A stretch of 64,000 bases of DNA, taken from Candidatus Latescibacterota bacterium (lineage in GTDB: Bacteria > Latescibacterota > UBA2968 > UBA8231). A model generated the notes under the pieces. That model was not told the DNA's origin. It made no database searches and saw only the letters and a program-made list of their open reading frames with translations. Positions 1 through 64,000 of the stretch are shown here, piece by piece; position 1 is the stretch's first letter; the number at the start of each line of letters is the position of its first letter. The translations under genes were made by a program, and so were the position numbers. Where the stretch lies: the NCBI GenBank assembly GCA_965206595.1, contig OZ242214.1, forward strand, positions 2,272,001-2,336,000. Direction: 5' to 3'.

Positions 1-295
1 GTCTTCCCCTTCCGCCACCGAATCCCGGTAGCCTGGGCGTTTTATCCTGCTGTCCGTCGTCGACACTGATTCCACCCTGAATCGGATTTTCCTGACCGTC
101 CCCCCCGCGAAGGGCCGGCGGAATCTATGCCCGGCACGGCCCCCCTTCCATCGGCGAGACCGAGGTAGCGGAGCCGCATATCGCCCGGGCAGCGGAATAT
201 TATCTTTTCATACACTGAAAAACTTGCCAGGTTGCACCGCGGCCCGGGGCGGAACCGGCCACAGCCAGGGGCCTTCCGATGCGCACTCACCTTCG

Positions 296-2608
296 ATGAA
301 GCTCTTCCAGTACCTCCGAGCCGGCTCCACCTGCTTCCCGGTTGCCGCTCTCGCCCTGTCGCTGGGCCTCGCGTCCTGCTCCTCCCCCACCGGTCCGGGC
401 AGGACCGCGGTCATAGCGACCGTCGTCGGCAACGGCATCGCCGGCGACAACGGCGACGGCCTCCCGGGACCGGAGACCTCCCTCTACCTCCCCCAGGACA
501 TGACCTTCGGTCCGGACGGGGTGCTGTACCTCTCCGACTGGAACAACCACCGCGTCCGCCGCCTCGTCGACGGCGTCGTCGAGACCGTGGCCGGCTCCGG
601 TGAGTTGGGGGACGCCCTCGACGGCCCCGCCCTCGAAACCCGGTTCAACCATCCGACCAGCATCGCCTTCGATCGCGATGGCCGCATGGTGATCGCCGCC
701 TGGCACAACAGCAAGGTGAAAAGGGTCGACCTCGTCACCGGGAGCATCGAGAACATCGCCGGCAACGGCGACCGCAACTTCGGAGGCGACGGCGGCCCCG
801 GCAACGAGGCGATCCTCGACCTGCCGAGTTCGGTCGCCGTCGACGCGGTGGGCAACATCCTGATATCGGACCAGGCCAACCAGCGCATCCGGCTGCTGGA
901 GCCGAACGGCACCATCACCACCATCTGCGGCGACGGCGAGCCCGGGTACTCCGGAGACGGAGACGTGGCGGAGAGCGCCCGCCTCAATTCCCCCTCCGGG
1001 CAGTCCGCGCCCCCCTCCGGCAGGATCTCCCTCGACGCCTTCGACCGCATCTACATCGCCGACACCGGCAACCACGTCGTCCGCGTGATCGACAACGACC
1101 GCCGCATCCGCACCATCGCCGGCACCGGCAGACGCGGCTACAGCGGCGACGGCGGAGCGGCGACCGAGGCCCGGCTCAATACTCCCAGCGACGTCGCCGT
1201 CGCCGGCGACGGGACCGTCTACATCGCCGACACCATGAACCACGTCATCCGCAGGATCGACCCGGACGGAGTCATCACTACCTTCGCCGGCACCGGCGAA
1301 CGCGGCTTCGACGGCGACGGGGGAGTGCCCGGCGCCGCCCTGCTCGACCGGCCGTACGGGGTGGCGATCTCTCCGGACGGGGAGCTCTACATCGCCGACA
1401 CCCACAACCACCGGGTGCGCCGGGTCACCGCGGACGAGTCCGCCGCCGAAGTCGTCGAGGCCGTCGAACCGGAACCGGTGGAGGTCGTTGCCTGCACCGA
1501 TACCCCCGGGAGTATCTGCACCTGGGCCGGCACCGGCCGGAGCGGCTTCAACGGCGACGGCAACGAGCGCCTGCAGACCGACCTATACTGGCCCTTCGAC
1601 GTCGAGTTCACCCCGAGCGGCCGCCGTATCCTCCTCGACTGGAACAACCACACCGTCCGCGAGATCCTGCCGGACGAGACCCTGACTACGATCATGGGGA
1701 CCTACTTCGTCGGCGACGGCCCCGAGGATCTGAGCGACCTCGCCGAGCCGGGGGCCGACCCGCTCGCCGTCAACCTCAACCACCCGACCGACGTCATGGA
1801 GCTCGCCAACGGCGACCTCGTGCTGATGGCCTGGCACAACCACAAGATCCGCCTCCTCAGCGCGGACAGCGGCCGCGTCCTCGTGATCGCCGGACGGCAT
1901 GCCGATTTCGCCGGCGACGGCGGTCCGGCGCGCGACGCCCTGGTCAACCAGCCGCCGCACGCGGTGATCGACGGCCGCGGCAACCTGATCTTCATCGACC
2001 AGCGCAACCAGCGCATCCGCGCCATCGCCGATTTCCTCGGGCAGCGGGAGGACGGCATCATCGCCACCATCGCCGGGACCGGCGATCAGGGGTTCAACGG
2101 CGACGGTCCGGGGCCCTCGGCCCAGGTGGCCTTTCCCGCGGGGGGAAACCCGGAACCGAGCGGCGGCTTGGCCCTGGGCGCCGACGGCAGCCTCTACTTC
2201 GCCGATACCCACAACCACCGCATACGCCGGATCGACTTCGGCGGCGAGACGCTTTCCGACAACATGGTCACGACCGTGGCCGGCACCGGGGAGCCCGGTT
2301 TCAGCGGCGACGGCGGCCCCGCGGCCGGGGCGGCGATCAATTTTCCCCAGGACATGGAGATCGGGCCGGACGGCCTCCTCTATTTCGCCGACACCGACAA
2401 CCACCGGGTGCGCCGCATCGACCTCGTCGAAGGGACCATCGAGACGGTGGCCGGCAGCGGCGAGAAAGGGTACCGCGGCGACGGCGGGCGAGCCCGCGAT
2501 GCCGCCTTCAACCGCCCCTTCGGAGTCGCCTTCGACGCCGGCGGGGCGCTCTACGTTTCCGACACCTTCAACGGACGCATTCGCAAAGTGATCCTGGAGA
2601 GCCGATGA
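296..2608 (+). CDS. NHL-repeat (teneurin-like) beta-propeller lipoprotein, two propellers
   Basis: Lipobox LASC after a hydrophobic N-terminus (ATG 296 chosen). Many repeats of 'G.(L/V)YIADT.NHR(I/V)R.ID...I.T.AGTG..G(F/Y).GDGG.A..A.LN.P'. Confidence 0.9.
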   Translation: MKLFQYLRAGSTCFPVAALALSLGLASCSSPTGPGRTAVIATVVGNGIAGDNGDGLPGPETSLYLPQDMTFGPDGVLYLSDWNNHRVRRLVDGVVETVAGSGELGDALDGPALETRFNHPTSIAFDRDGRMVIAAWHNSKVKRVDLVTGSIENIAGNGDRNFGGDGGPGNEAILDLPSSVAVDAVGNILISDQANQRIRLLEPNGTITTICGDGEPGYSGDGDVAESARLNSPSGQSAPPSGRISLDAFDRIYIADTGNHVVRVIDNDRRIRTIAGTGRRGYSGDGGAATEARLNTPSDVAVAGDGTVYIADTMNHVIRRIDPDGVITTFAGTGERGFDGDGGVPGAALLDRPYGVAISPDGELYIADTHNHRVRRVTADESAAEVVEAVEPEPVEVVACTDTPGSICTWAGTGRSGFNGDGNERLQTDLYWPFDVEFTPSGRRILLDWNNHTVREILPDETLTTIMGTYFVGDGPEDLSDLAEPGADPLAVNLNHPTDVMELANGDLVLMAWHNHKIRLLSADSGRVLVIAGRHADFAGDGGPARDALVNQPPHAVIDGRGNLIFIDQRNQRIRAIADFLGQREDGIIATIAGTGDQGFNGDGPGPSAQVAFPAGGNPEPSGGLALGADGSLYFADTHNHRIRRIDFGGETLSDNMVTTVAGTGEPGFSGDGGPAAGAAINFPQDMEIGPDGLLYFADTDNHRVRRIDLVEGTIETVAGSGEKGYRGDGGRARDAAFNRPFGVAFDAGGALYVSDTFNGRIRKVILESR

Positions 2609-3099
2609 GCCGACGCAAACCCAGACGCAGCGGACCTGCCCTTTTCGCCGCCCTTGCCGGGACCCTCGCCCTGGCCGCCTGCGGCAAGGGGCCGACGAAA
2701 GAGGAGAACGGCCCCGAACCGGTGTTCGCCGCCGACTACCTCGAGACCTTCACGGAAGTCCGCGACTGCCGTTTCAGCAGCTCCCACCCCGGGATGATCC
2801 GGGTGCTGGTCAACGACATCGGGGCGGCGGCCTACCTGGCCGGCGAGAACCCGCTGCCGGTCGGCACGGTCGTCGTCAAGGAGGTGTTCGACGGTACTAC
2901 CTGCGGGGATTACGGCGAGCTGGGGATGTGGGCGGCGATGCGCAAGGAGGCGTCCGGCTTCGATCCGGAGGACGGCGACTGGCACTGGCAGGACGTGCTG
3001 CCGGAGCGCTCGGTGCCGAACGACACCAAAACGCGCTGCATCGCCTGTCACAGCAGGGACGAGTGCGCCCCCAGGGATTTCATGTGCACCGAGGAGTAG
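2605..3099 (+). CDS. Cytochrome P460-family c-type cytochrome, lipoprotein
   Basis: Lipobox LAAC; 'PLPVGTVVVKE', 'AMRK...FDPEDGDWHW' and a C-terminal CIACH heme motif are typical of the P460 fold. ATGA overlap with the upstream gene. Confidence 0.8.
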   Translation: MSRRKPRRSGPALFAALAGTLALAACGKGPTKEENGPEPVFAADYLETFTEVRDCRFSSSHPGMIRVLVNDIGAAAYLAGENPLPVGTVVVKEVFDGTTCGDYGELGMWAAMRKEASGFDPEDGDWHWQDVLPERSVPNDTKTRCIACHSRDECAPRDFMCTEE

Positions 3100-3173
3100 C
3101 GGGAATCCCTGCGCGCCGCCCCCGCTTCGCGCCGCCTCCGACCCGGCCTGCTCGAAGCGGTTTCCCCGGCTGG

Positions 3174-4307
3174 ATGCCCGGCCTCCTGGCCATCCCCCTT
3201 CCCCTCGCGTCCCTGCTGCTCGGCGCCGGCTGCGGCAGCGACGCCCCGACCTCGGGCGTACCGGCGGCATGCGACGAGCCGGGGGTGATCTGCACCGTCG
3301 CCGGCACCGGGCTGCGCCAGTTCGACGGCGACGGCCGGGAAGCGCGGGAAACCTCCCTCTACAACCCCCTCGACGTCGAGTTCGACCGCCGCGGGCGCCC
3401 CCTCATCCTCGACTGGAACAACCTGCGGGTCAGGCGGATAAACGACGACGGCACCGTCGAGACCGTCATCGGCCAGGATTTCGAGGGGGCCGCCGAGGAC
3501 GGCGCCCTGGCCGTCGACACGCCGCTGCACCACCCGGGGGATCTCGAGATCGACGCCGCCGGCAACATCTACATCGCCTCCAACCACATCTCCAACGTCA
3601 TCCGCCTCGACGGGGACGACCGCGTAACCGTGGTCGCCGGGACGGACCAGTACGGGTACGAGGGGGACGGCGGCCCGGCGCTGGAAGCGGTGCTGGCGGC
3701 CCCCTTCGGGGTCCTGCCGGCAGGGGACGGCGGCTTCTACATCAGCGACACCGAAGCCCACGTGGTCCGGCACGTCGACTCCGGGGGGATCATCACCACG
3801 GTAGCCGGCAACGGCATCCGCGGCTTCTCCGGCGACGGCGGTCCCGGCTCCGAAGCGCAGCTCGACGGGCCCACGCGCCTCCGCCTCGACGGGGAGGGCC
3901 GACTGTACATCTGCGACACCCGCAACCACCGCATCCGCCGGCTCGACGGCGACGGCGTCATCGCCACAGTCGCCGGCACCGGGAACCCCGGCTTCGCCGG
4001 CGACGGGGGGCCGGCGCTCGAGGCGCAGCTGAACGCGCCGTTCGATCTGCGTTTCGCCCGCGGCGCCCTGTTCATCGCCGACTCGGGCAACAACGCGGTG
4101 CGCCGCATCGGAAGCGACGGCGCCATCGCCACCGTCGTCGGCACCGGGGAGGCCGGTTTCTCCGGCGACGAGGGGGACGCCCGTCTCTGTACCCTCAACC
4201 GGCCCTCCGCCATCGCCTTGGCGAGCGACGGTTCGCTCTGGATCGCCGACACCTTCAACCAGCGAATCCGCCGCGTCGCCGGCTTTCTCGAGGCCCGGGG
4301 CGGATGA
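3174..4307 (+). CDS. NHL-repeat beta-propeller lipoprotein
   Basis: Lipobox GAGC and NHL repeats. Its N-terminal 'CDEPGVICTVAGTG' resembles 'CTDTPGSICTWAGTG' of the first gene. Confidence 0.88.
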   Translation: MPGLLAIPLPLASLLLGAGCGSDAPTSGVPAACDEPGVICTVAGTGLRQFDGDGREARETSLYNPLDVEFDRRGRPLILDWNNLRVRRINDDGTVETVIGQDFEGAAEDGALAVDTPLHHPGDLEIDAAGNIYIASNHISNVIRLDGDDRVTVVAGTDQYGYEGDGGPALEAVLAAPFGVLPAGDGGFYISDTEAHVVRHVDSGGIITTVAGNGIRGFSGDGGPGSEAQLDGPTRLRLDGEGRLYICDTRNHRIRRLDGDGVIATVAGTGNPGFAGDGGPALEAQLNAPFDLRFARGALFIADSGNNAVRRIGSDGAIATVVGTGEAGFSGDEGDARLCTLNRPSAIALASDGSLWIADTFNQRIRRVAGFLEARGG

Positions 4308-5419
4308 GACGAACCCCGGCCCTGCTGCCGGTGCTCCTGCTGCTGAGCGGTTGCGGCGATCGCGCCACCAGTGGCAACGGTGCGCCGGAGGCAGGCCGGA
4401 TCGACACCTATGCCGGCACCGGAAAAGCCGGATTTTCCGGAGACGGCGGAGCCGCGGGCAGGGCGCAGCTGCACACCCCCGTCGGCGTCGCCCCGGGACC
4501 GGCAGGCGACCTGGTAGTCGTCGACTTCGGCAATCACCGCATCCGTGCCATCGCCCCGGAGACGGAGGTCATCACCACTCTGGCCGGCGGCGACGGCAGC
4601 GCCCCCCTGCTCTTTCCCACGGATATCGCCTTTGCGGGCGGGGATTTCTTCGTGACGAGCTGGGGCTCGCACCAGGTATTCCGCTACCGCGACCGGGGGC
4701 GGGTCACCGCGGCCGGGACGGGCGAACAGGGATGCGCGGAGAGCGGGGGCCCTGCCGATGCCGCGGCGATCAGCCGGCCGCGAGCCGTAGGCCTGCTCGC
4801 CGACGGCACCCTCCTGCTCGCCGCGCAGGGCTGCCGGCGCCTGCTCGCCCTTTCTCCATCCGGGGAGCTGAGCCTCTGGGCGGGCACCGGGGCGGCGGGG
4901 TACGGTGGGGACGACGGACCTGCTCTGGAGGCGACCTTCGGCGCCACGGATCCCGGCGGCCTGGTCCCCGGCTTCGGTTTCGCCCTCAGCCCCGAGAACC
5001 CTCCCGACGAGCTCTTCGTCGCCGACACCGGCAACCACGTAATCCGGGAAATCAACCTCTTCGACGGCACCATCAGAACCTTCGCCGGCACCGGTGAACC
5101 TGGATTTGCCGACGGCCCGCCGCGGTCGGCGGCCTTCAACCGGCCGGCGGCCGTCTTCGTGTCGGAGGACCACACGGTCTGGGTCGCCGACACCGGCAAC
5201 CACGCCATTCGCCGCATCGACCCGCTGCAGATCGAGGTGGCGACGGTTGCCGGGACCGGCAGGGCAGGGTACAACGGAGACGGGATCCCGGCGCTCGAGG
5301 CCCGGCTCGACCATCCGGCAGGGGTATACGTCACCGGGGAGGGTGTGATGTATATTGCCGACAGCGGCAATCACCGCATCCGCAGAGTGAGCCTTCCGGG
5401 ATACGGACCTCTGCCATGA
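4304..5419 (+). CDS. NHL-repeat beta-propeller lipoprotein
   Basis: ATG 4304 overlaps the upstream stop; lipobox LSGC; NHL repeats (VADTGNHVIR, VADTGNHAIRR). Confidence 0.88.
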   Translation: MRRTPALLPVLLLLSGCGDRATSGNGAPEAGRIDTYAGTGKAGFSGDGGAAGRAQLHTPVGVAPGPAGDLVVVDFGNHRIRAIAPETEVITTLAGGDGSAPLLFPTDIAFAGGDFFVTSWGSHQVFRYRDRGRVTAAGTGEQGCAESGGPADAAAISRPRAVGLLADGTLLLAAQGCRRLLALSPSGELSLWAGTGAAGYGGDDGPALEATFGATDPGGLVPGFGFALSPENPPDELFVADTGNHVIREINLFDGTIRTFAGTGEPGFADGPPRSAAFNRPAAVFVSEDHTVWVADTGNHAIRRIDPLQIEVATVAGTGRAGYNGDGIPALEARLDHPAGVYVTGEGVMYIADSGNHRIRRVSLPGYGPLP

Positions 5420-5621
5420 GCCTGATCCCCCCCGAAGTCGCCATGACCTGGGGCCGGGGATCCGCGATCGCTCGGGGATCCCCGATCCGCCGAGATCCGC
5501 GAGCTCGACGCCGGGAACGGCCTGCCGCAGCGGATCAAATGATGCAGCGCAACCCTTTTTTTTGCAGCGGAACCCTGAAAGGGAGTTCCCCGGCGTTCCG
5601 CGAGTACCGACGGCAAATCCC

Positions 5622-6695
5622 ATGAATGCAACGAACAGACGCAGCGTGATCCTTTCGGCGATCTCCCTCGGCCTGGCCGCGGCCCTGGGGTGCTCGTCGC
5701 CGACCGACAACGGCAACGGAAACGGCGAGCCCGCGGGACCGCCGGCCTGGAAGCTCGTGCAGCAGGAGCTGCCCTCGGCGCTGATGTCCGTACAGGTCGT
5801 CTCCAACGGCGACGTCTACGCCGTCGGCAGCGACGTCGAGGACGGCCGGGGGCCGTACGTGCTGCGCTTCGACGGAAGCAACTGGACCCGCCTGGAAACC
5901 GGCGCCGGCGGTGATTTGTGGTGGGTGCACGAGGTCGGCCCGGACGAAATCTGGATGAGCGGCACCAACCGGCTCGTGCTGCGCTACCAACCCTCGACGG
6001 GGACCTTCACCCAGTTCGACGCCGGCGAGGGGCCGGAAATCCTCTACGGCATCTGGGGGTTGAGCGGCGACGACATCTGGGCGGTGGGCGGCCAGAAATG
6101 CGGGGTCGCCCTGCGCTTCGACGGAAGCAGTTGGCTCGAGCTCGAGCTGCCGGAGCTCGAGGGGGCGGTCTGTCTGCCCAACCTCTTCAAGGTCTGGGGC
6201 CCCGCGGCCGACGAGGTCTGGATGGTTGGAGAGCGGGGCGTCGTCCTCTCCTTCGACGGCTCTGCTATCTCCCTGCAGCAGACCGAATCGGGGCGCACTC
6301 TGTTCACCGTGCACGGCGACGCCAACGGGGAGCTGATAACCGCGGTCGGGGGACAGCTGTCGGGAGAGATCTGGGAGCTGGTCGACGGGGTCTGGACCGA
6401 AGTGACCCCCGAGCGCACGCGGCAGATGCTCGGCGTCAACGTCGGGCGGGGCGGGGAGGCGGTAGCGGTCGGGGAAGACGCCTCGAGCGTCCGCCGCGGC
6501 AGCGATGGCTGGGCGCTCGAGGAGAACGGCCTTTTCGACGCGGTCGGCGATCTCACCTTTCACGCCGTGTGGAGCGATGCGGACAGCAATGCCTGGGCGG
6601 TCGGAGGGCAGCTGCTGATCGGTCCGTTCGACCGCGGCATGGTCGCCTTCTACGGCCCGGACACCCCCTCTTCCGAGATCGTCAACGGCCGCTGA
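5622..6695 (+). CDS. Beta-propeller lipoprotein with '(I/V)WG...D(I/V)WAVG' repeats, function unknown
   Basis: Lipobox ALGC; repeated 'L..VWG....VW.VG..G....(F/Y)DG..W' blades. Confidence 0.75.
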   Translation: MNATNRRSVILSAISLGLAAALGCSSPTDNGNGNGEPAGPPAWKLVQQELPSALMSVQVVSNGDVYAVGSDVEDGRGPYVLRFDGSNWTRLETGAGGDLWWVHEVGPDEIWMSGTNRLVLRYQPSTGTFTQFDAGEGPEILYGIWGLSGDDIWAVGGQKCGVALRFDGSSWLELELPELEGAVCLPNLFKVWGPAADEVWMVGERGVVLSFDGSAISLQQTESGRTLFTVHGDANGELITAVGGQLSGEIWELVDGVWTEVTPERTRQMLGVNVGRGGEAVAVGEDASSVRRGSDGWALEENGLFDAVGDLTFHAVWSDADSNAWAVGGQLLIGPFDRGMVAFYGPDTPSSEIVNGR

Positions 6696-6814
6696 CCCGG
6701 CTTGCCGGAGGCTCCGGCGCCAGGCAGGCACGAGCATCCGGCAGCAGACTCGGCCTCTCACCGGAGTCCCGCGAGCGGTTGCCCTTTCCGCTCTACCTTG
6801 CGGAGAATTTCCCC

Positions 6815-7627
6815 ATGCGAAAGCCCAGCCGCGCGCTGCTGCGCACGGCCTCCGCAGTCGCCTGCGCCGTTGCCGCGGCCGGATGCGGCGACGGCGGCAG
6901 CGCTGAGAAGGGCAGCGTCGCCATCCGCTTCGAGCACGAGGTCGACGGCGCCGTCCTGGAGCTCGGAACCGGCATCTACACCAACGCCGCCGGCAACCAG
7001 TACTCCGTCACGCACCTCGAGTACATCATCACGGAAGTCTCGCTGGCGGGTGCCGACGGCGGCGCCGTCGAGATCGCCGGCCGCCACTACCTCAACGAGT
7101 CCTGCAGCGGATCCAGGCAGCTCTCCGCCGAGATTCCCGGCGGCTCCTACAGCGCCCTGCGTTTCCGTTTCGGGATCGGCCAAGAGGCGAACGTCAGCGG
7201 CGGGCTGCCGAACGAGACCGCGTACAACAACATGGCCTGGCCGGACAACATGGGAGGCGGCTACCACTACATGCGCCTCGAAGGGCTGTACGACGACGAC
7301 GACGAGGTCGCCAGCTTCCTGTCGCACACCGGCCCGACCGCGGCGAAGGACTTCTCCTTCGTCGTCGAGCTGCCGCTCGTCCTCGAGGTCGACGACGGCG
7401 ACTGGGAGATCTCCGTCGTCATGAACATCAACAGCTGGTTCGACGATCCCCTGTACGACTTCACCGGCACCGGGATGATCATGGGGAACGCCGACGCCCA
7501 GGTCCTTCACCGCGACAACGGCGCCAACCTTTTCACCGTCTCCGGGGTATCCCGCGGCAACAGGGAGGACCAGACCCACGAAATGGAGGAGTGTGCAGGC
7601 GGTGGAGGGATGCGCCCCGAGGGCTAG
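6815..7627 (+). CDS. MbnP-like (copper-binding) lipoprotein
   Basis: Lipobox AAGC; 'YTNAAGNQYSVTHLEYII', 'IPGGSYSALRFRFGI', 'MAWPDNMGGGYHYMRLEG', 'SHTG'. Adjacent to an MbnH-like gene, the usual MbnP context. Confidence 0.72.
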   Translation: MRKPSRALLRTASAVACAVAAAGCGDGGSAEKGSVAIRFEHEVDGAVLELGTGIYTNAAGNQYSVTHLEYIITEVSLAGADGGAVEIAGRHYLNESCSGSRQLSAEIPGGSYSALRFRFGIGQEANVSGGLPNETAYNNMAWPDNMGGGYHYMRLEGLYDDDDEVASFLSHTGPTAAKDFSFVVELPLVLEVDDGDWEISVVMNINSWFDDPLYDFTGTGMIMGNADAQVLHRDNGANLFTVSGVSRGNREDQTHEMEECAGGGGMRPEG

Positions 7628-7733
7628 AGCGATTGGGATGAGATTTCACCTCCTTGCGACGATGGATCGGGTCGCAGTTTCCCCACGCCTCCGGGGCCGG
7701 CGGCCAGGACCACCCTGTTCGGGCGATTGGCCT

Positions 7734-8399
7734 GTGTCTGGCAGCACTGAAAGACCGCCGGTCCACTCCCTGCTGATCGCCCTGGCGGCCGCGGGGCTCA
7801 CCGGCTGCGGCGGGGAATCCGTTCCGGGGCCGGAGGCCGGTCCGACGCCGTACGAACTCGCCATCCCCGAGGGTTTCCCGCCGATGGCCGTCCCGCCCGA
7901 CAACCCGATGACGGAGGAAGGGGTCGCCCTCGGCAGGCGCCTGTTCTTCGACCCGATCCTGTCGGCCGACAGCGCCACCTCCTGCGCGACCTGTCACCGC
8001 CCGGAGTTCGTCTTCGGCGATTCCGGACCGCTCAGCCGCGGCTTCGGCGGCCCCACGAGGAGAAACTCGATGCCGCTGGCCAACGCCGGCTGGGCGCGGT
8101 CGCTGTTCTCCGGGCGCATCGCCGTCAGCGGCAGGCGCCTCGACTACGGCAGGTTCAAGTCGCCGGGCATGCGCAACGTCGAGTTCACCGCCCCCTACAT
8201 GCACGACGGCCGCTTCCGGACCCTCGAGGAGGTGCTCGACCACTACGACTCGGGCTTGCACCTGAACGAGTTCCTCGACCCCCTGCTGCTGCGTTTCCGC
8301 GAGCCGCGCGACTTCACCCGCGAGGAGCGCGAGGCCCTGGTCGCCTTTCTGCTGACCCTGTCCGACCGCGAGTTCACCAGGCCGATGTCGGGCAGATGA
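7734..8399 (+). pseudogene. MbnH/MauG-like di-heme cytochrome c peroxidase with a large in-frame internal deletion (one heme motif only)
   Basis: 'PDNPMTEEGVALGRRLFFDPILS..SCATCH', 'RNSMPLAN' and 'GRFKSPGMRNVEFTAPYMHDG' are present, but the WDGR..second CxxCH segment is missing (junction near 8108). Confidence 0.75.
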
Positions 8400-8538
8400 C
8401 GAGGAAGGCCCCGGGTGACGGCTGCCTCGCCATCTGGGCTGCCGCTGCCGTCACGCCGCCGGCAACCTGCTCCCCGGGATGCGGTCCAGCGCCGAGTTGT
8501 TGCGATCTCCGGGGGAAAAGGGGCAAATTTCCTCGACC

Positions 8539-10845
8539 ATGAATTCCCTTTTGTGGAGATACACCCCAGCGACGATACGGGCCGCGGCGCTGCGGCCCCT
8601 GGTCCTCGCCGCCCTGGTTCTTCCGGCCGCGGCAGAAGCCCAGCACTCCGTCGCCCGCCTGTGGAACGAGGCGGCGCTGCATGCCGTCCGCAACGACTTC
8701 CCCAGGCCGACGGTGCACGCGCGCAACCTGTTTCACCTCGCCGTCGCCATGTACGACGCCTGGGCGGCGTACGACAACGACGCCCCGGCCTGGCTGCTGG
8801 GAAAGGAGGTCGGCGGTTTCCGCTGCGGGTTCGACGGGCTGGAGCCCCCGGCCGCCCTGCTGGCGGCGCGCCAGGAGGCGATCAGCTTCGCCGCCTACCG
8901 CCTGCTCATGCACCGCTACAAGGACTCCCCGCGCGCCGAAGAGACCCTGCCGCGGTTCGACACCATCTTCGCCAGCTACGGGTACGATCCGGGAATCACC
9001 TCGACCGACTACGCCGGCGGTTCCGCGGCCGCCCTGGGGAACTACATCGCCCGCTGCGTCATCGACTTCGGCCTGCAGGACGGGGCCAACGAGGAGAACG
9101 GGTACGCCAACCGCTACTACGAACCGGTCAATCCTCCCCTGTACGCCGCCCTGCGCGGCAACCGCGAAATACTCGATCCGAACCGCTGGCAGCCGCTCGT
9201 GGTCAAGGAGTTCATCGACCAGACCAACGTGGTGTACAACGGGGAACAGCCGGATTTCGACAGCCCGGAGTGGGGCCGGGTGACCCCCTTCGCCCTCGGC
9301 GCCGGGGAGTTGAACTTCAATGAGCGGGACGGAAACCAGTACTGGATCTACCACGATCCCGGTCCGCCCGTTCACGCCGATGCCGAGGGGGAAGCCCCCC
9401 TCGAAGAGGTGTACAAATGGTCGCATACCCTGCCGTTGCTCTGGTCGTCCCACCTCGATCCCGCCGATGGCGTCGAGATCGACATCTCTCCGGCCAGCCT
9501 CGGCAACTTCGATCTCGACGACTTCGGGACCATCGAGAACTTCCCGCGCACCATCGAAGGCCTGGGCGCCTTCTACAACCGCTTCGACGGCCGCGGGCCG
9601 GGCCGGGGGCGCGGCCTCAATCCGCATACCGGGGAGCCGTATCGACCGGTAATGGTCCCGAGGGGGGATTTCGCGCGCGTCGTCGCCGAGTTCTGGCCGG
9701 ACGGCCCCGGGGACGAAAGCGTTCCCGGGTACTGGTTCGTCCTCCTCAACAGCGTCGGCGACCACCCACTGTTCGAGAAGCGGTTCGCCGGCCGGGGACC
9801 GGTCCTCGACGGCCTCGAATGGGACGTGAGGGCCTACCTCACCCTTGGCGGAGCCCTGCACGACGCCGCCGTCGCCGCCTGGTCGATCAAGGGGTGGTAC
9901 GACTACATCCGGCCGATCGGGGCGATCCGCTGGATGGCGGAGAAGGGACAGAGCAGCGACCCCGGGCTGCCGAGGTACTCCCCCGACGGCCTGCCGCTCG
10001 TCGACGGTTTCATCGAGACCATCAGGGAGGGAGACCCGGTAGCCGAGGTCGCCGGGGACCCGAACTTCCACGTCGGCCGGGTCAAGGCGTACACCTGGAA
10101 GGGACCGGACTTCATAGACGACCCTGAAACCGATGCCGCGGGGGTGACCTGGATTCTGGCGGTCGCGTGGTGGACCTACCAGGCGGCCAACTACGTCACC
10201 CCGCCCAACGCCGGGTACGTGTCGGCGCCCGCGGCCTTCTCGCGCGCCGCCGCCGAGGTCATGACCCTGCTGACCGGGGACGAGTTCTTCCCCGGCGGCC
10301 TGGGGGAGTTCCGCGCCGAGAAGGACGAGTTCCTGCAGCTCGAGAACGGCCCGAGCGTCGACGTCACCCTGCAGTGGGCGACCTACCGGGACGCCGCGGA
10401 CCAGGCGAGCCTGGCGACCTTCTGGGCCGGCATCCAGTCGCCGATCGACGACATTCCCGGCCGGCTGATCGGCCGCCGGGTCGGCATCGACGCCTTCCAC
10501 CGCGCCGGGGAACTGTTCTCCAGACCGGGGACCGCGGTCGAAGAAACCGCGGCAGCGGCTCTGCCCGGCGTCTTGGCGCTGGCGCAGAACTTCCCCAACC
10601 CCTTCAACGCCGGCACGACGATCCGCTTCGACCTAGACCGGCCCGGGGAGATCGAGCTGTCGTTGTACGATCTGAACGGGCAACGGGTGGCCGCCCTGGC
10701 CCGCGGGTGGCGCCCTGCGGGCGGTTACGAGATCCGCTGGGACGCCCGCGACGAGCAGGGGTTCGGATTGGCGAGCGGGGTGTACGTGTACCGGCTGCGG
10801 GCAGGCGCGCGCTCCCACAGCCGCAAGCTGCTGCTGCTGCGGTAG
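8539..10845 (+). CDS. Secreted vanadium-haloperoxidase-like (PAP2 superfamily) protein with C-terminal FlgD-Ig/secretion domain; active-site residues altered
   Basis: Signal peptide; 'SVARLWNEAALHAVRNDFPRPTVHARNLFH', 'KGWYDYIRP', 'YVTPP.AGYVS'; C-terminal 'QNFPNPFN..T.IRF...ASGVY.YRL'. Confidence 0.8.
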   Translation: MNSLLWRYTPATIRAAALRPLVLAALVLPAAAEAQHSVARLWNEAALHAVRNDFPRPTVHARNLFHLAVAMYDAWAAYDNDAPAWLLGKEVGGFRCGFDGLEPPAALLAARQEAISFAAYRLLMHRYKDSPRAEETLPRFDTIFASYGYDPGITSTDYAGGSAAALGNYIARCVIDFGLQDGANEENGYANRYYEPVNPPLYAALRGNREILDPNRWQPLVVKEFIDQTNVVYNGEQPDFDSPEWGRVTPFALGAGELNFNERDGNQYWIYHDPGPPVHADAEGEAPLEEVYKWSHTLPLLWSSHLDPADGVEIDISPASLGNFDLDDFGTIENFPRTIEGLGAFYNRFDGRGPGRGRGLNPHTGEPYRPVMVPRGDFARVVAEFWPDGPGDESVPGYWFVLLNSVGDHPLFEKRFAGRGPVLDGLEWDVRAYLTLGGALHDAAVAAWSIKGWYDYIRPIGAIRWMAEKGQSSDPGLPRYSPDGLPLVDGFIETIREGDPVAEVAGDPNFHVGRVKAYTWKGPDFIDDPETDAAGVTWILAVAWWTYQAANYVTPPNAGYVSAPAAFSRAAAEVMTLLTGDEFFPGGLGEFRAEKDEFLQLENGPSVDVTLQWATYRDAADQASLATFWAGIQSPIDDIPGRLIGRRVGIDAFHRAGELFSRPGTAVEETAAAALPGVLALAQNFPNPFNAGTTIRFDLDRPGEIELSLYDLNGQRVAALARGWRPAGGYEIRWDARDEQGFGLASGVYVYRLRAGARSHSRKLLLLR

Positions 10846-10945
10846 CTGCCGGCGCTGGACCCGCGGCACCCCAGGTCCTGGCCGGCTACTTCCCTGGTTC
10901 CCTCGTGCGGGAACCCATCCTGCTGGCTGGTGAAAGGGCAGGTAT

Positions 10946-12295
10946 TCAATAGGCGACAGAAACAATGCCTCCGTGGGTCTCTCGTTCTGACTGCATGTCC
11001 GCCTCGATCCGGTACATATACAGTCCTGGCGGTACGAGAGCGTTCGAGTTGTCCCTCCCATCCCATTTGTGGGAATACTCCCCGAGCGGATTGCGACCGT
11101 CATAGACCCGCCTGATCAGGCGGCCGGAGAGATCGAATATTTCGACCGACACCGGCACCCCGGAAGTCACCCTGAGCAACTTGTAGGTAATGTTCACCAC
11201 ATCGTTGATCCCATCGCCGTTCGGGGTAAACTGATTCGACGAGGAACGCGGTGAAAACACCAGCGAGCTGCCAATGGACGTCCTCACGGACAAGCGCTCG
11301 CTTTCGACCTCATTGGTGGCATCGCCCGGCACGACTCGCTGGCGCACCTCGAACGGCCTGGACGTGTCGAACACCCTGCCGTCGAAGACGGTGCCCACCT
11401 CCCTGAGCACCGGCGCATGGAACACCACCTCCACCAGCGCGCCGCTGTCGACCGGTTCCAATCTGCGCGGGAAAAGGACCTCGAACCCCAGGCCGTCGTC
11501 GTTGATCGTCCAGGTGAAATCGCGGTGATCGACCGCGTCGATGCGCAGCGAATCGACGGACACCACTCCCGAGGGCGTCGAGATCTCTATCCCGTCGAAA
11601 CTCAGGTCGTCCGGCAGGATCCTCGGGTTGATGTAGTAGGTGAATTGCGTGGCTTGGCCGACCTCGGTCTCAATCGGGTAGATTTCCCCCAGCAGTTCGC
11701 GAACCAGGGGGGGTGAAGAGGCGCGGACTTCGATGTAGTCGATCTTTCCTCCGTCCTCGACCGTCGAGGTGAAATCGGCACTGATCTGGAAGTACTGTCG
11801 CGGGCCCGGGGAAACGATAGGGACACCGGGGTTCTCGAACGCGTACGGACTGGACCAGAAGCTCCAGTTCTCCGTGTCGGGACTCTCCCGGTTCACTTCC
11901 TGATTCGGCTTGAGAAGGTCGGAGAGCTTTGTGTACTAGTCGGCGATACCAATTACAAAATGCTCCAGAAAGTGGTCCGGCCTATCCGCCAAAGGGCGGA
12001 GTCTCACCTCCCTGATGAGAAATCGCCCGCCCAGATCGAAGGTTACTTTTTGTATCCAGGTTCTCCCCGTAAAACTCTCCGGTGCGATCGCCGGCCATGT
12101 ATGCGACGTGATCGGATCCTGATCGAGCAGCGCCAGTCCGACCAGCGTGTTCTCACCCGATGCGAATTCCTTTATCCATACTTTCCCGCCGCGCTTCACC
12201 AACGTTGCCGCAATATCCTCGTCCTCGTCGAAAAAATCCGGTTGCAGTGTTCCCGCCTGCAGGTTGTCGACCTCCACCTGATCCTCGAGCTGCAT
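10946..12295 (-). pseudogene. Remnant of a large secreted protein ending in a FlgD-Ig domain; in-frame TAG at 11936-11938, no N-terminal signal
   Basis: ORFs 11936..12295 and 10946..11896 are in the same frame (…IGIAD*YTKLSDLLKPNQEVNRESP…). C-terminal 'FTPNGDGIND…WDGRD…VPPGLY.YRI'. Confidence 0.7.
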
Positions 12296-12481
12296 GCCCA
12301 GGGGCCCCGGGGCGCACTGCCGTTACCCTCGCGAGGCAGGCGGGGGTTCCCCGCACCGGATTCACCCGGAAGCGCTGGATTTCACTTCCCCGCGTGGCTT
12401 CATTGGTTTTCGCGAACGGGCTGGCCACGGCCCGGGTTGTACTGAAACACCACATCCAAAACCCTCGGAAAGGAAGAGCCG

Positions 12482-12916
12482 ATGAATTTCTTGAGATCGC
12501 TCACCGTCCCTGAACACTCCCCATTCGCCGATTTCGCTCTCCTGCTGCTGAGGCTGGTCGCCGGCCTCGCCTTCGTCATTCACGGCTGGCCGAAGATCCA
12601 GAGCCCGTTCGGCTGGATGGGTCCCGACGCCTTCGCCCCCGGCCTGCTTCAGGCCCTGGCCGCCCTCTCCGAGTTCGGCGGCGGCATCGCCTGGATACTC
12701 GGCATGCTCATGCCCCTCGCCTCGCTTGGGATCGCCTGCACCATGGGGGTCGCCGTCTGCATGCACGTCTTCATGCGCGGGGACCCCTTCGTCTCCGCAG
12801 ACGGCTCCTCCTACGAGCTGGCCGCGGTCTACTTCTGCGTCTCCATCCTGCTGCTCGCGGCCGGACCGGGGCGGTTCTCCGCGGACGGTAAGATCTTCGG
12901 TCCGCGCCTGCCGTGA
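12482..12916 (+). CDS. DoxX-family membrane protein
   Basis: 'LLLRLVAGLAFVIHGWPKI', 'E.GGG', 'GPGRFSAD'; four hydrophobic helices. Confidence 0.92.
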   Translation: MNFLRSLTVPEHSPFADFALLLLRLVAGLAFVIHGWPKIQSPFGWMGPDAFAPGLLQALAALSEFGGGIAWILGMLMPLASLGIACTMGVAVCMHVFMRGDPFVSADGSSYELAAVYFCVSILLLAAGPGRFSADGKIFGPRLP

Positions 12917-12966
12917 TTCGAGCGGGGGACTCCGCCCGGCAAAGGCCCGGGGTTCCAGGAACGGAA

Positions 12967-15084
12967 ATGTGCGACTGCAAGGGGTATGGGCAGGATGCGG
13001 TTGAATCCGTGACACCGGAAGGAGACCGGACCCTCTTCCTCGAAGGGCCTGCCGGCGCCGGCAAGACGACGCTGGCCATTGAGCGCATTCAATCACTCAT
13101 CTCGAACGGTGTTTCCCCAGCCAGCATCCTGCTGCTGACCCCCCACCGCAGTTACACCCTCGCGTACGAAAAAGCCTTCGACCGGCCTTCGTGGTACGAG
13201 TTGGGCAAGGCGACGATGGGCGGCTTGGCGCGGCGCTACGTCTCGCTGTTCTGGCCGGAGGTCCTGGAGCATTCGAAGCATCCGTTCGCCCGGGGGCAGG
13301 AGCCGTCGTTTCTGACTTACGAGGTGGCGCAGTATTACATGGCGCGGCTGGTGTCGCCGCTGATCGAGCAGGGGTATTTCGCCGACCTGAAGTTGACGCG
13401 GAACCGGCTCTACAGTCAGCTCCTCGACAATCTCAACAAGGCGGCGGCCAACGACATCCCGATGAAATCGCTGACCGACTATCTGCGCGCCGCCCGGATC
13501 GGCGGGGAGCTCTCCGCGGGCAACGTCGAGGAGATCTCCAACACGGTCCTGGCCTACCGCGAGTTCTGCGCGCAGGGCAACCTGCTCGACTTCTCGCTCT
13601 GCCTGGAGCTGTTCCGGGACCTGATCCTGCAATCGCAACCGGCGCGGGACTATCTGTTTGTGCAGCACCTTCACCTGGTCTACGACAACTGCGAGGAGGA
13701 CATCCCCCTGGCGCACGATCTCGTGGCCTTCTGGCTCGGCCATGCGGACTCGCGCCTGGAGTCGGCGCTGATCGTCTACGACTCGGACGCCGGCTTCCGC
13801 AAGTTCCTGGCGGCCGACCCGAAGAGTGCCCACGCACTCAAACAGGTTTGCGAGGGGAGTCGTCTGATTGAAGAGAGTCCCCGGGTGCCGGCGCCGGTGC
13901 AGGCATTCGGGAGCAGACTCCGGGCGGCGATCGCCAACCGACCGGTAGAAGATGAGCCAGTTGGCGCCGATGGCCGCCGGCGCCTGCACATCTTCTCCGA
14001 TCGCCTGCATCACCAGATGGTGCAACGAGTCGCCGGCCAGGTCGGATCCCTTATCGAGAACGGCGCCGCCCCGGAGGAGATCGCCGTCATCAGTCCATTC
14101 CTGAGCGACAGCCTGTTCCACGCGCTGTCGACGCGGCTCGAAGCGGCGCAGATCGGCTACTACATGCACCGTCCATCGCGGACCTTGCGTGACGAGCCGG
14201 TCACCAAAGTGCTGCTGACGCTGGCCGCCCTCGCCCACCCGTCCTGGCGGCTGGAGCGGCCGTCGCGGGAGGCGGTGACGCACATGTTCGGCCGGCTGCT
14301 GGATGGGGCGGACCTGGTGCGGGCGGCGCTGCTGGCATCCGTCGTCTATGTGGCGGTGCACGAGGGGGTCGGGCTCAAACCGTTCGAGAGCGTCGCCTCC
14401 GGGGTGCGGGATCGGATCACCTACCGCGTGGGCGAAGGGTACGAAAGGCTGCGGGGCTGGCTGCTGGCCTACCAGGACGAGGATGGCCTGCCGGTCGACC
14501 TGTTCTTCAGCCGCCTGTTCGGCGAGCTGCTGAGCCAACCGGGTTTCGGATTCCACAGGGACGTGTCTGCGGGGATGAACGTGGCCAGCCTGGTCGAATC
14601 GGCGCAGAAGTTCCGGCGCGCTGTCGGTGAGGTGGTCGAGGAAGAGGGCGATGCGCTCGGCAAAGCCTACGTGGAGATGGTGGAGGAAGGCGTCGTATCC
14701 GCCTTCTACGAAATGGAGTGGTCCGATCCGTCGGCGTCGGTCCTGATCGCGCCGGCGCACACCTTCCTGCTGCGCAATCAGACCTGCGCGCATCAGCTGT
14801 GGCTCGACGTCGGCAGCCCGTCATGGCACAGGCGCATCCATCAGCCGCTGACGAATCCCTACGTGCTGAGCCGGGACTGGGATCCCCGGGAGGAATGGTC
14901 ATCGGCCTGGGAGACGAAGTTCGAGACGGAGCGGCTGACCTGCATCGTCGCCGGGTTGACCCGGCGTTGCACGGATTCGCTGTACCTGTTCGCCAGTGAG
15001 CTCAGCGCCCATGGACAGGAACAGGCGGGGGATCTGCTGGTGGCCCTGGGGCATGCGATGCGGGGGTTGGCGCTCGAGCCATGA
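12967..15084 (+). CDS. UvrD/AddB-like helicase-fold protein with degenerate motor motifs
   Basis: Walker A GPAGAGKT is intact, Walker B region reads VYDNCEED and motif VI reads AGLTRRC. Translationally coupled to the next helicase. Start codon uncertain. Confidence 0.72.
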   Translation: MCDCKGYGQDAVESVTPEGDRTLFLEGPAGAGKTTLAIERIQSLISNGVSPASILLLTPHRSYTLAYEKAFDRPSWYELGKATMGGLARRYVSLFWPEVLEHSKHPFARGQEPSFLTYEVAQYYMARLVSPLIEQGYFADLKLTRNRLYSQLLDNLNKAAANDIPMKSLTDYLRAARIGGELSAGNVEEISNTVLAYREFCAQGNLLDFSLCLELFRDLILQSQPARDYLFVQHLHLVYDNCEEDIPLAHDLVAFWLGHADSRLESALIVYDSDAGFRKFLAADPKSAHALKQVCEGSRLIEESPRVPAPVQAFGSRLRAAIANRPVEDEPVGADGRRRLHIFSDRLHHQMVQRVAGQVGSLIENGAAPEEIAVISPFLSDSLFHALSTRLEAAQIGYYMHRPSRTLRDEPVTKVLLTLAALAHPSWRLERPSREAVTHMFGRLLDGADLVRAALLASVVYVAVHEGVGLKPFESVASGVRDRITYRVGEGYERLRGWLLAYQDEDGLPVDLFFSRLFGELLSQPGFGFHRDVSAGMNVASLVESAQKFRRAVGEVVEEEGDALGKAYVEMVEEGVVSAFYEMEWSDPSASVLIAPAHTFLLRNQTCAHQLWLDVGSPSWHRRIHQPLTNPYVLSRDWDPREEWSSAWETKFETERLTCIVAGLTRRCTDSLYLFASELSAHGQEQAGDLLVALGHAMRGLALEP

Positions 15085-17330
15085 GCACGCGCCTTCGTCC
15101 CGCCCAAAAGGCCATTCTCGACTATGCCGGCGGCACCATGGGGGTCGCCGCGGTGCCGGGCAGCGGCAAAACCTGGACGCTGTCGCAGGTGGCAGTGTCC
15201 CTGATCGCCGGCGGGGCGCTGCAGGGCAAGCAGGAAGTCCTGATCGTGACGCTGGTGAATTCGGCCGTCGACAACTTCCGTCAGCGCATCGCCGGGTTTC
15301 TTACGGAGCGGGGGCTACTGCCGGGTCTGGGCTACCGGGTGCGCACCCTGCACAGTCTGGCGCACGAGATCGTTTCGCAGTCGCCGTCGCTCGTCGGATT
15401 GGATAGCGGTTTCTCCGTCGTCGACGAGCGCATCGCCGATTCCATTCTGCGCACGGCGTTCCGGGCTTCGTATCCGCGTTATCGCGAGGGGCTGGGGCGC
15501 TACCTGATCGAAGAGATGAACGACTACCGCCGGCGCAGGATCGTGGCGGATGACCTGCCGGAGCTGCTGCGGCAGGTGACGGACAACGCCATCCGGCATC
15601 TCAAGGGCCGCATGCAGCCGCCGCAGGCGGTACGCGGCCGGCTCACGGAGGAAAGCTCCCTGCTGATCAAGCTGGCGGTCGACGTGTACGAGCGCTACGA
15701 GCGCGGTCTGGCGGTGCGCGGCGCCCTCGACTTCGACGACCTGATTGCGGCGGCGATCCGGGCGCTGGACGCGGACCAGACGCTGGTCGAGGACTTGCGC
15801 CGGCGCTGGCCGTTCATCCTCGAGGACGAAGCCCAGGACAGCAGCACCCTGCAGGAGCAGATCCTGCGCAAGCTGATGGGTGGCAAAGGCAACTGGGTCC
15901 GCGTCGGCGATCCCAACCAGGCGATCTACGAGACCTTCACAACGGCGCATCCGAAGTACCTCCGCGCTTTTCTGGACGAGGCCGATGTCCGGCGCGACCT
16001 GCCGAATTCGGGGCGTTCGGGCCTGCCGGTCATCAGCCTGGCGAACGAGCTGATCCGCTGGGTGCGCGAGGATCATCCCGTCGAGGCGATGCGGGACGCC
16101 CTGGATCCGCCCTTCATCGAACCGGCGCCGCCGGGAGATCCGCAGCCGAATCCGCCGGCGGCGAGGTGCCGGGTGGCCTTCCAGTTCCTCCAAAAGCCGA
16201 ATGCCGAGCTCGATCGCGTGGTGGCCTCGGCCAGGAAATGGCTGCCCCAAAACGGGAATGCGACCGTCGCCCTGCTCGTGCCGACGAACGCGCGCGGGGC
16301 CGAGGCGATCGAGGCGCTGCGGGCGGCGCGGGTGCCGTGCACGGATGCCCTGTTGCGCCTGACGACGACGACGCGGGAGGCGGCCGGCGCCCTCAGTCTG
16401 ATTCTGCGGCATCTGGCGCATCCGGAAGTGCAGGGGACGCTGACCCAGGTCTACAGAGTCTGGTACACGCGCGTCCTGAAGGAGGCCGAAGCGGACGAGG
16501 GGCAGAAGCGGCTGCAGATGCATCTGGAGCTGCTGCGGCGCTGCGTGCTCAGCGAGGAGTTCGTGTGGCCGCTGGCTGGTGGGGAGGAGGCCGGGAACGC
16601 GGGGTTGGGCTCGGGCGAGATTCCGGCAAACGCGATCCCCTACTTCGAGCGCTTTCGCGACCAGCTGCAGCAATGGCAGGCGCTTGTGCTGCTGCCGATC
16701 GGCGAGCTGCTGACGGCGATCGCGCAGGATCTTTTCGAAGAGCCGGAGAAGCTGGCGATGACGCAGCTGTTCGCCGAGGCCCTGCAGGCGCGCTCGCAGT
16801 ACAACCTCGGCACCGAGAGCCGCTCGACTACCCTGGAGGAGATGGAGAACGAACTCGGCGTCATCGCCCGGGATCAGCGCCGCAACCTGCGCTCGATCGA
16901 AATCGACAAGACCGGCTTCGACCCCGAGACGCACAAGGGCGAGGTCGTGGTGGCGACCATGCACGCGGCCAAGGGCCTGGAGTGGGACCGGGTCTACCTG
17001 CTCGGTGTCAACGACTACGAATTCCCTGCCGGCGAGGCGACCGACCGCTTCCGGGCCGAACGCTGGTTCGTGCGCGACAACCTCAGTCTGGAGGCCGAGA
17101 CGCTGGCCCGGCTCGACGCGGCCATCGACGGGACCGACTACGAGGAAGGCGGGGCGACGCTGGCAGCGCGTCACGACTATGCGCGCGAACGCCTGCGACT
17201 GCTGTATGTCGGCATCACGCGTGCCCGGAAAGAACTGCTGGTGACCGGGAACGCCGGTCCGAAGGGAAGCAACAAGCCGGCGCTCGCCTGCCTGGCTTTG
17301 CGGGATTTTCTGGAGCAGGGCAATGGGTGA
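15081..17330 (+). CDS. UvrD/PcrA/AddA-like SF1A ATP-dependent DNA helicase
   Basis: AVPGSGKT, EDEAQD, GDPNQAIY, SGRS, TMHAAKGLEWD, RLLYVGITRA. No C-terminal nuclease domain. Confidence 0.9.
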   Translation: MSTRLRPAQKAILDYAGGTMGVAAVPGSGKTWTLSQVAVSLIAGGALQGKQEVLIVTLVNSAVDNFRQRIAGFLTERGLLPGLGYRVRTLHSLAHEIVSQSPSLVGLDSGFSVVDERIADSILRTAFRASYPRYREGLGRYLIEEMNDYRRRRIVADDLPELLRQVTDNAIRHLKGRMQPPQAVRGRLTEESSLLIKLAVDVYERYERGLAVRGALDFDDLIAAAIRALDADQTLVEDLRRRWPFILEDEAQDSSTLQEQILRKLMGGKGNWVRVGDPNQAIYETFTTAHPKYLRAFLDEADVRRDLPNSGRSGLPVISLANELIRWVREDHPVEAMRDALDPPFIEPAPPGDPQPNPPAARCRVAFQFLQKPNAELDRVVASARKWLPQNGNATVALLVPTNARGAEAIEALRAARVPCTDALLRLTTTTREAAGALSLILRHLAHPEVQGTLTQVYRVWYTRVLKEAEADEGQKRLQMHLELLRRCVLSEEFVWPLAGGEEAGNAGLGSGEIPANAIPYFERFRDQLQQWQALVLLPIGELLTAIAQDLFEEPEKLAMTQLFAEALQARSQYNLGTESRSTTLEEMENELGVIARDQRRNLRSIEIDKTGFDPETHKGEVVVATMHAAKGLEWDRVYLLGVNDYEFPAGEATDRFRAERWFVRDNLSLEAETLARLDAAIDGTDYEEGGATLAARHDYARERLRLLYVGITRARKELLVTGNAGPKGSNKPALACLALRDFLEQGNG

Positions 17331-17346
17331 TGGAGGAACACCCGTG

Positions 17347-17364
17347 ATATCGGATATATCGGAT
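17347..17364. repeat. Tandem 9-bp ATATCGGAT x2 (target-site duplication; third copy at 25195-25203)
   Basis: ATATCGGAT at 17347-17355, 17356-17364 and 25195-25203, abutting the IS4 inverted repeats. Confidence 0.9.
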
Positions 17365-17377
17365 CACTACTGTCCCG

Positions 17378-17797
17378 TTATAAGTCGAATAATTTCAACT
17401 GGTTACAAACCTTCTCCGGTTCGTTTTGGAGATGAGGTTTCGTAAGTACTTGTAAAATATCAACTTTCTCGAAAAGTGAAACGGTGAGAATTTGCAGGAT
17501 TTCGGAGAGACTGCGGTCGACCTGCAGGTGCTTTTTGACGATGGCCACCAGCACGTACATGCTGACGGCGATCCAGATCTGCGTCTGTACCGCATTCTCG
17601 GAGGTTCCGAAAAACGCCTTGATGCGCAGGTGCTGCTTGATCCACTTGAAGAACAGCTCCACCTGCCAGCGACATCGATACAACTGGGCAATGGTTAAAG
17701 AAGGCAGAAGAAATTGGTTGCTCAGGAAGACCAATCGTTTCCTCGTTTCGACGTCGAAGAAACTTATGCGGCGAAGCGCGTCGGGGTATTCTTTTGG
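17378..17797 (-). pseudogene. IS4-family transposase, C-terminal fragment
   Basis: 'KEYPDALRRISFFD…LVFLSN…IAQLYRCRWQVELFFKWIKQHL…GTSENAV' includes the YREK motif. Confidence 0.9.
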
Positions 17798-18171
17798 AAC
17801 TTATACAGGATGGTAGCCAACGGCCGGTTCTGAGGCTCCGGAGCCCCTCAGGGGCGCCGCCCGGGGGTTCCTGAGAGAAGGCACTGATGGACACCGCAAA
17901 AGAGGATCGGGAGGATTTAGAGGCTGACCTGCGAGAGTGGCAGATAATGCAGGAGTTTTCGCTGACCGAGAAAGATTTATTCCCCCCCTACAAGTCCATC
18001 GACCTTCTCCCGCAGATCGATGAGATTCTTCTTATTAGACTCCGCAAGAGCATAAACAAACTCAAACGACTTAACGACTTCATGCCGAAATTTATCAAGG
18101 AATAGTATGCGCTGTTCCAGTTCATTGATCCTGTCCTCCAAAATTTGGAACTTATACGGGATGGTAACCAA
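17793..18171. repeat. 28-bp direct repeat TTTGGAACTTATAC(A/G)GGATGGTA(G/A)CCAA at 17793-17820 and 18144-18171
   Basis: 26/28 identity. The first copy sits at the breakpoint of the IS4 transposase. Confidence 0.8.
17887..18105 (+). CDS. Small hypothetical protein (low-GC cargo)
   Basis: 72-aa ORF with a purine-rich upstream sequence. An antisense 64-aa coiled-coil-like ORF (17977..18171) is an alternative. Confidence 0.4.
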   Translation: MDTAKEDREDLEADLREWQIMQEFSLTEKDLFPPYKSIDLLPQIDEILLIRLRKSINKLKRLNDFMPKFIKE

Positions 18172-18589
18172 GGGATGAAAATTAGCCTTGGGCTGCGGTT
18201 TTGAGAGGTGGGGGGGCCGGAAGGCCCACCCGGGTTCGTCCCGAATGGGCCTTCGCTACATAAGAGCCAGTGACTCTTCATATCGACGGGCTCTGCATGC
18301 GCATCACCCCCCTTCGAGTGTCGGCTACCTGCCTGTAGCCGACACTCAACATACGGAACCAGAGAAGGGGGCGCCGTTCTCGACTCCAGCCGGCCATGAG
18401 AACGGCAACCCCTCCCGGATTGATTGTCACACCTGGGTGCATGCGGGTCACCCGCGAGAGACTCCAAGCTCAAGGGGTCGCCCTCCAGGCTGGCCAAGAC
18501 AGTCAACCCTAACTCTATATGAGTTCCTGAAAAAAGGTCCGCCGTGAACCACGGGCCCCCCTCATGACCTTCCATGAAGGAGAAGCAAT

Positions 18590-18781
18590 ATGGCTGACGA
18601 GAGCGTTACTACCGAAGATCACTCTGTCAAGGAAATCGTCAAGGCTATCAACAGTCTTGAAGCGACCATCAAATTACAGCACCTACAGAGCCTCAAGCTA
18701 ATGAGACAAATAGACAGGGCGTTAAGGAGACAAAGGAATCAGCGAGGAATAGTTAATGATCTACGCATCGGGATCGATTAG
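18590..18781 (+). CDS. Small hypothetical protein
   Basis: Strong RBS AAGGAG upstream of the ATG; 63 aa; low GC. Confidence 0.55.
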   Translation: MADESVTTEDHSVKEIVKAINSLEATIKLQHLQSLKLMRQIDRALRRQRNQRGIVNDLRIGID

Positions 18782-18786
18782 CTCTT

Positions 18787-19152
18787 TCATTCTTCCTGTT
18801 CGGGTATGTCATTTATGAATAGGGCTATATCATTTGCCATTTGTATCATATCATTTCTCAGCCACGGGGCATGTTTCAGTAATTCCAATCGGCCGTCGGC
18901 GGTTTTGATCGGGCCCCCTCCCCTGTCATCTGGAAATCTGGCAGCTTCCCCACGACAATCTAAAAAGATCGTCTCGGCGATGAGCTGCAAAGTCAGTTCC
19001 TTTTCCAATTCCCTTTTTCTCTGTTGATATTTTTTCGAAAACACCGAAGCTACCTTTACGCCGAAGCCATCCTCGATTTCTTGCCATACTCCCTCCTCGC
19101 AGAAACTTTCGAAGATGGAACGAGGCAATTGTGGTGAATTGGCGCTCATCAT
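18787..19152 (-). CDS. Hypothetical protein
   Basis: RBS AAGGAG before ATG 19152; ~120 aa; convergent with the previous ORF. Confidence 0.55.
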   Translation of the reverse strand: MMSANSPQLPRSIFESFCEEGVWQEIEDGFGVKVASVFSKKYQQRKRELEKELTLQLIAETIFLDCRGEAARFPDDRGGGPIKTADGRLELLKHAPWLRNDMIQMANDIALFINDIPEQEE

Positions 19153-19772
19153 GATTCTCCTTGAGTTGGACATTTGTGGAACGCGCCCTCCTGCGGTGGA
19201 CACCCAGGGGGGCGTTAGTGCTCAGGTATTAGCCTCTGGCTTTCCTCAGGGCCACGTTGGTGTGTACAACTGTCTGCGGGGACTCTCCCCGCTTCATTGC
19301 TTTATCTTCCCAGAAAAAACCATAGCGTCGATCAGGGCTTGAAGTTCCGCCCTAAGGGCCTTCTTGCTCTCTGCGCTCACCACTTCTGTCGGTTGGGTTT
19401 TCCGAAATCGAACTCTGGATTAGCGTAAAAGCTCCAGTTGCCGATCCGTTTACCCATCTCCCAATCTTCGGGGGCGAAAACCGAGCCCACTGAGATGGTC
19501 ACGGTGACATCGTGGTCGACGCCATTCTCACTTCTGGCGATTTTGATCTTCATGCGCTTTTCTCCAGATCAGTATGCGAAAAAAGTGCTCCCCCGATCCG
19601 AGGGTTGCCCACCACTGTAGACCGGGGGAGCGGTTCGAAAGGGCCGTAGCCCTCTTTCAGGGAGGGGTCGAGAGTCCCTCCCAAGCTACTTCTGATCTTC
19701 TTGCCGGGCGCCGGCACAAGGGGCTCGGGAATTTCCCAAGGGAATCATCCCCCTCGCGCCGGCATCGTACGC

Positions 19773-20660
19773 CTACTCTGACCTGTCGGCGGTCTTCAGG
19801 CGGGCCCATGTGGTGGTCTCGACGGCGGTCTGTTCGGGCCCCAGCAGGATGGCATCTACGAAGCTATCAGCTCCCTCTACTCCCTCTGTTACTGCATTAG
19901 GATCATACAGGTAGAACTGGCCAGCTTTGGTATCGTCATGGTCCCAGTCAAATACTACTATGCTGAATCCAATGATCTGGCCGGGCTCGAATGATGAAAT
20001 CACGACTTCCTCAGGCCCCAGGGAGAACATATCGTCGAAGGCGGTGACGTAGAACTCGACCGTCCAGAAGATCGGGTTTTCTCCGAGCACCGTGCCGCTG
20101 CCGAGTGCGTAGGGTTCGGCGGTCGTCCATGACCGGTTGAGGTTAAACGGTAGAGCCACCAGACGGTAATTCTGTTCTGAGTATGATGTGGCCTCATAGT
20201 ATTGCGCTTGGGCCTGGTCTCTCAGGTCTAGCTCTGAGGTGCTGCTCGTTATGGGGAAAGAGAACCGCCCCCCGGAGTGGTCTCCATCCACCATCAGGGA
20301 AATGTGATCATTGAAGTAATGGATTCCGTCATGCACGTCCCTACTTCGGTACACGTCATCGGCGGCTTCTGCGGCTACGTAGATTTTGCCGCCATCGGCC
20401 CACGCCATCCAGATGCGGAAATCCAGATTGGCAGGATCGTATTCGCTGTAGGACATGAGCTGATGAGCAAACATCGTGAAGTCGAGCGCCGTAAACGTGG
20501 GCTCTCCGAACAGGTCTTTCCAGTCAGTCAGGTCGCCGTCCAGCTCGATGGTAGCCAGATTGTCTGCAGAGAGGTAGGGGATGGAGAATACCCGGTCTCC
20601 TGTGTGCGCAACGGCTGCCAACGGTAGCCAGATGGAGAGCAGTACGGCGAGCAGTCTCAT
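19773..20660 (-). CDS. Secreted CBM9/DOMON-like sugar-binding protein with C-terminal TAVETTTWARLK tail
   Basis: Signal peptide; 'IELDGDLTDW', 'YDPANLDFRIWMAW', 'YVAAEAADD', 'DGDHSGG'. Confidence 0.7.
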   Translation of the reverse strand: MRLLAVLLSIWLPLAAVAHTGDRVFSIPYLSADNLATIELDGDLTDWKDLFGEPTFTALDFTMFAHQLMSYSEYDPANLDFRIWMAWADGGKIYVAAEAADDVYRSRDVHDGIHYFNDHISLMVDGDHSGGRFSFPITSSTSELDLRDQAQAQYYEATSYSEQNYRLVALPFNLNRSWTTAEPYALGSGTVLGENPIFWTVEFYVTAFDDMFSLGPEEVVISSFEPGQIIGFSIVVFDWDHDDTKAGQFYLYDPNAVTEGVEGADSFVDAILLGPEQTAVETTTWARLKTADRSE

Positions 20661-21604
20661 GGGGCCGTTCTTTTCTCTATGATCCTGTCTGACAGGAAGC
20701 AGATGCCTCGTGGCGACCAGTGCGGGAATAGGTCCGCCCCTTCTGCATCGGTAAGCCGGCGCACTCCTGAGCCGTCCGCGAGGGCTCGGTAGACAGAGGG
20801 GCTGCCGTCTTCGCGGTCTGACACGAAGGTCAGCTCACGGCCGTCCGGTGACCACGATGGATCCTGGTCAGCCGCCGGGTGGTTGGTGATGTTGCGCACG
20901 TCGGTCCCATCTGCCTTCATGACGAGAATTTTGGAATTGCCATCACGGATCTGCTGCAAGGCGAATTGGCTGCCGTCCGGAGACCATGCGGCATTGAGGA
21001 CGAAATTCACGTCGGCGTCGAAATCGAATGTGTCATGCGGGCTGGCCGCCAGCCCGTCGGTTTTCCAGACGTGAAGGCTCCATTCGTGGCCGATCCCGGC
21101 CGTGAAGGCGATGCGATCCCCTGAGGGTGACCAGGACGGCATCCCGATGTACGGGGTTGTCCCGTTGGTCAGGTTGACGGTGACCTGACGGGCTATGTCG
21201 ATGACGTAGAGGTCGTTCTGGCTGACCGCCTTGGAGCCGGGCGGCTGCGCTACGAACGCGACCCTGTTGCCGCTGAAGGCCAGAGACCGGATGCCGCGCA
21301 GCTCAGAGGAGATCTGCACGAACTGGATGGTGCTCTGCTGATCATCGTAGATGCCGAGCTGTGCGCCCGGGTGGTTGTGCCCGGCGGTATCGGGTACGGA
21401 GAGGAATACCATCCGGTCGTCTGTTCCCCACGTCAGGCCCGTGATGTTTCCGGGGCCGTCTGCGATCAGCCTGACGTTAGAGCCATCGGCGTCCATCAGG
21501 GCGATGGCGCCGTCTGCCATGTGTGCGGCTCCCGGCCGCACGGCCAAAATGAAAAAAACGCCGCAGAGCACGAGGCCCTGCGGCGTCCTGAAGACGGTCA
21601 GCAT
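20657..21604 (-). CDS. TolB-like (PD40/WD40-like) beta-propeller protein
   Basis: Repeats PSWSPSGDRIAF, AAWSPDGSQFA, PSWSPDGRELTF, PHWSP. Start overlaps the stop of the upstream peptide gene. Confidence 0.85.
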   Translation of the reverse strand: MLTVFRTPQGLVLCGVFFILAVRPGAAHMADGAIALMDADGSNVRLIADGPGNITGLTWGTDDRMVFLSVPDTAGHNHPGAQLGIYDDQQSTIQFVQISSELRGIRSLAFSGNRVAFVAQPPGSKAVSQNDLYVIDIARQVTVNLTNGTTPYIGMPSWSPSGDRIAFTAGIGHEWSLHVWKTDGLAASPHDTFDFDADVNFVLNAAWSPDGSQFALQQIRDGNSKILVMKADGTDVRNITNHPAADQDPSWSPDGRELTFVSDREDGSPSVYRALADGSGVRRLTDAEGADLFPHWSPRGICFLSDRIIEKRTAP

Positions 21605-21840
21605 CAATCTGTGCAGTGACAGTAGTTCGGGGTACCGCCGCAGCAGGAGTCCGCACCGTTGTGACCGACCATGACGCAGCTCCACTGACAAAAGCCGATT
21701 GGATTGTCCTGGGTCATGCACGGGCCCAGGCTGTGCCAAGGATAATGGGTCTCTCCTTCGACCGGAGGCCATGCACTGAGGCTAACGGCGCCTAATGCCA
21801 TCACGGCCACAGTTCCTACGGCTATAAAGACACGTCGCAT
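21604..21840 (-). CDS. Secreted Cys-rich defensin-like (CS-alpha-beta pattern) peptide
   Basis: RBS AGGAAGG, signal peptide, and a mature region with C-x9-CQWSC-x10-CC-x6-CHC. Confidence 0.7.
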   Translation of the reverse strand: MRRVFIAVGTVAVMALGAVSLSAWPPVEGETHYPWHSLGPCMTQDNPIGFCQWSCVMVGHNGADSCCGGTPNYCHCTD

Positions 21841-21908
21841 TATCTGATCCTTCCTGTTTAGAGGTTTTGAGGGTACGTACTTCTCGTCACGTTCGTGAGC
21901 TTACAGCC

Positions 21909-22156
21909 CTAGTCCCAACACCAGCACTTGTCGGGTTCGTTGGTCGAGACGCAGCAGTGGTGGTCGCCATCTTCAGGATTTACAGGTGGCCATCCATGAC
22001 ACAGCTCCACTGACAATAGCCGGTAGGATTGCTGTAGTCGCCGCAGTTCCAGTAATGCCATCCTTCGCTATCGGCATTGGTCGGACTCGACGTAGCGGTA
22101 GTCAGGCCGAAGCCCAGACCTACGGCCACGCCGACGATCAACAGAAAACGCTTCAT
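21909..22156 (-). pseudogene. Second defensin-like peptide, frameshifted near 21980 (possibly a sequencing indel)
   Basis: MKRFLL… signal peptide, then 'NCGDYSNPTGYCQWSCVMDGH'. The shifted frame continues 'NPEDGDHHCCVSTNEPDKCWCWD*', matching the paralog's Cys pattern. Confidence 0.7.
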
Positions 22157-22245
22157 GCGGGTACTCCTTCCTTGAGGTGTGGGGAACATTACGAACGAAG
22201 AAACAAACAGCAATTACGAAGCCCTACTCCTTCCCGTCAGGGCTT

Positions 22246-23037
22246 CTATCTGGTAGCTTTGACCTCGCCCCATGTCTGGTGGAGAACGGCGGTTTCGCCC
22301 GGACTCAGCAGCAGGGCCCTGACGGCGGTAGAAGCATCCTCAGGCGCCAGATTGAACCACGTATTTCTTCTGTCGTGATCGTCAACGTCGACTACTCTCA
22401 GGACCAGATCGACCTCGTCTCCGGCGGCCAAGTCCGTGATGACACTTTCGTTTCTGACACGCTCACGTTCACGCATAACAGGCGAAGTAGCGTCTGCCAG
22501 CAGCACATCAAAAGACGTGAAGAAGAACTCAATCCCCCATGTGGCAGGCGTCTGCTCTGCCCGGACGGCATCGGCGAATGGCGGATGTGCGCTCCACCGG
22601 GCAATGCGTTTGCCTACTGCCGGGAACGACTGGATGAGTATCCCGGCCGGCCGGACGGCATACATGTGGGTAAACATCACTTCGCGGCTGTCCGGCGTTA
22701 CCGCAATGACCAGACCGTCCGCTTGTACGAAAAGCGGGCTGCCATCATCCCGGATGAGATCGTCCGTAAAGGTCGCCGCCACGAAGATGCGCCCTGGCGG
22801 GCTCCACCCGAGCCAGATGCGGAAATCCAGATTCTCGGGATCGTACTCATCACGCGGATGACCCTCCGGAATGCGGAAATCTGACGCCGTCAGTAAGGGC
22901 GGGCCCAGAAGATCAGACCAGTCGTCCAGCTCGCCATCCAGCTCGATTTGATCCTCCTGTACGTACGGGATCGGAACTGCACCGTCAGCCGGGATGACCA
23001 GCAGCAAGGTCGCGAATGCCATGAGGTAGTAGCGCAT
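22246..23037 (-). CDS. Secreted CBM9/DOMON-like protein with C-terminal TAVLHQTWGEVK tail (paralog of 19773..20660)
   Basis: Own RBS GAGGA and ATG 23037 with a signal peptide; 'IELDGELDDW', 'YDPENLDFRIWLGW'. Confidence 0.7.
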   Translation of the reverse strand: MRYYLMAFATLLLVIPADGAVPIPYVQEDQIELDGELDDWSDLLGPPLLTASDFRIPEGHPRDEYDPENLDFRIWLGWSPPGRIFVAATFTDDLIRDDGSPLFVQADGLVIAVTPDSREVMFTHMYAVRPAGILIQSFPAVGKRIARWSAHPPFADAVRAEQTPATWGIEFFFTSFDVLLADATSPVMRERERVRNESVITDLAAGDEVDLVLRVVDVDDHDRRNTWFNLAPEDASTAVRALLLSPGETAVLHQTWGEVKATR

Positions 23038-23252
23038 GGGGCTATCCTCCTCTGAAGGGGTAGGGGCCGGGAAGGTACTCGTTACTCGTTTACCCGCTGG
23101 ATACACAATAGGACCGCGCCGGGGCGTATGGCTGGCTTTCCCCAATCTCCGGCGCGGCGAAACAGGCCGAAGGGTATCCGCCCCGGCCCTGAACGGCTGT
23201 CTATTCTGCTTTGTCGGCGTCGGGTCGGTTGTGCTTGCGGAGCGAGGGGTCA

Positions 23253-24528
23253 GCGCCATCATGGCGCACAAGGTGACCATCTGGTTGGCGAGCAAGCGCC
23301 GGGTGGGGATCAGGTCCAGCCCGGCCTGTTGCTTGGCCTCCCCGAAGACCCCTTCCTGAGCGCCGCGCCCCCCGTGAAAGAGGACGACGTTACCTGCCGA
23401 GGTCGTTTTGTTGGTCACCACGACCCGGTAGTCATGGTCGAATTGTCGAGGTTGAAACAGATCCAGCTGCAACGGTTGCTTGGTCTGTCGTTTGACCCTG
23501 CGGCGCACGAAGACAAACCGATACGAGGCCGCCCAGCTTGCCGGTTTCCACGCACTTTCGAAATAGGACCGTTCCTTGTCCAGATAGCGCCAGCGTTTTC
23601 GTGACTCGACCTTGTGCTTGAGCTCGGGGAAGCGTTCGAAGGGCACGCTGAGGGTGTACTCGGCGCCATACAAATCCAGGAGGGTGAGGGTGTGTTGGCT
23701 GAAGAAGGCGCTGTCCAGACGGGCCTCGAGCACGGGGTGGGTACCCAGGGCGCCGACCCGGTCGAAGGTGTCCATCATGAACTCATGACCCCCCTTGCTG
23801 TCATGGACATTGCCGGGACGGTGCAGGACATCGAGAAATTGCCCGGTTTGGGCCACGGTGCAAAACAGGTTGTAGTAACTGCGGGCCCCCTTCCTTTTGG
23901 GGTTGTAGCCGACGGCGGTACCTTCGGCATGAGCGCGCGTGGATACCACCGACCCGTCGAAGTCGAGGGTCAGACGAGGCAACTGCTCACGCTGGAGCGC
24001 ATGTATCACCAGGGTCGAGGACAGCTGGCGCACGTGGGCCCCATTCGAGGGGCTCAGGGACGCCAGGGTGCGACTGATGGTGGCCACGTCCGGTAGCCGA
24101 CGCAATCCCAACAAGCGCTGCACCACCGGATCGTCCCGGTAGTAGTCCACGTCTCGCAAGCGCCGGAAACCTAATAGTAGATGTACGACGAGCAGCAACA
24201 CAACGACATGGGGACCGAAGATCGCCGAGCCCTTGGCGGGACGGAAGCAGTGCTTCAATCGGGCTTTCAGGTTAAGCCGCTGAAACAGCAGCAAAAAGAC
24301 GATCGCTCCGGCAAAGGAAGTAAGTTGTTGATCTTCGAAACGAAGTCGGGGAAGCTTGTAAAAACGGGCAAAAACCGCTTGTTTGCTGTACTTCACTTGC
24401 GGTGTCCTCCAGGAATGGGGTCGATAATGTTTTGGTCAATATCATCGATACCCAATTCCCAGAGGCGCCGCAAGTGACTATGTGCTCAAGCAGCAGGGGA
24501 AATAGCCCACTTTTATGCAACCAGAGGG
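23253..24528 (-). mobile_element. IS1380-family element, 3'-truncated (transposase from GTG 24396)
   Basis: 'LTSFAG', 'LTLDFDGSV', 'GYNPKRKGARSYY', 'RPGNVHDS', 'RLDSAFF', 'RGAQE..F.E.K'. The probable left end CCCTCTGGTTGCATAAAA interrupts the IS4 transposase. Confidence 0.85.
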
Positions 24529-25051
24529 TATACATGGCGCCCGGTTCCAACACCAAGTGGTCGAGGAGATTGACATCGTGCGTTTTTCCCTCTGTAATGC
24601 GTAGGCAGCAGGGGATGTTGCCGCGCAGGTCCATCAAGGTGTGCAGCTTGATGGCGGCCTTGCGCTGACGAAAGCGGGCCCAAGGAAACAGGGAAAGACA
24701 CAGATCGATGGTGCTGGAATCGAAGACGTAGGCGGTCTGCTCGAGTTGGACTCCAAAGTCGTCTTGGCTGTATAGCTTGCGGGCGTGGCCAATGAGCACC
24801 TGAGCGAAGTCGGCGTAGATGCGCCAGTCCCGGTTTCTCGTTGGCCCGGGCCAAGGCGCTCGAAGGCAGGTTTCGATGTCTCGCAGGCTCTCGCGACCGG
24901 TCAGTTGGGCAAAGGCCATACAGAGAAACTGATCCAGACAGGAGAAGCGTTGCACCTTGTGCTGGCCCCGGTAGCGCTGAACACAGCGACGAAACGCGGG
25001 CAACGGGAAGAATTCCATGAGCTGTGAAAAGACGAAGCGTCCGCAGTACAT
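24529..25051 (-). pseudogene. IS4-family (DUF4372-type) transposase, N-terminal fragment with internal deletion
   Basis: 'FVFSQLM…FSCLDQFLCMAFAQLTGRESLRDIE…DSSTIDLCLSLFPWARFR…KLHTL', ending at 'EPGAMY'. Confidence 0.9.
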
Positions 25052-25246
25052 GGGCCGTTCCTTGTGAAGGATCGAGGAGGAGAAGGCCCGAAATAACGAG
25101 ACGGTTTCAAGTCGATTCCATCGACGAAATTATGTAAAACCAACAAAACCAATGAGTTACGAAAAATTCCTCAGCCAACAGCGGGACAGTAGTGATATCG
25201 GATACCAAATCTGCGCTGGAGCCTTGCAGGTTTCAGGGAATGTCTG

Positions 25247-26116
25247 ATGGCGAAGACAACTGAAAGGCAGCTGTCGTTCAGCGCCCACAGCCTGCAGGCC
25301 TACGTCGATTGCGCGCGGCGTTTCGAGCTCACCTACCTCGAGCAGCTCAAGTGGCCGGCCGTGGAGAGCGAGCCGCCGCTGGAGAGCGAGCGCCACATGG
25401 CATACGGACGCCGTTTCCACGAGATGATCCACCGCGACGTGCTGGGGATCCGGGTGCCGGAGCCGGATGCCGGACGCGACCCGGACATCGCCCGCTGGTG
25501 GAGGAACTACCAGGCGCGGCGGCCGGCGGACGTTCCGGGGGAACGATTCGCCGAGAAGAGGCTGGTCGGATCGATCGGCGAGCATACTCTCGTGGCGACG
25601 TGCGATCTGATCGCAATAGGGGACGGCGAGGCAGCAGGCGGTCCGGCGACGGGACAGGCGTCGCCTCGCGTCCGCATCTTCGACTGGAAGACCTGGCGCC
25701 GGCGGCATACGAGGGCGTGGCTGGCTGAGCGGCTGCAGACACGGGTCTATCCGTACCTGCTGGCGCAGGCCGGTGCCGGGATCGCCGGGGGCCAGTCCCT
25801 GAGTCCGGGGGAAATCGAGATGGTCTACTGGTACTCGGATTTCCCGGACGATCCCGAGGTGTTCACCTACAGCGACTCCCGGCACAGCGAGGACGAGACC
25901 TACCTGGGCGGTCTCGTCGACGAGATCCAGGCTCGCGACGGGGGTGGCGAGTTCGAGCTCACTGCGGACGAGAAGAAATGCGCGTTCTGTGTCTACCGGT
26001 CTTTCTGCGGCCGCGGCGATGTGGCCGGTCAGCCGGATGAGGGGAATCTCGAACGCGAGGAAGAGGCGGTTTCGCCGTTGGGCGATCTCGACGACTACGA
26101 GTCGATCGCGTTCTGA
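25247..26116 (+). CDS. Stand-alone PD-(D/E)XK nuclease (RecB/AddB/Cas4-like) with predicted 4Fe-4S staple
   Basis: 'FSAHSLQAYVDCARRF', 'G..FH', 'CDLI…IFDWKT', 'Q..VY', C-terminal CAFCVYRSFC. Confidence 0.85.
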   Translation: MAKTTERQLSFSAHSLQAYVDCARRFELTYLEQLKWPAVESEPPLESERHMAYGRRFHEMIHRDVLGIRVPEPDAGRDPDIARWWRNYQARRPADVPGERFAEKRLVGSIGEHTLVATCDLIAIGDGEAAGGPATGQASPRVRIFDWKTWRRRHTRAWLAERLQTRVYPYLLAQAGAGIAGGQSLSPGEIEMVYWYSDFPDDPEVFTYSDSRHSEDETYLGGLVDEIQARDGGGEFELTADEKKCAFCVYRSFCGRGDVAGQPDEGNLEREEEAVSPLGDLDDYESIAF

Positions 26117-26147
26117 GCAGACCACCTGACCGCCGAAGTTTGCGTCC

Positions 26148-28457
26148 ATGAACCTCACGTGGAATTCAGTCCCTGTCGCAAATGTCTCACGGGCCCTGCT
26201 CGACGCCACCGCGGGACGACGCCTGGCAGCCCGGATTCTGGCCGGGCGCGGCATCGACGACCCCGAAGAAGCGCGGCGATTTCTCGACCCGGATGCCTAC
26301 AGCCCGGCCGAGCCGGAGTCCCTGCACGACCTGGAGCACGGGGTCGAACGCATCGAAAAGGCGATCCGCGACAGAGAGCGCATCCTGGTATGGGGTGACT
26401 TCGACGTCGACGGACAGACCTCGACGGCCCTGTTCGTCTCCATGCTGGAACGGCTCGGGGCGCAGGTCTCCTACCACATTCCGATCCGCGAGCACGAGTC
26501 GCACGGCATCCTGCCGCAGGTCCTGAAGCGCTACATCGAAAAGGGCTTTGGAGGACTGCTGCTGACCTGCGACACCGGGATCGCCGCGGTCGAAGGGGCA
26601 GCGCTCGCCCGTGAAGCGGGCATCGACGTCGTCATAACCGATCACCACGATCTGCCCGAGCTGCTGCCCGACGCCCTCGCCTTGATCAATCCGAAGTTTC
26701 ACGATGGGGACCACCCGTTGAGCGGCCTTCCCGGCGTGGGCGTGGCCTACAAGGTCATCGAGGCGCTCTTTACCCGGGCAGGACGCGAGGCGGAGCTGGA
26801 CGAGTGCCTGGACCTGGTGGCGGTCGGCATCGTCGCCGATCTGGCGCAGCAGAAGGCGGACACGCGCTACCTCCTGCAGCGCGGGCTCGAGGTGCTGCGG
26901 AGGACGCAGCGGCCGGGGTTGCTGAAGCTCATCCACATGGCCGGGGTCGAACAGGCTCTGGTCCACGACGAGGACATCAGTTTCCAGCTCGCTCCGCGAC
27001 TCAACGCGGTGGGGCGGCTTGCCGACGCCAATGTCTCGGTGCCGCTGCTGACCACGGCGGACGAGGACGAGGCGGAAGGGATCGCCGAACAGCTGGAGCG
27101 CCTGAACGAGGACCGCAAGTTCGAGACCGCCGTCGTCTACGAGTCAGCGGTGGAGCACCTGCACCAGGAACCTTCGCTGCTGCAGTATGCGGCGCTGGTG
27201 TTGTCGAATCCGCGGTGGCACGAAGGCGTCATCGGCATCGTCGCCAGCCGGCTGGTCGAGGAGTTCGGCAAGCCGACGATCATGCTGGCCTCCCCCGAGG
27301 GCAAGCCGGCGCGCGGGTCGGCGCGCTCGGTCGAGGGCTACCACATCACCCGGGCGATCGCGACGCAGTCCGGCATGCTGCTGGGATTCGGGGGGCATCC
27401 GATGGCGGCGGGGTTGTCGCTGGAAGCGGCCAACATCGAGGCGTTCAGGCGCGGCGTCTCCAAGGCTCTCGTCGACCAGCGCACGGGACGAGCCCCCGAG
27501 CCGACCCTCGGCGTCGAGCTCGAACTGCCGCTGCGGGAGCTCACCCTCGACAGCGCCCTGGAGCTCGAGGCGCTCGCCCCGTTCGGTCCCGGGAATCCCC
27601 CCGTCAACATTCTGTGCCGCGGGCTGCAGGTGGAGGAAGACCGGCCGATCGGCAAGGACAAGGCGCACCGGAAACTCACGGTCAGCGATGTCGCGGGGGA
27701 CAAGCGCGAGGTCCTGTGGTGGAGCAGTGCGGACGTAGCGCTGCCCAAGGGACGCCTCGACATGGTCGTGCGCGTGAGGCCGGGGTTCTTCCGCGGCGAG
27801 CAGACCCTGTCGATCGCGCTGAAGGATTACGCTCAATCCGGCATAGCCGCTACCGTGGAGGCTGTTGGACCGGCAGTCGCCGTCATCGACTGCCGGGCGG
27901 AGCCGGCGCCGGAGGACCGGCTCGCCGAGATCGCGGCCGAGGGATCCGGGGCGCAGGTCTGGGGTGAGGCGGACGCCCGGTCGGGGGCGAAGCCGCGCGC
28001 GCAGCTGAAGCCGGGTGAGACCCTCGTCGTCTGGAGCTCGCCGCCCGGCCAGGCCGAGGTGACCGGCGTATTGACGAGGGTGAAGCCAGAGCAGGTCTAC
28101 GTGTTCGCGCAGGATCCCGGAGTCGACACATACGAAGCGTTCACGCGACGGCTGGGGGGGCTGGTCAAGTTCGCCATCGCCGAATACAACGGTTGCAGCT
28201 CGATCGCCGGACTGGCAGGCGCCATGGCGCACACTGAGCGCACGGTGACATGCGGGCTGGGGGTGCTGCCGGCGATGGGGGTTCGGGCCAAGCGCGAAGA
28301 GGGCGGAACGGTTCGGTTCGAGCGCTGTGTAGTGGCCGATGTGTCGGAATGCGCCCAAAGGCTTCGCGTCCTGCTGGACGAAGCGCGAACTTTCCGGAAG
28401 TTCTTTGGGAGGGCAGGTGACGTTGCCGGTTTCTTTGCGAACGTGGATAGCGGCTGA
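26148..28457 (+). CDS. recJ: Single-stranded-DNA-specific exonuclease RecJ
   Basis: GDFDVDG, TCDTG, ITDHH, PRLNAVGRL, GSARS, GGHPMAAG, APFGPGNP. Confidence 0.95.
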   Translation: MNLTWNSVPVANVSRALLDATAGRRLAARILAGRGIDDPEEARRFLDPDAYSPAEPESLHDLEHGVERIEKAIRDRERILVWGDFDVDGQTSTALFVSMLERLGAQVSYHIPIREHESHGILPQVLKRYIEKGFGGLLLTCDTGIAAVEGAALAREAGIDVVITDHHDLPELLPDALALINPKFHDGDHPLSGLPGVGVAYKVIEALFTRAGREAELDECLDLVAVGIVADLAQQKADTRYLLQRGLEVLRRTQRPGLLKLIHMAGVEQALVHDEDISFQLAPRLNAVGRLADANVSVPLLTTADEDEAEGIAEQLERLNEDRKFETAVVYESAVEHLHQEPSLLQYAALVLSNPRWHEGVIGIVASRLVEEFGKPTIMLASPEGKPARGSARSVEGYHITRAIATQSGMLLGFGGHPMAAGLSLEAANIEAFRRGVSKALVDQRTGRAPEPTLGVELELPLRELTLDSALELEALAPFGPGNPPVNILCRGLQVEEDRPIGKDKAHRKLTVSDVAGDKREVLWWSSADVALPKGRLDMVVRVRPGFFRGEQTLSIALKDYAQSGIAATVEAVGPAVAVIDCRAEPAPEDRLAEIAAEGSGAQVWGEADARSGAKPRAQLKPGETLVVWSSPPGQAEVTGVLTRVKPEQVYVFAQDPGVDTYEAFTRRLGGLVKFAIAEYNGCSSIAGLAGAMAHTERTVTCGLGVLPAMGVRAKREEGGTVRFERCVVADVSECAQRLRVLLDEARTFRKFFGRAGDVAGFFANVDSG

Positions 28458-28738
28458 GATCTTGTATGGCACCTCCGATCATACAATGAGGGCGGCAACA
28501 TCCCCCCGCCCGTAGACGGGATCTCCCGCGCGCCCAGGAGAGCGGCTCGAACCCTCCGCCCGGCTGCCCGGCCGGGAGCCTGCACGTCGACAACGCCCGC
28601 TTCTTCCACACCCATCCCGGTTTTCCCATGCCGGCGTACGCCGGCTTCGCTCCAACCCTTCTTTTCGCAGCAGCGTCCGCAGAAAAAAATGAAGTGACAG
28701 ATTTCCTCCCGGCAGGTGTTCAACCTGGCAAGACCGGC

Positions 28739-29212
28739 ATGGATATCGAGGACCTCTACCGCCAGTACGGGCCCATGGTGATGCGGCGATGCAGGCAGCT
28801 TCTCAGGGATGACGAGCAGGCCATGGATGCCACTCAGGACGTCTTTGTGCTGCTCTTGCAGCGCCGGTCGCGGCTGAAGGCGGACTATCCGTCGAGCCTG
28901 CTCTACCGCATGGCCACCAACCTGTGTCTGAACCGGATCAGGGACGGTAAGCGGCGGCGGGAAACCGCGGACGGCGGGCTCATCGACCGCATCGCGGACG
29001 CAGGGGAACTGGAACCGAGACTGACGGCCCGTTCGGTGCTGGAGCGGTTGTTCGGAGGCCATCAGGATTCCACCCGCGTCATCGCCGTGCTGCACTACGT
29101 CGACGGGATGACCCTGGAAGAGGTCGCAGGCGAGGTCGGCATGTCGGTCTCCGGAGTGCGCAAGCGGCTTCGCAACTTGCGCCGGAGCCTGGCAGAACTG
29201 GAGAAGAGATGA
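28739..29212 (+). CDS. ECF (sigma-70 group 4) RNA polymerase sigma factor
   Basis: 'LYRQYGPMV…AMDATQDVF…LYRMATNLCLN' (region 2) and 'GMTLEEVAGEVGMSVSGVRKRL' (region 4). Confidence 0.92.
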   Translation: MDIEDLYRQYGPMVMRRCRQLLRDDEQAMDATQDVFVLLLQRRSRLKADYPSSLLYRMATNLCLNRIRDGKRRRETADGGLIDRIADAGELEPRLTARSVLERLFGGHQDSTRVIAVLHYVDGMTLEEVAGEVGMSVSGVRKRLRNLRRSLAELEKR

Positions 29213-30075
29213 ATCGCAAAACCACCGGCGGACCGGTCCCGGACTGGAAGCTCGAGCGCTACCTGCTCGGAGAGCTGCCTCCCGGGGAGGTAGAGGCAAT
29301 CCGCGGCATGACGCTCGAGGACACGGAACTTCAGGGGCGCGTCGAGGCCCTCGGGCAATCCGGCGCCGAGATACTCGAACGCTATCCGCCGGCCTGGATG
29401 AGCCGCCGGATCGAGCAGCGGTCACGGAAGGAAGCGGTCAGCCGGACTCGTGGAGGGAGGTCGTTCGCACGCATTCCCGGCTGGATCTGGCCGCTGCCGG
29501 CCCTGGTCGCGGCTTTCCTGTTGATGGTTCTGCCGGCGCGCCAGGAGATCGACGATGCGGCAACCGGGCCTGCGGGTTCCGGTGCGCAGGTGCGGATCAA
29601 GGGCATGGAGCCGCAGCTGATGCTGTATCGCAAGACTTCGATGCAAAGTGAAGGGATTTTGGGAAGCGAAAGGTTGCAGGACCGCCAGGAAGTCCGGCCC
29701 GGCGACGTCGTTCAGGTCGTGTACTGGTCCGGCAAACATGGTTACGGTGCGATTCTTTCCATCGATGGGCGGGGCAGCCTCACCTGGCACTTGCCGCCGG
29801 ACGGCGGCGAGGCGGCGAGGCTGCAGGAGGGCAGAGTGCCGCTTGAGTTCGCCTACGAGCTCGATGACGCTCCCGAGTTCGAACGCTTCTACTTCATCAC
29901 CGCGGATTCGCCGTTTCAGCTGGGGAAGGTCGCGGCCTCGGCGGTCGAAGGCGCGTCTCAGGTCAGAGACCGGACCGGTACGGAATCGAAGCCGGCGGAC
30001 CTCGATTCCCTGAACCTCCCCCGGCGTTTCAGCCAGTTCACGATCACGCTCAGCAAAGGACCGGACATTGAATAA
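29209..30075 (+). CDS. Putative anti-sigma factor: N-terminal ASD-like domain, one TM helix, extracytoplasmic DUF4384-like domain
   Basis: 'LERYLLGEL' N-terminus; TM 'WIWPLPALVAAFLLMVL'; 'ILSIDGRG…LP…ELDDAP..ERF'. Overlaps the sigma factor stop. Confidence 0.75.
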   Translation: MNRKTTGGPVPDWKLERYLLGELPPGEVEAIRGMTLEDTELQGRVEALGQSGAEILERYPPAWMSRRIEQRSRKEAVSRTRGGRSFARIPGWIWPLPALVAAFLLMVLPARQEIDDAATGPAGSGAQVRIKGMEPQLMLYRKTSMQSEGILGSERLQDRQEVRPGDVVQVVYWSGKHGYGAILSIDGRGSLTWHLPPDGGEAARLQEGRVPLEFAYELDDAPEFERFYFITADSPFQLGKVAASAVEGASQVRDRTGTESKPADLDSLNLPRRFSQFTITLSKGPDIE

Positions 30076-32569
30076 GAGAGCTGCCGTTCTGTATCTGGCG
30101 GGGGCGCTGTGCGCCGCCGATGGAGCCCTGGCCGCGTCCGCGTCCGCGGGCACCTTGCGGCGGTTCGTCGTTATCGCCGGCGCCAACTACGGCGGCAGCG
30201 ATCGCGTGCCCCTGCGCTACGCGGTGACGGACGGGGAGAACTTCGCGAAGGTGCTGGAGGAGATGGGAGGAGTGGAAGCGGGAGACCGCACCCTGCTGCG
30301 GGAGCCCAGCCGCGACCAGTTGAACCGGGCGTTGAGGGAGGTGCGGGAAAGGGTGGACGGCGCCGCTCAACAGGGACGGACGGAGGTGGTGTTGTACTAC
30401 TCCGGCCACGCGGACGAGAAGGGGCTGCTGCTGGGAGACGAGCGCTTCGCCTACCAGCAGCTGCGCCGCGAAATGGAGTCGATCCCCGCCGACGTCCATA
30501 TCACGGTATTGGACGCCTGCGCATCGGGCGCCATCACCCGGCTCAAGGGAGGGCGGCGCTACGAGTCGTTCCTGATAGACGATTCCATGGACATGGAGGG
30601 GTACGCCTTCATCACCTCCAGCTCGGAGGACGAAGCGGCCCAGGAATCGGATCGCATCAACGGCTCCTTCTTCACCCACTACCTGGTGTCCGGACTGCGC
30701 GGCGCCGCCGACGTCAACGGCGACGGCCGGGTCACCCTCAGCGAGGCCTACCAGTTCGCTTTCAGCGAGACGTTGACACGGACCGCGGGAACGCAGGGCG
30801 GGGCGCAGCATCCGGCCTACGACATCAACCTGACCGGTACCGGGGACGTGGTCATGACCGACGTGCGCGAGACCTCGGCGGGTGTGGTGCTGGGGGAGGG
30901 ACTGCATGGCCGCTTCTTCATCCGCAACGCCAACGAGCAGCTGGTCGCCGAGTTGTTCAAGCCGGCGGGGCGCTTTGTGGAGCTCGGCCTGGAGCCGGGC
31001 AGGTACGTGGTGCACGTCGAGCGGCTCGAGAGTCTGCGCACATCCGAATTGAGCCTGGAGGAGGGCCAGCGGCTGACGATTGAGGAATCGGATTTCGTCG
31101 AGGCGGAGCGGGTGCGGACCGCCTTGCGGGGCGGTTCGGGGGGCATCCCGGTGGAACTGTCCGACCAGTACGACTTCTTCACCGGCGAAGAGGGCTATTC
31201 CCTTTCCCTGAGCGTGCTTCTCAACAAGAAACAGACCCCGTTCAACGGCCTGCAGGCGGCGCTGCTGGTCACCAGCTCCCGACACGGCACTGCCTCGCAG
31301 GTTGCCGGCATCGCCAACCTCGCCCAAGGAAGCGTATCCGACCTGCAGCTGTCGCCGTTTCTCAACCACGCCAGCGGCGGCGTCGGCAAGGCCCAGCTCG
31401 GATTTGCCAACTTCGCGGAGGAGTCGGTGGGTATGGGGCAGCTTGCCGGCGGCGTCAACTACGCCGGAGCGCGGACGGAAGCGCAGTTAGCCGGTTTCGC
31501 CAATTTTGCCAGAAAAGAGATCGGATTCGCGCAGGGCAGCGGTGGCGTCAACTACGCGGGCAGCGACGTAGAGAGAATACAGGGAGCCGGGTTGCTGAAC
31601 TTCGCCGTGGGATCGGTGGGATTCGGGCAGCTGACAGGAGGGGTCAATTACGCCGGCGGTGACGTGAAAATGTTACAGGGAGCGGGGGTGCTGAACTTCG
31701 CCAACCATTCCGTAGGATTCGGCCAATTCTCAGGAGGGGTCAACTACATCGGCGGCCGCCAGGAAACGCAACTGCAGGCGGGTGCCTTCGCGAACCTCAC
31801 TCGTGGGGATGTCGGCGCCGGCCAGGGCACGTTCGGCCTCAACTTCGCCGAAGGGGACGTCTCCTGGGCCCAGTTGGCCGGCGTCGCGAACGCGGCTCTC
31901 GGCGACCTGACCGGCGTGCAGCTGGCGTCCATTGCGAACTACGCGGGTGAACTGCGAGGTGCCCAGGGCGCCATCGGCCTCAACGTCGCCCAAGGAGTTA
32001 AAGGCATTCAGGCCGGTGCCGTGAACGTGGCGCGCACAGTGGAGGGCGCCCAGATCGGCCTTGTCAACGTTTCAGAAACCATCGAGGGACCGTCGATCGG
32101 CCTGTTCACCTACTCGAGGAACGGCCTGTTCAACCTCAGTGTCTGGGGCGATGAAACCGGCCTCTACCATCTGACCGCGACCACCGGCAGCCGCAGCGTC
32201 TTCACCTCCCTGTCGGCCGGTTTCACGCCGCTGAAATCGAAAAGGGCCTACTCGTTCGGATTGGGCACCGGGATGCACTTCGACCGGGATCCCGACTTCC
32301 TCGAGGTCGACATCAACAATTATTTCGTCGTGGATGAATTCGACGAATCGGACCAGGACCAGAACGTCAACAACCTGTCCCGGCTGCGGGCCTCCGTCGG
32401 ATACGAGGCGGTGCCGGGGATTGCATTCTTTGGCGGAATTTCCTGCAACCTGCTGTGGATGGGGGAGGATTCACAGGTGACGCGTCCCGAGGGGGATTAC
32501 GAGATCGAGATCGGCGATGAGTACCGAGGCTGGGTGGGATTCCACGCGGGAATGCGCATGGGGCGGTGA
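30068..32569 (+). CDS. Exported caspase-like (peptidase C14) protease with LA_2272-like beta-repeats and a C-terminal beta-strand region
   Basis: Signal peptide; catalytic YYSGHA and LDACAS; 'AQESDRINGSFFTHYLVSGLRGAAD.NGDG.VTL.EAY'; ~20-aa GQL.G..N.A repeats. Confidence 0.88.
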   Translation: MNKRAAVLYLAGALCAADGALAASASAGTLRRFVVIAGANYGGSDRVPLRYAVTDGENFAKVLEEMGGVEAGDRTLLREPSRDQLNRALREVRERVDGAAQQGRTEVVLYYSGHADEKGLLLGDERFAYQQLRREMESIPADVHITVLDACASGAITRLKGGRRYESFLIDDSMDMEGYAFITSSSEDEAAQESDRINGSFFTHYLVSGLRGAADVNGDGRVTLSEAYQFAFSETLTRTAGTQGGAQHPAYDINLTGTGDVVMTDVRETSAGVVLGEGLHGRFFIRNANEQLVAELFKPAGRFVELGLEPGRYVVHVERLESLRTSELSLEEGQRLTIEESDFVEAERVRTALRGGSGGIPVELSDQYDFFTGEEGYSLSLSVLLNKKQTPFNGLQAALLVTSSRHGTASQVAGIANLAQGSVSDLQLSPFLNHASGGVGKAQLGFANFAEESVGMGQLAGGVNYAGARTEAQLAGFANFARKEIGFAQGSGGVNYAGSDVERIQGAGLLNFAVGSVGFGQLTGGVNYAGGDVKMLQGAGVLNFANHSVGFGQFSGGVNYIGGRQETQLQAGAFANLTRGDVGAGQGTFGLNFAEGDVSWAQLAGVANAALGDLTGVQLASIANYAGELRGAQGAIGLNVAQGVKGIQAGAVNVARTVEGAQIGLVNVSETIEGPSIGLFTYSRNGLFNLSVWGDETGLYHLTATTGSRSVFTSLSAGFTPLKSKRAYSFGLGTGMHFDRDPDFLEVDINNYFVVDEFDESDQDQNVNNLSRLRASVGYEAVPGIAFFGGISCNLLWMGEDSQVTRPEGDYEIEIGDEYRGWVGFHAGMRMGR
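31290..32080 (+). repeat. Intragenic tandem repeats encoding G(Q/A)(L/G).G..N(Y/F)A units
   Basis: Recurring 'GGCGGCGTCAACTACGCC'-like DNA units at ~120-nt periodicity. Confidence 0.7.
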
Positions 32570-32696
32570 GTGAAGGGGGGGACGGTTGAAGGCAGGCACT
32601 TTCTTCAGCTCAGCTGCCCACCGTGTTCAATCGTTTCCTAATCGGTGGGGACAATATAATATGCTTCCCCGCCCCGGCGATTTATTGGCAGCGTCT

Positions 32697-33041
32697 CTAT
32701 GCCTCTTCTCCAACGATGTCTTTCAGTTGCTGGATGAGGGGAGGCAAGTCAGTCTCAACTATCTTCCACAGGATATCGAGATTGACGTCATCGTAGCCGT
32801 GAACCAGGCGGTTGCGCATTCCGATGATTTGGGGCCATTGGATTTCCGGGTGAGACTGCTGTGTCTCCTCGGAAACGCGATTGGCCGCTTCGCCAAGAAT
32901 CTCCACCAATTTCTGCATGGCGAGTTGCATTACTCGATCTTTTTCAAAATCCTTCAGACTTGTCTGGCCGGACAAGGCGGCGGCTTCCCTGGCGTAGATG
33001 AGCATATCCACAAGTCTTACCTGATCATCACGTCTGCTCAT
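32697..33041 (-). CDS. hepT: HepT-like (DUF86) HEPN ribonuclease toxin
   Basis: 'EILGEAA…IPW-like…GMRNRLVHGY' (RX4HxY motif); overlaps the MNT gene. Confidence 0.9.
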   Translation of the reverse strand: MSRRDDQVRLVDMLIYAREAAALSGQTSLKDFEKDRVMQLAMQKLVEILGEAANRVSEETQQSHPEIQWPQIIGMRNRLVHGYDDVNLDILWKIVETDLPPLIQQLKDIVGEEA

Positions 33042-33339
33042 ACTGAATCTCCGCGGAATTGAGAATCTCCTCCCGGAGCACCCAATTGCGGCTTCTTTCG
33101 ATACCCCTGAAAGTGTGCATATCCACTCGCTGGCCAAATATCTCCGACAATTCGTCCTGCATGGTGATGAACTCCAGTCCAGGCGTCCGGCCGGGTGCGA
33201 ACTCGACCAGCACATCGATGTCGCTCTCGGGCGTGAAATCATCGCGCAGCACCGAGCCGAACAGGGCCATGCGCCGGATGTGATGGCGGCGGCAAAATTC
33301 GGCAATCCTGTTTTTGGGAATGTCGATCCTCGTGCTCAT
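33028..33339 (-). CDS. mntA: MntA-like minimal nucleotidyltransferase antitoxin
   Basis: 'LFGSVLRDDFTPESDIDVLVEF' (GSX10DXD motif). Confidence 0.9.
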   Translation of the reverse strand: MSTRIDIPKNRIAEFCRRHHIRRMALFGSVLRDDFTPESDIDVLVEFAPGRTPGLEFITMQDELSEIFGQRVDMHTFRGIERSRNWVLREEILNSAEIQYEQT

Positions 33340-33467
33340 GTAGTTATCTCCGACCAGGCAAACTGTTTCAGATCATTTCAGGCTCGCCATGAACTTTCAA
33401 TCGAAAAATCGCTTCAGGGCAAATAGGTATGGAGCAAGTTCCATCGCGCTCCCTGCTTTATTTGTCG

Positions 33468-34802
33468 TCAGGCTTCCGAAAGCTTTTCCATCATGGGCCG
33501 AATCATTTCATTTAATTTCTCCTTGAGGACCTGCAGATCCCGACCCATGTATTGGAAATTAAAAAAACGAATTCTAGATTTTCTTCTTGTGTTGAACTCA
33601 GCCCTAAAATTTCCAAACATTCCCATCCGAGTCCGTTTCATTGTCAATCCGCAAGGAAATTTTTTCGCCATGCTTTCCCTTGAAGTTTTCCAATGTGGAC
33701 ATTATGTGAGTGAAAATGGAAATTGCATTTTCTGGCCAGTCATCTTTTCTCTCCTCAAGCTGAAATATTTGGATTTGGCTGTTAGTGTCCCTTACAGCTG
33801 AATCCCCGGAAACTTCGATTTCCTGGAATGCCTTGGAAAACATTGTGACCTTCTCTTCGCAAAAGAGTAGAAGGGATTCAGCACCTGCTCTCCATACGCC
33901 CTTGCATCGATTGTGCCGCTCATAACCTTCTGCAAGAAGAGTGCGATCTCCATGTCTATATCCTCGACGTCTTCAATACTTTCTCCACGGGCGGCCTTCA
34001 GGTGGAGATTCAGGGCGTACCTGCAACAGCCGGCAAGAAATGCGATGAATTCCCCCAGATCTTCGCTCTGGTCGGCCTGCTCCAGCATTTCGATGTACCG
34101 GCTTCTCTCATCCCTGGGTACGATCGCAACGGTGTACCCGTGCTTGATCAGGATCATGTTCATAAGGAGCCGCGCCATGCGCCCGTTCCCGTCGTCAAAA
34201 GGATGGATGCGCACAAAGCGGTAGTGAAATGTAGCCGCAACGACTATGGGATGCTCGCCCTCCTTCTCCTTGGTTCTGTACCAGTCAATCAGGTCGGTCA
34301 TCGCCGGTTTCACCTGCTCCGGCGGTGTATAGTGGTATATCTCGCCGGTTGAGGTCAGCACGGTATTCGGCTGCGTTTTGTAGTCTCCGATAGCGACCAG
34401 CCGCTTCGCAGGCTGTCCGTCGAGTGTCACTGCTTCGACTTCATAGGGCTCCTTCAGCAAAATCCTGTGAAGATTGCGGATGAAGACCTCGCTGAATGCC
34501 TCGTCCGTCTTCGCCGCTTCCTCCATCGCCTTTACCGCCTCGTTGTGTCCCTCGATGTCGAGATGATCCCGCATCGGCTTGCCGCGGGCGGTGAGTCCGT
34601 GAAGGATCAGGCTCCTCGTTTCTCCGAGGGTCAGGCTGTTGCCTTCCAAGGCATTGGAGTGATAGTTGGAATCGATCCTGAGCTTTTGCCCAACTCGATC
34701 CACCACACCGGATGGCAGCGGCCTAAACTCTTCCAGTTCCCTCTTCAACCGGTCGATCTCTTCGATTATAGTCGAGCCGGTCGGTCCGTCGTTGTCGTTC
34801 AT
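33468..34802 (-). CDS. Fic-domain protein; C-terminal extension broken by two homopolymer frameshifts (~33860, ~33607)
   Basis: HPFDDGNGR and 'SNALEGN'. The downstream frames (33604..33843, 33468..33671) join via single-T indels. Confidence 0.85.
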
Positions 34803-34854
34803 GATCCCCCCGTTACGGCTTGCGGCGTATCCTCAGGGATGAACCCCACCCCGG

Positions 34855-35829
34855 TCACAGCGGCAGCCGCGTCCCGATGCCGGCTTCTACCGCAACACGG
34901 TACACGCGGATGGCGGTAGCCATGTCCTCCAGGGCGATGCCGAGGTTCATGGCGATTATTCGTTCGTCCTCCCGCTCGCGGCCCGGCTTGAGGCCGGCGG
35001 CGAGCTCCCCCATGTCGGCGTACGCCTGCGGCGTCTGCCCGAAGTACCCTTCCCCCCGGTAGTACTCCATCTGGGCGAGGTCGTCGGTGGCGATCTTGTC
35101 CGCCTGCTCCAGGGCCGCCCCCTGCCAGTAGGAATCGAAGTCGACGGCGCTGGCGAAGCCCCCGGGCTCGAGCCAGTCCGCGGCGATGGCGGGTTCGGGG
35201 TTCTTTAGTATCGGTCCCGCGGTGACGACGAGGTCGGCGCCCCGCAAGGCATCGCGCGGGTCGGCCGCCGGCACTACCTCCAGGCCAAGCTGATCCTGTA
35301 TGTCGAAGGCGTACTCCCTTACCCGCTCCGGGTGGGGGTCGAAGGCGCGCACCTTCTTCAGTTCGAACAGGGTGGCGAGGGCATGGGCGTTACTGCGGCC
35401 CTGGACGCCGCAGCCGAGGACGGCGACGGTCGAGCTGTCCGGGCGCGCCAGGTAGCGGGCGGCGAGAGCGGTCGCCGCGCCGGTGCGCATCGCCGTGATC
35501 CAGGTGGCGTCCATGACGGCGAGGGGAATCCCGGTCAGGGGATCGTTGAGCACCAGCAGCCCGGTGATGTAGGGGAGGCCGCGCGCCTGGTTGCCGGGGT
35601 ACCCGGAGACCCACTTCATGCCTGCCGCCTCCAGGCTGGGGATGTACGCCGGCATGGCGTGGATGAAAGCGTCGGGGCGCGTGTGGATTCCGGGTTTCGG
35701 CGGCATCTCGACGTTGCCCTGCCCCTTCTCCCGGAACATCTCCTCCAGGGCGGCGACGATGTCGGCCATCGGCAGGTCGACTGCCTCGATGTCCTCTCGC
35801 GACAGGTAGAGCAGGGTGGGTTGCGTCAT
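34855..35829 (-). CDS. Ornithine cyclodeaminase / mu-crystallin family protein
   Basis: 'HAMPAY', 'KWVSGYPGN', 'TAMRTGA', 'GCGVQG', 'GIALEDMA'. Confidence 0.92.
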   Translation of the reverse strand: MTQPTLLYLSREDIEAVDLPMADIVAALEEMFREKGQGNVEMPPKPGIHTRPDAFIHAMPAYIPSLEAAGMKWVSGYPGNQARGLPYITGLLVLNDPLTGIPLAVMDATWITAMRTGAATALAARYLARPDSSTVAVLGCGVQGRSNAHALATLFELKKVRAFDPHPERVREYAFDIQDQLGLEVVPAADPRDALRGADLVVTAGPILKNPEPAIAADWLEPGGFASAVDFDSYWQGAALEQADKIATDDLAQMEYYRGEGYFGQTPQAYADMGELAAGLKPGREREDERIIAMNLGIALEDMATAIRVYRVAVEAGIGTRLPL

Positions 35830-35963
35830 TTTGTTCCTACCGGTTCTGCCAACCCCTGAAGTTTTCCATGTCCGGCAGGATCGCCTGGCCGCGCTCGAGG
35901 CGCTCGACCGGGATCTTCACCACTTCCCACATGTTCTGTTCTCCTGAATCATAGTGTGATGGC

Positions 35964-36185
35964 TTACTCGCCAGTGACGATGTCGGAGCGCTCGCAGCCC
36001 AGCCCGGAGCACAGCTTGGAGACCTCCTCCTCCTCGACCTCGTTCTCGCCGTTGACGACGATGGCGGTGAGGCGCTCGTAGCTCAGGCCGACGGCGTTGG
36101 CGAGCTGAAACTTGAACAGGAAGTTCCGTGCCATCATGATGCGCTGCAGAGCTCTTAGGTCGATTCGCGGCAACGGAACCTCCAC
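35964..36185 (-). CDS. Small XRE/Cro-type HTH protein
   Basis: 'QLANAVGLSYERLTAIVVNG…VSKLCSGLGC…DI'. Start uncertain. Confidence 0.6.
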   Translation of the reverse strand: MEVPLPRIDLRALQRIMMARNFLFKFQLANAVGLSYERLTAIVVNGENEVEEEEVSKLCSGLGCERSDIVTGE

Positions 36186-36398
36186 ATCATTGTGAAATTC
36201 GCCTGAGTCAGCCGGCAAGCGGCGCCGGTTGAGAAGGCCTGCCGGGGAAGGTAGCTTTGCGGGCGACGGAGTGAAATCACCCGCGCCGGAAAAAGTCAAG
36301 CCAATCCCCCCGGGCAACTACCTGCGACGCGGCCGCGGCCCGGACCCTCGCGGGCTGGGTTTAGGGGGCAACCTGAACGAAAAAGGGACGTAATCGAA

Positions 36399-37205
36399 AT
36401 GAAAGTCGGTGTGTACGCCTCGATGTTCGGCAAGGACGATCCGCCGTCGCTCGAGACAGTCGAGAGCTACATCGCCTGCTGCGCCGGGCTGAAGGTCGAG
36501 TCGATCGACTTCCTGGCGGGGCGCGGATGGGCTTCGCACGAGCCGGACTACCTGCTCGAGATCAAGATGAAGTGCCTGCGTGCCGGGCTGTCGATCGGCT
36601 ACCTCGCCTCGGGCGGCCATTTCGTCGGCAGCGACGAGGAGCTCGAGCGCAAGGTCGCCGTGACGCGGGAGCACGCGCGCATCGCCTCCTTCCTCGGGGC
36701 GCCGATGATTCGCGTGTTCTGCGGCCAAGCCCCCGAGACCGGGGAGGACCGGCAGCGGGAGATCCGCTGTTTCCAGCAGTCGTGCGATCACGCCGCCGAG
36801 GTGGGGATCGCCGTCGGCCTGCAGAACCATCCCTGCACCGGGGACGACATGCTGCGCATCCACGAGGGGGTCGGCCGCGCGAACTTCACCGTGATCATGG
36901 ACACCGGCCAGTGGCTGGGTTCGCCCGGCAGGCACAAGGGGGTCGGCGACCCGGCTCACGACATCTACCGCTACATGGAGCAGGTCGCCCCCCTGACCTC
37001 GCACGTGCGCGCCAAGTTCTACAAGATCGACAGCGGCAGGGAGGAGTGGCTCGACTACGGGCGCATCGCCGGCATCCTGAAGGCGGCCGGCTTCAACGGC
37101 ACCGTCGGGGTGGTGTTCGAGGGCCAGGACGTCAACAGCTGCGACGACCGGGAAGTGATCCGCCTCGCCGTGGCGCACCTGCGCGACACGATCGGGTCGT
37201 CATGA
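36399..37205 (+). CDS. Sugar phosphate isomerase/epimerase (xylose-isomerase-like TIM barrel)
   Basis: 'LGAPMIRVF', 'GLQNH', 'MDTG', 'HVRAK', 'GFNG.V.V.FEG'. Confidence 0.85.
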   Translation: MKVGVYASMFGKDDPPSLETVESYIACCAGLKVESIDFLAGRGWASHEPDYLLEIKMKCLRAGLSIGYLASGGHFVGSDEELERKVAVTREHARIASFLGAPMIRVFCGQAPETGEDRQREIRCFQQSCDHAAEVGIAVGLQNHPCTGDDMLRIHEGVGRANFTVIMDTGQWLGSPGRHKGVGDPAHDIYRYMEQVAPLTSHVRAKFYKIDSGREEWLDYGRIAGILKAAGFNGTVGVVFEGQDVNSCDDREVIRLAVAHLRDTIGSS

Positions 37206-38002
37206 TCAGGGAGATTCTCGGGGTGCGGCTGTTCGGGTACGGGGTGCCGTACCGGGCGCGGTTCCACGGCGGGGTCGTCGAGCCGCTGCAGACCGGTCCG
37301 GAGGCCGAGGCCGCGGACCTGGCGCAGGCGCTCGCCCGGCTGCGCGGAGCGCCGGGAACCAGCGAGAACGACGACGCCTGGGCGGTGTCGATGCCGTTCG
37401 GGCGCTGCGGCCTGAACGGGCTTCCGCGCGAGCACCTCCGGGTTTTCGCCGCCCGGGAAGCCTGGCTGGATCTGCTGACCTGGGAGGGACCTCGTGAGGT
37501 TGCCGTGAGCCCGGGACTGCCGGTCGCAATCGAACCGCAGAGCGTCGTGCGCCTGCGCGCCCGGCCGCAACCGGGGGGACGGGTTTTGGTCGCGTTCCAG
37601 ACGCAGGACCGCACCCCCCTGATGGGAAACGCCGCTCCCTTCACTCTGGACGGCGAGGTTCCCGACCGCTGGGACGAGCGCCTGCGCAAGGGGCACGAGG
37701 CATTCGCCGCGGTCGCCGGGCTCTGGTCCGGGGACCGTCCGGCGTACGAGGCGGCGCTGGAGCGATTCTTCGGTTCGATGGCGGAGGAGCTGGAGGGGGA
37801 CGACGCCGTGGCCGCGGTCTGCGAGGAGGCCCGGGGTGCCGGCTCCTACGACGCCGCGGACGAGGGCGTCTTCTTCGACTACCAGGAAGGGATGCTCGAC
37901 GAGCCGCTGCTGGCCCGCATCCGCGCGCAGGACCCGGAGATGTTCCGCTTTCCCGGGATGTTCGGCGGCATCGCGACGTTGTTCAAGCTTCCGCTACAGT
38001 GA
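37202..38002 (+). CDS. Hypothetical protein (possibly cupin-like)
   Basis: ATGA-coupled to the upstream gene; GC3-rich codon usage. Confidence 0.6.
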   Translation: MIREILGVRLFGYGVPYRARFHGGVVEPLQTGPEAEAADLAQALARLRGAPGTSENDDAWAVSMPFGRCGLNGLPREHLRVFAAREAWLDLLTWEGPREVAVSPGLPVAIEPQSVVRLRARPQPGGRVLVAFQTQDRTPLMGNAAPFTLDGEVPDRWDERLRKGHEAFAAVAGLWSGDRPAYEAALERFFGSMAEELEGDDAVAAVCEEARGAGSYDAADEGVFFDYQEGMLDEPLLARIRAQDPEMFRFPGMFGGIATLFKLPLQ

Positions 38003-38034
38003 GGTGCCCAGCGGGAAAACCTGCCAGGTTACTC

Positions 38035-41000
38035 TCAGACGGGTTCGAACACCAACTCCGGCACCACTACCTCCCAGGTTTCGCATTGCGCGTAATCCTG
38101 GTACTCCGGCTCCGATGCTTCGCGGCTCCGACCTATGACAGCGAGGACGTTGGCGGAGCCGTACCGCGTCCCTGGTGGGGATTCGAAGCCTTTTGCAAGA
38201 CGGCCGACCGCCGTACCTGACTCGTCCAGCAGATTCCAGCGTCCCTGTTCATCCACTCGTACTTCCAGAGGGTCCCCGGGAGACAGGACGGCGATGGCGC
38301 GATGCACCGGATGGTTGGCGTGGCGACGCCCTGCGAATCCCACGTCCGGACGGGGCCGCCTGTATCGACGTGCAAGCTCGGGAACTCTCGGCGGCAGAAC
38401 GCCGGAGGGGCGGTGCAGAACCGAGCCGTTGTTCGGAAAAGCAAATGGCAGTGGTGCCACCCGCGAGTATACGGGAGGGGCAGGCTCCCTTGCGAAATTC
38501 GGCCGGGTGGAGCTTTGCTGCGGCTGTGCTCCTTGAAAACGAACGAGAGCGAGGGTCTTCCTGGCACGAGTCATGGCCACGTAGTAAAGCCTGCGCGGCG
38601 CGTCCGGGTCTTCCCCCTTGTCGACGTCCACTTTGTCCCAGCCTCCGTCGAGCACCACAACGTGATCGAACTCCAATCCCTTGGCTCGATGTGCGCTCAG
38701 AAGCGTCAGCCCACGCGGGCGGCGGCGGACTTCCCGTCCCCATTCGGCCAGCCACTCGATGAAGTGATCGACCGGCACCTCCGCCCCCTCGCCAATTTCC
38801 AGCGCGTGTTCGTCCAAGCCTTCCCGCAACAGCTCGATCCAGGGTCCTCCGAAGGATCGTGCATTCATCCACCCACGGAGCTCTTTGTGGTCCACCAGCC
38901 GGGGGTTCCGGCCGTGCAGCCATTCAACAAGCGCCTGGGTCTCACGAAGGTGCCAGAAGCCCGGCATTTCTTCGTTCCCCATATGCACCTCGATACTGTG
39001 GACTTCGCAGAACGCTCTCACCGGCTCCAAGTACTTCCATTCTCGTGCGATCACGGCGCACCTGGACCAGTCCCAGTCTGGAGCAAGGCCGGCGAGTCGC
39101 AGAAGCTCCATCATCCCCACCTGCGCCTGCGCCACGAGATCCCCCGGCTTTGACACCGATAGAACCTGCACCCGGCCTTGAGAGACCGGATCCAGCTTAC
39201 TCCACTCACCTCCAGGCGGACTCTTCGCACGTGCCCGATCTATGCCGATGGGGTGTTCGTCCTTCATGCGCTCCCGGGCCGACTCGATCAGGGCATTGGC
39301 GGCGGCGATGATGTGGCCGGTGGAACGATAGTTGTCAATGAGAAATTCGGGCTTCGGCCCATAGTCCTTCTCGAAGCGGCGGATGAATTCCACCGAAGCT
39401 CCGTTGAACGCGTAGATATTCTGATCGTCGTCGCCCACGGCGAAGAGGGTGAGCTTGCGATCCTCATCTTTTTGGGTCCGTCCGGCCAAGGCCGATATCA
39501 GCTCGTACTGGTCGGCGTCGATGTCCTGGTACTCGTCGACCAGAATCCAGCGAAAACCGGCGAGAAGCCTGTCGCGTTGCTCGTCGGCTTCTTCCGGGGG
39601 CAGCCCCTCGCCCTGCAGCAGCGCTATCGCCTTCTGCAAAACTTCCTGAAACATCTTGTTTTCCGGACGCCCGGCTCCTCCACTGAAGCTCGCCCCTGCC
39701 AGGCGCATGGCGAGGCCGTGGCAGGTTAGCACCGTTACCCAGCGGGCATCCTCTCCAATCAGCTCCCCGAGACGGCGCCGGATCTCGACGGCGGCGTGCC
39801 GGTTGTAGGCGAGGGCCAGAATACCGCGGGGATTCTCGCGTTTCACGCGCACCAGGTAAGCGATCCGGTGCACCAGCACCCGCGTCTTTCCTGATCCGGG
39901 ACCGGCGAGAACTATTACGTTCTGGTCTCGATTATCCGCGACGATCCGCTGTTGGACGGGGTTCTTCAGGCTCTCGACGATGGCCCTCCACGATTCGGGG
40001 GTGGTCTCGCGCCGGAGCTCCTGATTCCGATCCGGCAGCCAGCGGTTAAGGAATTCCTGCTCGTTCAGGCCGAAGTAGTCCATTGCGAGCTGCAGTTCCT
40101 CGGCCATGGCCTCGAGACCCCGCCGCGCGAACTCGACCATGACGTGGATCTGCCGTACCTGCCCCTCGTAGTGGAGTTTGAGCGGCTCGAAGTCGGCGGC
40201 GGCGAAGCCTCTCCTCGGATTCTCGTCCGCAAGCCGGATGGTCATGGCGGGCCGGAACACCGCGAGACCCTTGTGGAGGCGAATGACCTCCTGCTCGTGC
40301 AACCACAGAAGCGCTCGGTCCAGGAGCTTTTGCGGATCCTTGACCCTGCTCTTCAGCACCAGATCGGAGGTGAGTGCCTCGAGCAATTTCCCGAGGGTGG
40401 TCTCGGCCAGGAGATCCGTACCCCGGCTCCCAGGCGGCAGGCTGGCGAGCAGGTGCTCGAGCAGGCGTCTCGAGCCCTCACGGCGCCGCGATGCGGTCTC
40501 CTCCAGGGCTGGCCAATCGCGTTGCAGGGTCACCTGCACGGTCTCCGCATCGCGCTTCCGGATCCCGAGGCTCCCGGAGCCGCCCCCCTCGCCGCGGCCG
40601 TCGGCGGCGATGCTGCGAAGAATGCGCCATAGCCGCTCGGGAAGGGGATCGACCACCCCCGCGTCGCGCAGGACTTGCGACGCGACTCGCAAGTGCAGGA
40701 TCGAGGCGTCTCCCTTGTCCATGTCCGGGGCCGCCAGACGGAGGTGCTCGATCAGGGCTTTCTCGAGACTCTCCGCCTCCTCAAGGCGCTTCCGCGAGCT
40801 TCTCTCCACCCCTGTATGGACGAAGGCGGTGAGCGCCGTATCGTTGCTCGCGATGCCGATTCGTTCCAGGTCGTAGAGAGCCGCGCGCACGCCTTCGGGG
40901 CTCAAGCCCGATACGCCCATCAGCTCATCGGTGGAGAGGCCTTCGTCCGGATCGGCGTCGATCAGCGTCTCGGCGATGGACAGCAGCTGGCTCCGATAGT

Positions 41001-43245
41001 TGTCCGCCACGGGCTGCCTTTCGAGCCTGGTGCGCGCTTCTTCCACCGAGCCCACCCGTAGGGACGAAGGGAATACCCGCACCTTGTTCTCCTCACGGGT
41101 GAGCAGCACCGCTTCCTCCAACCAGGCGATGGCGGTCCGCACCCGGGTATCGTCGGTGGCCGAGTCCCGCTCGAATACCTTCTCGTCGTCCTCCAGGAGG
41201 ATCTCGCCCGCCGTCGCCACAACCTCGCCCCCCAGACGCTTCTTCCGGTCGAGGTTCCGGAGCGCTCGCAGGATGCCGTGAATTTCGCGACGGTTGAGGC
41301 GCGATCGGGCCGACATCCCGAACTGGTGCTCGACGTCGTCCGTCGAGTACAGCAGCACACATCGCGCCATCTTCCGGTCCCGCCCAGCGCGCCCCGCTTC
41401 CTGCAGGTAGTTCTCAAGCGACCCGGGGATGTCGGCGTGGACAACCAGCCGCACGTCCGGCTTGTCGATGCCCATTCCGAAGGCGTTGGTAGCTGCGATC
41501 ACCCGGAGCTCGCCGGCGATGAAGCGCTCCTGGACGCTCTTCTTGGTCTCGGGCGGCAGCCCGGCGTGGAAATAGTCCGCCGCCATCTTCTTCATCTGCA
41601 GGAACTCCGCCACCTCTTCGGTCCCCCGGCGGGTGGCGCAGTAAACGATGGCACCTTCGGACGTGTCCGGCCGCAGGTTCGCCATCAGGATCTGGTGGAT
41701 GTGAGGAAACTTTTCGCCACCGGTGGTCGGAACCACCACGAACTCGAGGTTCGTGCGCCGTGCTCCGCCGTCGAAAACGGTGAGTTCTGCCCCGAGCTCT
41801 TCCCGGAAGTGCCGTTTGATATCCTCGACCACGTCGGGCTTCGCGGTGGCGGTGAGGCACAGGACCGGCGGGACCGGCCCCGATCCCGCCTTCTCGCGTA
41901 TGAAGCGCCCCACGTAGCGGTAGTCGGGCCTGAAGTCGTGCCCCCATCGCGACAGGCAGTGGGCTTCGTCCAAGACCCAGGCGCCGATCTCGCGCTGGTT
42001 CAGAACGCGGCGGAAGGACTGGCTGCGCAGTTGCTCCGGCGAGACGAGCACCAAGCCCGCGTCCCCGAACCGAACCCGGTCCAGCGCTTCGGTTCGCTCG
42101 GGCATCGACAGCAGGCCGTTGATGGCGACACACGACCCGATGCCGTGTGCTTCCAGCCCGGCTACCTGGTCCGCCATTAGCGCGACCAAGGGTGAGATCA
42201 CCACCGTGAGAGCACCGGTCTTGTCGTAGCGGGAGAGGGCCGGAATCTGGTAACAGAGCGACTTTCCGGTGCCGGTGGGGAGGATCCCGAGGACGTGCTC
42301 ACCCGCCATCGCGGCTTCAACGATGGACTGTTGCATCGGGCGCCCGTCGGCGCTCGAAGGTTTGGGGCGGAAGCCGTCGAAGCGGAACCAGCGGGAGAGT
42401 TCCTTGCGGGCGTCATGCCGGTCCCGGCACCACTCGCAGACGGGGTCTCCACAAGCTGTATCCCGTAGCCGGCGGACCAGCCGCCCCGCCTCGGGGAATT
42501 GGTAAAGTACCCACGGCGGCATGACCGAGTTGCCACCGGCCACCGAAAGCCAGGCGAGGGCGTAGGCCAGCCCCCAGCCGCCGCGTGCTGGGTCTGCCAG
42601 GACCTCGCACGCTTGGGTCCGGCAGGCCCTGCCAACCAACCGTCGCTCTGTCGCCACGCGGGCTTCCGCATCCGAGGGCCGGGGCGACTCACGCAGCCAG
42701 GAGAAGAATCTGTCGAAGCCGTCTCCGTTATCACCTGCCGTTGACAACCAGTGCCACGCGAGCAAGAGATCCGGTGAAGCGGAGCCGAGGTCTCGCAATT
42801 GGTCACGAAAGACGTCGAGCGCGAGCCGGGCATCGAGTTCGGGATCGTTCAGCCGCCCACGTTTGAGTTGTCCGTCTTGGTAATGCTTGACCAGCTGGTG
42901 ATACGGGTTGCGCGGAAAGGCGAGGGGATTGAGCCACAACGTATCCACCGCCGGCAGCCGAAAAAGCCGGAGATCGGGTTTCGCGGCTTTCAAATGCGGA
43001 AGGTCGAAGAGGATCAGGTTGTGGCCCAGCAGGAAGTCGGCACCGTGCGCGAGATCGTCCAGTCTTGTCAGTGCCGCGCCAAGGTTACCGCCGCTGAAAA
43101 CCAGTTGGTCTCCGGTATCCGATCGGATTGCGGCGAAAGCACGGATGCGACGATTCTGTTTTCCGATCTCGAGGTCCAGCGAGAGATATTTGAGAGATGA
43201 CTTTGATTCCATTGCGATGCCCACGAAAAGTCGCGGGCGTTCCAT
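38035..43245 (-). CDS. Fusion of DEDD-like exonuclease, RecQ-family SF2 helicase and UvrD-family SF1 helicase
   Basis: N-terminal DLE / GHNxxxFD / DPELD. RecQ motifs PTGTGKS, DEAH, TATA, ATNAFGMGIDK, QEAGRAGRD. UvrD motifs AGPGSGKT, VDEYQD, GDDDQNIY, NYRS, AKGLEFD, YVAMTRA. Confidence 0.9.
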   Translation of the reverse strand: MERPRLFVGIAMESKSSLKYLSLDLEIGKQNRRIRAFAAIRSDTGDQLVFSGGNLGAALTRLDDLAHGADFLLGHNLILFDLPHLKAAKPDLRLFRLPAVDTLWLNPLAFPRNPYHQLVKHYQDGQLKRGRLNDPELDARLALDVFRDQLRDLGSASPDLLLAWHWLSTAGDNGDGFDRFFSWLRESPRPSDAEARVATERRLVGRACRTQACEVLADPARGGWGLAYALAWLSVAGGNSVMPPWVLYQFPEAGRLVRRLRDTACGDPVCEWCRDRHDARKELSRWFRFDGFRPKPSSADGRPMQQSIVEAAMAGEHVLGILPTGTGKSLCYQIPALSRYDKTGALTVVISPLVALMADQVAGLEAHGIGSCVAINGLLSMPERTEALDRVRFGDAGLVLVSPEQLRSQSFRRVLNQREIGAWVLDEAHCLSRWGHDFRPDYRYVGRFIREKAGSGPVPPVLCLTATAKPDVVEDIKRHFREELGAELTVFDGGARRTNLEFVVVPTTGGEKFPHIHQILMANLRPDTSEGAIVYCATRRGTEEVAEFLQMKKMAADYFHAGLPPETKKSVQERFIAGELRVIAATNAFGMGIDKPDVRLVVHADIPGSLENYLQEAGRAGRDRKMARCVLLYSTDDVEHQFGMSARSRLNRREIHGILRALRNLDRKKRLGGEVVATAGEILLEDDEKVFERDSATDDTRVRTAIAWLEEAVLLTREENKVRVFPSSLRVGSVEEARTRLERQPVADNYRSQLLSIAETLIDADPDEGLSTDELMGVSGLSPEGVRAALYDLERIGIASNDTALTAFVHTGVERSSRKRLEEAESLEKALIEHLRLAAPDMDKGDASILHLRVASQVLRDAGVVDPLPERLWRILRSIAADGRGEGGGSGSLGIRKRDAETVQVTLQRDWPALEETASRRREGSRRLLEHLLASLPPGSRGTDLLAETTLGKLLEALTSDLVLKSRVKDPQKLLDRALLWLHEQEVIRLHKGLAVFRPAMTIRLADENPRRGFAAADFEPLKLHYEGQVRQIHVMVEFARRGLEAMAEELQLAMDYFGLNEQEFLNRWLPDRNQELRRETTPESWRAIVESLKNPVQQRIVADNRDQNVIVLAGPGSGKTRVLVHRIAYLVRVKRENPRGILALAYNRHAAVEIRRRLGELIGEDARWVTVLTCHGLAMRLAGASFSGGAGRPENKMFQEVLQKAIALLQGEGLPPEEADEQRDRLLAGFRWILVDEYQDIDADQYELISALAGRTQKDEDRKLTLFAVGDDDQNIYAFNGASVEFIRRFEKDYGPKPEFLIDNYRSTGHIIAAANALIESARERMKDEHPIGIDRARAKSPPGGEWSKLDPVSQGRVQVLSVSKPGDLVAQAQVGMMELLRLAGLAPDWDWSRCAVIAREWKYLEPVRAFCEVHSIEVHMGNEEMPGFWHLRETQALVEWLHGRNPRLVDHKELRGWMNARSFGGPWIELLREGLDEHALEIGEGAEVPVDHFIEWLAEWGREVRRRPRGLTLLSAHRAKGLEFDHVVVLDGGWDKVDVDKGEDPDAPRRLYYVAMTRARKTLALVRFQGAQPQQSSTRPNFAREPAPPVYSRVAPLPFAFPNNGSVLHRPSGVLPPRVPELARRYRRPRPDVGFAGRRHANHPVHRAIAVLSPGDPLEVRVDEQGRWNLLDESGTAVGRLAKGFESPPGTRYGSANVLAVIGRSREASEPEYQDYAQCETWEVVVPELVFEPV

Positions 43246-43410
43246 CTATCCCATGACCAAAAACGTGTCAAGGCGGACGTGCTTTAGATCCCGATGTTAT
43301 TGGCGGCGGCTGACCGGGTACCAGCCCCAGATCCCCAACCCAATAGTGTCGAATACAAAAGAACTCCTTAAGGCCTCTGGACCACCTGGTTCCCCGAGCC
43401 GGAAAAGCCC

Positions 43411-44964
43411 CTACAGCAGGGACCTGCACAAGGCCGGGCGCGGCGCCATGTAGGGCCCGCCGCCGCTGACGCCGGCGATCTCGTCGCCGCGCCAGCGGAA
43501 GGTCACCGTCTCCTCCTCGGCGGACTCGTCCCGCGACAGCTCCTCCTCCTCATACTCGGGGAGCCCGAAACCCAACTCGCTGGTTGTCACCTCCGGTTTC
43601 TGCGCCACCACCAGGAACCCGTTCGCCACGGTTGCCTCGACAGGCAGCCCGTCGACAGTCAGCGAGCAGCTTCCCACGTCCCCCCAACCCGGTAGCCGCA
43701 GCCGCAGCTCCTTCCCCGTTCGATTGACAACGGTCACGCGGCCGGTGCTCTCGCGGCGCTCGGCCCTCACCTCCACCTGCGGCAGCTTGCGGTCGAAGTG
43801 GAAGTTGACGCGGACGATCTCCTCTTCCACGTCCACGGTCCGGGTCCAGAGCTCGATCAGGCTGTGCAGGGTCGCCGCGGTGAAGTCGGTGACGCAGGTC
43901 TGGCCGCTGACGTGGCCCACCGAGCCGCCGATGGCGCCGACGAAACGGTCGGCGAGGTCGCGGTAGCAGTCGCGGGAGTCTCCTGCCTCCGCAGGCCGGA
44001 TCGGAACCGGTTGGCGCACCTGCGCCGGGAACAGCCGGGCCCGGGCGATGCGCTCGGCGTCGTCGAGCAGGCCGGGGTCGGCGAACCGGTCCCACAGCAG
44101 CAGGGCGATGTGGGCGATATCCCCGGCCGAGGCGATGTCGCCGCCGGAGCGGTCGCCGATGTCGTGGGTGACGAACCCGGAGCGAGTGATCATCCCGGAG
44201 ACAGCTTCCCGGTAGGTCCGGCAGACCAGCTCCTGGCGCTGGCGCGACCCCTGGAGCACGGCCAGCATCAGCAGGCCGCGAAGGGTGTTGAGGTACGAGT
44301 GGGTGTGGTGGCCGCAGCCCTCGGCGAGGCTGCCGTCGTCGTTCAGCAGGTACCCGAAGTGGAAGTCGGCGAGGCGCTCCGCTTCCTCGAGGGCGGCCGG
44401 CTCCCCGGTGGCCGCGTGGAAACAGAGCAGCCCCTCGATGGCGCGGCCGTGGGTGTAGGCCGGGGCGGCGCTGTTGCCGTGCTTGGCCAGCGCCGGTCCG
44501 CCGTCGAACGAGAACCTCCATTCCATCAGGTCCCGGCTCGCGCGGCGCATCCCCTCGACCGCCCGCCGGCCGCATTCGCCGGCGCGGTCGCTGCTGCGGC
44601 ACTCGACCAGCAGTCCGAACGACAGCATGGTCTCGCGGTAGGAGTGGATGTACCAGTTGGCGGGGTCCCGGGGGTCGACGTCCTCGAGGAAGATGCCGCA
44701 GGCGTTGTCCGCCAGGCGCCAGCTGTTCTCGAGCATCGCGCTTTCCATCTCCGCGGGGATCTCGAAGCCGGCGGCGCGCTCGAGCCGCAGCATGGTGTTC
44801 CACCAGCGTCCGACGTTGTGGCCGGTGCACCAGGGGCGGAACTGGTACATGGCGCGCAGCTCCTCGTCTACCGCCATCTGCCAGTAGGGCAGGTAACCGT
44901 CGTCGCGCGACAGGCAGCCGAGGAGGTTGCGGCCGCTCAGGTGAAGGCGGTCCTCGACGTTCAC
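43411..44964 (-). CDS. Hypothetical (alpha/alpha)-barrel protein, possibly GH127/GH146-like
   Basis: GTG 44964 overlaps the upstream TGA; 'HTHSYL', 'RVNFHFD…LRLRLPGW' C-terminal pattern. Confidence 0.55.
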   Translation of the reverse strand: MNVEDRLHLSGRNLLGCLSRDDGYLPYWQMAVDEELRAMYQFRPWCTGHNVGRWWNTMLRLERAAGFEIPAEMESAMLENSWRLADNACGIFLEDVDPRDPANWYIHSYRETMLSFGLLVECRSSDRAGECGRRAVEGMRRASRDLMEWRFSFDGGPALAKHGNSAAPAYTHGRAIEGLLCFHAATGEPAALEEAERLADFHFGYLLNDDGSLAEGCGHHTHSYLNTLRGLLMLAVLQGSRQRQELVCRTYREAVSGMITRSGFVTHDIGDRSGGDIASAGDIAHIALLLWDRFADPGLLDDAERIARARLFPAQVRQPVPIRPAEAGDSRDCYRDLADRFVGAIGGSVGHVSGQTCVTDFTAATLHSLIELWTRTVDVEEEIVRVNFHFDRKLPQVEVRAERRESTGRVTVVNRTGKELRLRLPGWGDVGSCSLTVDGLPVEATVANGFLVVAQKPEVTTSELGFGLPEYEEEELSRDESAEEETVTFRWRGDEIAGVSGGGPYMAPRPALCRSLL

Positions 44965-45992
44965 AGGGTGTGATCGACTCCGAGCTTGATCGAACGCTCC
45001 GGGTGCTCGCAGATCTCGTGATACGCCTCGGCGGCGCGGGCGAAGGGGACGACCGGGGCCACCAGTCCGTCCGCCTTCAGCCGGCCCTCCCGCAGCAGCG
45101 CCAGGGACTCGGAGCGGATGCGCGGCACGTCCCAGCCGTGATGGAGGTGCGGTGTGCTGACCGCGCGGCTCGACACGATCTCGATGCGGTTGCGGTGCCA
45201 CTCCCCGGCCAGGGACAGCCCCTTCGAGCCGTGGTAGTAGGCGGTCGAGACCACGGTGCCGGCGTACTTGACGGCCCGCAGGGCATCCTCCAGGGCGGCG
45301 TAGGAGCCGCTGGTCTCGAAAACGACGTCGGCGCCGACCTTGCCGGTGGCCTCCTTGACCGCCACCCCGAGGTCGGTTTCGGCCGGGTCGTACACGGCAT
45401 CGGCGCAATGGCGGGCAGCCCCCTCGCGCCGCATCTCGATCGGGTCGGAGACGGCCACCCAGCGCGCCCCGCAAACCCGCGCTAGCTGCGCCACCATCTG
45501 GCCGATGGCCCCGAGGCCGGTGACGGCGACGCGGTCCCCGAGCCGCACCGGGGCATCGCGCACCGCCCCTACGGCAAAGTCGGCCGGGTCCCAGTAGACC
45601 AGGGCCTGCGGCGACATCCCATCCGGGGCGGGGTGCAGCCTCGCCGCCGGCACCGTGTGGGTCTCCCTGATCGGCAGGTGGCCGAAGACGCGGTCCCCCG
45701 GTTCGAGGCTGCCGGCATCGGGGCCGGTCTCCTCGACGGTCCCGACGCACATGTTCCCCAGGGACATCGGGAACCGCGGGGGCGCCCCCTCGCCGCGGCG
45801 GTGCAGGCGCAGCTCGGAATCGAAGCGGTCGCTGGCATCGGGGGTGTCGGCGCGGAAAGCGCGCAGCTCGGTGCCGTGCTTGACCGAGCTGAAGCGGGCG
45901 CGCACGCGCACCTGCCCCGGTTGCAGCGGCGGCTCTTCGTACTCCCGGAGCAGGGCGCGTCCTGGGCGCTCGGCGATCAGTTCCAGGGGCAC
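44961..45992 (-). CDS. MDR-family (zinc-binding alcohol dehydrogenase-like) oxidoreductase
   Basis: 'PGQVRVR…GTE', 'VG.VEETG…PGDRV', Rossmann 'VAVTGLGAIG', 'DVVFETSG'. Confidence 0.85.
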   Translation of the reverse strand: MPLELIAERPGRALLREYEEPPLQPGQVRVRARFSSVKHGTELRAFRADTPDASDRFDSELRLHRRGEGAPPRFPMSLGNMCVGTVEETGPDAGSLEPGDRVFGHLPIRETHTVPAARLHPAPDGMSPQALVYWDPADFAVGAVRDAPVRLGDRVAVTGLGAIGQMVAQLARVCGARWVAVSDPIEMRREGAARHCADAVYDPAETDLGVAVKEATGKVGADVVFETSGSYAALEDALRAVKYAGTVVSTAYYHGSKGLSLAGEWHRNRIEIVSSRAVSTPHLHHGWDVPRIRSESLALLREGRLKADGLVAPVVPFARAAEAYHEICEHPERSIKLGVDHTL

Positions 45993-46182
45993 TGTCGATT
46001 CCTTTTTCGGCTTGTGGGTTGGCCACACGGGACATGGCCAGGCTCGGCACCCGGGATCCGTGCAGCTGGTCCGGCGCGGCCGAGCGGGCGAGCGTACATT
46101 GAAACCGATGTCCTGTCCGGGGAAACAGATTACAACAATTCGGCCGCGGAAGCGCCAGGCTTGCAAGGCGCCTTGGCGAGAG

Positions 46183-46196
46183 GTACACGGGTGTAC
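46183..46196. promoter_or_regulatory. Palindrome GTACAC-GG-GTGTAC, candidate operator in a divergent promoter region
   Basis: Perfect inverted repeat between divergent genes; function inferred only. Confidence 0.3.
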
Positions 46197-46245
46197 AGCG
46201 AGCGAATGACCAGATAACCATGACACCGGAAACTGAGAGCACCCC

Positions 46246-46668
46246 ATGGAGAAGGGGATGAAAGCGCCCTTTCTGCTCGCCCTGCCGGTGGCCGCCGCGC
46301 TGGCCTGCTCCGATCTGACCACGAGCACCGACATGGTATTCGATCCCCCCTCCGCAGGGCCGGCTACCTTCGGGCAGCTGCAGAAAAGCGTGTTCGCCGT
46401 TTCCTGCGCGTCGAGCGGCTGCCACGGCGGCACCGCCTGGCCCGACCTGTCGCCCGGCAAGGCCTACGACAACATCGTCGGCGTCGAGAGCAGCCAGGGC
46501 ATTCCCCTGGTGGCCCCGGGCAGGCCGGACAGCAGCTACCTGTATCGCAAACTCCTTCCCGACGCCCAAATCTCCGGGGACCGCATGCCCCTCGGCGGGC
46601 CGTACCTGGAACCGGCCACGCTCGAGGCGGTGTACGCGTGGATAGAAAAGGGAGCCCCGAGGGACTGA
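46246..46668 (+). CDS. Lipoprotein with atypical c-type heme motif (CxxxxCH)
   Basis: Lipobox ALAC; 'SCASSGCHGG', 'VAPGRPDSSYLYRKL', 'RMP…WI..GA'. Confidence 0.75.
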   Translation: MEKGMKAPFLLALPVAAALACSDLTTSTDMVFDPPSAGPATFGQLQKSVFAVSCASSGCHGGTAWPDLSPGKAYDNIVGVESSQGIPLVAPGRPDSSYLYRKLLPDAQISGDRMPLGGPYLEPATLEAVYAWIEKGAPRD

Positions 46669-46710
46669 CCTCCGGCTCGCCGCCGGCAAACCAATCCGGG
46701 ACGACTAACA

Positions 46711-47322
46711 TTGCGCTGGCTCCTCCCCCTCCTGATCTGCCTCCCCCTAGCGGTCCGGGGCGGCGAATGGCAGGTCGACAAGAAGGCCCGGGACAACCAG
46801 GTCAAGTTCACCTCGAGGGTGACGGCCTTCACCTTTTCCGGCGTCACCGATCAGATCGACGGCTTCCTCTACTGGGACGGGGACTCCCTTTTCACGCCGA
46901 AAACCCAATTCCATTTCGAGGTGAACCTCGCCGGCTTCGACACCGGCATCGGCAAACGGGACCGCGACATGCGCGAGGTGCTCGACACGGAGAAGTGGTC
47001 CAAGGCAGTATACAAAGGGGAGATCGCCGAACACGCCGCGGTCGATTCCACCGTGACCGCATATCGAGTAAAGACGAAGGGGACGCTGTCGCTGCACGGG
47101 ATCGACCGCGCCATTGAGGTGCCCGGAACCGTGGTTGTCGAAGAGGGGCGCTCCAGGATCGAAGCCGCCTTCACCCTGAAGCTGGCCGACTACGAGATCG
47201 AGGCCCCCTCCCTGGCCGCCTTCGTCAAGGTGAGCCAGGAAATTGCCCTCGAGGTCTTGGTTTACCTGAAGCACCTGGCCCCGGTGGAAGACTCGCAGGG
47301 GACGGAAGGAGCTGATCGATGA
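46711..47322 (+). CDS. YceI-family lipid/polyisoprenoid-binding protein
   Basis: Signal peptide; 'FDTGIGKRDRDM', 'GTLSLHGIDR', 'LADYEI'. Confidence 0.88.
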   Translation: MRWLLPLLICLPLAVRGGEWQVDKKARDNQVKFTSRVTAFTFSGVTDQIDGFLYWDGDSLFTPKTQFHFEVNLAGFDTGIGKRDRDMREVLDTEKWSKAVYKGEIAEHAAVDSTVTAYRVKTKGTLSLHGIDRAIEVPGTVVVEEGRSRIEAAFTLKLADYEIEAPSLAAFVKVSQEIALEVLVYLKHLAPVEDSQGTEGADR

Positions 47323-48188
47323 GAATTCGCGCCTCTTTGCCGGCAGCCGTTCTCGTACTGGTGCCCGCTCTTGCCGGGGCCCAGCCGTCGTGGCAGGCGA
47401 TCGCGCCGCCCGAGACCCGGCTGGAGCTGTTCACCGCCCTCAGGACGGCCAACTACCCGACCGCGGAAACCCTCTACCGGGGGGACTTCCACTACGAGAT
47501 ATCCCACCGCTTCCTGCCGACCATCGACCAGGGATACGAGGCCGGCTTCGGCTTCGACGGGCCGGCAAACATCCGCACCACGGTCAGCTACGGCCTGCAC
47601 GACAGGCTGATGATGACGCTCGGGCGCAGCAGCCTGCAGGACAATCTCGACCTGCAGCTGCGGTATCGCTGGCTGCAGTTCCGCCACATGCGCTTCCCAT
47701 CGGTCGTCGCCCTGAATGCAGGCGCCGCCTGGAACACCGACATCCCCGCCATCGTCGACCGGGGGGCGGCCGCGGCCGAGAACTTCCAGTACTACGGGCA
47801 GATGATTTTCAATACGATGATGGACGACAAGCTCGGGGTGGGGCTGGTGCCTTCCTTCCTCTACAACAGCGCCATCTTCAGCGTCGATCCCCAGTTCACC
47901 GGCACCCTGGGAATCTACGTCCACTACCTCATCAACCACACCTGGGGGATCTGGGTGGAGTACAGCCCGGCGCTGATGGGGTACCAGGGCATCCTGTCGC
48001 CGGGCGAGAGCGGGCGCTCGCACAACTCCCTGGCCTGGGGCCTCTCCATCGACACGGGAGGGCACACCTTCTACGTGTTCGTCACCAACAACACGCGTTT
48101 AAGTCCGTCCCAATACCTCGTGGGGGCGCCCTACGGCGCGGCCCCGGACAACTGGCGCACCGGCTTCGGAATCACGCGGTTCCTGTAG
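47319..48188 (+). CDS. DUF5777-like outer-membrane beta-barrel protein
   Basis: 'ISHRF', 'FGFDG.ANIR', 'IDTGGHTF…TN', terminal 'GFGITRF'. Confidence 0.8.
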   Translation: MRIRASLPAAVLVLVPALAGAQPSWQAIAPPETRLELFTALRTANYPTAETLYRGDFHYEISHRFLPTIDQGYEAGFGFDGPANIRTTVSYGLHDRLMMTLGRSSLQDNLDLQLRYRWLQFRHMRFPSVVALNAGAAWNTDIPAIVDRGAAAAENFQYYGQMIFNTMMDDKLGVGLVPSFLYNSAIFSVDPQFTGTLGIYVHYLINHTWGIWVEYSPALMGYQGILSPGESGRSHNSLAWGLSIDTGGHTFYVFVTNNTRLSPSQYLVGAPYGAAPDNWRTGFGITRFL

Positions 48189-48259
48189 GGAGGGAAGGAT
48201 GAACATGGCCGAAGCCGTACCCGGCCTCGTTTTTCTTGTATACCTGAGGAGCGATTACA

Positions 48260-49321
48260 ATGAGAGTCTTCAGCATTGGGGCGGATGGTGCGTTTACCGA
48301 GTACGAACGGCTACCATTCGAGGCCGATCATGAAGAAGCCGTCCTTGAAGAGTGGCTGGAGTTCAACCCTGACGGCATCCTGGCAGAAGGGCGCATCCTG
48401 ATCATCGGGCGTCAGGTTCAGACCGACATGGGGGGATACATCGATCTGCTCGGCGTAGACCGGGAGGGAAGCGTGGTCGTCGTGGAGTTGAAGCGTGACC
48501 GCACGCCGCGGGACGCGGTTGCTCAGGCGCTGGAATACGCTGCCTTCGCCGAACGGCTGGACGTCGACGCGCTGGAGGTCATCTTCAGGCAGTACCAAAA
48601 CGAGTCACTCGGCCTCGCCGATCACCACCGGGAGTACTTTGAGCTGGAGGAAGGGGAAGCCGTAGCGTTCAACAAGGATCAACGCATGGTAATCGTTGGC
48701 CAGCGGGTGACCCCCGAGATCAGGCAGACCGCAACGTTTTTGGGTTCGAAAGGGGTCAGGGTTACGTGCGTCGAATTCACCTTCTTTCAAACACACGAAG
48801 GCAGTCGTCTGCTGTCTCAAGAAATCGTCGTCGACAAAGAACACGCAAAGCCGCGCCGGGTGGTTTCCGCCTCTCTACCGGTCGTTACGGAAGCCGAATT
48901 TATAGAGTCCTGTGACGAACATGGCAAGGCCGTCTTTTCTCGTATCCTCGACTTGGCGAAGACCAAATCCATGTCCATCAACTGGGGAACCAAAGGCTTC
49001 TCGGTAGGTGTCGAGGTCGATGAAACGCGGGTTGTCATTTGTTACATCTATCCGCCCGACTCGGTGTACAAGCAGACATTCCGCACCGCACTGCGCGACC
49101 GCGGAGGCGTCGAAAGAAAGACCGCGACGCCCGATGATGTTGTCGAATCTCTTTGGAAACAGGCCGACGATACGGGGTTGTTTACCCCTGCCGGTCGAGA
49201 TCTCAAGTGTACCATCAACCGGACGTTAAACCACCACGAAATAGACGCGCTTGTTGCGTGGTGCGAGTCCGTAGAGAAGGCAGTCGTCAAGCACGGGCTC
49301 AAAGCGTATCTCGGGCAGTAA
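48260..49321 (+). CDS. NucS/EndoMS-like (DUF91) PD-(D/E)XK endonuclease domain protein
   Basis: 'IIGRQV.T..GG.IDLLGVD..G.VVVVELKR…AQALEYA'. Confidence 0.8.
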   Translation: MRVFSIGADGAFTEYERLPFEADHEEAVLEEWLEFNPDGILAEGRILIIGRQVQTDMGGYIDLLGVDREGSVVVVELKRDRTPRDAVAQALEYAAFAERLDVDALEVIFRQYQNESLGLADHHREYFELEEGEAVAFNKDQRMVIVGQRVTPEIRQTATFLGSKGVRVTCVEFTFFQTHEGSRLLSQEIVVDKEHAKPRRVVSASLPVVTEAEFIESCDEHGKAVFSRILDLAKTKSMSINWGTKGFSVGVEVDETRVVICYIYPPDSVYKQTFRTALRDRGGVERKTATPDDVVESLWKQADDTGLFTPAGRDLKCTINRTLNHHEIDALVAWCESVEKAVVKHGLKAYLGQ

Positions 49322-49665
49322 TGATGGATTGACCGGCGCCAGCTATGGTGGGACAATCCCATTTATGGGCGGGGTGAGAGGATGCGAAGAAAGCGCGGGA
49401 GCAGCCGATATCTACGACGTTTCACTGGGAAGTGAGTCGAAGCTCAAGGGGGTACGGAACAGTCGCAAGGGATTCCCACGACTTTTTTCAGAGTTCCGAA
49501 CGACAGGCAACCCTGCTGAGATGGCGGTGTGATTGCGAGACAAGACGAAGGTTCCCCGAGGTCCGGGCGATCCGCATCGCTTTCCCAGTTAAATTCGAGA
49601 TCAGGTAGGAAGTTGAAGGGGCCTTCTGGAAGTCTGATCTTCTCGATTCGTCCCCATGGAAAATC

Positions 49666-50850
49666 ATGCTGACCTCAGAGCAATTACTGGCGTTGATGGC
49701 CGACGGTGAATCCGACCGCGTGGAGCTGACTACGTCCACCAGGGACACCGGCAAGTTCGCGGAGGCCATCTGTGCCTTTGCCAACGACTTTCCCAATCAC
49801 CGGCAGCCGGGCTATCTCCTGGTAGGTGTGCAAGACGACGGCATGGCCAGTGGTCTGTCGGTCACTGACAGACTTATGCGGGATCTTGGGGAACTGCGTT
49901 CAAACGTCAACCTCGAACCACTCCCCGTGATGACCGTGCAGAAATACACACTGACAGAAGGGGAAGTAGCCGTGGTGGAGGTGCTGCCATCGGAGCTGCC
50001 TCCCGTCCGCTACAAAGGCAGGGTCTGGATACGGGTCGGGCCTTCCCGGCGCGGGGCGAACCAACAGGAAGAGCGCATTCTCACCGAGAAGCGGACCATG
50101 TTTCAAAGACCCTTCGATGGCCGGCCGTGCCAGGGCTGCACGCTCAACGAACTGGTCCTGGATCTGTTCCTGGTAAGCTACCTTCCGGCGGCGGTGGCTC
50201 GTGACGTTATCGACGAGAACGAGCGAAACACCTCTGAACAAATGGCATCCCTGCGGTTTTACGACCTGACCGCCGACTGTCCGACTAACGCAGCCGCCTT
50301 GCTGTTTGCCAAGAATCCCCTGCACTGGATTCCCGGAGCGTGGGTTCAATTCGTCCGTTGGGCAGGAACGACGATGGCCGACGAACCGATCAGTGACAAG
50401 AGATTCAGCGGCGACTTGCTTACTCTCCTGCGCGAGATCGAAGCGTTCATCTCGGTTCCTGCGCAATCCCATCCGGTGGCGGAATCGGCTCTGCGTGAGC
50501 GGGCTGAGAGCGATTATCCTCCAGTAGCCATTCGAGAGTTGCTGTTGAACGCAATCATGCACCGGTCCTACGAATCAAACGCACCCGTACGGTTTTACTG
50601 GTACGACGACCGCATCGAAATCCAGAATCCGGGGGGCCTGTATGGAATGGCCTCCCCCGAAAACTTCCCGATGCAGACGGATTATCGAAATCCGGTCATA
50701 GCGGAGGCCATGGCGACTTTAGGCTATGTCAACCACTTCGGTCGAGGCGTCATCCGTGCGCAGGATGCCCTGCTGAAAAACGGGAACCCGGAAGCGGAAT
50801 TCACCTTCGAGCCCGCCAACGTGCTGGCTACCATCCGAAGAAAGCCGTGA
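49666..50850 (+). CDS. Schlafen/AlbA_2 domain + HATPase_c_4 protein
   Basis: 'GESDRVE…ICAFAND…GYLLVGVQDDG' followed by 'YP..AIRELLLNAIMHRSY…DRIEIQNPGGL…RNP.IA'. Confidence 0.85.
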   Translation: MLTSEQLLALMADGESDRVELTTSTRDTGKFAEAICAFANDFPNHRQPGYLLVGVQDDGMASGLSVTDRLMRDLGELRSNVNLEPLPVMTVQKYTLTEGEVAVVEVLPSELPPVRYKGRVWIRVGPSRRGANQQEERILTEKRTMFQRPFDGRPCQGCTLNELVLDLFLVSYLPAAVARDVIDENERNTSEQMASLRFYDLTADCPTNAAALLFAKNPLHWIPGAWVQFVRWAGTTMADEPISDKRFSGDLLTLLREIEAFISVPAQSHPVAESALRERAESDYPPVAIRELLLNAIMHRSYESNAPVRFYWYDDRIEIQNPGGLYGMASPENFPMQTDYRNPVIAEAMATLGYVNHFGRGVIRAQDALLKNGNPEAEFTFEPANVLATIRRKP

Positions 50851-51836
50851 AAACCGTCGCTTTCTTCAACAACAAGGGAGGGATCGGCAAAACGACCCTG
50901 GTCTACCACCTCGCCTGGATGTACGCCGACCTCGGTATTTCGGTGGTCGCCGCGGATTTCGACCCGCAGGCAAACCTGAGCGCCATGTTCCTGAGCGACG
51001 ACCGACTCGAGGAGTTGTGGCCCGATGGAGATCATCCGGAAAGTATCCTGGGATCGGTCTCCCCGATTCTTCGCGGTCTCGGTGACATCGACGACCCGTA
51101 CGTAGAGGTAATCCTTGAAAACCTCGGCCTGCTGGTCGGCGACCTGGGTTTGGCTCGATTCGAAGCCAGACTCTCCTCCGCATGGCCCGACTGCATGAGC
51201 CGCGACGAGGCGGCTTTCCGAACCGAGTCCTCTTTTCATCGAGCAATTCTGAAAGCGGTAGAGATCCGGGAAGCCGATCTGGTATTGATCGATGTCGGCC
51301 CCAACCTGGGAGCGATCAACCGCGCGGCCATCATTGCGGCGAACTTCGTCGTCTTCCCGCTTGCCCCGGATCTCTTCTCGCTTCAGGGACTTCGCAACCT
51401 CGGGCCGACTCTGCGCGATTGGCGTAGCGAGTGGCAGGATCGCATGGATCGAGGTCTGGATGACCCGAACCTGCAGCTTCCTTCAGCCGACATGAAGCCG
51501 GCAGGGTATATAGTCATGCAACACGCCGTGCGGTCGGGAAATCCCGTTAAATCATACCAGAGATGGATGACCCGCATTCCCGGCGTCTATCTCAAGGAGG
51601 CCCTCGGGGAAGATGCCCCAGCGGCCTCCTCGACGGATGACGACCCCGAATGCCTGGCCACGCTGAAGCACTATCGCAGCCTGATGCCGATGGCCCAGGA
51701 AGCGCGGAAGCCAATGTTCCTGCTCAAGGCAGCCGATGGCGCTCTCGGTGGTCATATCCACGCCGTGCAGGACTGCTACGCCGACTTCAAGGGACTGGCG
51801 GAATCGATAGCTGACAAGTGCGGAATCCAACGGTAA
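50847..51836 (+). CDS. ParA/Soj-family ATPase (orphan, no parB)
   Basis: FNNKGGIGKTT, DFDPQANL, IDVGPNLGAINR; GTGA overlap with the upstream gene. Confidence 0.9.
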   Translation: MKTVAFFNNKGGIGKTTLVYHLAWMYADLGISVVAADFDPQANLSAMFLSDDRLEELWPDGDHPESILGSVSPILRGLGDIDDPYVEVILENLGLLVGDLGLARFEARLSSAWPDCMSRDEAAFRTESSFHRAILKAVEIREADLVLIDVGPNLGAINRAAIIAANFVVFPLAPDLFSLQGLRNLGPTLRDWRSEWQDRMDRGLDDPNLQLPSADMKPAGYIVMQHAVRSGNPVKSYQRWMTRIPGVYLKEALGEDAPAASSTDDDPECLATLKHYRSLMPMAQEARKPMFLLKAADGALGGHIHAVQDCYADFKGLAESIADKCGIQR

Positions 51837-51940
51837 GGGGACCCAGGCCAAATTGCGTATGTCTTTTCGACGAAGGCGAAGTCGGTAGCGCGTTGTTCTG
51901 ACCTGGCGCAGCTGGATCAAAGGAAGGGGTTCAGACCTGG

Positions 51941-53957
51941 CTAGCTGTCGATGATTCTCCGGCGCCCTCTCTCCAACCTGCGCAGCTCCTCGAGGCATCG
52001 AGGCCTGCGGCTGTTCTGCTGTCTCAAGGCGGCCAGGTACTCTTCCCATTCCCCCTTGCGACGGTTCCGGGTGAGTGCATCCCTGACCTTGCGCAGATAG
52101 GGCACCGACGCCTGATAGCCGCTCGCCTTTACCAGGGCGATATGTTTCTCGGCGATTTCCTTCCAGATTGCCACCGCCCGGTCCGGATGGGGATTCCACG
52201 GCCATGGCCACCTCGTTGCCGTGGGAGAAGTCATACAGCCAGGACGCCCCTTTCTTTCGGCTGGAATGATCGTACCACTTCAGGACCTCGTTCGGCTTCT
52301 TCTCGGCTATGGCCAACTGGATCAGCACCCCGGTCACAGGCGCCTCGGTCGTCCTCGGAGGTGCAGGCACCTCGACTTCACAGGCCGGCAGGGGCCAGTC
52401 CATCCCGGGGTCGCTCTTCCGTCTTCTGCCGGCACCAGGCCGCCGGCCGGTTTCCAGGTAATGCCGCCCCCAGGCCTCGACCCCCTTGCCGATGCGCGCC
52501 TTGCGGGCGGCCCTGCACAAGACCTGGAAACCGGCAAGGCTGGGCTCGGCAAAAAACTCCTCCGCCTGAATGGCCAGCCCGGAGAGAGGATTGCCGCTGC
52601 GCTGGTTGATCGTCTGCAGCTGCCGGCGCAGCCTTGCCTGGAGGCCGGAATACTTGGAGGGAACCGTCTTGATCCCCTGCCGGCACCAGCGCCGGGCATC
52701 CTCCCAGCGGCGCCCGGCCATCAGGCGATCCACCAGGCGATTGTAACTGAAGGTGATCGGCGCCTCGCGCTCGCACAGAGGGATGATCTCCTTCCGGCGG
52801 CCGGCATTTTCCAGGGCGATAATCAGCCAGTTGGCGATGCGGTCCCGACTGACGTGGGACGAAAAATCATCCTCTCGGGGAGTGGGCTCATCGGCTTCGG
52901 GACGCCGCTCCAGACGGTCGCTCACCTCGGACCAATCGCTCCTGGCGTAGCCTTTCTTCCAGAAATTTCCCAGGCCGGCGTCACACAAGTCGTAGGCGTC
53001 GGCCAGCGCCATATCCAGGGCCCATTCTATCCGGTCCGCCGGCGACAGGGCAGTCGCATCCAGGGCCTGGAAAAGGAGATTGAGGCAGGCGCTGATGGCA
53101 TAGCCTGACTCTCCCTCGTGCTCGTACTCCACCGCCCGGGTGCCGGCGGCCAGAAGCTCCGGCCCCAGTCGCACCGCGGCGTCGGCCTGCCCGGCTTCTA
53201 CCAGCGCTTTGAGCGCCGCTTCGAGACGATCCGTACTGGCCGCAGGCACCCCGTAGCCATCGCCTTCCCATACCGGTTCCTCCAGGGCAGCGATCTCGCG
53301 GCGGATCGTTTGCAGGATCTGGTCCGTCTTCCCCGAGGCCAGGTTGCGGCGATCCTCGAGCGATTGGAGCACCTCGTCGTGCGCTTCGGCGAGTTCCATC
53401 ACCAGCGCCACGAGTTCGGCCTTGGTCTGCTTTTGAAGATGCGCGCGCAGGGAAGAGGACCGGGATTGCCCGGGCCTCGAACTCCTTGAACCCGTCTCGA
53501 CGTTCTCTTCCTCCTCTTCCCAGTCTTCCTCGTACTCCTCGATATCGAATTCCTCCAGCTCTCCGAACCCCTCCTCGATCGCATCCAACTGCAGCAGGCG
53601 CGGATCGTCCTCCTCCACCCGCCCGATGGCCGTTTTGTTTTTGATGTTTTCCAGGTATCCCAGCACTACGGCCACCGCGTGTTTGCACGTCGTCCAGTAG
53701 GGACAGGTACATTCGGACTGGAGATTCTTCCTTCCCTCGATGCGCACCCGGGTGGCATAGCGCCGGCTTCCCAGAACCCAGGCGACAAGCGCCCTGTCTT
53801 CGGCGCGCCTCAAATCCTCGACAGCCTGGCTTTCCAGATAGAATTGCCCCCGGGCGACGATGCGATTGCCCGCCCAATTTTCCACATCTTCCCACCTGAG
53901 CGATGAGAAGGGATCAACAGGTTTTTTCGGTTTGGTCTTTTTCTTTCGGGGAGCCAT
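51941..53957 (-). CDS. SWIM zinc-finger protein with helical C-terminus; frameshift near 52190
   Basis: CTCPYWTTCKH. The true C-terminus appears to lie in frame 51941..52234 (HPDRAVAIW…RRPRCLEEL). Confidence 0.75.
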
Positions 53958-53966
53958 CTCGTTCAG

Positions 53967-56900
53967 TTATCCATTCAAAATCGGAGCAAACTTCCCGGTC
54001 TCCACGGGACGCCATTCCCCATTTTCCGAATCACCACTGCCTTCGCACTCTATTCCCATCCAGCAGAGAAGCTCGATTTCCTCTTGCTCGATCGGGGGTA
54101 ATGGCGGCGGCGGTGCTGTTGGTTCGAGTCCGGTTTCGATGATCTGATCGATCAGGAATCGGGAAAGCGAGGCGCCTTCGTGTTCGCCCGATTCGAACCA
54201 CCCCCGCAGCATGATCTCCTCCCGGCGCGGCCAGGGCGACTCCAGAACGTCGAGCGCCCGGTTCACGCGCTCCTCCGGCACATTCAGCGGCTGATATGTG
54301 CGGATGTGCTCGGCCACCCGATGATTCAGCGGCCGCACCGAAGGTTGCAAGTTCGCGGGGTCGGTTTCGCGCATCCAACTGGACCAGATGTCGTATTGGG
54401 CCACTACCCAGAAATCATAAACCGATTCACGGAGCTCATCGGGATACCAGGCCGGCGTTTCCTCATCGCATTCGATGAGTCGAAGACAGGTCCCAAGCTC
54501 GCTCTCGATTTGGTCGCTGCCGGTCTCGGGCCTCCACTCGCCATCTGCCGGAATGAACCGGAGATACGTTCGTTCGAACTCGGTCTCCGCACCCACTACC
54601 GCGCAGAAAAACATGCCGCGTTTTGTTCCCTTGATCATGCCTGATCCGATTTTCCAGGGCAGCCGGGCAATGCGGTCCCGGTTCGCCTCGAGCGCCTTGC
54701 GGAGCGTCTGGCGATACTCCTCGCCCGTCTGAGCGGCGCCAGCGCTTCCTCCTCGCTCGAAAAGCGAGGCGTCTTCCCTCATCAGCTTCTCGATCTCTTC
54801 ACGCGCTTCGGTGAATACCTGCTCACCGTGCGCTCCGCCCTCTATCGGTGCCGCAACTCCCACGCTCGCCGCCGCCAATGCCAGTTTGCCCAGGATCCGT
54901 TTTTCCAGGTTCAGAAGCTCATCGAGGCGGTCGACCGGAAAGATCGTTCGCAGAAAAACCTGGTTGTGGGGACTGCCGATCCTATCGATACGGCCGTGCC
55001 TCTGCACCAGCCGCATCGGATTCCAAGGCATGTCGAAATTGATGATGTGCCGGCATTGCTGAAGGTTTACGCCCTCGGCGAGAACATCCGTCGCGATCAT
55101 GAGGTCGTAGAGATCGGCGTCTTGTCCCGCCGGCGCTTCCATCGAAACCGGCGCGAAGCCCTGGACTGCGCGCTGCCGGGATGGCTCGTCCAAATCCCCC
55201 GAGCCGCTGACCGCGGCTATGCGGTTCCTGTACGGTGCAAGCCCTTCCTGCTCTTCAACTTCCTCCCTCAGGAAGTCCCGAATCCACTCGACAGTGTCGG
55301 CGAAGAACGAGAACACCAGCACCTTGCGTTTTTGCGCTTCGTCGGCGCCATCCGTCGCTTCGCGCTCCGCCTGTTGGGCGACTACAACCAGCGCATCCCT
55401 CAAGGATTTCAGTTTGGGGTCGCGGTCCGGGGTAATCGACCGCGCCTCTTCGGCGAGACGGCGGAGCAGATCGCGGTCCCGCTTCACCGCCTCGCGAAGC
55501 CTGGCGACATCGTAGATCTCCGCATCCCTGCTGTTTTCGGTGGCGTTCAGCAGGTCTTCGAACACGGTTTCGTCGTCACCCGAAATCTCCTGCATGAAGG
55601 CAGTGGTAACGACGTATCCGGCATCCAACGCTTGCAGAAAGGTGTCGTGCTCTCCCGCCATCTTTTCAACGGTTTTGCAGAAAGCGAAGGAGGAGGACTC
55701 GAACCGCTTGAGTAGTCCGGAGCGCAAAAGCCCCACCATGGCCCTTCCGCGCGCATTTTCGGAGTCGTCGCCCTCCTGAAGGCAGGCATCCGGCATGTAC
55801 CGTGCGAAGGAGAGACCTCCATCCCCGTCCGAATCGAGCGCCTCTTCCAACCGATCGAAGAAACCCGGCAACCTGTCTTCAAGCTCGTAGCGGACGCTTA
55901 TCGCCCTGGGCTGGGGAAACACGATCGGCTGGGGCCTGCCGTCCGGGCCGGTGATGGTATCTCCGGCATAGTGCTTTTTGACGAACTGCCGGGTCCGTTT
56001 CACCGTCGTCGCGTCGATGACCGGATAAAGCACATCGGGGCTCAGACTGGAGGGGTCCACCCGCATGGCCTCTTCGAAGCGTTCGCGGATCGAGAGAATG
56101 CCGCGTCCTGCGAGGTGGGCGTCCTGGCGGAGAAAGAAGCGCAGCAGGTGATACAGATCCCACAGCGAGTTGTTGACCGGCGTTGCGGTCAGAAGGAGGA
56201 GGTCCCTCCTGCGCCCGAAGAGCAGGCGGCGCAACACGCCTGCCCGCGTCGGGGCATCGGGGTTCCGGTAATTGTGAGCCTCGTCGACGATGACGAGCTG
56301 ATACTCGTCCAGCGGGCGTTGAAGATGAGCCTGGTCCGCATTCGGACGCTGCCTGTCGCGAAGCTGTATGTCGTTTGCGAGTTGCTCGAAGGACAGGTAT
56401 TCGACATAAAGCTGAAACTCGTTCAGGAACTTCATCCACATCCCATCCCTCAGCGCCGCCGGGCATACGAGCAGCGCCCGCTGCCGCCGTTCCCGGTAGA
56501 GCTGAAGGATTTCGCCGGCGATGAAGGTTTTTCCAAGACCCACTTCGTCTGCGACAATGACCCCTCCGGTATCGCGGATCAGCCGCAGCGCGCGGGCGAC
56601 GCCGTGCTTCTGAAAGCTCGTCAGCGGCAGGTTCTCATCAGCTTTGGCGTCCCCTTCGACTTCATCGCCGTAGAGCTGCCACAGGACCCGGATGAAAATC
56701 TCCCAGGGCGTCCGAGGCTCGAACACGACTTCGAAGAGACCGGCCAAATCGTAGGGCTCGGCCTCTTCCCAGAGATCGTTGAACCAGTTCCTTGCTTCCT
56801 GAACGACCGGGCCGTCATAACGTCCGAGATTGAGTTCCAGGTTTTGAGTCAGGCCGGCGCCCGTCAGGTTGGAGGAGCCGGCGATGATTCCTTCAGGCTT

Positions 56901-57389
56901 GTTTAAGCTGTCGTCCTGGGAGTTGAAGATGTAAGCCTTGGCGTGCAGGAACGCCTTCTCGTAGCGCCTCACTTCCAAATTGCCGGCGCGCAGTGCCGCG
57001 ATCAGCTTGGCCAGCGCCACGCCGTTGGTGCGGTTGAACGGCAGGTGATCCCGATCCCGCGCCAAGCCGTCGGTCATGCTCCGCAAGCCAGCCTCGATCT
57101 GCCTTCGTTCGAACCACTCCTGCGTCTCGTCCAGCCGCTTGCGGTGCTCCAGCGCCCCCGCCGCCAGGTCCGCTCCAAGCAGCAGGCGAACCTCGGGGAT
57201 TTCCTCCAGTTGATCTGCGATATGTGCGAAACCGGTCGGGCTGAAGAAGGCGGTGGCAATGCTTACCTGATCGGGCTTCTCGGTGGGCTCCCCCACCTGG
57301 GACTCGGGCGGAACACCCAGCAGCGAACCCAGGGCCTGTGCCAGGGTGTTGCCGTCACGGTTGTCGATGAAGGAAGGCTGGCGGTTCAT
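53967..57389 (-). CDS. PLD-nuclease + SNF2-family helicase
   Basis: 'IATAFF', HAKAY…GSSNLT (single HKD motif), ADEVGLGKT, DEAHN, TATPVNN, TDVLAEGVNLQ, QRHGRIDRIG. Confidence 0.9.
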   Translation of the reverse strand: MNRQPSFIDNRDGNTLAQALGSLLGVPPESQVGEPTEKPDQVSIATAFFSPTGFAHIADQLEEIPEVRLLLGADLAAGALEHRKRLDETQEWFERRQIEAGLRSMTDGLARDRDHLPFNRTNGVALAKLIAALRAGNLEVRRYEKAFLHAKAYIFNSQDDSLNKPEGIIAGSSNLTGAGLTQNLELNLGRYDGPVVQEARNWFNDLWEEAEPYDLAGLFEVVFEPRTPWEIFIRVLWQLYGDEVEGDAKADENLPLTSFQKHGVARALRLIRDTGGVIVADEVGLGKTFIAGEILQLYRERRQRALLVCPAALRDGMWMKFLNEFQLYVEYLSFEQLANDIQLRDRQRPNADQAHLQRPLDEYQLVIVDEAHNYRNPDAPTRAGVLRRLLFGRRRDLLLLTATPVNNSLWDLYHLLRFFLRQDAHLAGRGILSIRERFEEAMRVDPSSLSPDVLYPVIDATTVKRTRQFVKKHYAGDTITGPDGRPQPIVFPQPRAISVRYELEDRLPGFFDRLEEALDSDGDGGLSFARYMPDACLQEGDDSENARGRAMVGLLRSGLLKRFESSSFAFCKTVEKMAGEHDTFLQALDAGYVVTTAFMQEISGDDETVFEDLLNATENSRDAEIYDVARLREAVKRDRDLLRRLAEEARSITPDRDPKLKSLRDALVVVAQQAEREATDGADEAQKRKVLVFSFFADTVEWIRDFLREEVEEQEGLAPYRNRIAAVSGSGDLDEPSRQRAVQGFAPVSMEAPAGQDADLYDLMIATDVLAEGVNLQQCRHIINFDMPWNPMRLVQRHGRIDRIGSPHNQVFLRTIFPVDRLDELLNLEKRILGKLALAAASVGVAAPIEGGAHGEQVFTEAREEIEKLMREDASLFERGGSAGAAQTGEEYRQTLRKALEANRDRIARLPWKIGSGMIKGTKRGMFFCAVVGAETEFERTYLRFIPADGEWRPETGSDQIESELGTCLRLIECDEETPAWYPDELRESVYDFWVVAQYDIWSSWMRETDPANLQPSVRPLNHRVAEHIRTYQPLNVPEERVNRALDVLESPWPRREEIMLRGWFESGEHEGASLSRFLIDQIIETGLEPTAPPPPLPPIEQEEIELLCWMGIECEGSGDSENGEWRPVETGKFAPILNG

Positions 57390-57840
57390 GAAGTTGCCTC
57401 CAGAACAAACCGCACCTGTTCCCGGCGCAGCATTTCATACGGTGTCGGACACTTGATCCCGAGACCGATGCAGACGTTGGGAATCTTGATCCTCTTCTTG
57501 GACGAAGACGGGATCTCGTGGGTGACCACCTCATAGCCGCCGGCAAGTGCGTGGGCAATCAGGTAGTAGTCAGCTACCTGAAGGAATGTGTCGATGGCGG
57601 TGGGCTGGTAGTTCTGGCTGTTGGCCCAATCCGACACTTTTCCAAGTGCTTCGAGCACCTCGGGCGTCGGCGCGAGAAAGAAACCTTCGCTGCGCTTCTT
57701 TCCCCATTCGGCAAGCTCGTCGTCTCCAGCCCCTGCGCGTTGGCCTGGATCAGCCAGTCCCAGAAACCGGGACAGAGGTCGAAGCCGTAGTGCAGGTTCT
57801 TGGCGCGTATGAAAACATCGGCGTCAAGGAGATACGCCAT
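57386..57840 (-). pseudogene. DUF4411-family PIN toxin (RosmerTA RmrT-like), disrupted by a short frameshifting deletion near 57730
   Basis: 'YLLDADVFI.AK…Y….CPGFWDWL' then a shift to 'AGDDEL.EW…ADYYLIAHA…VVTHE…KIPNVC'. Confidence 0.8.
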
Positions 57841-58989
57841 TCAAGAACCCACTTGCAGGCTTGCGGCGAACTCGCGCAACGTGGCTGTCTTCTTGATACC
57901 CAGAAGACGGAAGGACTCGGAGAAAGAAGTCCTTCCCCCCAAGGTGCTAGTGACAAGTGCGCGCCCGAACCGTAGGCCTACACGCCCCTTCAGAGTCGGA
58001 TGGAAGTTGCCGCCGCCTGCCGTTGTAATGGACAGTATGCGATCCAGCTCTTGCTGGTAGGCAACAGCGAACTCGCCGCGGTCGATTGCGCGGATGTCGA
58101 AAATCCGGCGAAGAACGACAAGGGTGCTCACCTTGAAATGGCGGGCCAGCCGGTTCAGCTGAGTTGGCAGATCCTCCCCCTCTCGATATGCATCCCATAG
58201 CGTCGTCTGGGGAACGAGAAGCTCAGCGGCGACGCGGTTACACCAGACCTCTATTTCGTGAGATGGGGCCGAGACTGGGTCCAGGTCCGAGAGCGCGGAC
58301 TCTCCGAGCCAGATGTGGGCAAGTTCGTGAGCCAGCGTGAACATCTGCGCGGCCTTGGTATCGGCGCCGTTGATGAAGATGAGAGGGGCGAGGTCGTCAG
58401 CGAGGGCGAAGCCTCGGAACTCCTCCGGATCGAGCTTGCGGCGGGTGTTGTTACCGACTATGCCGTTTACCATCACCAGCACGCCCAGGGAGTCGGCCAG
58501 CTCGATGAAGCGCCGGAGCGCCTCATTCCAGTCCGGCAGTCTTCGGCGTTCCTCCAGATCGAAACCCAACGCCGTCCTTATCCCGGCGGCAGTGGACTGG
58601 GGGTCGCTCGCCACCGTTGCCGAGCCGACGAAGGTCAGCGGATCCTCCCCTTCCATGCGGGCGTATTCCCGGTACCAGTCCTGCCTTTGTTGACAGAGAT
58701 ACACGGTGTCCAGCAGGTCGACGCTGGGGTGGGCGATAAAGCGATTGCCGACAGTACGCAGATCGGGTATCGGGACTGCTTCCTGGAGTGGCTCAGAAAG
58801 GAAGAAAGAGCCGATCGGCGCATGGGTCGCTTTAGCCAGTTGTTCGAGTTGTTTGAACGTCGGCTGTTTTTCCCCGCTCTCCCACTCGCGGTACTTGGGA
58901 AAGCGCTTGACCAGTGCGTCCGGCTCGATCCCCGCCCGCTCGCGCGCCCAGCGAAACAGCTCCGGTTTCACTTCGACACGCAGGGTCAT
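57841..58989 (-). CDS. XRE-HTH + ImmA/IrrE (M78) zinc metallopeptidase (RosmerTA RmrA-like antitoxin)
   Basis: N-terminal HTH 'WESGEKQPT'; 'FRGFAL', 'FTLAHELAHIW', 'E.WCN.VAAELL'. Confidence 0.9.
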   Translation of the reverse strand: MTLRVEVKPELFRWARERAGIEPDALVKRFPKYREWESGEKQPTFKQLEQLAKATHAPIGSFFLSEPLQEAVPIPDLRTVGNRFIAHPSVDLLDTVYLCQQRQDWYREYARMEGEDPLTFVGSATVASDPQSTAAGIRTALGFDLEERRRLPDWNEALRRFIELADSLGVLVMVNGIVGNNTRRKLDPEEFRGFALADDLAPLIFINGADTKAAQMFTLAHELAHIWLGESALSDLDPVSAPSHEIEVWCNRVAAELLVPQTTLWDAYREGEDLPTQLNRLARHFKVSTLVVLRRIFDIRAIDRGEFAVAYQQELDRILSITTAGGGNFHPTLKGRVGLRFGRALVTSTLGGRTSFSESFRLLGIKKTATLREFAASLQVGS

Positions 58990-61900
58990 CTACGACTCCT
59001 CCATTCCTGGAAATGGCGGCGCACGCCGTCGAGGCGCTCCTGGTAGTCCCAGCCTTCGTGAAAGGTCTCGAAGATATGGACGAGCTGGAGTTCGCTCAGG
59101 CCGTAGAGATGGGCGACCACTGCATCGAGCTCGTGGATCATGTCCTCCTTCTCATCGGCGGCAAGAGGACCGCACTTGACATCTACTGCTTTCGCCCAGT
59201 CGGCGAACCTCCTGTCCGGGCAGGCTAGACGACCGGCGAGAGCCACGGTACGCTTCCAGAATAGGCTGCGACGTTGCGGACGTGGGGTAGGAAAGGGGTT
59301 GAGAATGAAGAAGTTGAGATTGACCTCGACGAATCGCCGCGCGTACCAATCGAGAGGTATGGACGATAAAACACCGAGCAAGAACGCTTGGTCCTTCTCG
59401 TTACCACGTGGCCAGAGAAAGTACGGTCCTTTGTTGGTAATGAGCACTTCGGGTGGAATAAGGGCCGCTCGCACCGTCCGCGAATCTGTGGCCCTCGAAA
59501 CATCCCGAAAGGCTACCCGCGGGGCGAAGCAGGGCAGGGTCTTCGGATCCCGCAAATGCTGAGGCGGGAACTCTCGATGAGCGCTATCCCGGCGGCTCTT
59601 CCCCGACTTGAGGCGCTTGGACTGAATCCACTTGAGCGCTGGTTCCGGGTCTGCCCAAGCGTAGTAGGTGCCGGTATCCGGGGTCCATAAATCGAAGGAC
59701 TCCCCCTTGTAAACCGGCCAGAACCCGTCGGGGCACTCCTCGCTCTCAAGGTCCATCAGGTTCTTCTGAGCGGTGGCGTGAAGCTCGGTATCCGGCCGCG
59801 CCCGCCACTGCTTCGGCAGGTTCTGGTCGAGCCGGGGCGCCTTGCGCAGTTGCGCGAAGGCGCCGACCGATTCCTCGTTCGGCAGCAACGGCAGCGAGAC
59901 GCTGTCGTTCCATTCGCGCACCTCCGCGCTGTAGAAGGCAGCCGGTTCCCTGACGACCCCAGCATCGAAACTGGACCGCGCCGCGTAGGGCCCCCGCAAG
60001 TAGATCGATTCCTCTTCGGGAGTACCCTGTTTCACGCATACGAGACCGATCGAGTACTGCGGATGCACTTCCGGGAATACCCATTGGCGGTTGTTGACCA
60101 GCATCGTCACATCCACCCGTTCCGCATCGTCAAATATCGTTTTCCGGAAGTCGGTCGAACCCTTGGCGGCGAGCGCACTGCGCGGAAGCACGACGCCAAT
60201 GCGTCCGCCTTCTTCGCCGGTCAACCTCCAGAACCTCCAACAGAACGCCTTGTAGAGATCGGGATCTCCCGTTCCCATACCGGGATAAGCGCCGCCTACC
60301 AGTGCCTTGCGCATCTTCTCGGCCTCGGCCACCTCGCTCTGAAAGAGCGAAACCAGGTCCGCCCTTTCCTTCTGCCGCTTCGCTTTCTCCGCTTCCTGAA
60401 GGCGTTGGGAAAGCGCCCTCAGGCCGGGAAAGTGACGCGCCCAGAAGGCATGCTCTTCGATGGTCGCCTCCTGCCACGGCGGGTTGCCGAGGATCAGATC
60501 GAATCCCGGCCGTTCGCGGAGAAACACCTCGGGAAATGCCACCGGGAAGTGAAGAGCATGGAGGCTGCCCAGATCCTGCCGCGCCGTCCCTACCGCCTCC
60601 GATTCATCCGCCTTGTCCGCAAGCCGTTCCCAATCCTCAAAACGGAATTGAGTTACCGTCGGGTCTTCGGAGATGGGCTGTGCCGCGATCAGATCGCAGA
60701 GGGCTTCGGTGCTCCGGATCGCCTCGCGGGCCTCACGCGCTGCCTCGCGGGCAGCGGCGATGTCCTGCAACGACGCGTCGTTGATATTGGCGAGTCTCCT
60801 CAACGGGGCAGCCGCCTGGCCGAGCAGACTCTGAGCATCGACGGGAAAGAGCGGCAGGGAGCGCTTCTCGAACTCCTTCTTGATCTCGTCGAGGGTGCCG
60901 ACGCCGACCAGGGAGTTGCCGTAAACCAGGTTGTGATCGAGAAACGAGAGCGGCAGCCCGGGCACGAAGGTGTGAATCCAGACCGCGAGACGGGCGAGCT
61001 GGACGGACAGGCCGTTGAGATCGACACCGTATATACAGCGACGGGCGATCAGGCGCCGCAGCAGCTGGCCGTCCTCGATCGTGGTGCTCCCTCCGAGATC
61101 CCCCAATTCGCCCAAGGCGACCGCGCGAAGATTCGCCAGCTCCCTGCGAACCCCCGGCAGACTCCGCGCCGCCAGATAGTCCGCCATGCGCTTCTCGATG
61201 TGGTCGATGGCCCCGATGAGAAAATGCCCGGAGCCCATCGCGATATCCGCCACCCGGAAGTCGAAGAAAGCATCGGCGGCATCCGCATCATCCATTGCGT
61301 CGAGGCGCTCGAAGTGGTCGCTCAGGGCAGGCTCCAGTGCGCCATTCAACAAGTGTTCTACGGCGAATGGCTTTGTGTAGTAGCTGCCGGACGATTTGCG
61401 AGCGCCGGACCGGTTGTGCAGATAGGTCTCCCCGGCATATACGCTTGGTTCCTCCCGTTTCCGGGCAGGAGCGTACACGAGTTCCCCCTTCTGCTTCTTG
61501 AGCACAAGGTCGGACTCGGCCACAGCAAGCTCCGATTCGAGCAGGCCCTCGTAGATCGTCCCGAACTCGCGCACGCCAAGCGAGCGGAAATCGACCGGGC
61601 CCGGCACGCCTTCCGGGGTCTCGATAACCAGGAGATGGCGGAGGGCGGTCTCGAAGCACTCGTTCGGCAGGGTAATGGCAGCCAATTCAGCGCCAGTCTG
61701 GGAAACCGAGGCATCGCTCTCGAAAAGGCCGCCGTCATAGGCCGGCACGCCCCATCCGGCATTGCCCAGAGCCACCGCCTGCCAGAGCAGCGCAGTCTCC
61801 TTCCAGTGAGCATCGCCGTCGGCGATCGGTGTGCCTCTGGCGACCGCACTGGCCAATTCCTGCGCCTTCTGCTTCAAGGAGCGGCGCCGGTACGCGTCGT

Positions 61901-63023
61901 TGTGCCTGTAGGGCAGGAGATCGCGATCCTCCGCATAGGCGATGAACAACAGCCGGAACAGGACTGTCAGCGCCATCTCATAGGTGCGGGCGAGGTCTTG
62001 GGGCCCTGGTCGATCGATGCCGCGGGCCTCGGCGATTCCCCGCGCGAGTCCGGGGACCACATGGTCGTAGATCCGTTCCCGCAAACGCTCGGCGAGGGCG
62101 CCCGCAAAACGCTGCGATCCCTCTATGACCTGCCGTAGGCTCCCGTTCGGAGCCAGGGCCTCGGCCGAGTAGAGCAGCCAGAGATAGGGTGCATGCTCTT
62201 CGGCAAGCAGCGAAGGCTGGCACTCGATGTAGGTTTCGGTGCGTCCCCGACGGCCCACCCCCGCATCGACATCGGTCGCATACAGGCGAAGCCGGTTGCC
62301 CTGCGTCAGGACGACCCAGGGAAGGTTCTCGTCGTCGGCCTTCTTGAAGGCGTAGCTGATTGGAGACAGGCTGTTGAAACGGGGGGACCCAGCCTCCGCG
62401 GACTCGCTTTCCCGCAGCATGACCGCGAGCGCGGTGCGGCGCTCACCGCTGCGCAGGAGATAGGTCAGATTGTCGAGAGGCTCGACGGAAAAACCGAGGG
62501 CATTCAACAGATCGCCGTCGCGCTGGCTCAGCACTTGGGCAGCCTTGCGTCCCGCCTCAGTCCAGTCCTGGCGCTCAGGCACGCCCCGCTCCAGCTCGTG
62601 AAGGGCGAGCAATCCTTCGTTGTTGAGCCCCGGCAGCGCCGTCTCCAGCGACGGCAGGGCCTGCGACAGGAGTCTGAGCGCCGCGTGCCGGTCGGGCTGG
62701 GCGAGCACCTCCCGGCAGAGCCGCTCCACCTGTCCCACGTCCATGTCGGTATAGACCGGCGGCGACTCCCCGGATGCGCCGCACAGCGCCGCTTTCCCGG
62801 AACGCAGGACAATCAGGAGAACTGGCGCCGCACGCCGCCCCTTTCGCGCCTTCCAGCTGGCGATCAGGGTGGCGCGGGCGGGTGTGCGGGAGGCTTGAGC
62901 GACCGCGACCTCGATTGCGTTGGATCCTTTGCCGACAAACAGACCCACGGGTTGTAGGCCATGGGCGGAATCGGGGGTCCAGGGTCGAGACAGGAGGTCG
63001 GGAAGAAACGCGGCTTTGCTCAA
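58986..63023 (-). CDS. Large N6-adenine DNA methyltransferase (type IIG/Eco57I/PglX-like)
   Basis: 'GSYYT', motif I 'DIAMGSGHFL', 'IYGVD', motif IV 'GNPPW', C-terminal target-recognition region. Confidence 0.88.
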   Translation of the reverse strand: MSKAAFLPDLLSRPWTPDSAHGLQPVGLFVGKGSNAIEVAVAQASRTPARATLIASWKARKGRRAAPVLLIVLRSGKAALCGASGESPPVYTDMDVGQVERLCREVLAQPDRHAALRLLSQALPSLETALPGLNNEGLLALHELERGVPERQDWTEAGRKAAQVLSQRDGDLLNALGFSVEPLDNLTYLLRSGERRTALAVMLRESESAEAGSPRFNSLSPISYAFKKADDENLPWVVLTQGNRLRLYATDVDAGVGRRGRTETYIECQPSLLAEEHAPYLWLLYSAEALAPNGSLRQVIEGSQRFAGALAERLRERIYDHVVPGLARGIAEARGIDRPGPQDLARTYEMALTVLFRLLFIAYAEDRDLLPYRHNDAYRRRSLKQKAQELASAVARGTPIADGDAHWKETALLWQAVALGNAGWGVPAYDGGLFESDASVSQTGAELAAITLPNECFETALRHLLVIETPEGVPGPVDFRSLGVREFGTIYEGLLESELAVAESDLVLKKQKGELVYAPARKREEPSVYAGETYLHNRSGARKSSGSYYTKPFAVEHLLNGALEPALSDHFERLDAMDDADAADAFFDFRVADIAMGSGHFLIGAIDHIEKRMADYLAARSLPGVRRELANLRAVALGELGDLGGSTTIEDGQLLRRLIARRCIYGVDLNGLSVQLARLAVWIHTFVPGLPLSFLDHNLVYGNSLVGVGTLDEIKKEFEKRSLPLFPVDAQSLLGQAAAPLRRLANINDASLQDIAAAREAAREAREAIRSTEALCDLIAAQPISEDPTVTQFRFEDWERLADKADESEAVGTARQDLGSLHALHFPVAFPEVFLRERPGFDLILGNPPWQEATIEEHAFWARHFPGLRALSQRLQEAEKAKRQKERADLVSLFQSEVAEAEKMRKALVGGAYPGMGTGDPDLYKAFCWRFWRLTGEEGGRIGVVLPRSALAAKGSTDFRKTIFDDAERVDVTMLVNNRQWVFPEVHPQYSIGLVCVKQGTPEEESIYLRGPYAARSSFDAGVVREPAAFYSAEVREWNDSVSLPLLPNEESVGAFAQLRKAPRLDQNLPKQWRARPDTELHATAQKNLMDLESEECPDGFWPVYKGESFDLWTPDTGTYYAWADPEPALKWIQSKRLKSGKSRRDSAHREFPPQHLRDPKTLPCFAPRVAFRDVSRATDSRTVRAALIPPEVLITNKGPYFLWPRGNEKDQAFLLGVLSSIPLDWYARRFVEVNLNFFILNPFPTPRPQRRSLFWKRTVALAGRLACPDRRFADWAKAVDVKCGPLAADEKEDMIHELDAVVAHLYGLSELQLVHIFETFHEGWDYQERLDGVRRHFQEWRSRR

Positions 63024-63149
63024 GTGATCACTCGGTTAAAGAAAATGTCAGGCATTTGCTTAGGGAAACTGCCTACCTACCAGTCGTTTGTATTAGTGGT
63101 TGGGACATGGAGGACTACCCCATCCCCCCGGAATTGGAATTTAAGCGCC

Positions 63150-63956
63150 CTACTCCGGCTCGACCCCAATCGATTTCAGGAACTCCAGGACGGAGCGCTC
63201 CTCCTCCTGCGTATGGAAACCATGAGCCGCCCAGTACAGCCCGGTCCATGGCCCGCCGAGAATCCGGGTCCGCGAGTTGACGTCCACGCCCTTCCCGATC
63301 AGGAAGCGGATCGTGTCGAGCCTCAGGTGATAGCAGGCCAGACCGAACGCCTGCTCGACCAGTTCCTTCTCGTCCTCGGCGGTGGGAAAATGGGGACCGT
63401 CGTAAACCGCGGCGGGATCGAGCCGGCCGTCGGAGCCGAACCAGGACCGCACCCTGTCGAGGTCACCGGCGCCGGCGGCGAACAGCAGGTTGTCGATGCG
63501 CGCCCCGCACTGAACCAGCATGTCCACCGACTTCGTGTAGCTGAACATCAGGGCGTTCGCCAGCGGCGCGCCGTCATCGGCCACACCGTTCACGGCCGCT
63601 CCGGCATCGCACAGGACCTTCACCAAGTCCGGCTGCAGTCCCGCCTCGGCGGGATGGCAGCTCGAAACCAGCAGGCAGAGCGTCGTCTGATTCGTGCCGC
63701 CTCCATAGGTCCCCGCGAGGGCGTCGACCTCAGCCCCGGCCTCGAGCAGGATCCGGGCTATTTCCACGGCGTTCGGCGGCGTCTTCTGCAGCTCGTCCTC
63801 GATGCCATTGGCCCCCACGTAGTGCAGGAGGGTCGACCGGTGTTCTGACGGGGCGCGGGCCTCAATCAGGCCGGGGTCTTTCTGCAGCAGTTTCTTCAGT
63901 GCTGCCGCGTTCCCGGTAATGACGGTCTGTACAGCCTCGTCGAATCGCGTGCTCAT
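63150..63956 (-). CDS. Ankyrin-repeat protein
   Basis: 'TLLHY', 'ILLEAGAEVDA', 'LCDAGAAVNG', 'FLIGKGVDVN', 'TGLYWAA'. Confidence 0.85.
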   Translation of the reverse strand: MSTRFDEAVQTVITGNAAALKKLLQKDPGLIEARAPSEHRSTLLHYVGANGIEDELQKTPPNAVEIARILLEAGAEVDALAGTYGGGTNQTTLCLLVSSCHPAEAGLQPDLVKVLCDAGAAVNGVADDGAPLANALMFSYTKSVDMLVQCGARIDNLLFAAGAGDLDRVRSWFGSDGRLDPAAVYDGPHFPTAEDEKELVEQAFGLACYHLRLDTIRFLIGKGVDVNSRTRILGGPWTGLYWAAHGFHTQEEERSVLEFLKSIGVEPE

Positions 63957-64000
63957 TCTATCCCTTTCTCCCGGGAGGTTCGTCAGCGTTCTGCAGAACC

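Follow-up and report, generated by a model that had tools for sequence, protein, structure and literature searches.

What are the two small, cysteine-rich genes that lie between the halves of a split insertion sequence in a Candidatus Latescibacterota genome, and which of their neighbors belong with them? The initial annotation of the window (the whole 64,000-nt stretch of contig OZ242214.1 analyzed here) saw tandem defensin-like peptides, carried as mobile cargo and coupled to a TolB-like propeller. In bacteria, most known CS-alpha-beta peptides are single myxobacterial genes or Actinomyces bacteriocins; Dash et al. in 2019 are said to have dealt with CS-alpha-beta defensins that have two disulfides. 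The features of the locus are as follows.

17356-17364, plus strand: left copy of a 9-bp target-site duplication
17365-17795, minus strand: 3' half of an IS4 element (NF033592 positions 265-331); terminal inverted repeat, 17365-17377
19773-20660, minus strand: exported 295-aa protein, putatively of CBM9/DOMON fold, whose C-terminal tail reads ...TW(A/G)xxK
20657-21604, minus strand: exported PD40 (TolB-like) beta-propeller of 315 aa (PD40 at 4.5e-21)
21545-21589, minus strand: intrinsic-terminator-like hairpin and T-run, just past the pep2 stop and within the signal-coding region of the propeller gene
21604-21840, minus strand: pep2, an intact 78-aa precursor ORF
21909-21983, minus strand: 3' part of pep1 in another frame, a Cys-rich CC...CxC tail with its stop at 21909
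21980-22156, minus strand: 5' part of pep1, a 58-aa paralogue ORF that stops early after ...CQWSCVMDGHL
22246-23037, minus strand: upstream divergent CBM9-like gene (263 aa), 72% identical in DNA to another genomic copy
23253-24529, minus strand: IS1380-family element within the cargo
24536-25194, minus strand: 5' half of the IS4 element (NF033592 positions 2-180); terminal inverted repeat, 25182-25194
25195-25203, plus strand: right copy of the 9-bp target-site duplication

The two IS4 halves enclose the peptide unit and are bounded by 13-bp terminal inverted repeats and a 9-bp direct repeat. Five relatives were searched for the insertion site, which was empty in all four where both flanking genes were found; the empty site in genome G001 holds a single copy of the 9-bp target. 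Terminal repeats, target duplication and empty site together bear out the reading of the unit as mobile cargo.

As read from the sequence, both peptide genes show RBS-like stretches rich in purines and encode a hydrophobic N-terminus, and they share the motif NPxG(F/Y)CQWSCVMxGH, which confirms their first description. Across 61 aa they are 34% identical, with a tblastn E of ~3e-7 in a search of the 7-Mb genome, and a 46-nt repeat between them has 85% identity. The pep2 precursor appears to consist of a class I-like signal of ~23 aa and an acidic 55-aa core with 7 Cys (spaced C9C3C10CC6C1C) and 4 His. Its mature form agrees with the earlier description of the peptides as acidic and odd in cysteines, having a net charge of -5 rather than the net positive charge of cationic defensins. 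The frame break in pep1 had been taken for a single sequencing frameshift that could be mended. However, all three short-read contigs that span it, from three studies, have 0 gaps there (X1, 19128-22788, possibly from the source study; X4, 20364-22788; X6, 21664-22788); a fourth contig compared, X10, does not span the break. A long-read error is thereby ruled out, and because the same break recurs in contigs of three studies, pep1 is a true pseudogene. A programmed frameshift was also considered; inspection of the break by eye shows no evident slippery run.

The modeled structure of pep2 (pLDDT 70) is beta-alpha-beta-beta, with strands at residues 13-17, 39-42 and 50-54 and a helix at 24-34. 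In model numbering, C28 and C32 fall in the helix and C51 and C53 in the last strand, so that the model combines the CxxxC in a helix and the C-terminal CxC of the CSH motif with a helix packed on an antiparallel sheet of two to three strands. Defensins, scorpion-type toxins, FS50 and cystine-dense peptides account for 40 of the 43 rows listed by Foldseek, and the top structural rows by VIA are mostly of the defensin type. A sequence profile independently puts insect-type defensins first (E 0.006). The CS-alpha-beta fold proposed at the outset is thus upheld by the model and by the kind of structures matched, but not by the significance of individual matches: the best single Foldseek E is 0.12, and the best Z is 5.1, where the tool's mark is ~8 (rmsd 2.9, 53 residues aligned). 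We conclude that pep2 is predicted to be an exported mini-protein with a CSH/CS-alpha-beta-like fold. It has no GXC gamma-core, as it contains no GxC and only a C-C-G that is absent in its relative P0033; GxC or CxG occurs in 18 of 52 family members. Candidate cysteines for a third disulfide are C41 and C66/C67 (precursor numbering). Curated defensin models gave 0 matches to pep2; among the 52 members they gave two weak Gamma-thionin matches (best E 0.051) and one AtDEF-like match (E 0.0027), and the actinodefensin model was absent from the members' NCBIfam matches. The proposal of a peptide family is supported, in that the mini-proteins form a real, exported and Cys-rich family, and no curated family scored above cut-off.

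Homologs of the peptides do exist. A single-sequence search with pep2 found only pep2 itself, an ESM Atlas search with its core gave no usable match, and profile searches were needed to find relatives. These gave 33 matches, from which P0036 and P0039 were dropped as unrelated repeat proteins; alignment A3 left out truncated and read-through matches. The source genome (G000; completeness 92.9%) contains 21 peptide genes or pieces, two of them being the pair in the window, and 15 are intact; among its six non-intact copies, only the break in pep1 was compared with reads. Peptide matches occur in 20 of 168 genomes of the phylum, which are related, so the counts are not independent, and the match in G086 (E 9.6e-4) is probably spurious.

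Only the four cysteines of CxxxC and CxC are invariant (52/52 members, which were partly picked on this motif), and 31 of the 52 have only 4-5 Cys. The 7-Cys pattern first offered as a shared signature is present in pep2 but fails as a mark of the family; on the sequences compared, it is the mark of one subfamily only, comprising pep2 and P0033 (55% identical, same array). The cysteine count is odd in 34 of 42 short-type members, while the long-leader members described below, the hub type, mostly have 8 Cys (even count in 8/10). His directly follows the helix in all 42 short-type members, a feature partly built into the search pattern; it precedes the helix in 39 and is N-terminal in 28. Net charge is negative in 36 members, neutral in 7 and positive in 9 (maximum, +3). 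Being acidic and rich in His, the peptides are not classical cationic antimicrobials.

Leaders are at least 75% identical in 42 of 1275 pairs, compared with 5 of 1275 for cores. Over 8 of 12 pairs, pooled dN/dS was 0.84 in the non-Cys cores and 0.31 in the leaders; the core value is below 1 and does not show positive selection. Synonymous divergence was 0.40 in the core versus 0.17 in the leader, and relaxed selection, misalignment or homogenization of leaders could also cause the difference between core and leader. The short-signal satellites, to which the window peptides belong in lacking a long leader, match the long-leader hub members weakly by profile, with a homology probability of 18%, and a satellite-only HMM missed hub members; intermediate members bridge the two, their cores at 67% and their leaders at 89%.

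Is the propeller the partner of these peptides? The stop of pep2 overlaps the propeller start in TGATG, and the propeller stop overlaps the ATG of the CBM9-like gene, as had been noted. The propeller is not the TolB of Tol-Pal, for which we asked for a full-length TIGR02800 match above the cut-off and the N-terminal domain; its match scored 137.6 bits (cut-off, 343) and aligned only profile positions 144-334. It is 44% identical to the propeller of a peptide-CBM9-like-propeller unit in G002. Across the 21 loci of the source genome, a propeller lies within 4.5 kb of the peptide in 12 (background, 2.2%) and a CBM9-like gene lies near it in 20 (background, 2.3%). The first gene downstream is CBM9-like in 16 and a propeller in 4 of 20 cases. 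The suggested linkage to propellers is thus real as an enrichment, but the main and constant partner of the peptides is the CBM9-like gene, and the propeller is secondary.

The CBM9-like gene of the window alone has no Pfam match, and a PDB sequence search with the CBM9-like profile found nothing significant. Its modeled structure nevertheless resembles CBM9 structures (PDB 7nwn and 1i82; E 1e-10, TM 0.74-0.75 on target), at 13-14% identity and below the cut-off of PF06452, pointing to a CBM9/DOMON beta-sandwich; PF06452 is found in 13-100% of the members of its Atlas neighbors. Unlike those CBM9 domains, proteins of the window type are stand-alone and exported, with about 100 paralogues in the genome. 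The family is present in 72 of 76 family genomes, against 19 for the peptides, and 46 of 62 CBM9-like clusters contain no peptide. Complex prediction for pep2 and the CBM9-like protein of the window, run without control pairs, scored 0.01.

The hairpin after pep2 has a z of -3.05, with 1 of 200 shuffles equally stable, and terminator-like sites follow the stop in 9 of 16 peptide genes, against 20 of 400 genes picked at random. A sigma-70 scan gave 0 sites. Sigma-54 sites with at most one mismatch were found at 4 of 23 positions tested (background, 0.13%); the same scan found none upstream of the window genes or the hubs.

Hub loci elsewhere in the genome combine long-leader members with an A24 prepilin-type peptidase, two redoxins and a protein with a CxxC and a flavinylation motif. 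This gene order is found in the source genome (two intact and two broken hubs) and in G001, G002, G012, G019 and G165; it is rearranged in G138, G140 and G148. The catalytic pair D31 and D91 is invariant in 10 of 10 hub peptidases, and in the source genome PF01478 scores above cut-off just twice, in the two intact hubs. That genome, at its stated completeness, gave 0 matches for T2SSE (PF00437), T2SSF (PF00482), N_methyl (PF07963) and Flp (PF04964). The hub peptidase is present in 19 of the 20 peptide-positive genomes, which are kin, and a pilus ATPase above cut-off in none of the 19; 4 of 32 genomes with a hub peptidase have a T2SSE-family match above cut-off. The first hub gene encodes CxxC and (S/T)GAT in 8 of 8 cases, within the (S/T)GA(S/T) consensus for flavinylation, which suggests a flavoprotein; its FMN_bind matches are below cut-off (E 0.003-0.03), and the source genome has one ApbE. 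The search pattern matched 14 of 18 hub leaders and missed the other 4; 13 of the 14 end in Gly. Glu is at +5 in 2 of the 14, residues 1-8 after the Gly are not hydrophobic, and the hydrophobic tract begins ~9 residues past the Gly and is followed by an AxA signal-peptidase site. Both intact hubs lack a propeller, and partner types vary among CBM9-like, propeller and FG-GAP/FlgD proteins. Together, the A24 peptidase, redoxins and flavoprotein look like a dedicated cutting-and-folding kit.

Among known systems, the family comes near AdDLP of Anaeromyxobacter, as defined in PMC5116183: both are exported and bacterial, with a four-Cys CSH core and no conserved gamma-core. Unlike AdDLP as described there, the window family is acidic, His-rich and often odd in Cys, has ~20 copies per genome in a different phylum and sits in CBM9-like/propeller units, with hubs that hold an A24 peptidase and a redox module. 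PMC11561630 gives 74 cis-defensins in five classes, including xanthusin-1, from Proteobacteria, Acidobacteria and Actinobacteria. They likewise have a signal peptide and a CS-alpha-beta scaffold, and acidic N-terminal tails occur among them, but all 74 are given three framework disulfides and a GXC gamma-core, whereas in the window family GXC is not conserved and the third disulfide does not appear to be. Actifensins and actinodefensins (PMC6989792) are also multi-copy, sequence-degenerate CS-alpha-beta peptides in conserved neighborhoods; theirs have a GA/GG-type leader, ABC transporters, six Cys and demonstrated antimicrobial activity. The gene list of the window insert contains no ABC transporter, and family leaders end in AxA-type sites. 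That paper cites Dash et al. 2019 as listing 113 bacterial sequences. Relative to type IV prepilins and their peptidases (PMC4471445), the hub peptidase is a PF01478 enzyme with both Asp and hub leaders end in Gly, but Glu5 is mostly absent, the hydrophobic tract comes late, a second, AxA site follows, and a traffic ATPase and platform protein were not found in the source genome. The ApbE-flavinylated DsbD-DUF3570-thioredoxin-DUF4266 type (PMC8238504) shares the (S/T)GA(S/T) motif, thioredoxin-like neighbors and a small secreted protein that has CXC at its end; the hubs differ in a flavoprotein with its own CxxC, an A24 peptidase in the cluster and small proteins that are hypervariable with a predicted CSH fold.

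The latter likeness raises an alternative in which the peptide serves the co-exported CBM9/DOMON-fold proteins, either carrying metal through His and Cys or acting as a redox shuttle, with electrons from the hub flavoprotein and redoxins. The odd cysteine counts and recurrent His of short-type members fit it, 23 of 28 CBM9-like partners likewise begin with His after the signal, and PMC8238504 joins ApbE, a flavinylated protein, thioredoxin and a small secreted C-terminal-CXC protein, and places FMN/thioredoxin genes in P19 iron clusters. Yet a housekeeping carrier has no need of ~20 divergent copies whose leaders stay constant as their cores change fast, the mostly 8 Cys of hub members can pair fully, DUF4266 and DUF3570 gave no match, and most CBM9-like clusters do without a peptide; we regard this reading as possible but rather unlikely. 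It is improbable that the loci are toxin-immunity arrays, in which the peptide would act as a bacteriocin and the CBM9-like (or propeller) paralogues downstream would supply immunity, some as cognate and some as orphan proteins. Units that begin with the peptide and continue with hypervariable partners, the many partner arrays without a peptide, the one-to-one alternation of precursor and partner in genus g14 (L178) and IS carriage would suit it, but CBM9-like genes are spread much more widely than the peptides, partner types switch, partners have 0-3 Cys and export tails of their own, and the peptides are acidic.

The coupling originally envisaged, with the peptide as ligand or cargo of the propeller as receptor or carrier, possibly signaling through propeller-bearing sigma-54 activators, is highly doubtful. 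It has in its favor the stop-start overlap, the enrichment of propellers nearby, the downstream propeller present in 6 of the 12 G001 and G002 stretches, and Reg_prop sigma-54 activators adjoining several loci. The propeller is seldom first downstream, however, and is missing from the intact hubs, and no sigma-54 site precedes the window genes; moreover, these activators have no membrane segment, so an exported peptide would not be directly visible to them. There is a very slim chance that long-leader members are anchored in the membrane or polymerized after the A24 cut and display a defensin-like head on the surface. Their F-x-x-x-E-S-G leader presumably resembles that of Flp prepilins, the prepilin peptidase adjoins, and a terminator lies past the small gene; the scarcity of Glu at +5, the late hydrophobic tract with its AxA site and the ATPase and platform genes not found in the source genome all speak against it, and the window peptides have no such leader.

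We favor, with a probability of roughly 0.5 for the explanation as a whole, the view that the window genes are satellite copies of a lineage-specific, diversifying family of mini-proteins, which are exported, fold through disulfides, act by binding and outnumber their partners as products. Under this explanation, pep2 would be a Sec substrate from which signal peptidase I removes the signal, and would close the two CSH disulfides C51-C74 and C55-C76 (precursor numbering); a third would probably join C41 to C66 or C67, leaving one Cys free. The membrane-anchored hub redoxins and flavoprotein would form or proofread these bonds in trans, and the A24 peptidase would trim long-leader members only, after F-x-x-x-E-S-G. 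Partial termination would make the peptide abundant and leave the propeller and CBM9-like proteins as minor co-exported products. The variable surface may bind specific outside targets, which could be competing microbes, a host or surfaces that bear glycans; a His/Cys metal site would probably aid it, and membranes would not be lysed by charge. pep1 would be a dead copy in a birth-and-death family. A more tentative proposal, to which we give somewhat less than even odds, is that a prepilin peptidase without a pilus, a flavinylated CxxC protein and two redoxins form a maturation line for libraries of hypervariable mini-proteins, of defensin fold or otherwise rich in disulfides. Satellites of the window type would be derived, IS-mobile users of the same folding line, released with matching CBM9-like, propeller or FG-GAP arrays. 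The whole would be a bacterial equivalent of conotoxin or nodule-peptide libraries, directed against a host or neighboring microbes.

No description of the hub-type processing kit was found in the literature searched, although relatives may be present in the lists of Dash et al. or the supplementary tables of PMC11561630 and PMC8238504. A little-studied phylum thus holds a multi-copy, fast-diversifying, acidic version of predicted CS-alpha-beta peptides with conserved partner genes. If the hub works as we infer, a prepilin peptidase would act on secreted peptides that are not pilins, without a pilus, and a flavin-thioredoxin relay would serve oxidative folding. Both would inform our view of oxidative peptide folding in bacteria, where disulfides are many, and of where defensins came from.

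Both small cysteine-rich genes lie where the initial annotation had placed them:

21604-21840, minus strand: pep2, intact, 78 amino acids with a hydrophobic N-terminus and 7 cysteines
21980-22156, minus strand: 5' part of pep1, ending at a stop after 58 amino acids
21909-21983, minus strand: the CC...CxC tail of pep1, in a different frame from the 5' part

The two peptides are 34% identical (E ~3e-7). At its 3' end, pep2 overlaps a PD40 propeller gene (stop on start), and the stop of the propeller gene in turn overlaps a gene of 295 amino acids. The frameshift in pep1 had been taken for a repairable error. Of four public runs compared, however, all three that span the site, from three studies and including one that is possibly the source, contain the break without a gap. 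Since the break is real in these runs, pep1 is a pseudogene in this population. At 22246-24396, the frame of an IS1380 transposase continues, unbroken by any stop, into the upstream CBM9-like gene, so that the read-through ORF spans 716 aa.

The genes for a helicase and a PD-(D/E)XK protein that flank the unit are adjacent in all four relatives where both were found (five searched), as opposed to 7.9 kb apart in the window. Inverted repeats of 13 bp terminate the insert (17365-17377 and 25182-25194), flanked on either side by a 9-bp direct repeat that is present as a single copy at the empty site in G001, another genome of the phylum. Each end carries half of a single IS4 transposase, in which ~186 nt were exchanged for 6.7 kb of cargo, IS1380 included; the cargo between the pieces is mostly single-copy in G000, the genome carrying the window. 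Thus, the repeats, the duplication, and the empty site support the proposal of mobile cargo for this copy. The same insert holds lower-GC (51-56%) single-copy DNA with several short ORFs without a Pfam family (17796-19700), and a further member of this IS4 family is found immediately 5' of another peptide unit (G000:C1:6984760-6985954).

An AlphaFold2 model of the 55-residue pep2 core, built on 52 relatives (pLDDT 70), is a beta-alpha-beta-beta structure whose helix carries CxxxC and whose final strand carries CxC. Among the 43 Foldseek matches listed, 40 were to defensins, scorpion-type toxins, FS50, or cystine-dense peptides, but no single match was significant (best Foldseek E, 0.12; best VIA Z, 5.1). 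A separate sequence profile of the family ranked insect-type defensins first (E 0.006); the family reached none of the curated defensin models. Only four cysteines are invariant, and neither a third disulfide nor the GXC gamma-core is conserved across the family. As modeled, the core would work like a defensin scaffold of the cysteine-stabilised helix (CSH) type, and the family is not among the six-cysteine cationic defensins. It is mostly acidic (negative net charge in 36/52 cores), and among its short-signal members, which are rich in His, 34/42 have an odd number of cysteines.

G000 (7.05 Mb) contains 21 copies or pieces, 15 of them intact, and peptides occur in 20 of 168 genomes of the phylum. 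Pairs at least 75% identical number 42/1,275 for leaders and 5/1,275 for cores, with dN/dS of 0.31 and 0.84, respectively (8 of 12 pairs used). Leaders are conserved and cores variable, a contrast that does not prove positive selection. In genus g14, FG-GAP/FlgD proteins are the partners and alternate with precursors. In three stretches (L162, L163, and L188:8897-10751), a FlgD-like export tail is fused to leaders resembling those of precursors and to Cys-rich cores; recombination with the partner gene apparently produced these fusions. G000 also has a cassette of a second kind (G000:C1:5493918-5501562), with a layout recalling that of g14. It encodes, in order, a redoxin-like protein, a secreted Cys-rich precursor with a different Cys pattern, and three large exported proteins, FlgD-like-tailed by eye.

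The coupling to a TolB-like propeller held as an enrichment, with such a gene within 4.5 kb of 12/21 copies against a background of 2.2%. The more constant partner, however, is a CBM9-like gene, found at most 2.5 kb downstream, in the same orientation, at 20/21 copies versus 2.3% of 6,265 called genes. The first downstream partner in G000 is CBM9-like in 16 cases and a propeller in 4; all peptide loci in 12 stretches of G001 and G002 are followed downstream by a CBM9-like gene and six have a propeller, one in G002 being 44% identical to that of the window. Peptide-propeller signalling is improbable, and a toxin-immunity role of peptide and partner only slightly less so. A better, if still unlikely, alternative is that the peptide assists the CBM9-like proteins as a metal or redox helper. 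The dependence is one-way, since 46 of 62 CBM9-like clusters lack a peptide and the genes are far more widespread (72/76 family genomes).

The partner model matches CBM9 structures (E 1e-10), and database records of its relatives are mostly Ca. Latescibacterota. The window copy (19773-20660) and ~100 paralogues share a conserved (S/T)AVEx(V/T)(S/T)W(G/A)RIK tail, a candidate sorting signal that is also present on a propeller in G126. A His directly follows the signal in 23/28 CBM9-like proteins.

In distant members the leader is longer and includes F-x-x-x-E-S-G, and their genes come immediately after a conserved cassette, the hub. Its products are a membrane-anchored protein that carries CxxC plus an (S/T)GAT flavinylation motif (8/8; motif as described in PMC8238504), a pair of AhpC/TSA-type redoxins, and a Peptidase_A24 protein with both catalytic Asp residues invariant (10/10). 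The window peptides lack this leader and are satellites of the short-signal type. The Cys core, shared neighbors, and intermediate members link them to the hub members, with weak profile support (probability, 18% directly and 67-89% via intermediates). G000 has two intact and two broken hubs, and no A24 match above cut-off other than those of the intact hubs.

The A24 peptidase raises the possibility of pilin-like display, which we consider very improbable. Searches of G000 (92.9% complete) detected no pilus ATPase, platform protein, N-methyl pilin, or Flp. Of 168 genomes, 32 contain the hub peptidase, among them 19 of the 20 peptide-positive ones; T2SSE-family matches above cut-off occur in 0/19 peptide-positive hub genomes and 4/32 hub-peptidase genomes, counts that are not independent because the genomes are kin. 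Unlike class III signals (PMC4471445), the hub leader has Glu5 in 2/14 cases; its hydrophobic tract begins near +9 and is followed by an AxA site. A genuine maturation line for peptides is a possible reading of the hub, though less likely than not. In G115, a genome from another family, two tandem precursors with the same ESG leader lie behind the hub peptidase and have a non-CSH Cys pattern including CCC (L183:8139-8796), implying more than one scaffold for this combination of leader and peptidase. In G089, an ApbE flavin transferase gene directly precedes the cassette (L185:9376-10269).

Immediately upstream of hubs and of several satellites are sigma-54 activators that bear Reg_prop/Y_Y_Y propellers and lack a membrane segment, mostly divergent (L166:8698-11880 and L174:9919-12537; same strand in L178:3875-7015; in G000 near 520-522, 6472-6475, and 6970-6974 kb). 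An ECF sigma factor and an anti-sigma-like gene follow a RecJ-like gene in the window (28628-30075), with a similar ECF gene close to one of the hubs in G002.

Bacterial defensin-type peptides are known from 74 cis-defensins in three other phyla (PMC11561630), the actifensins (PMC6989792), and the CSH-only AdDLP (PMC5116183). No such system appeared in the consulted portions of a sponge Latescibacterota genome paper (PMC12993501) or of the literature on Latescibacter defensins, prepilin/A24 Cys-rich peptides, and sponge-symbiont defensins, subscription papers and supplements aside. New here are a single pilus-less genome that links satellites to hubs, the pep1 break checked against runs, the IS4 capture of a peptide unit, and the terminator pattern after peptide stops.

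A terminator-like hairpin lies 3' of pep2 (z -3.05), and similar sites follow 9/16 tested peptide stops versus 20/400 random genes, which suggests that peptides may be made in excess over their partners. In the most likely mechanism, to which we assign a probability of about one-half, the peptide would be exported by Sec. We infer the steps after export: signal peptidase would release the peptide, CSH disulfides would form with the assistance of hub redoxins and the flavoprotein, peptide output would exceed that of the partner, and the peptides would act by binding specific targets outside the cell.
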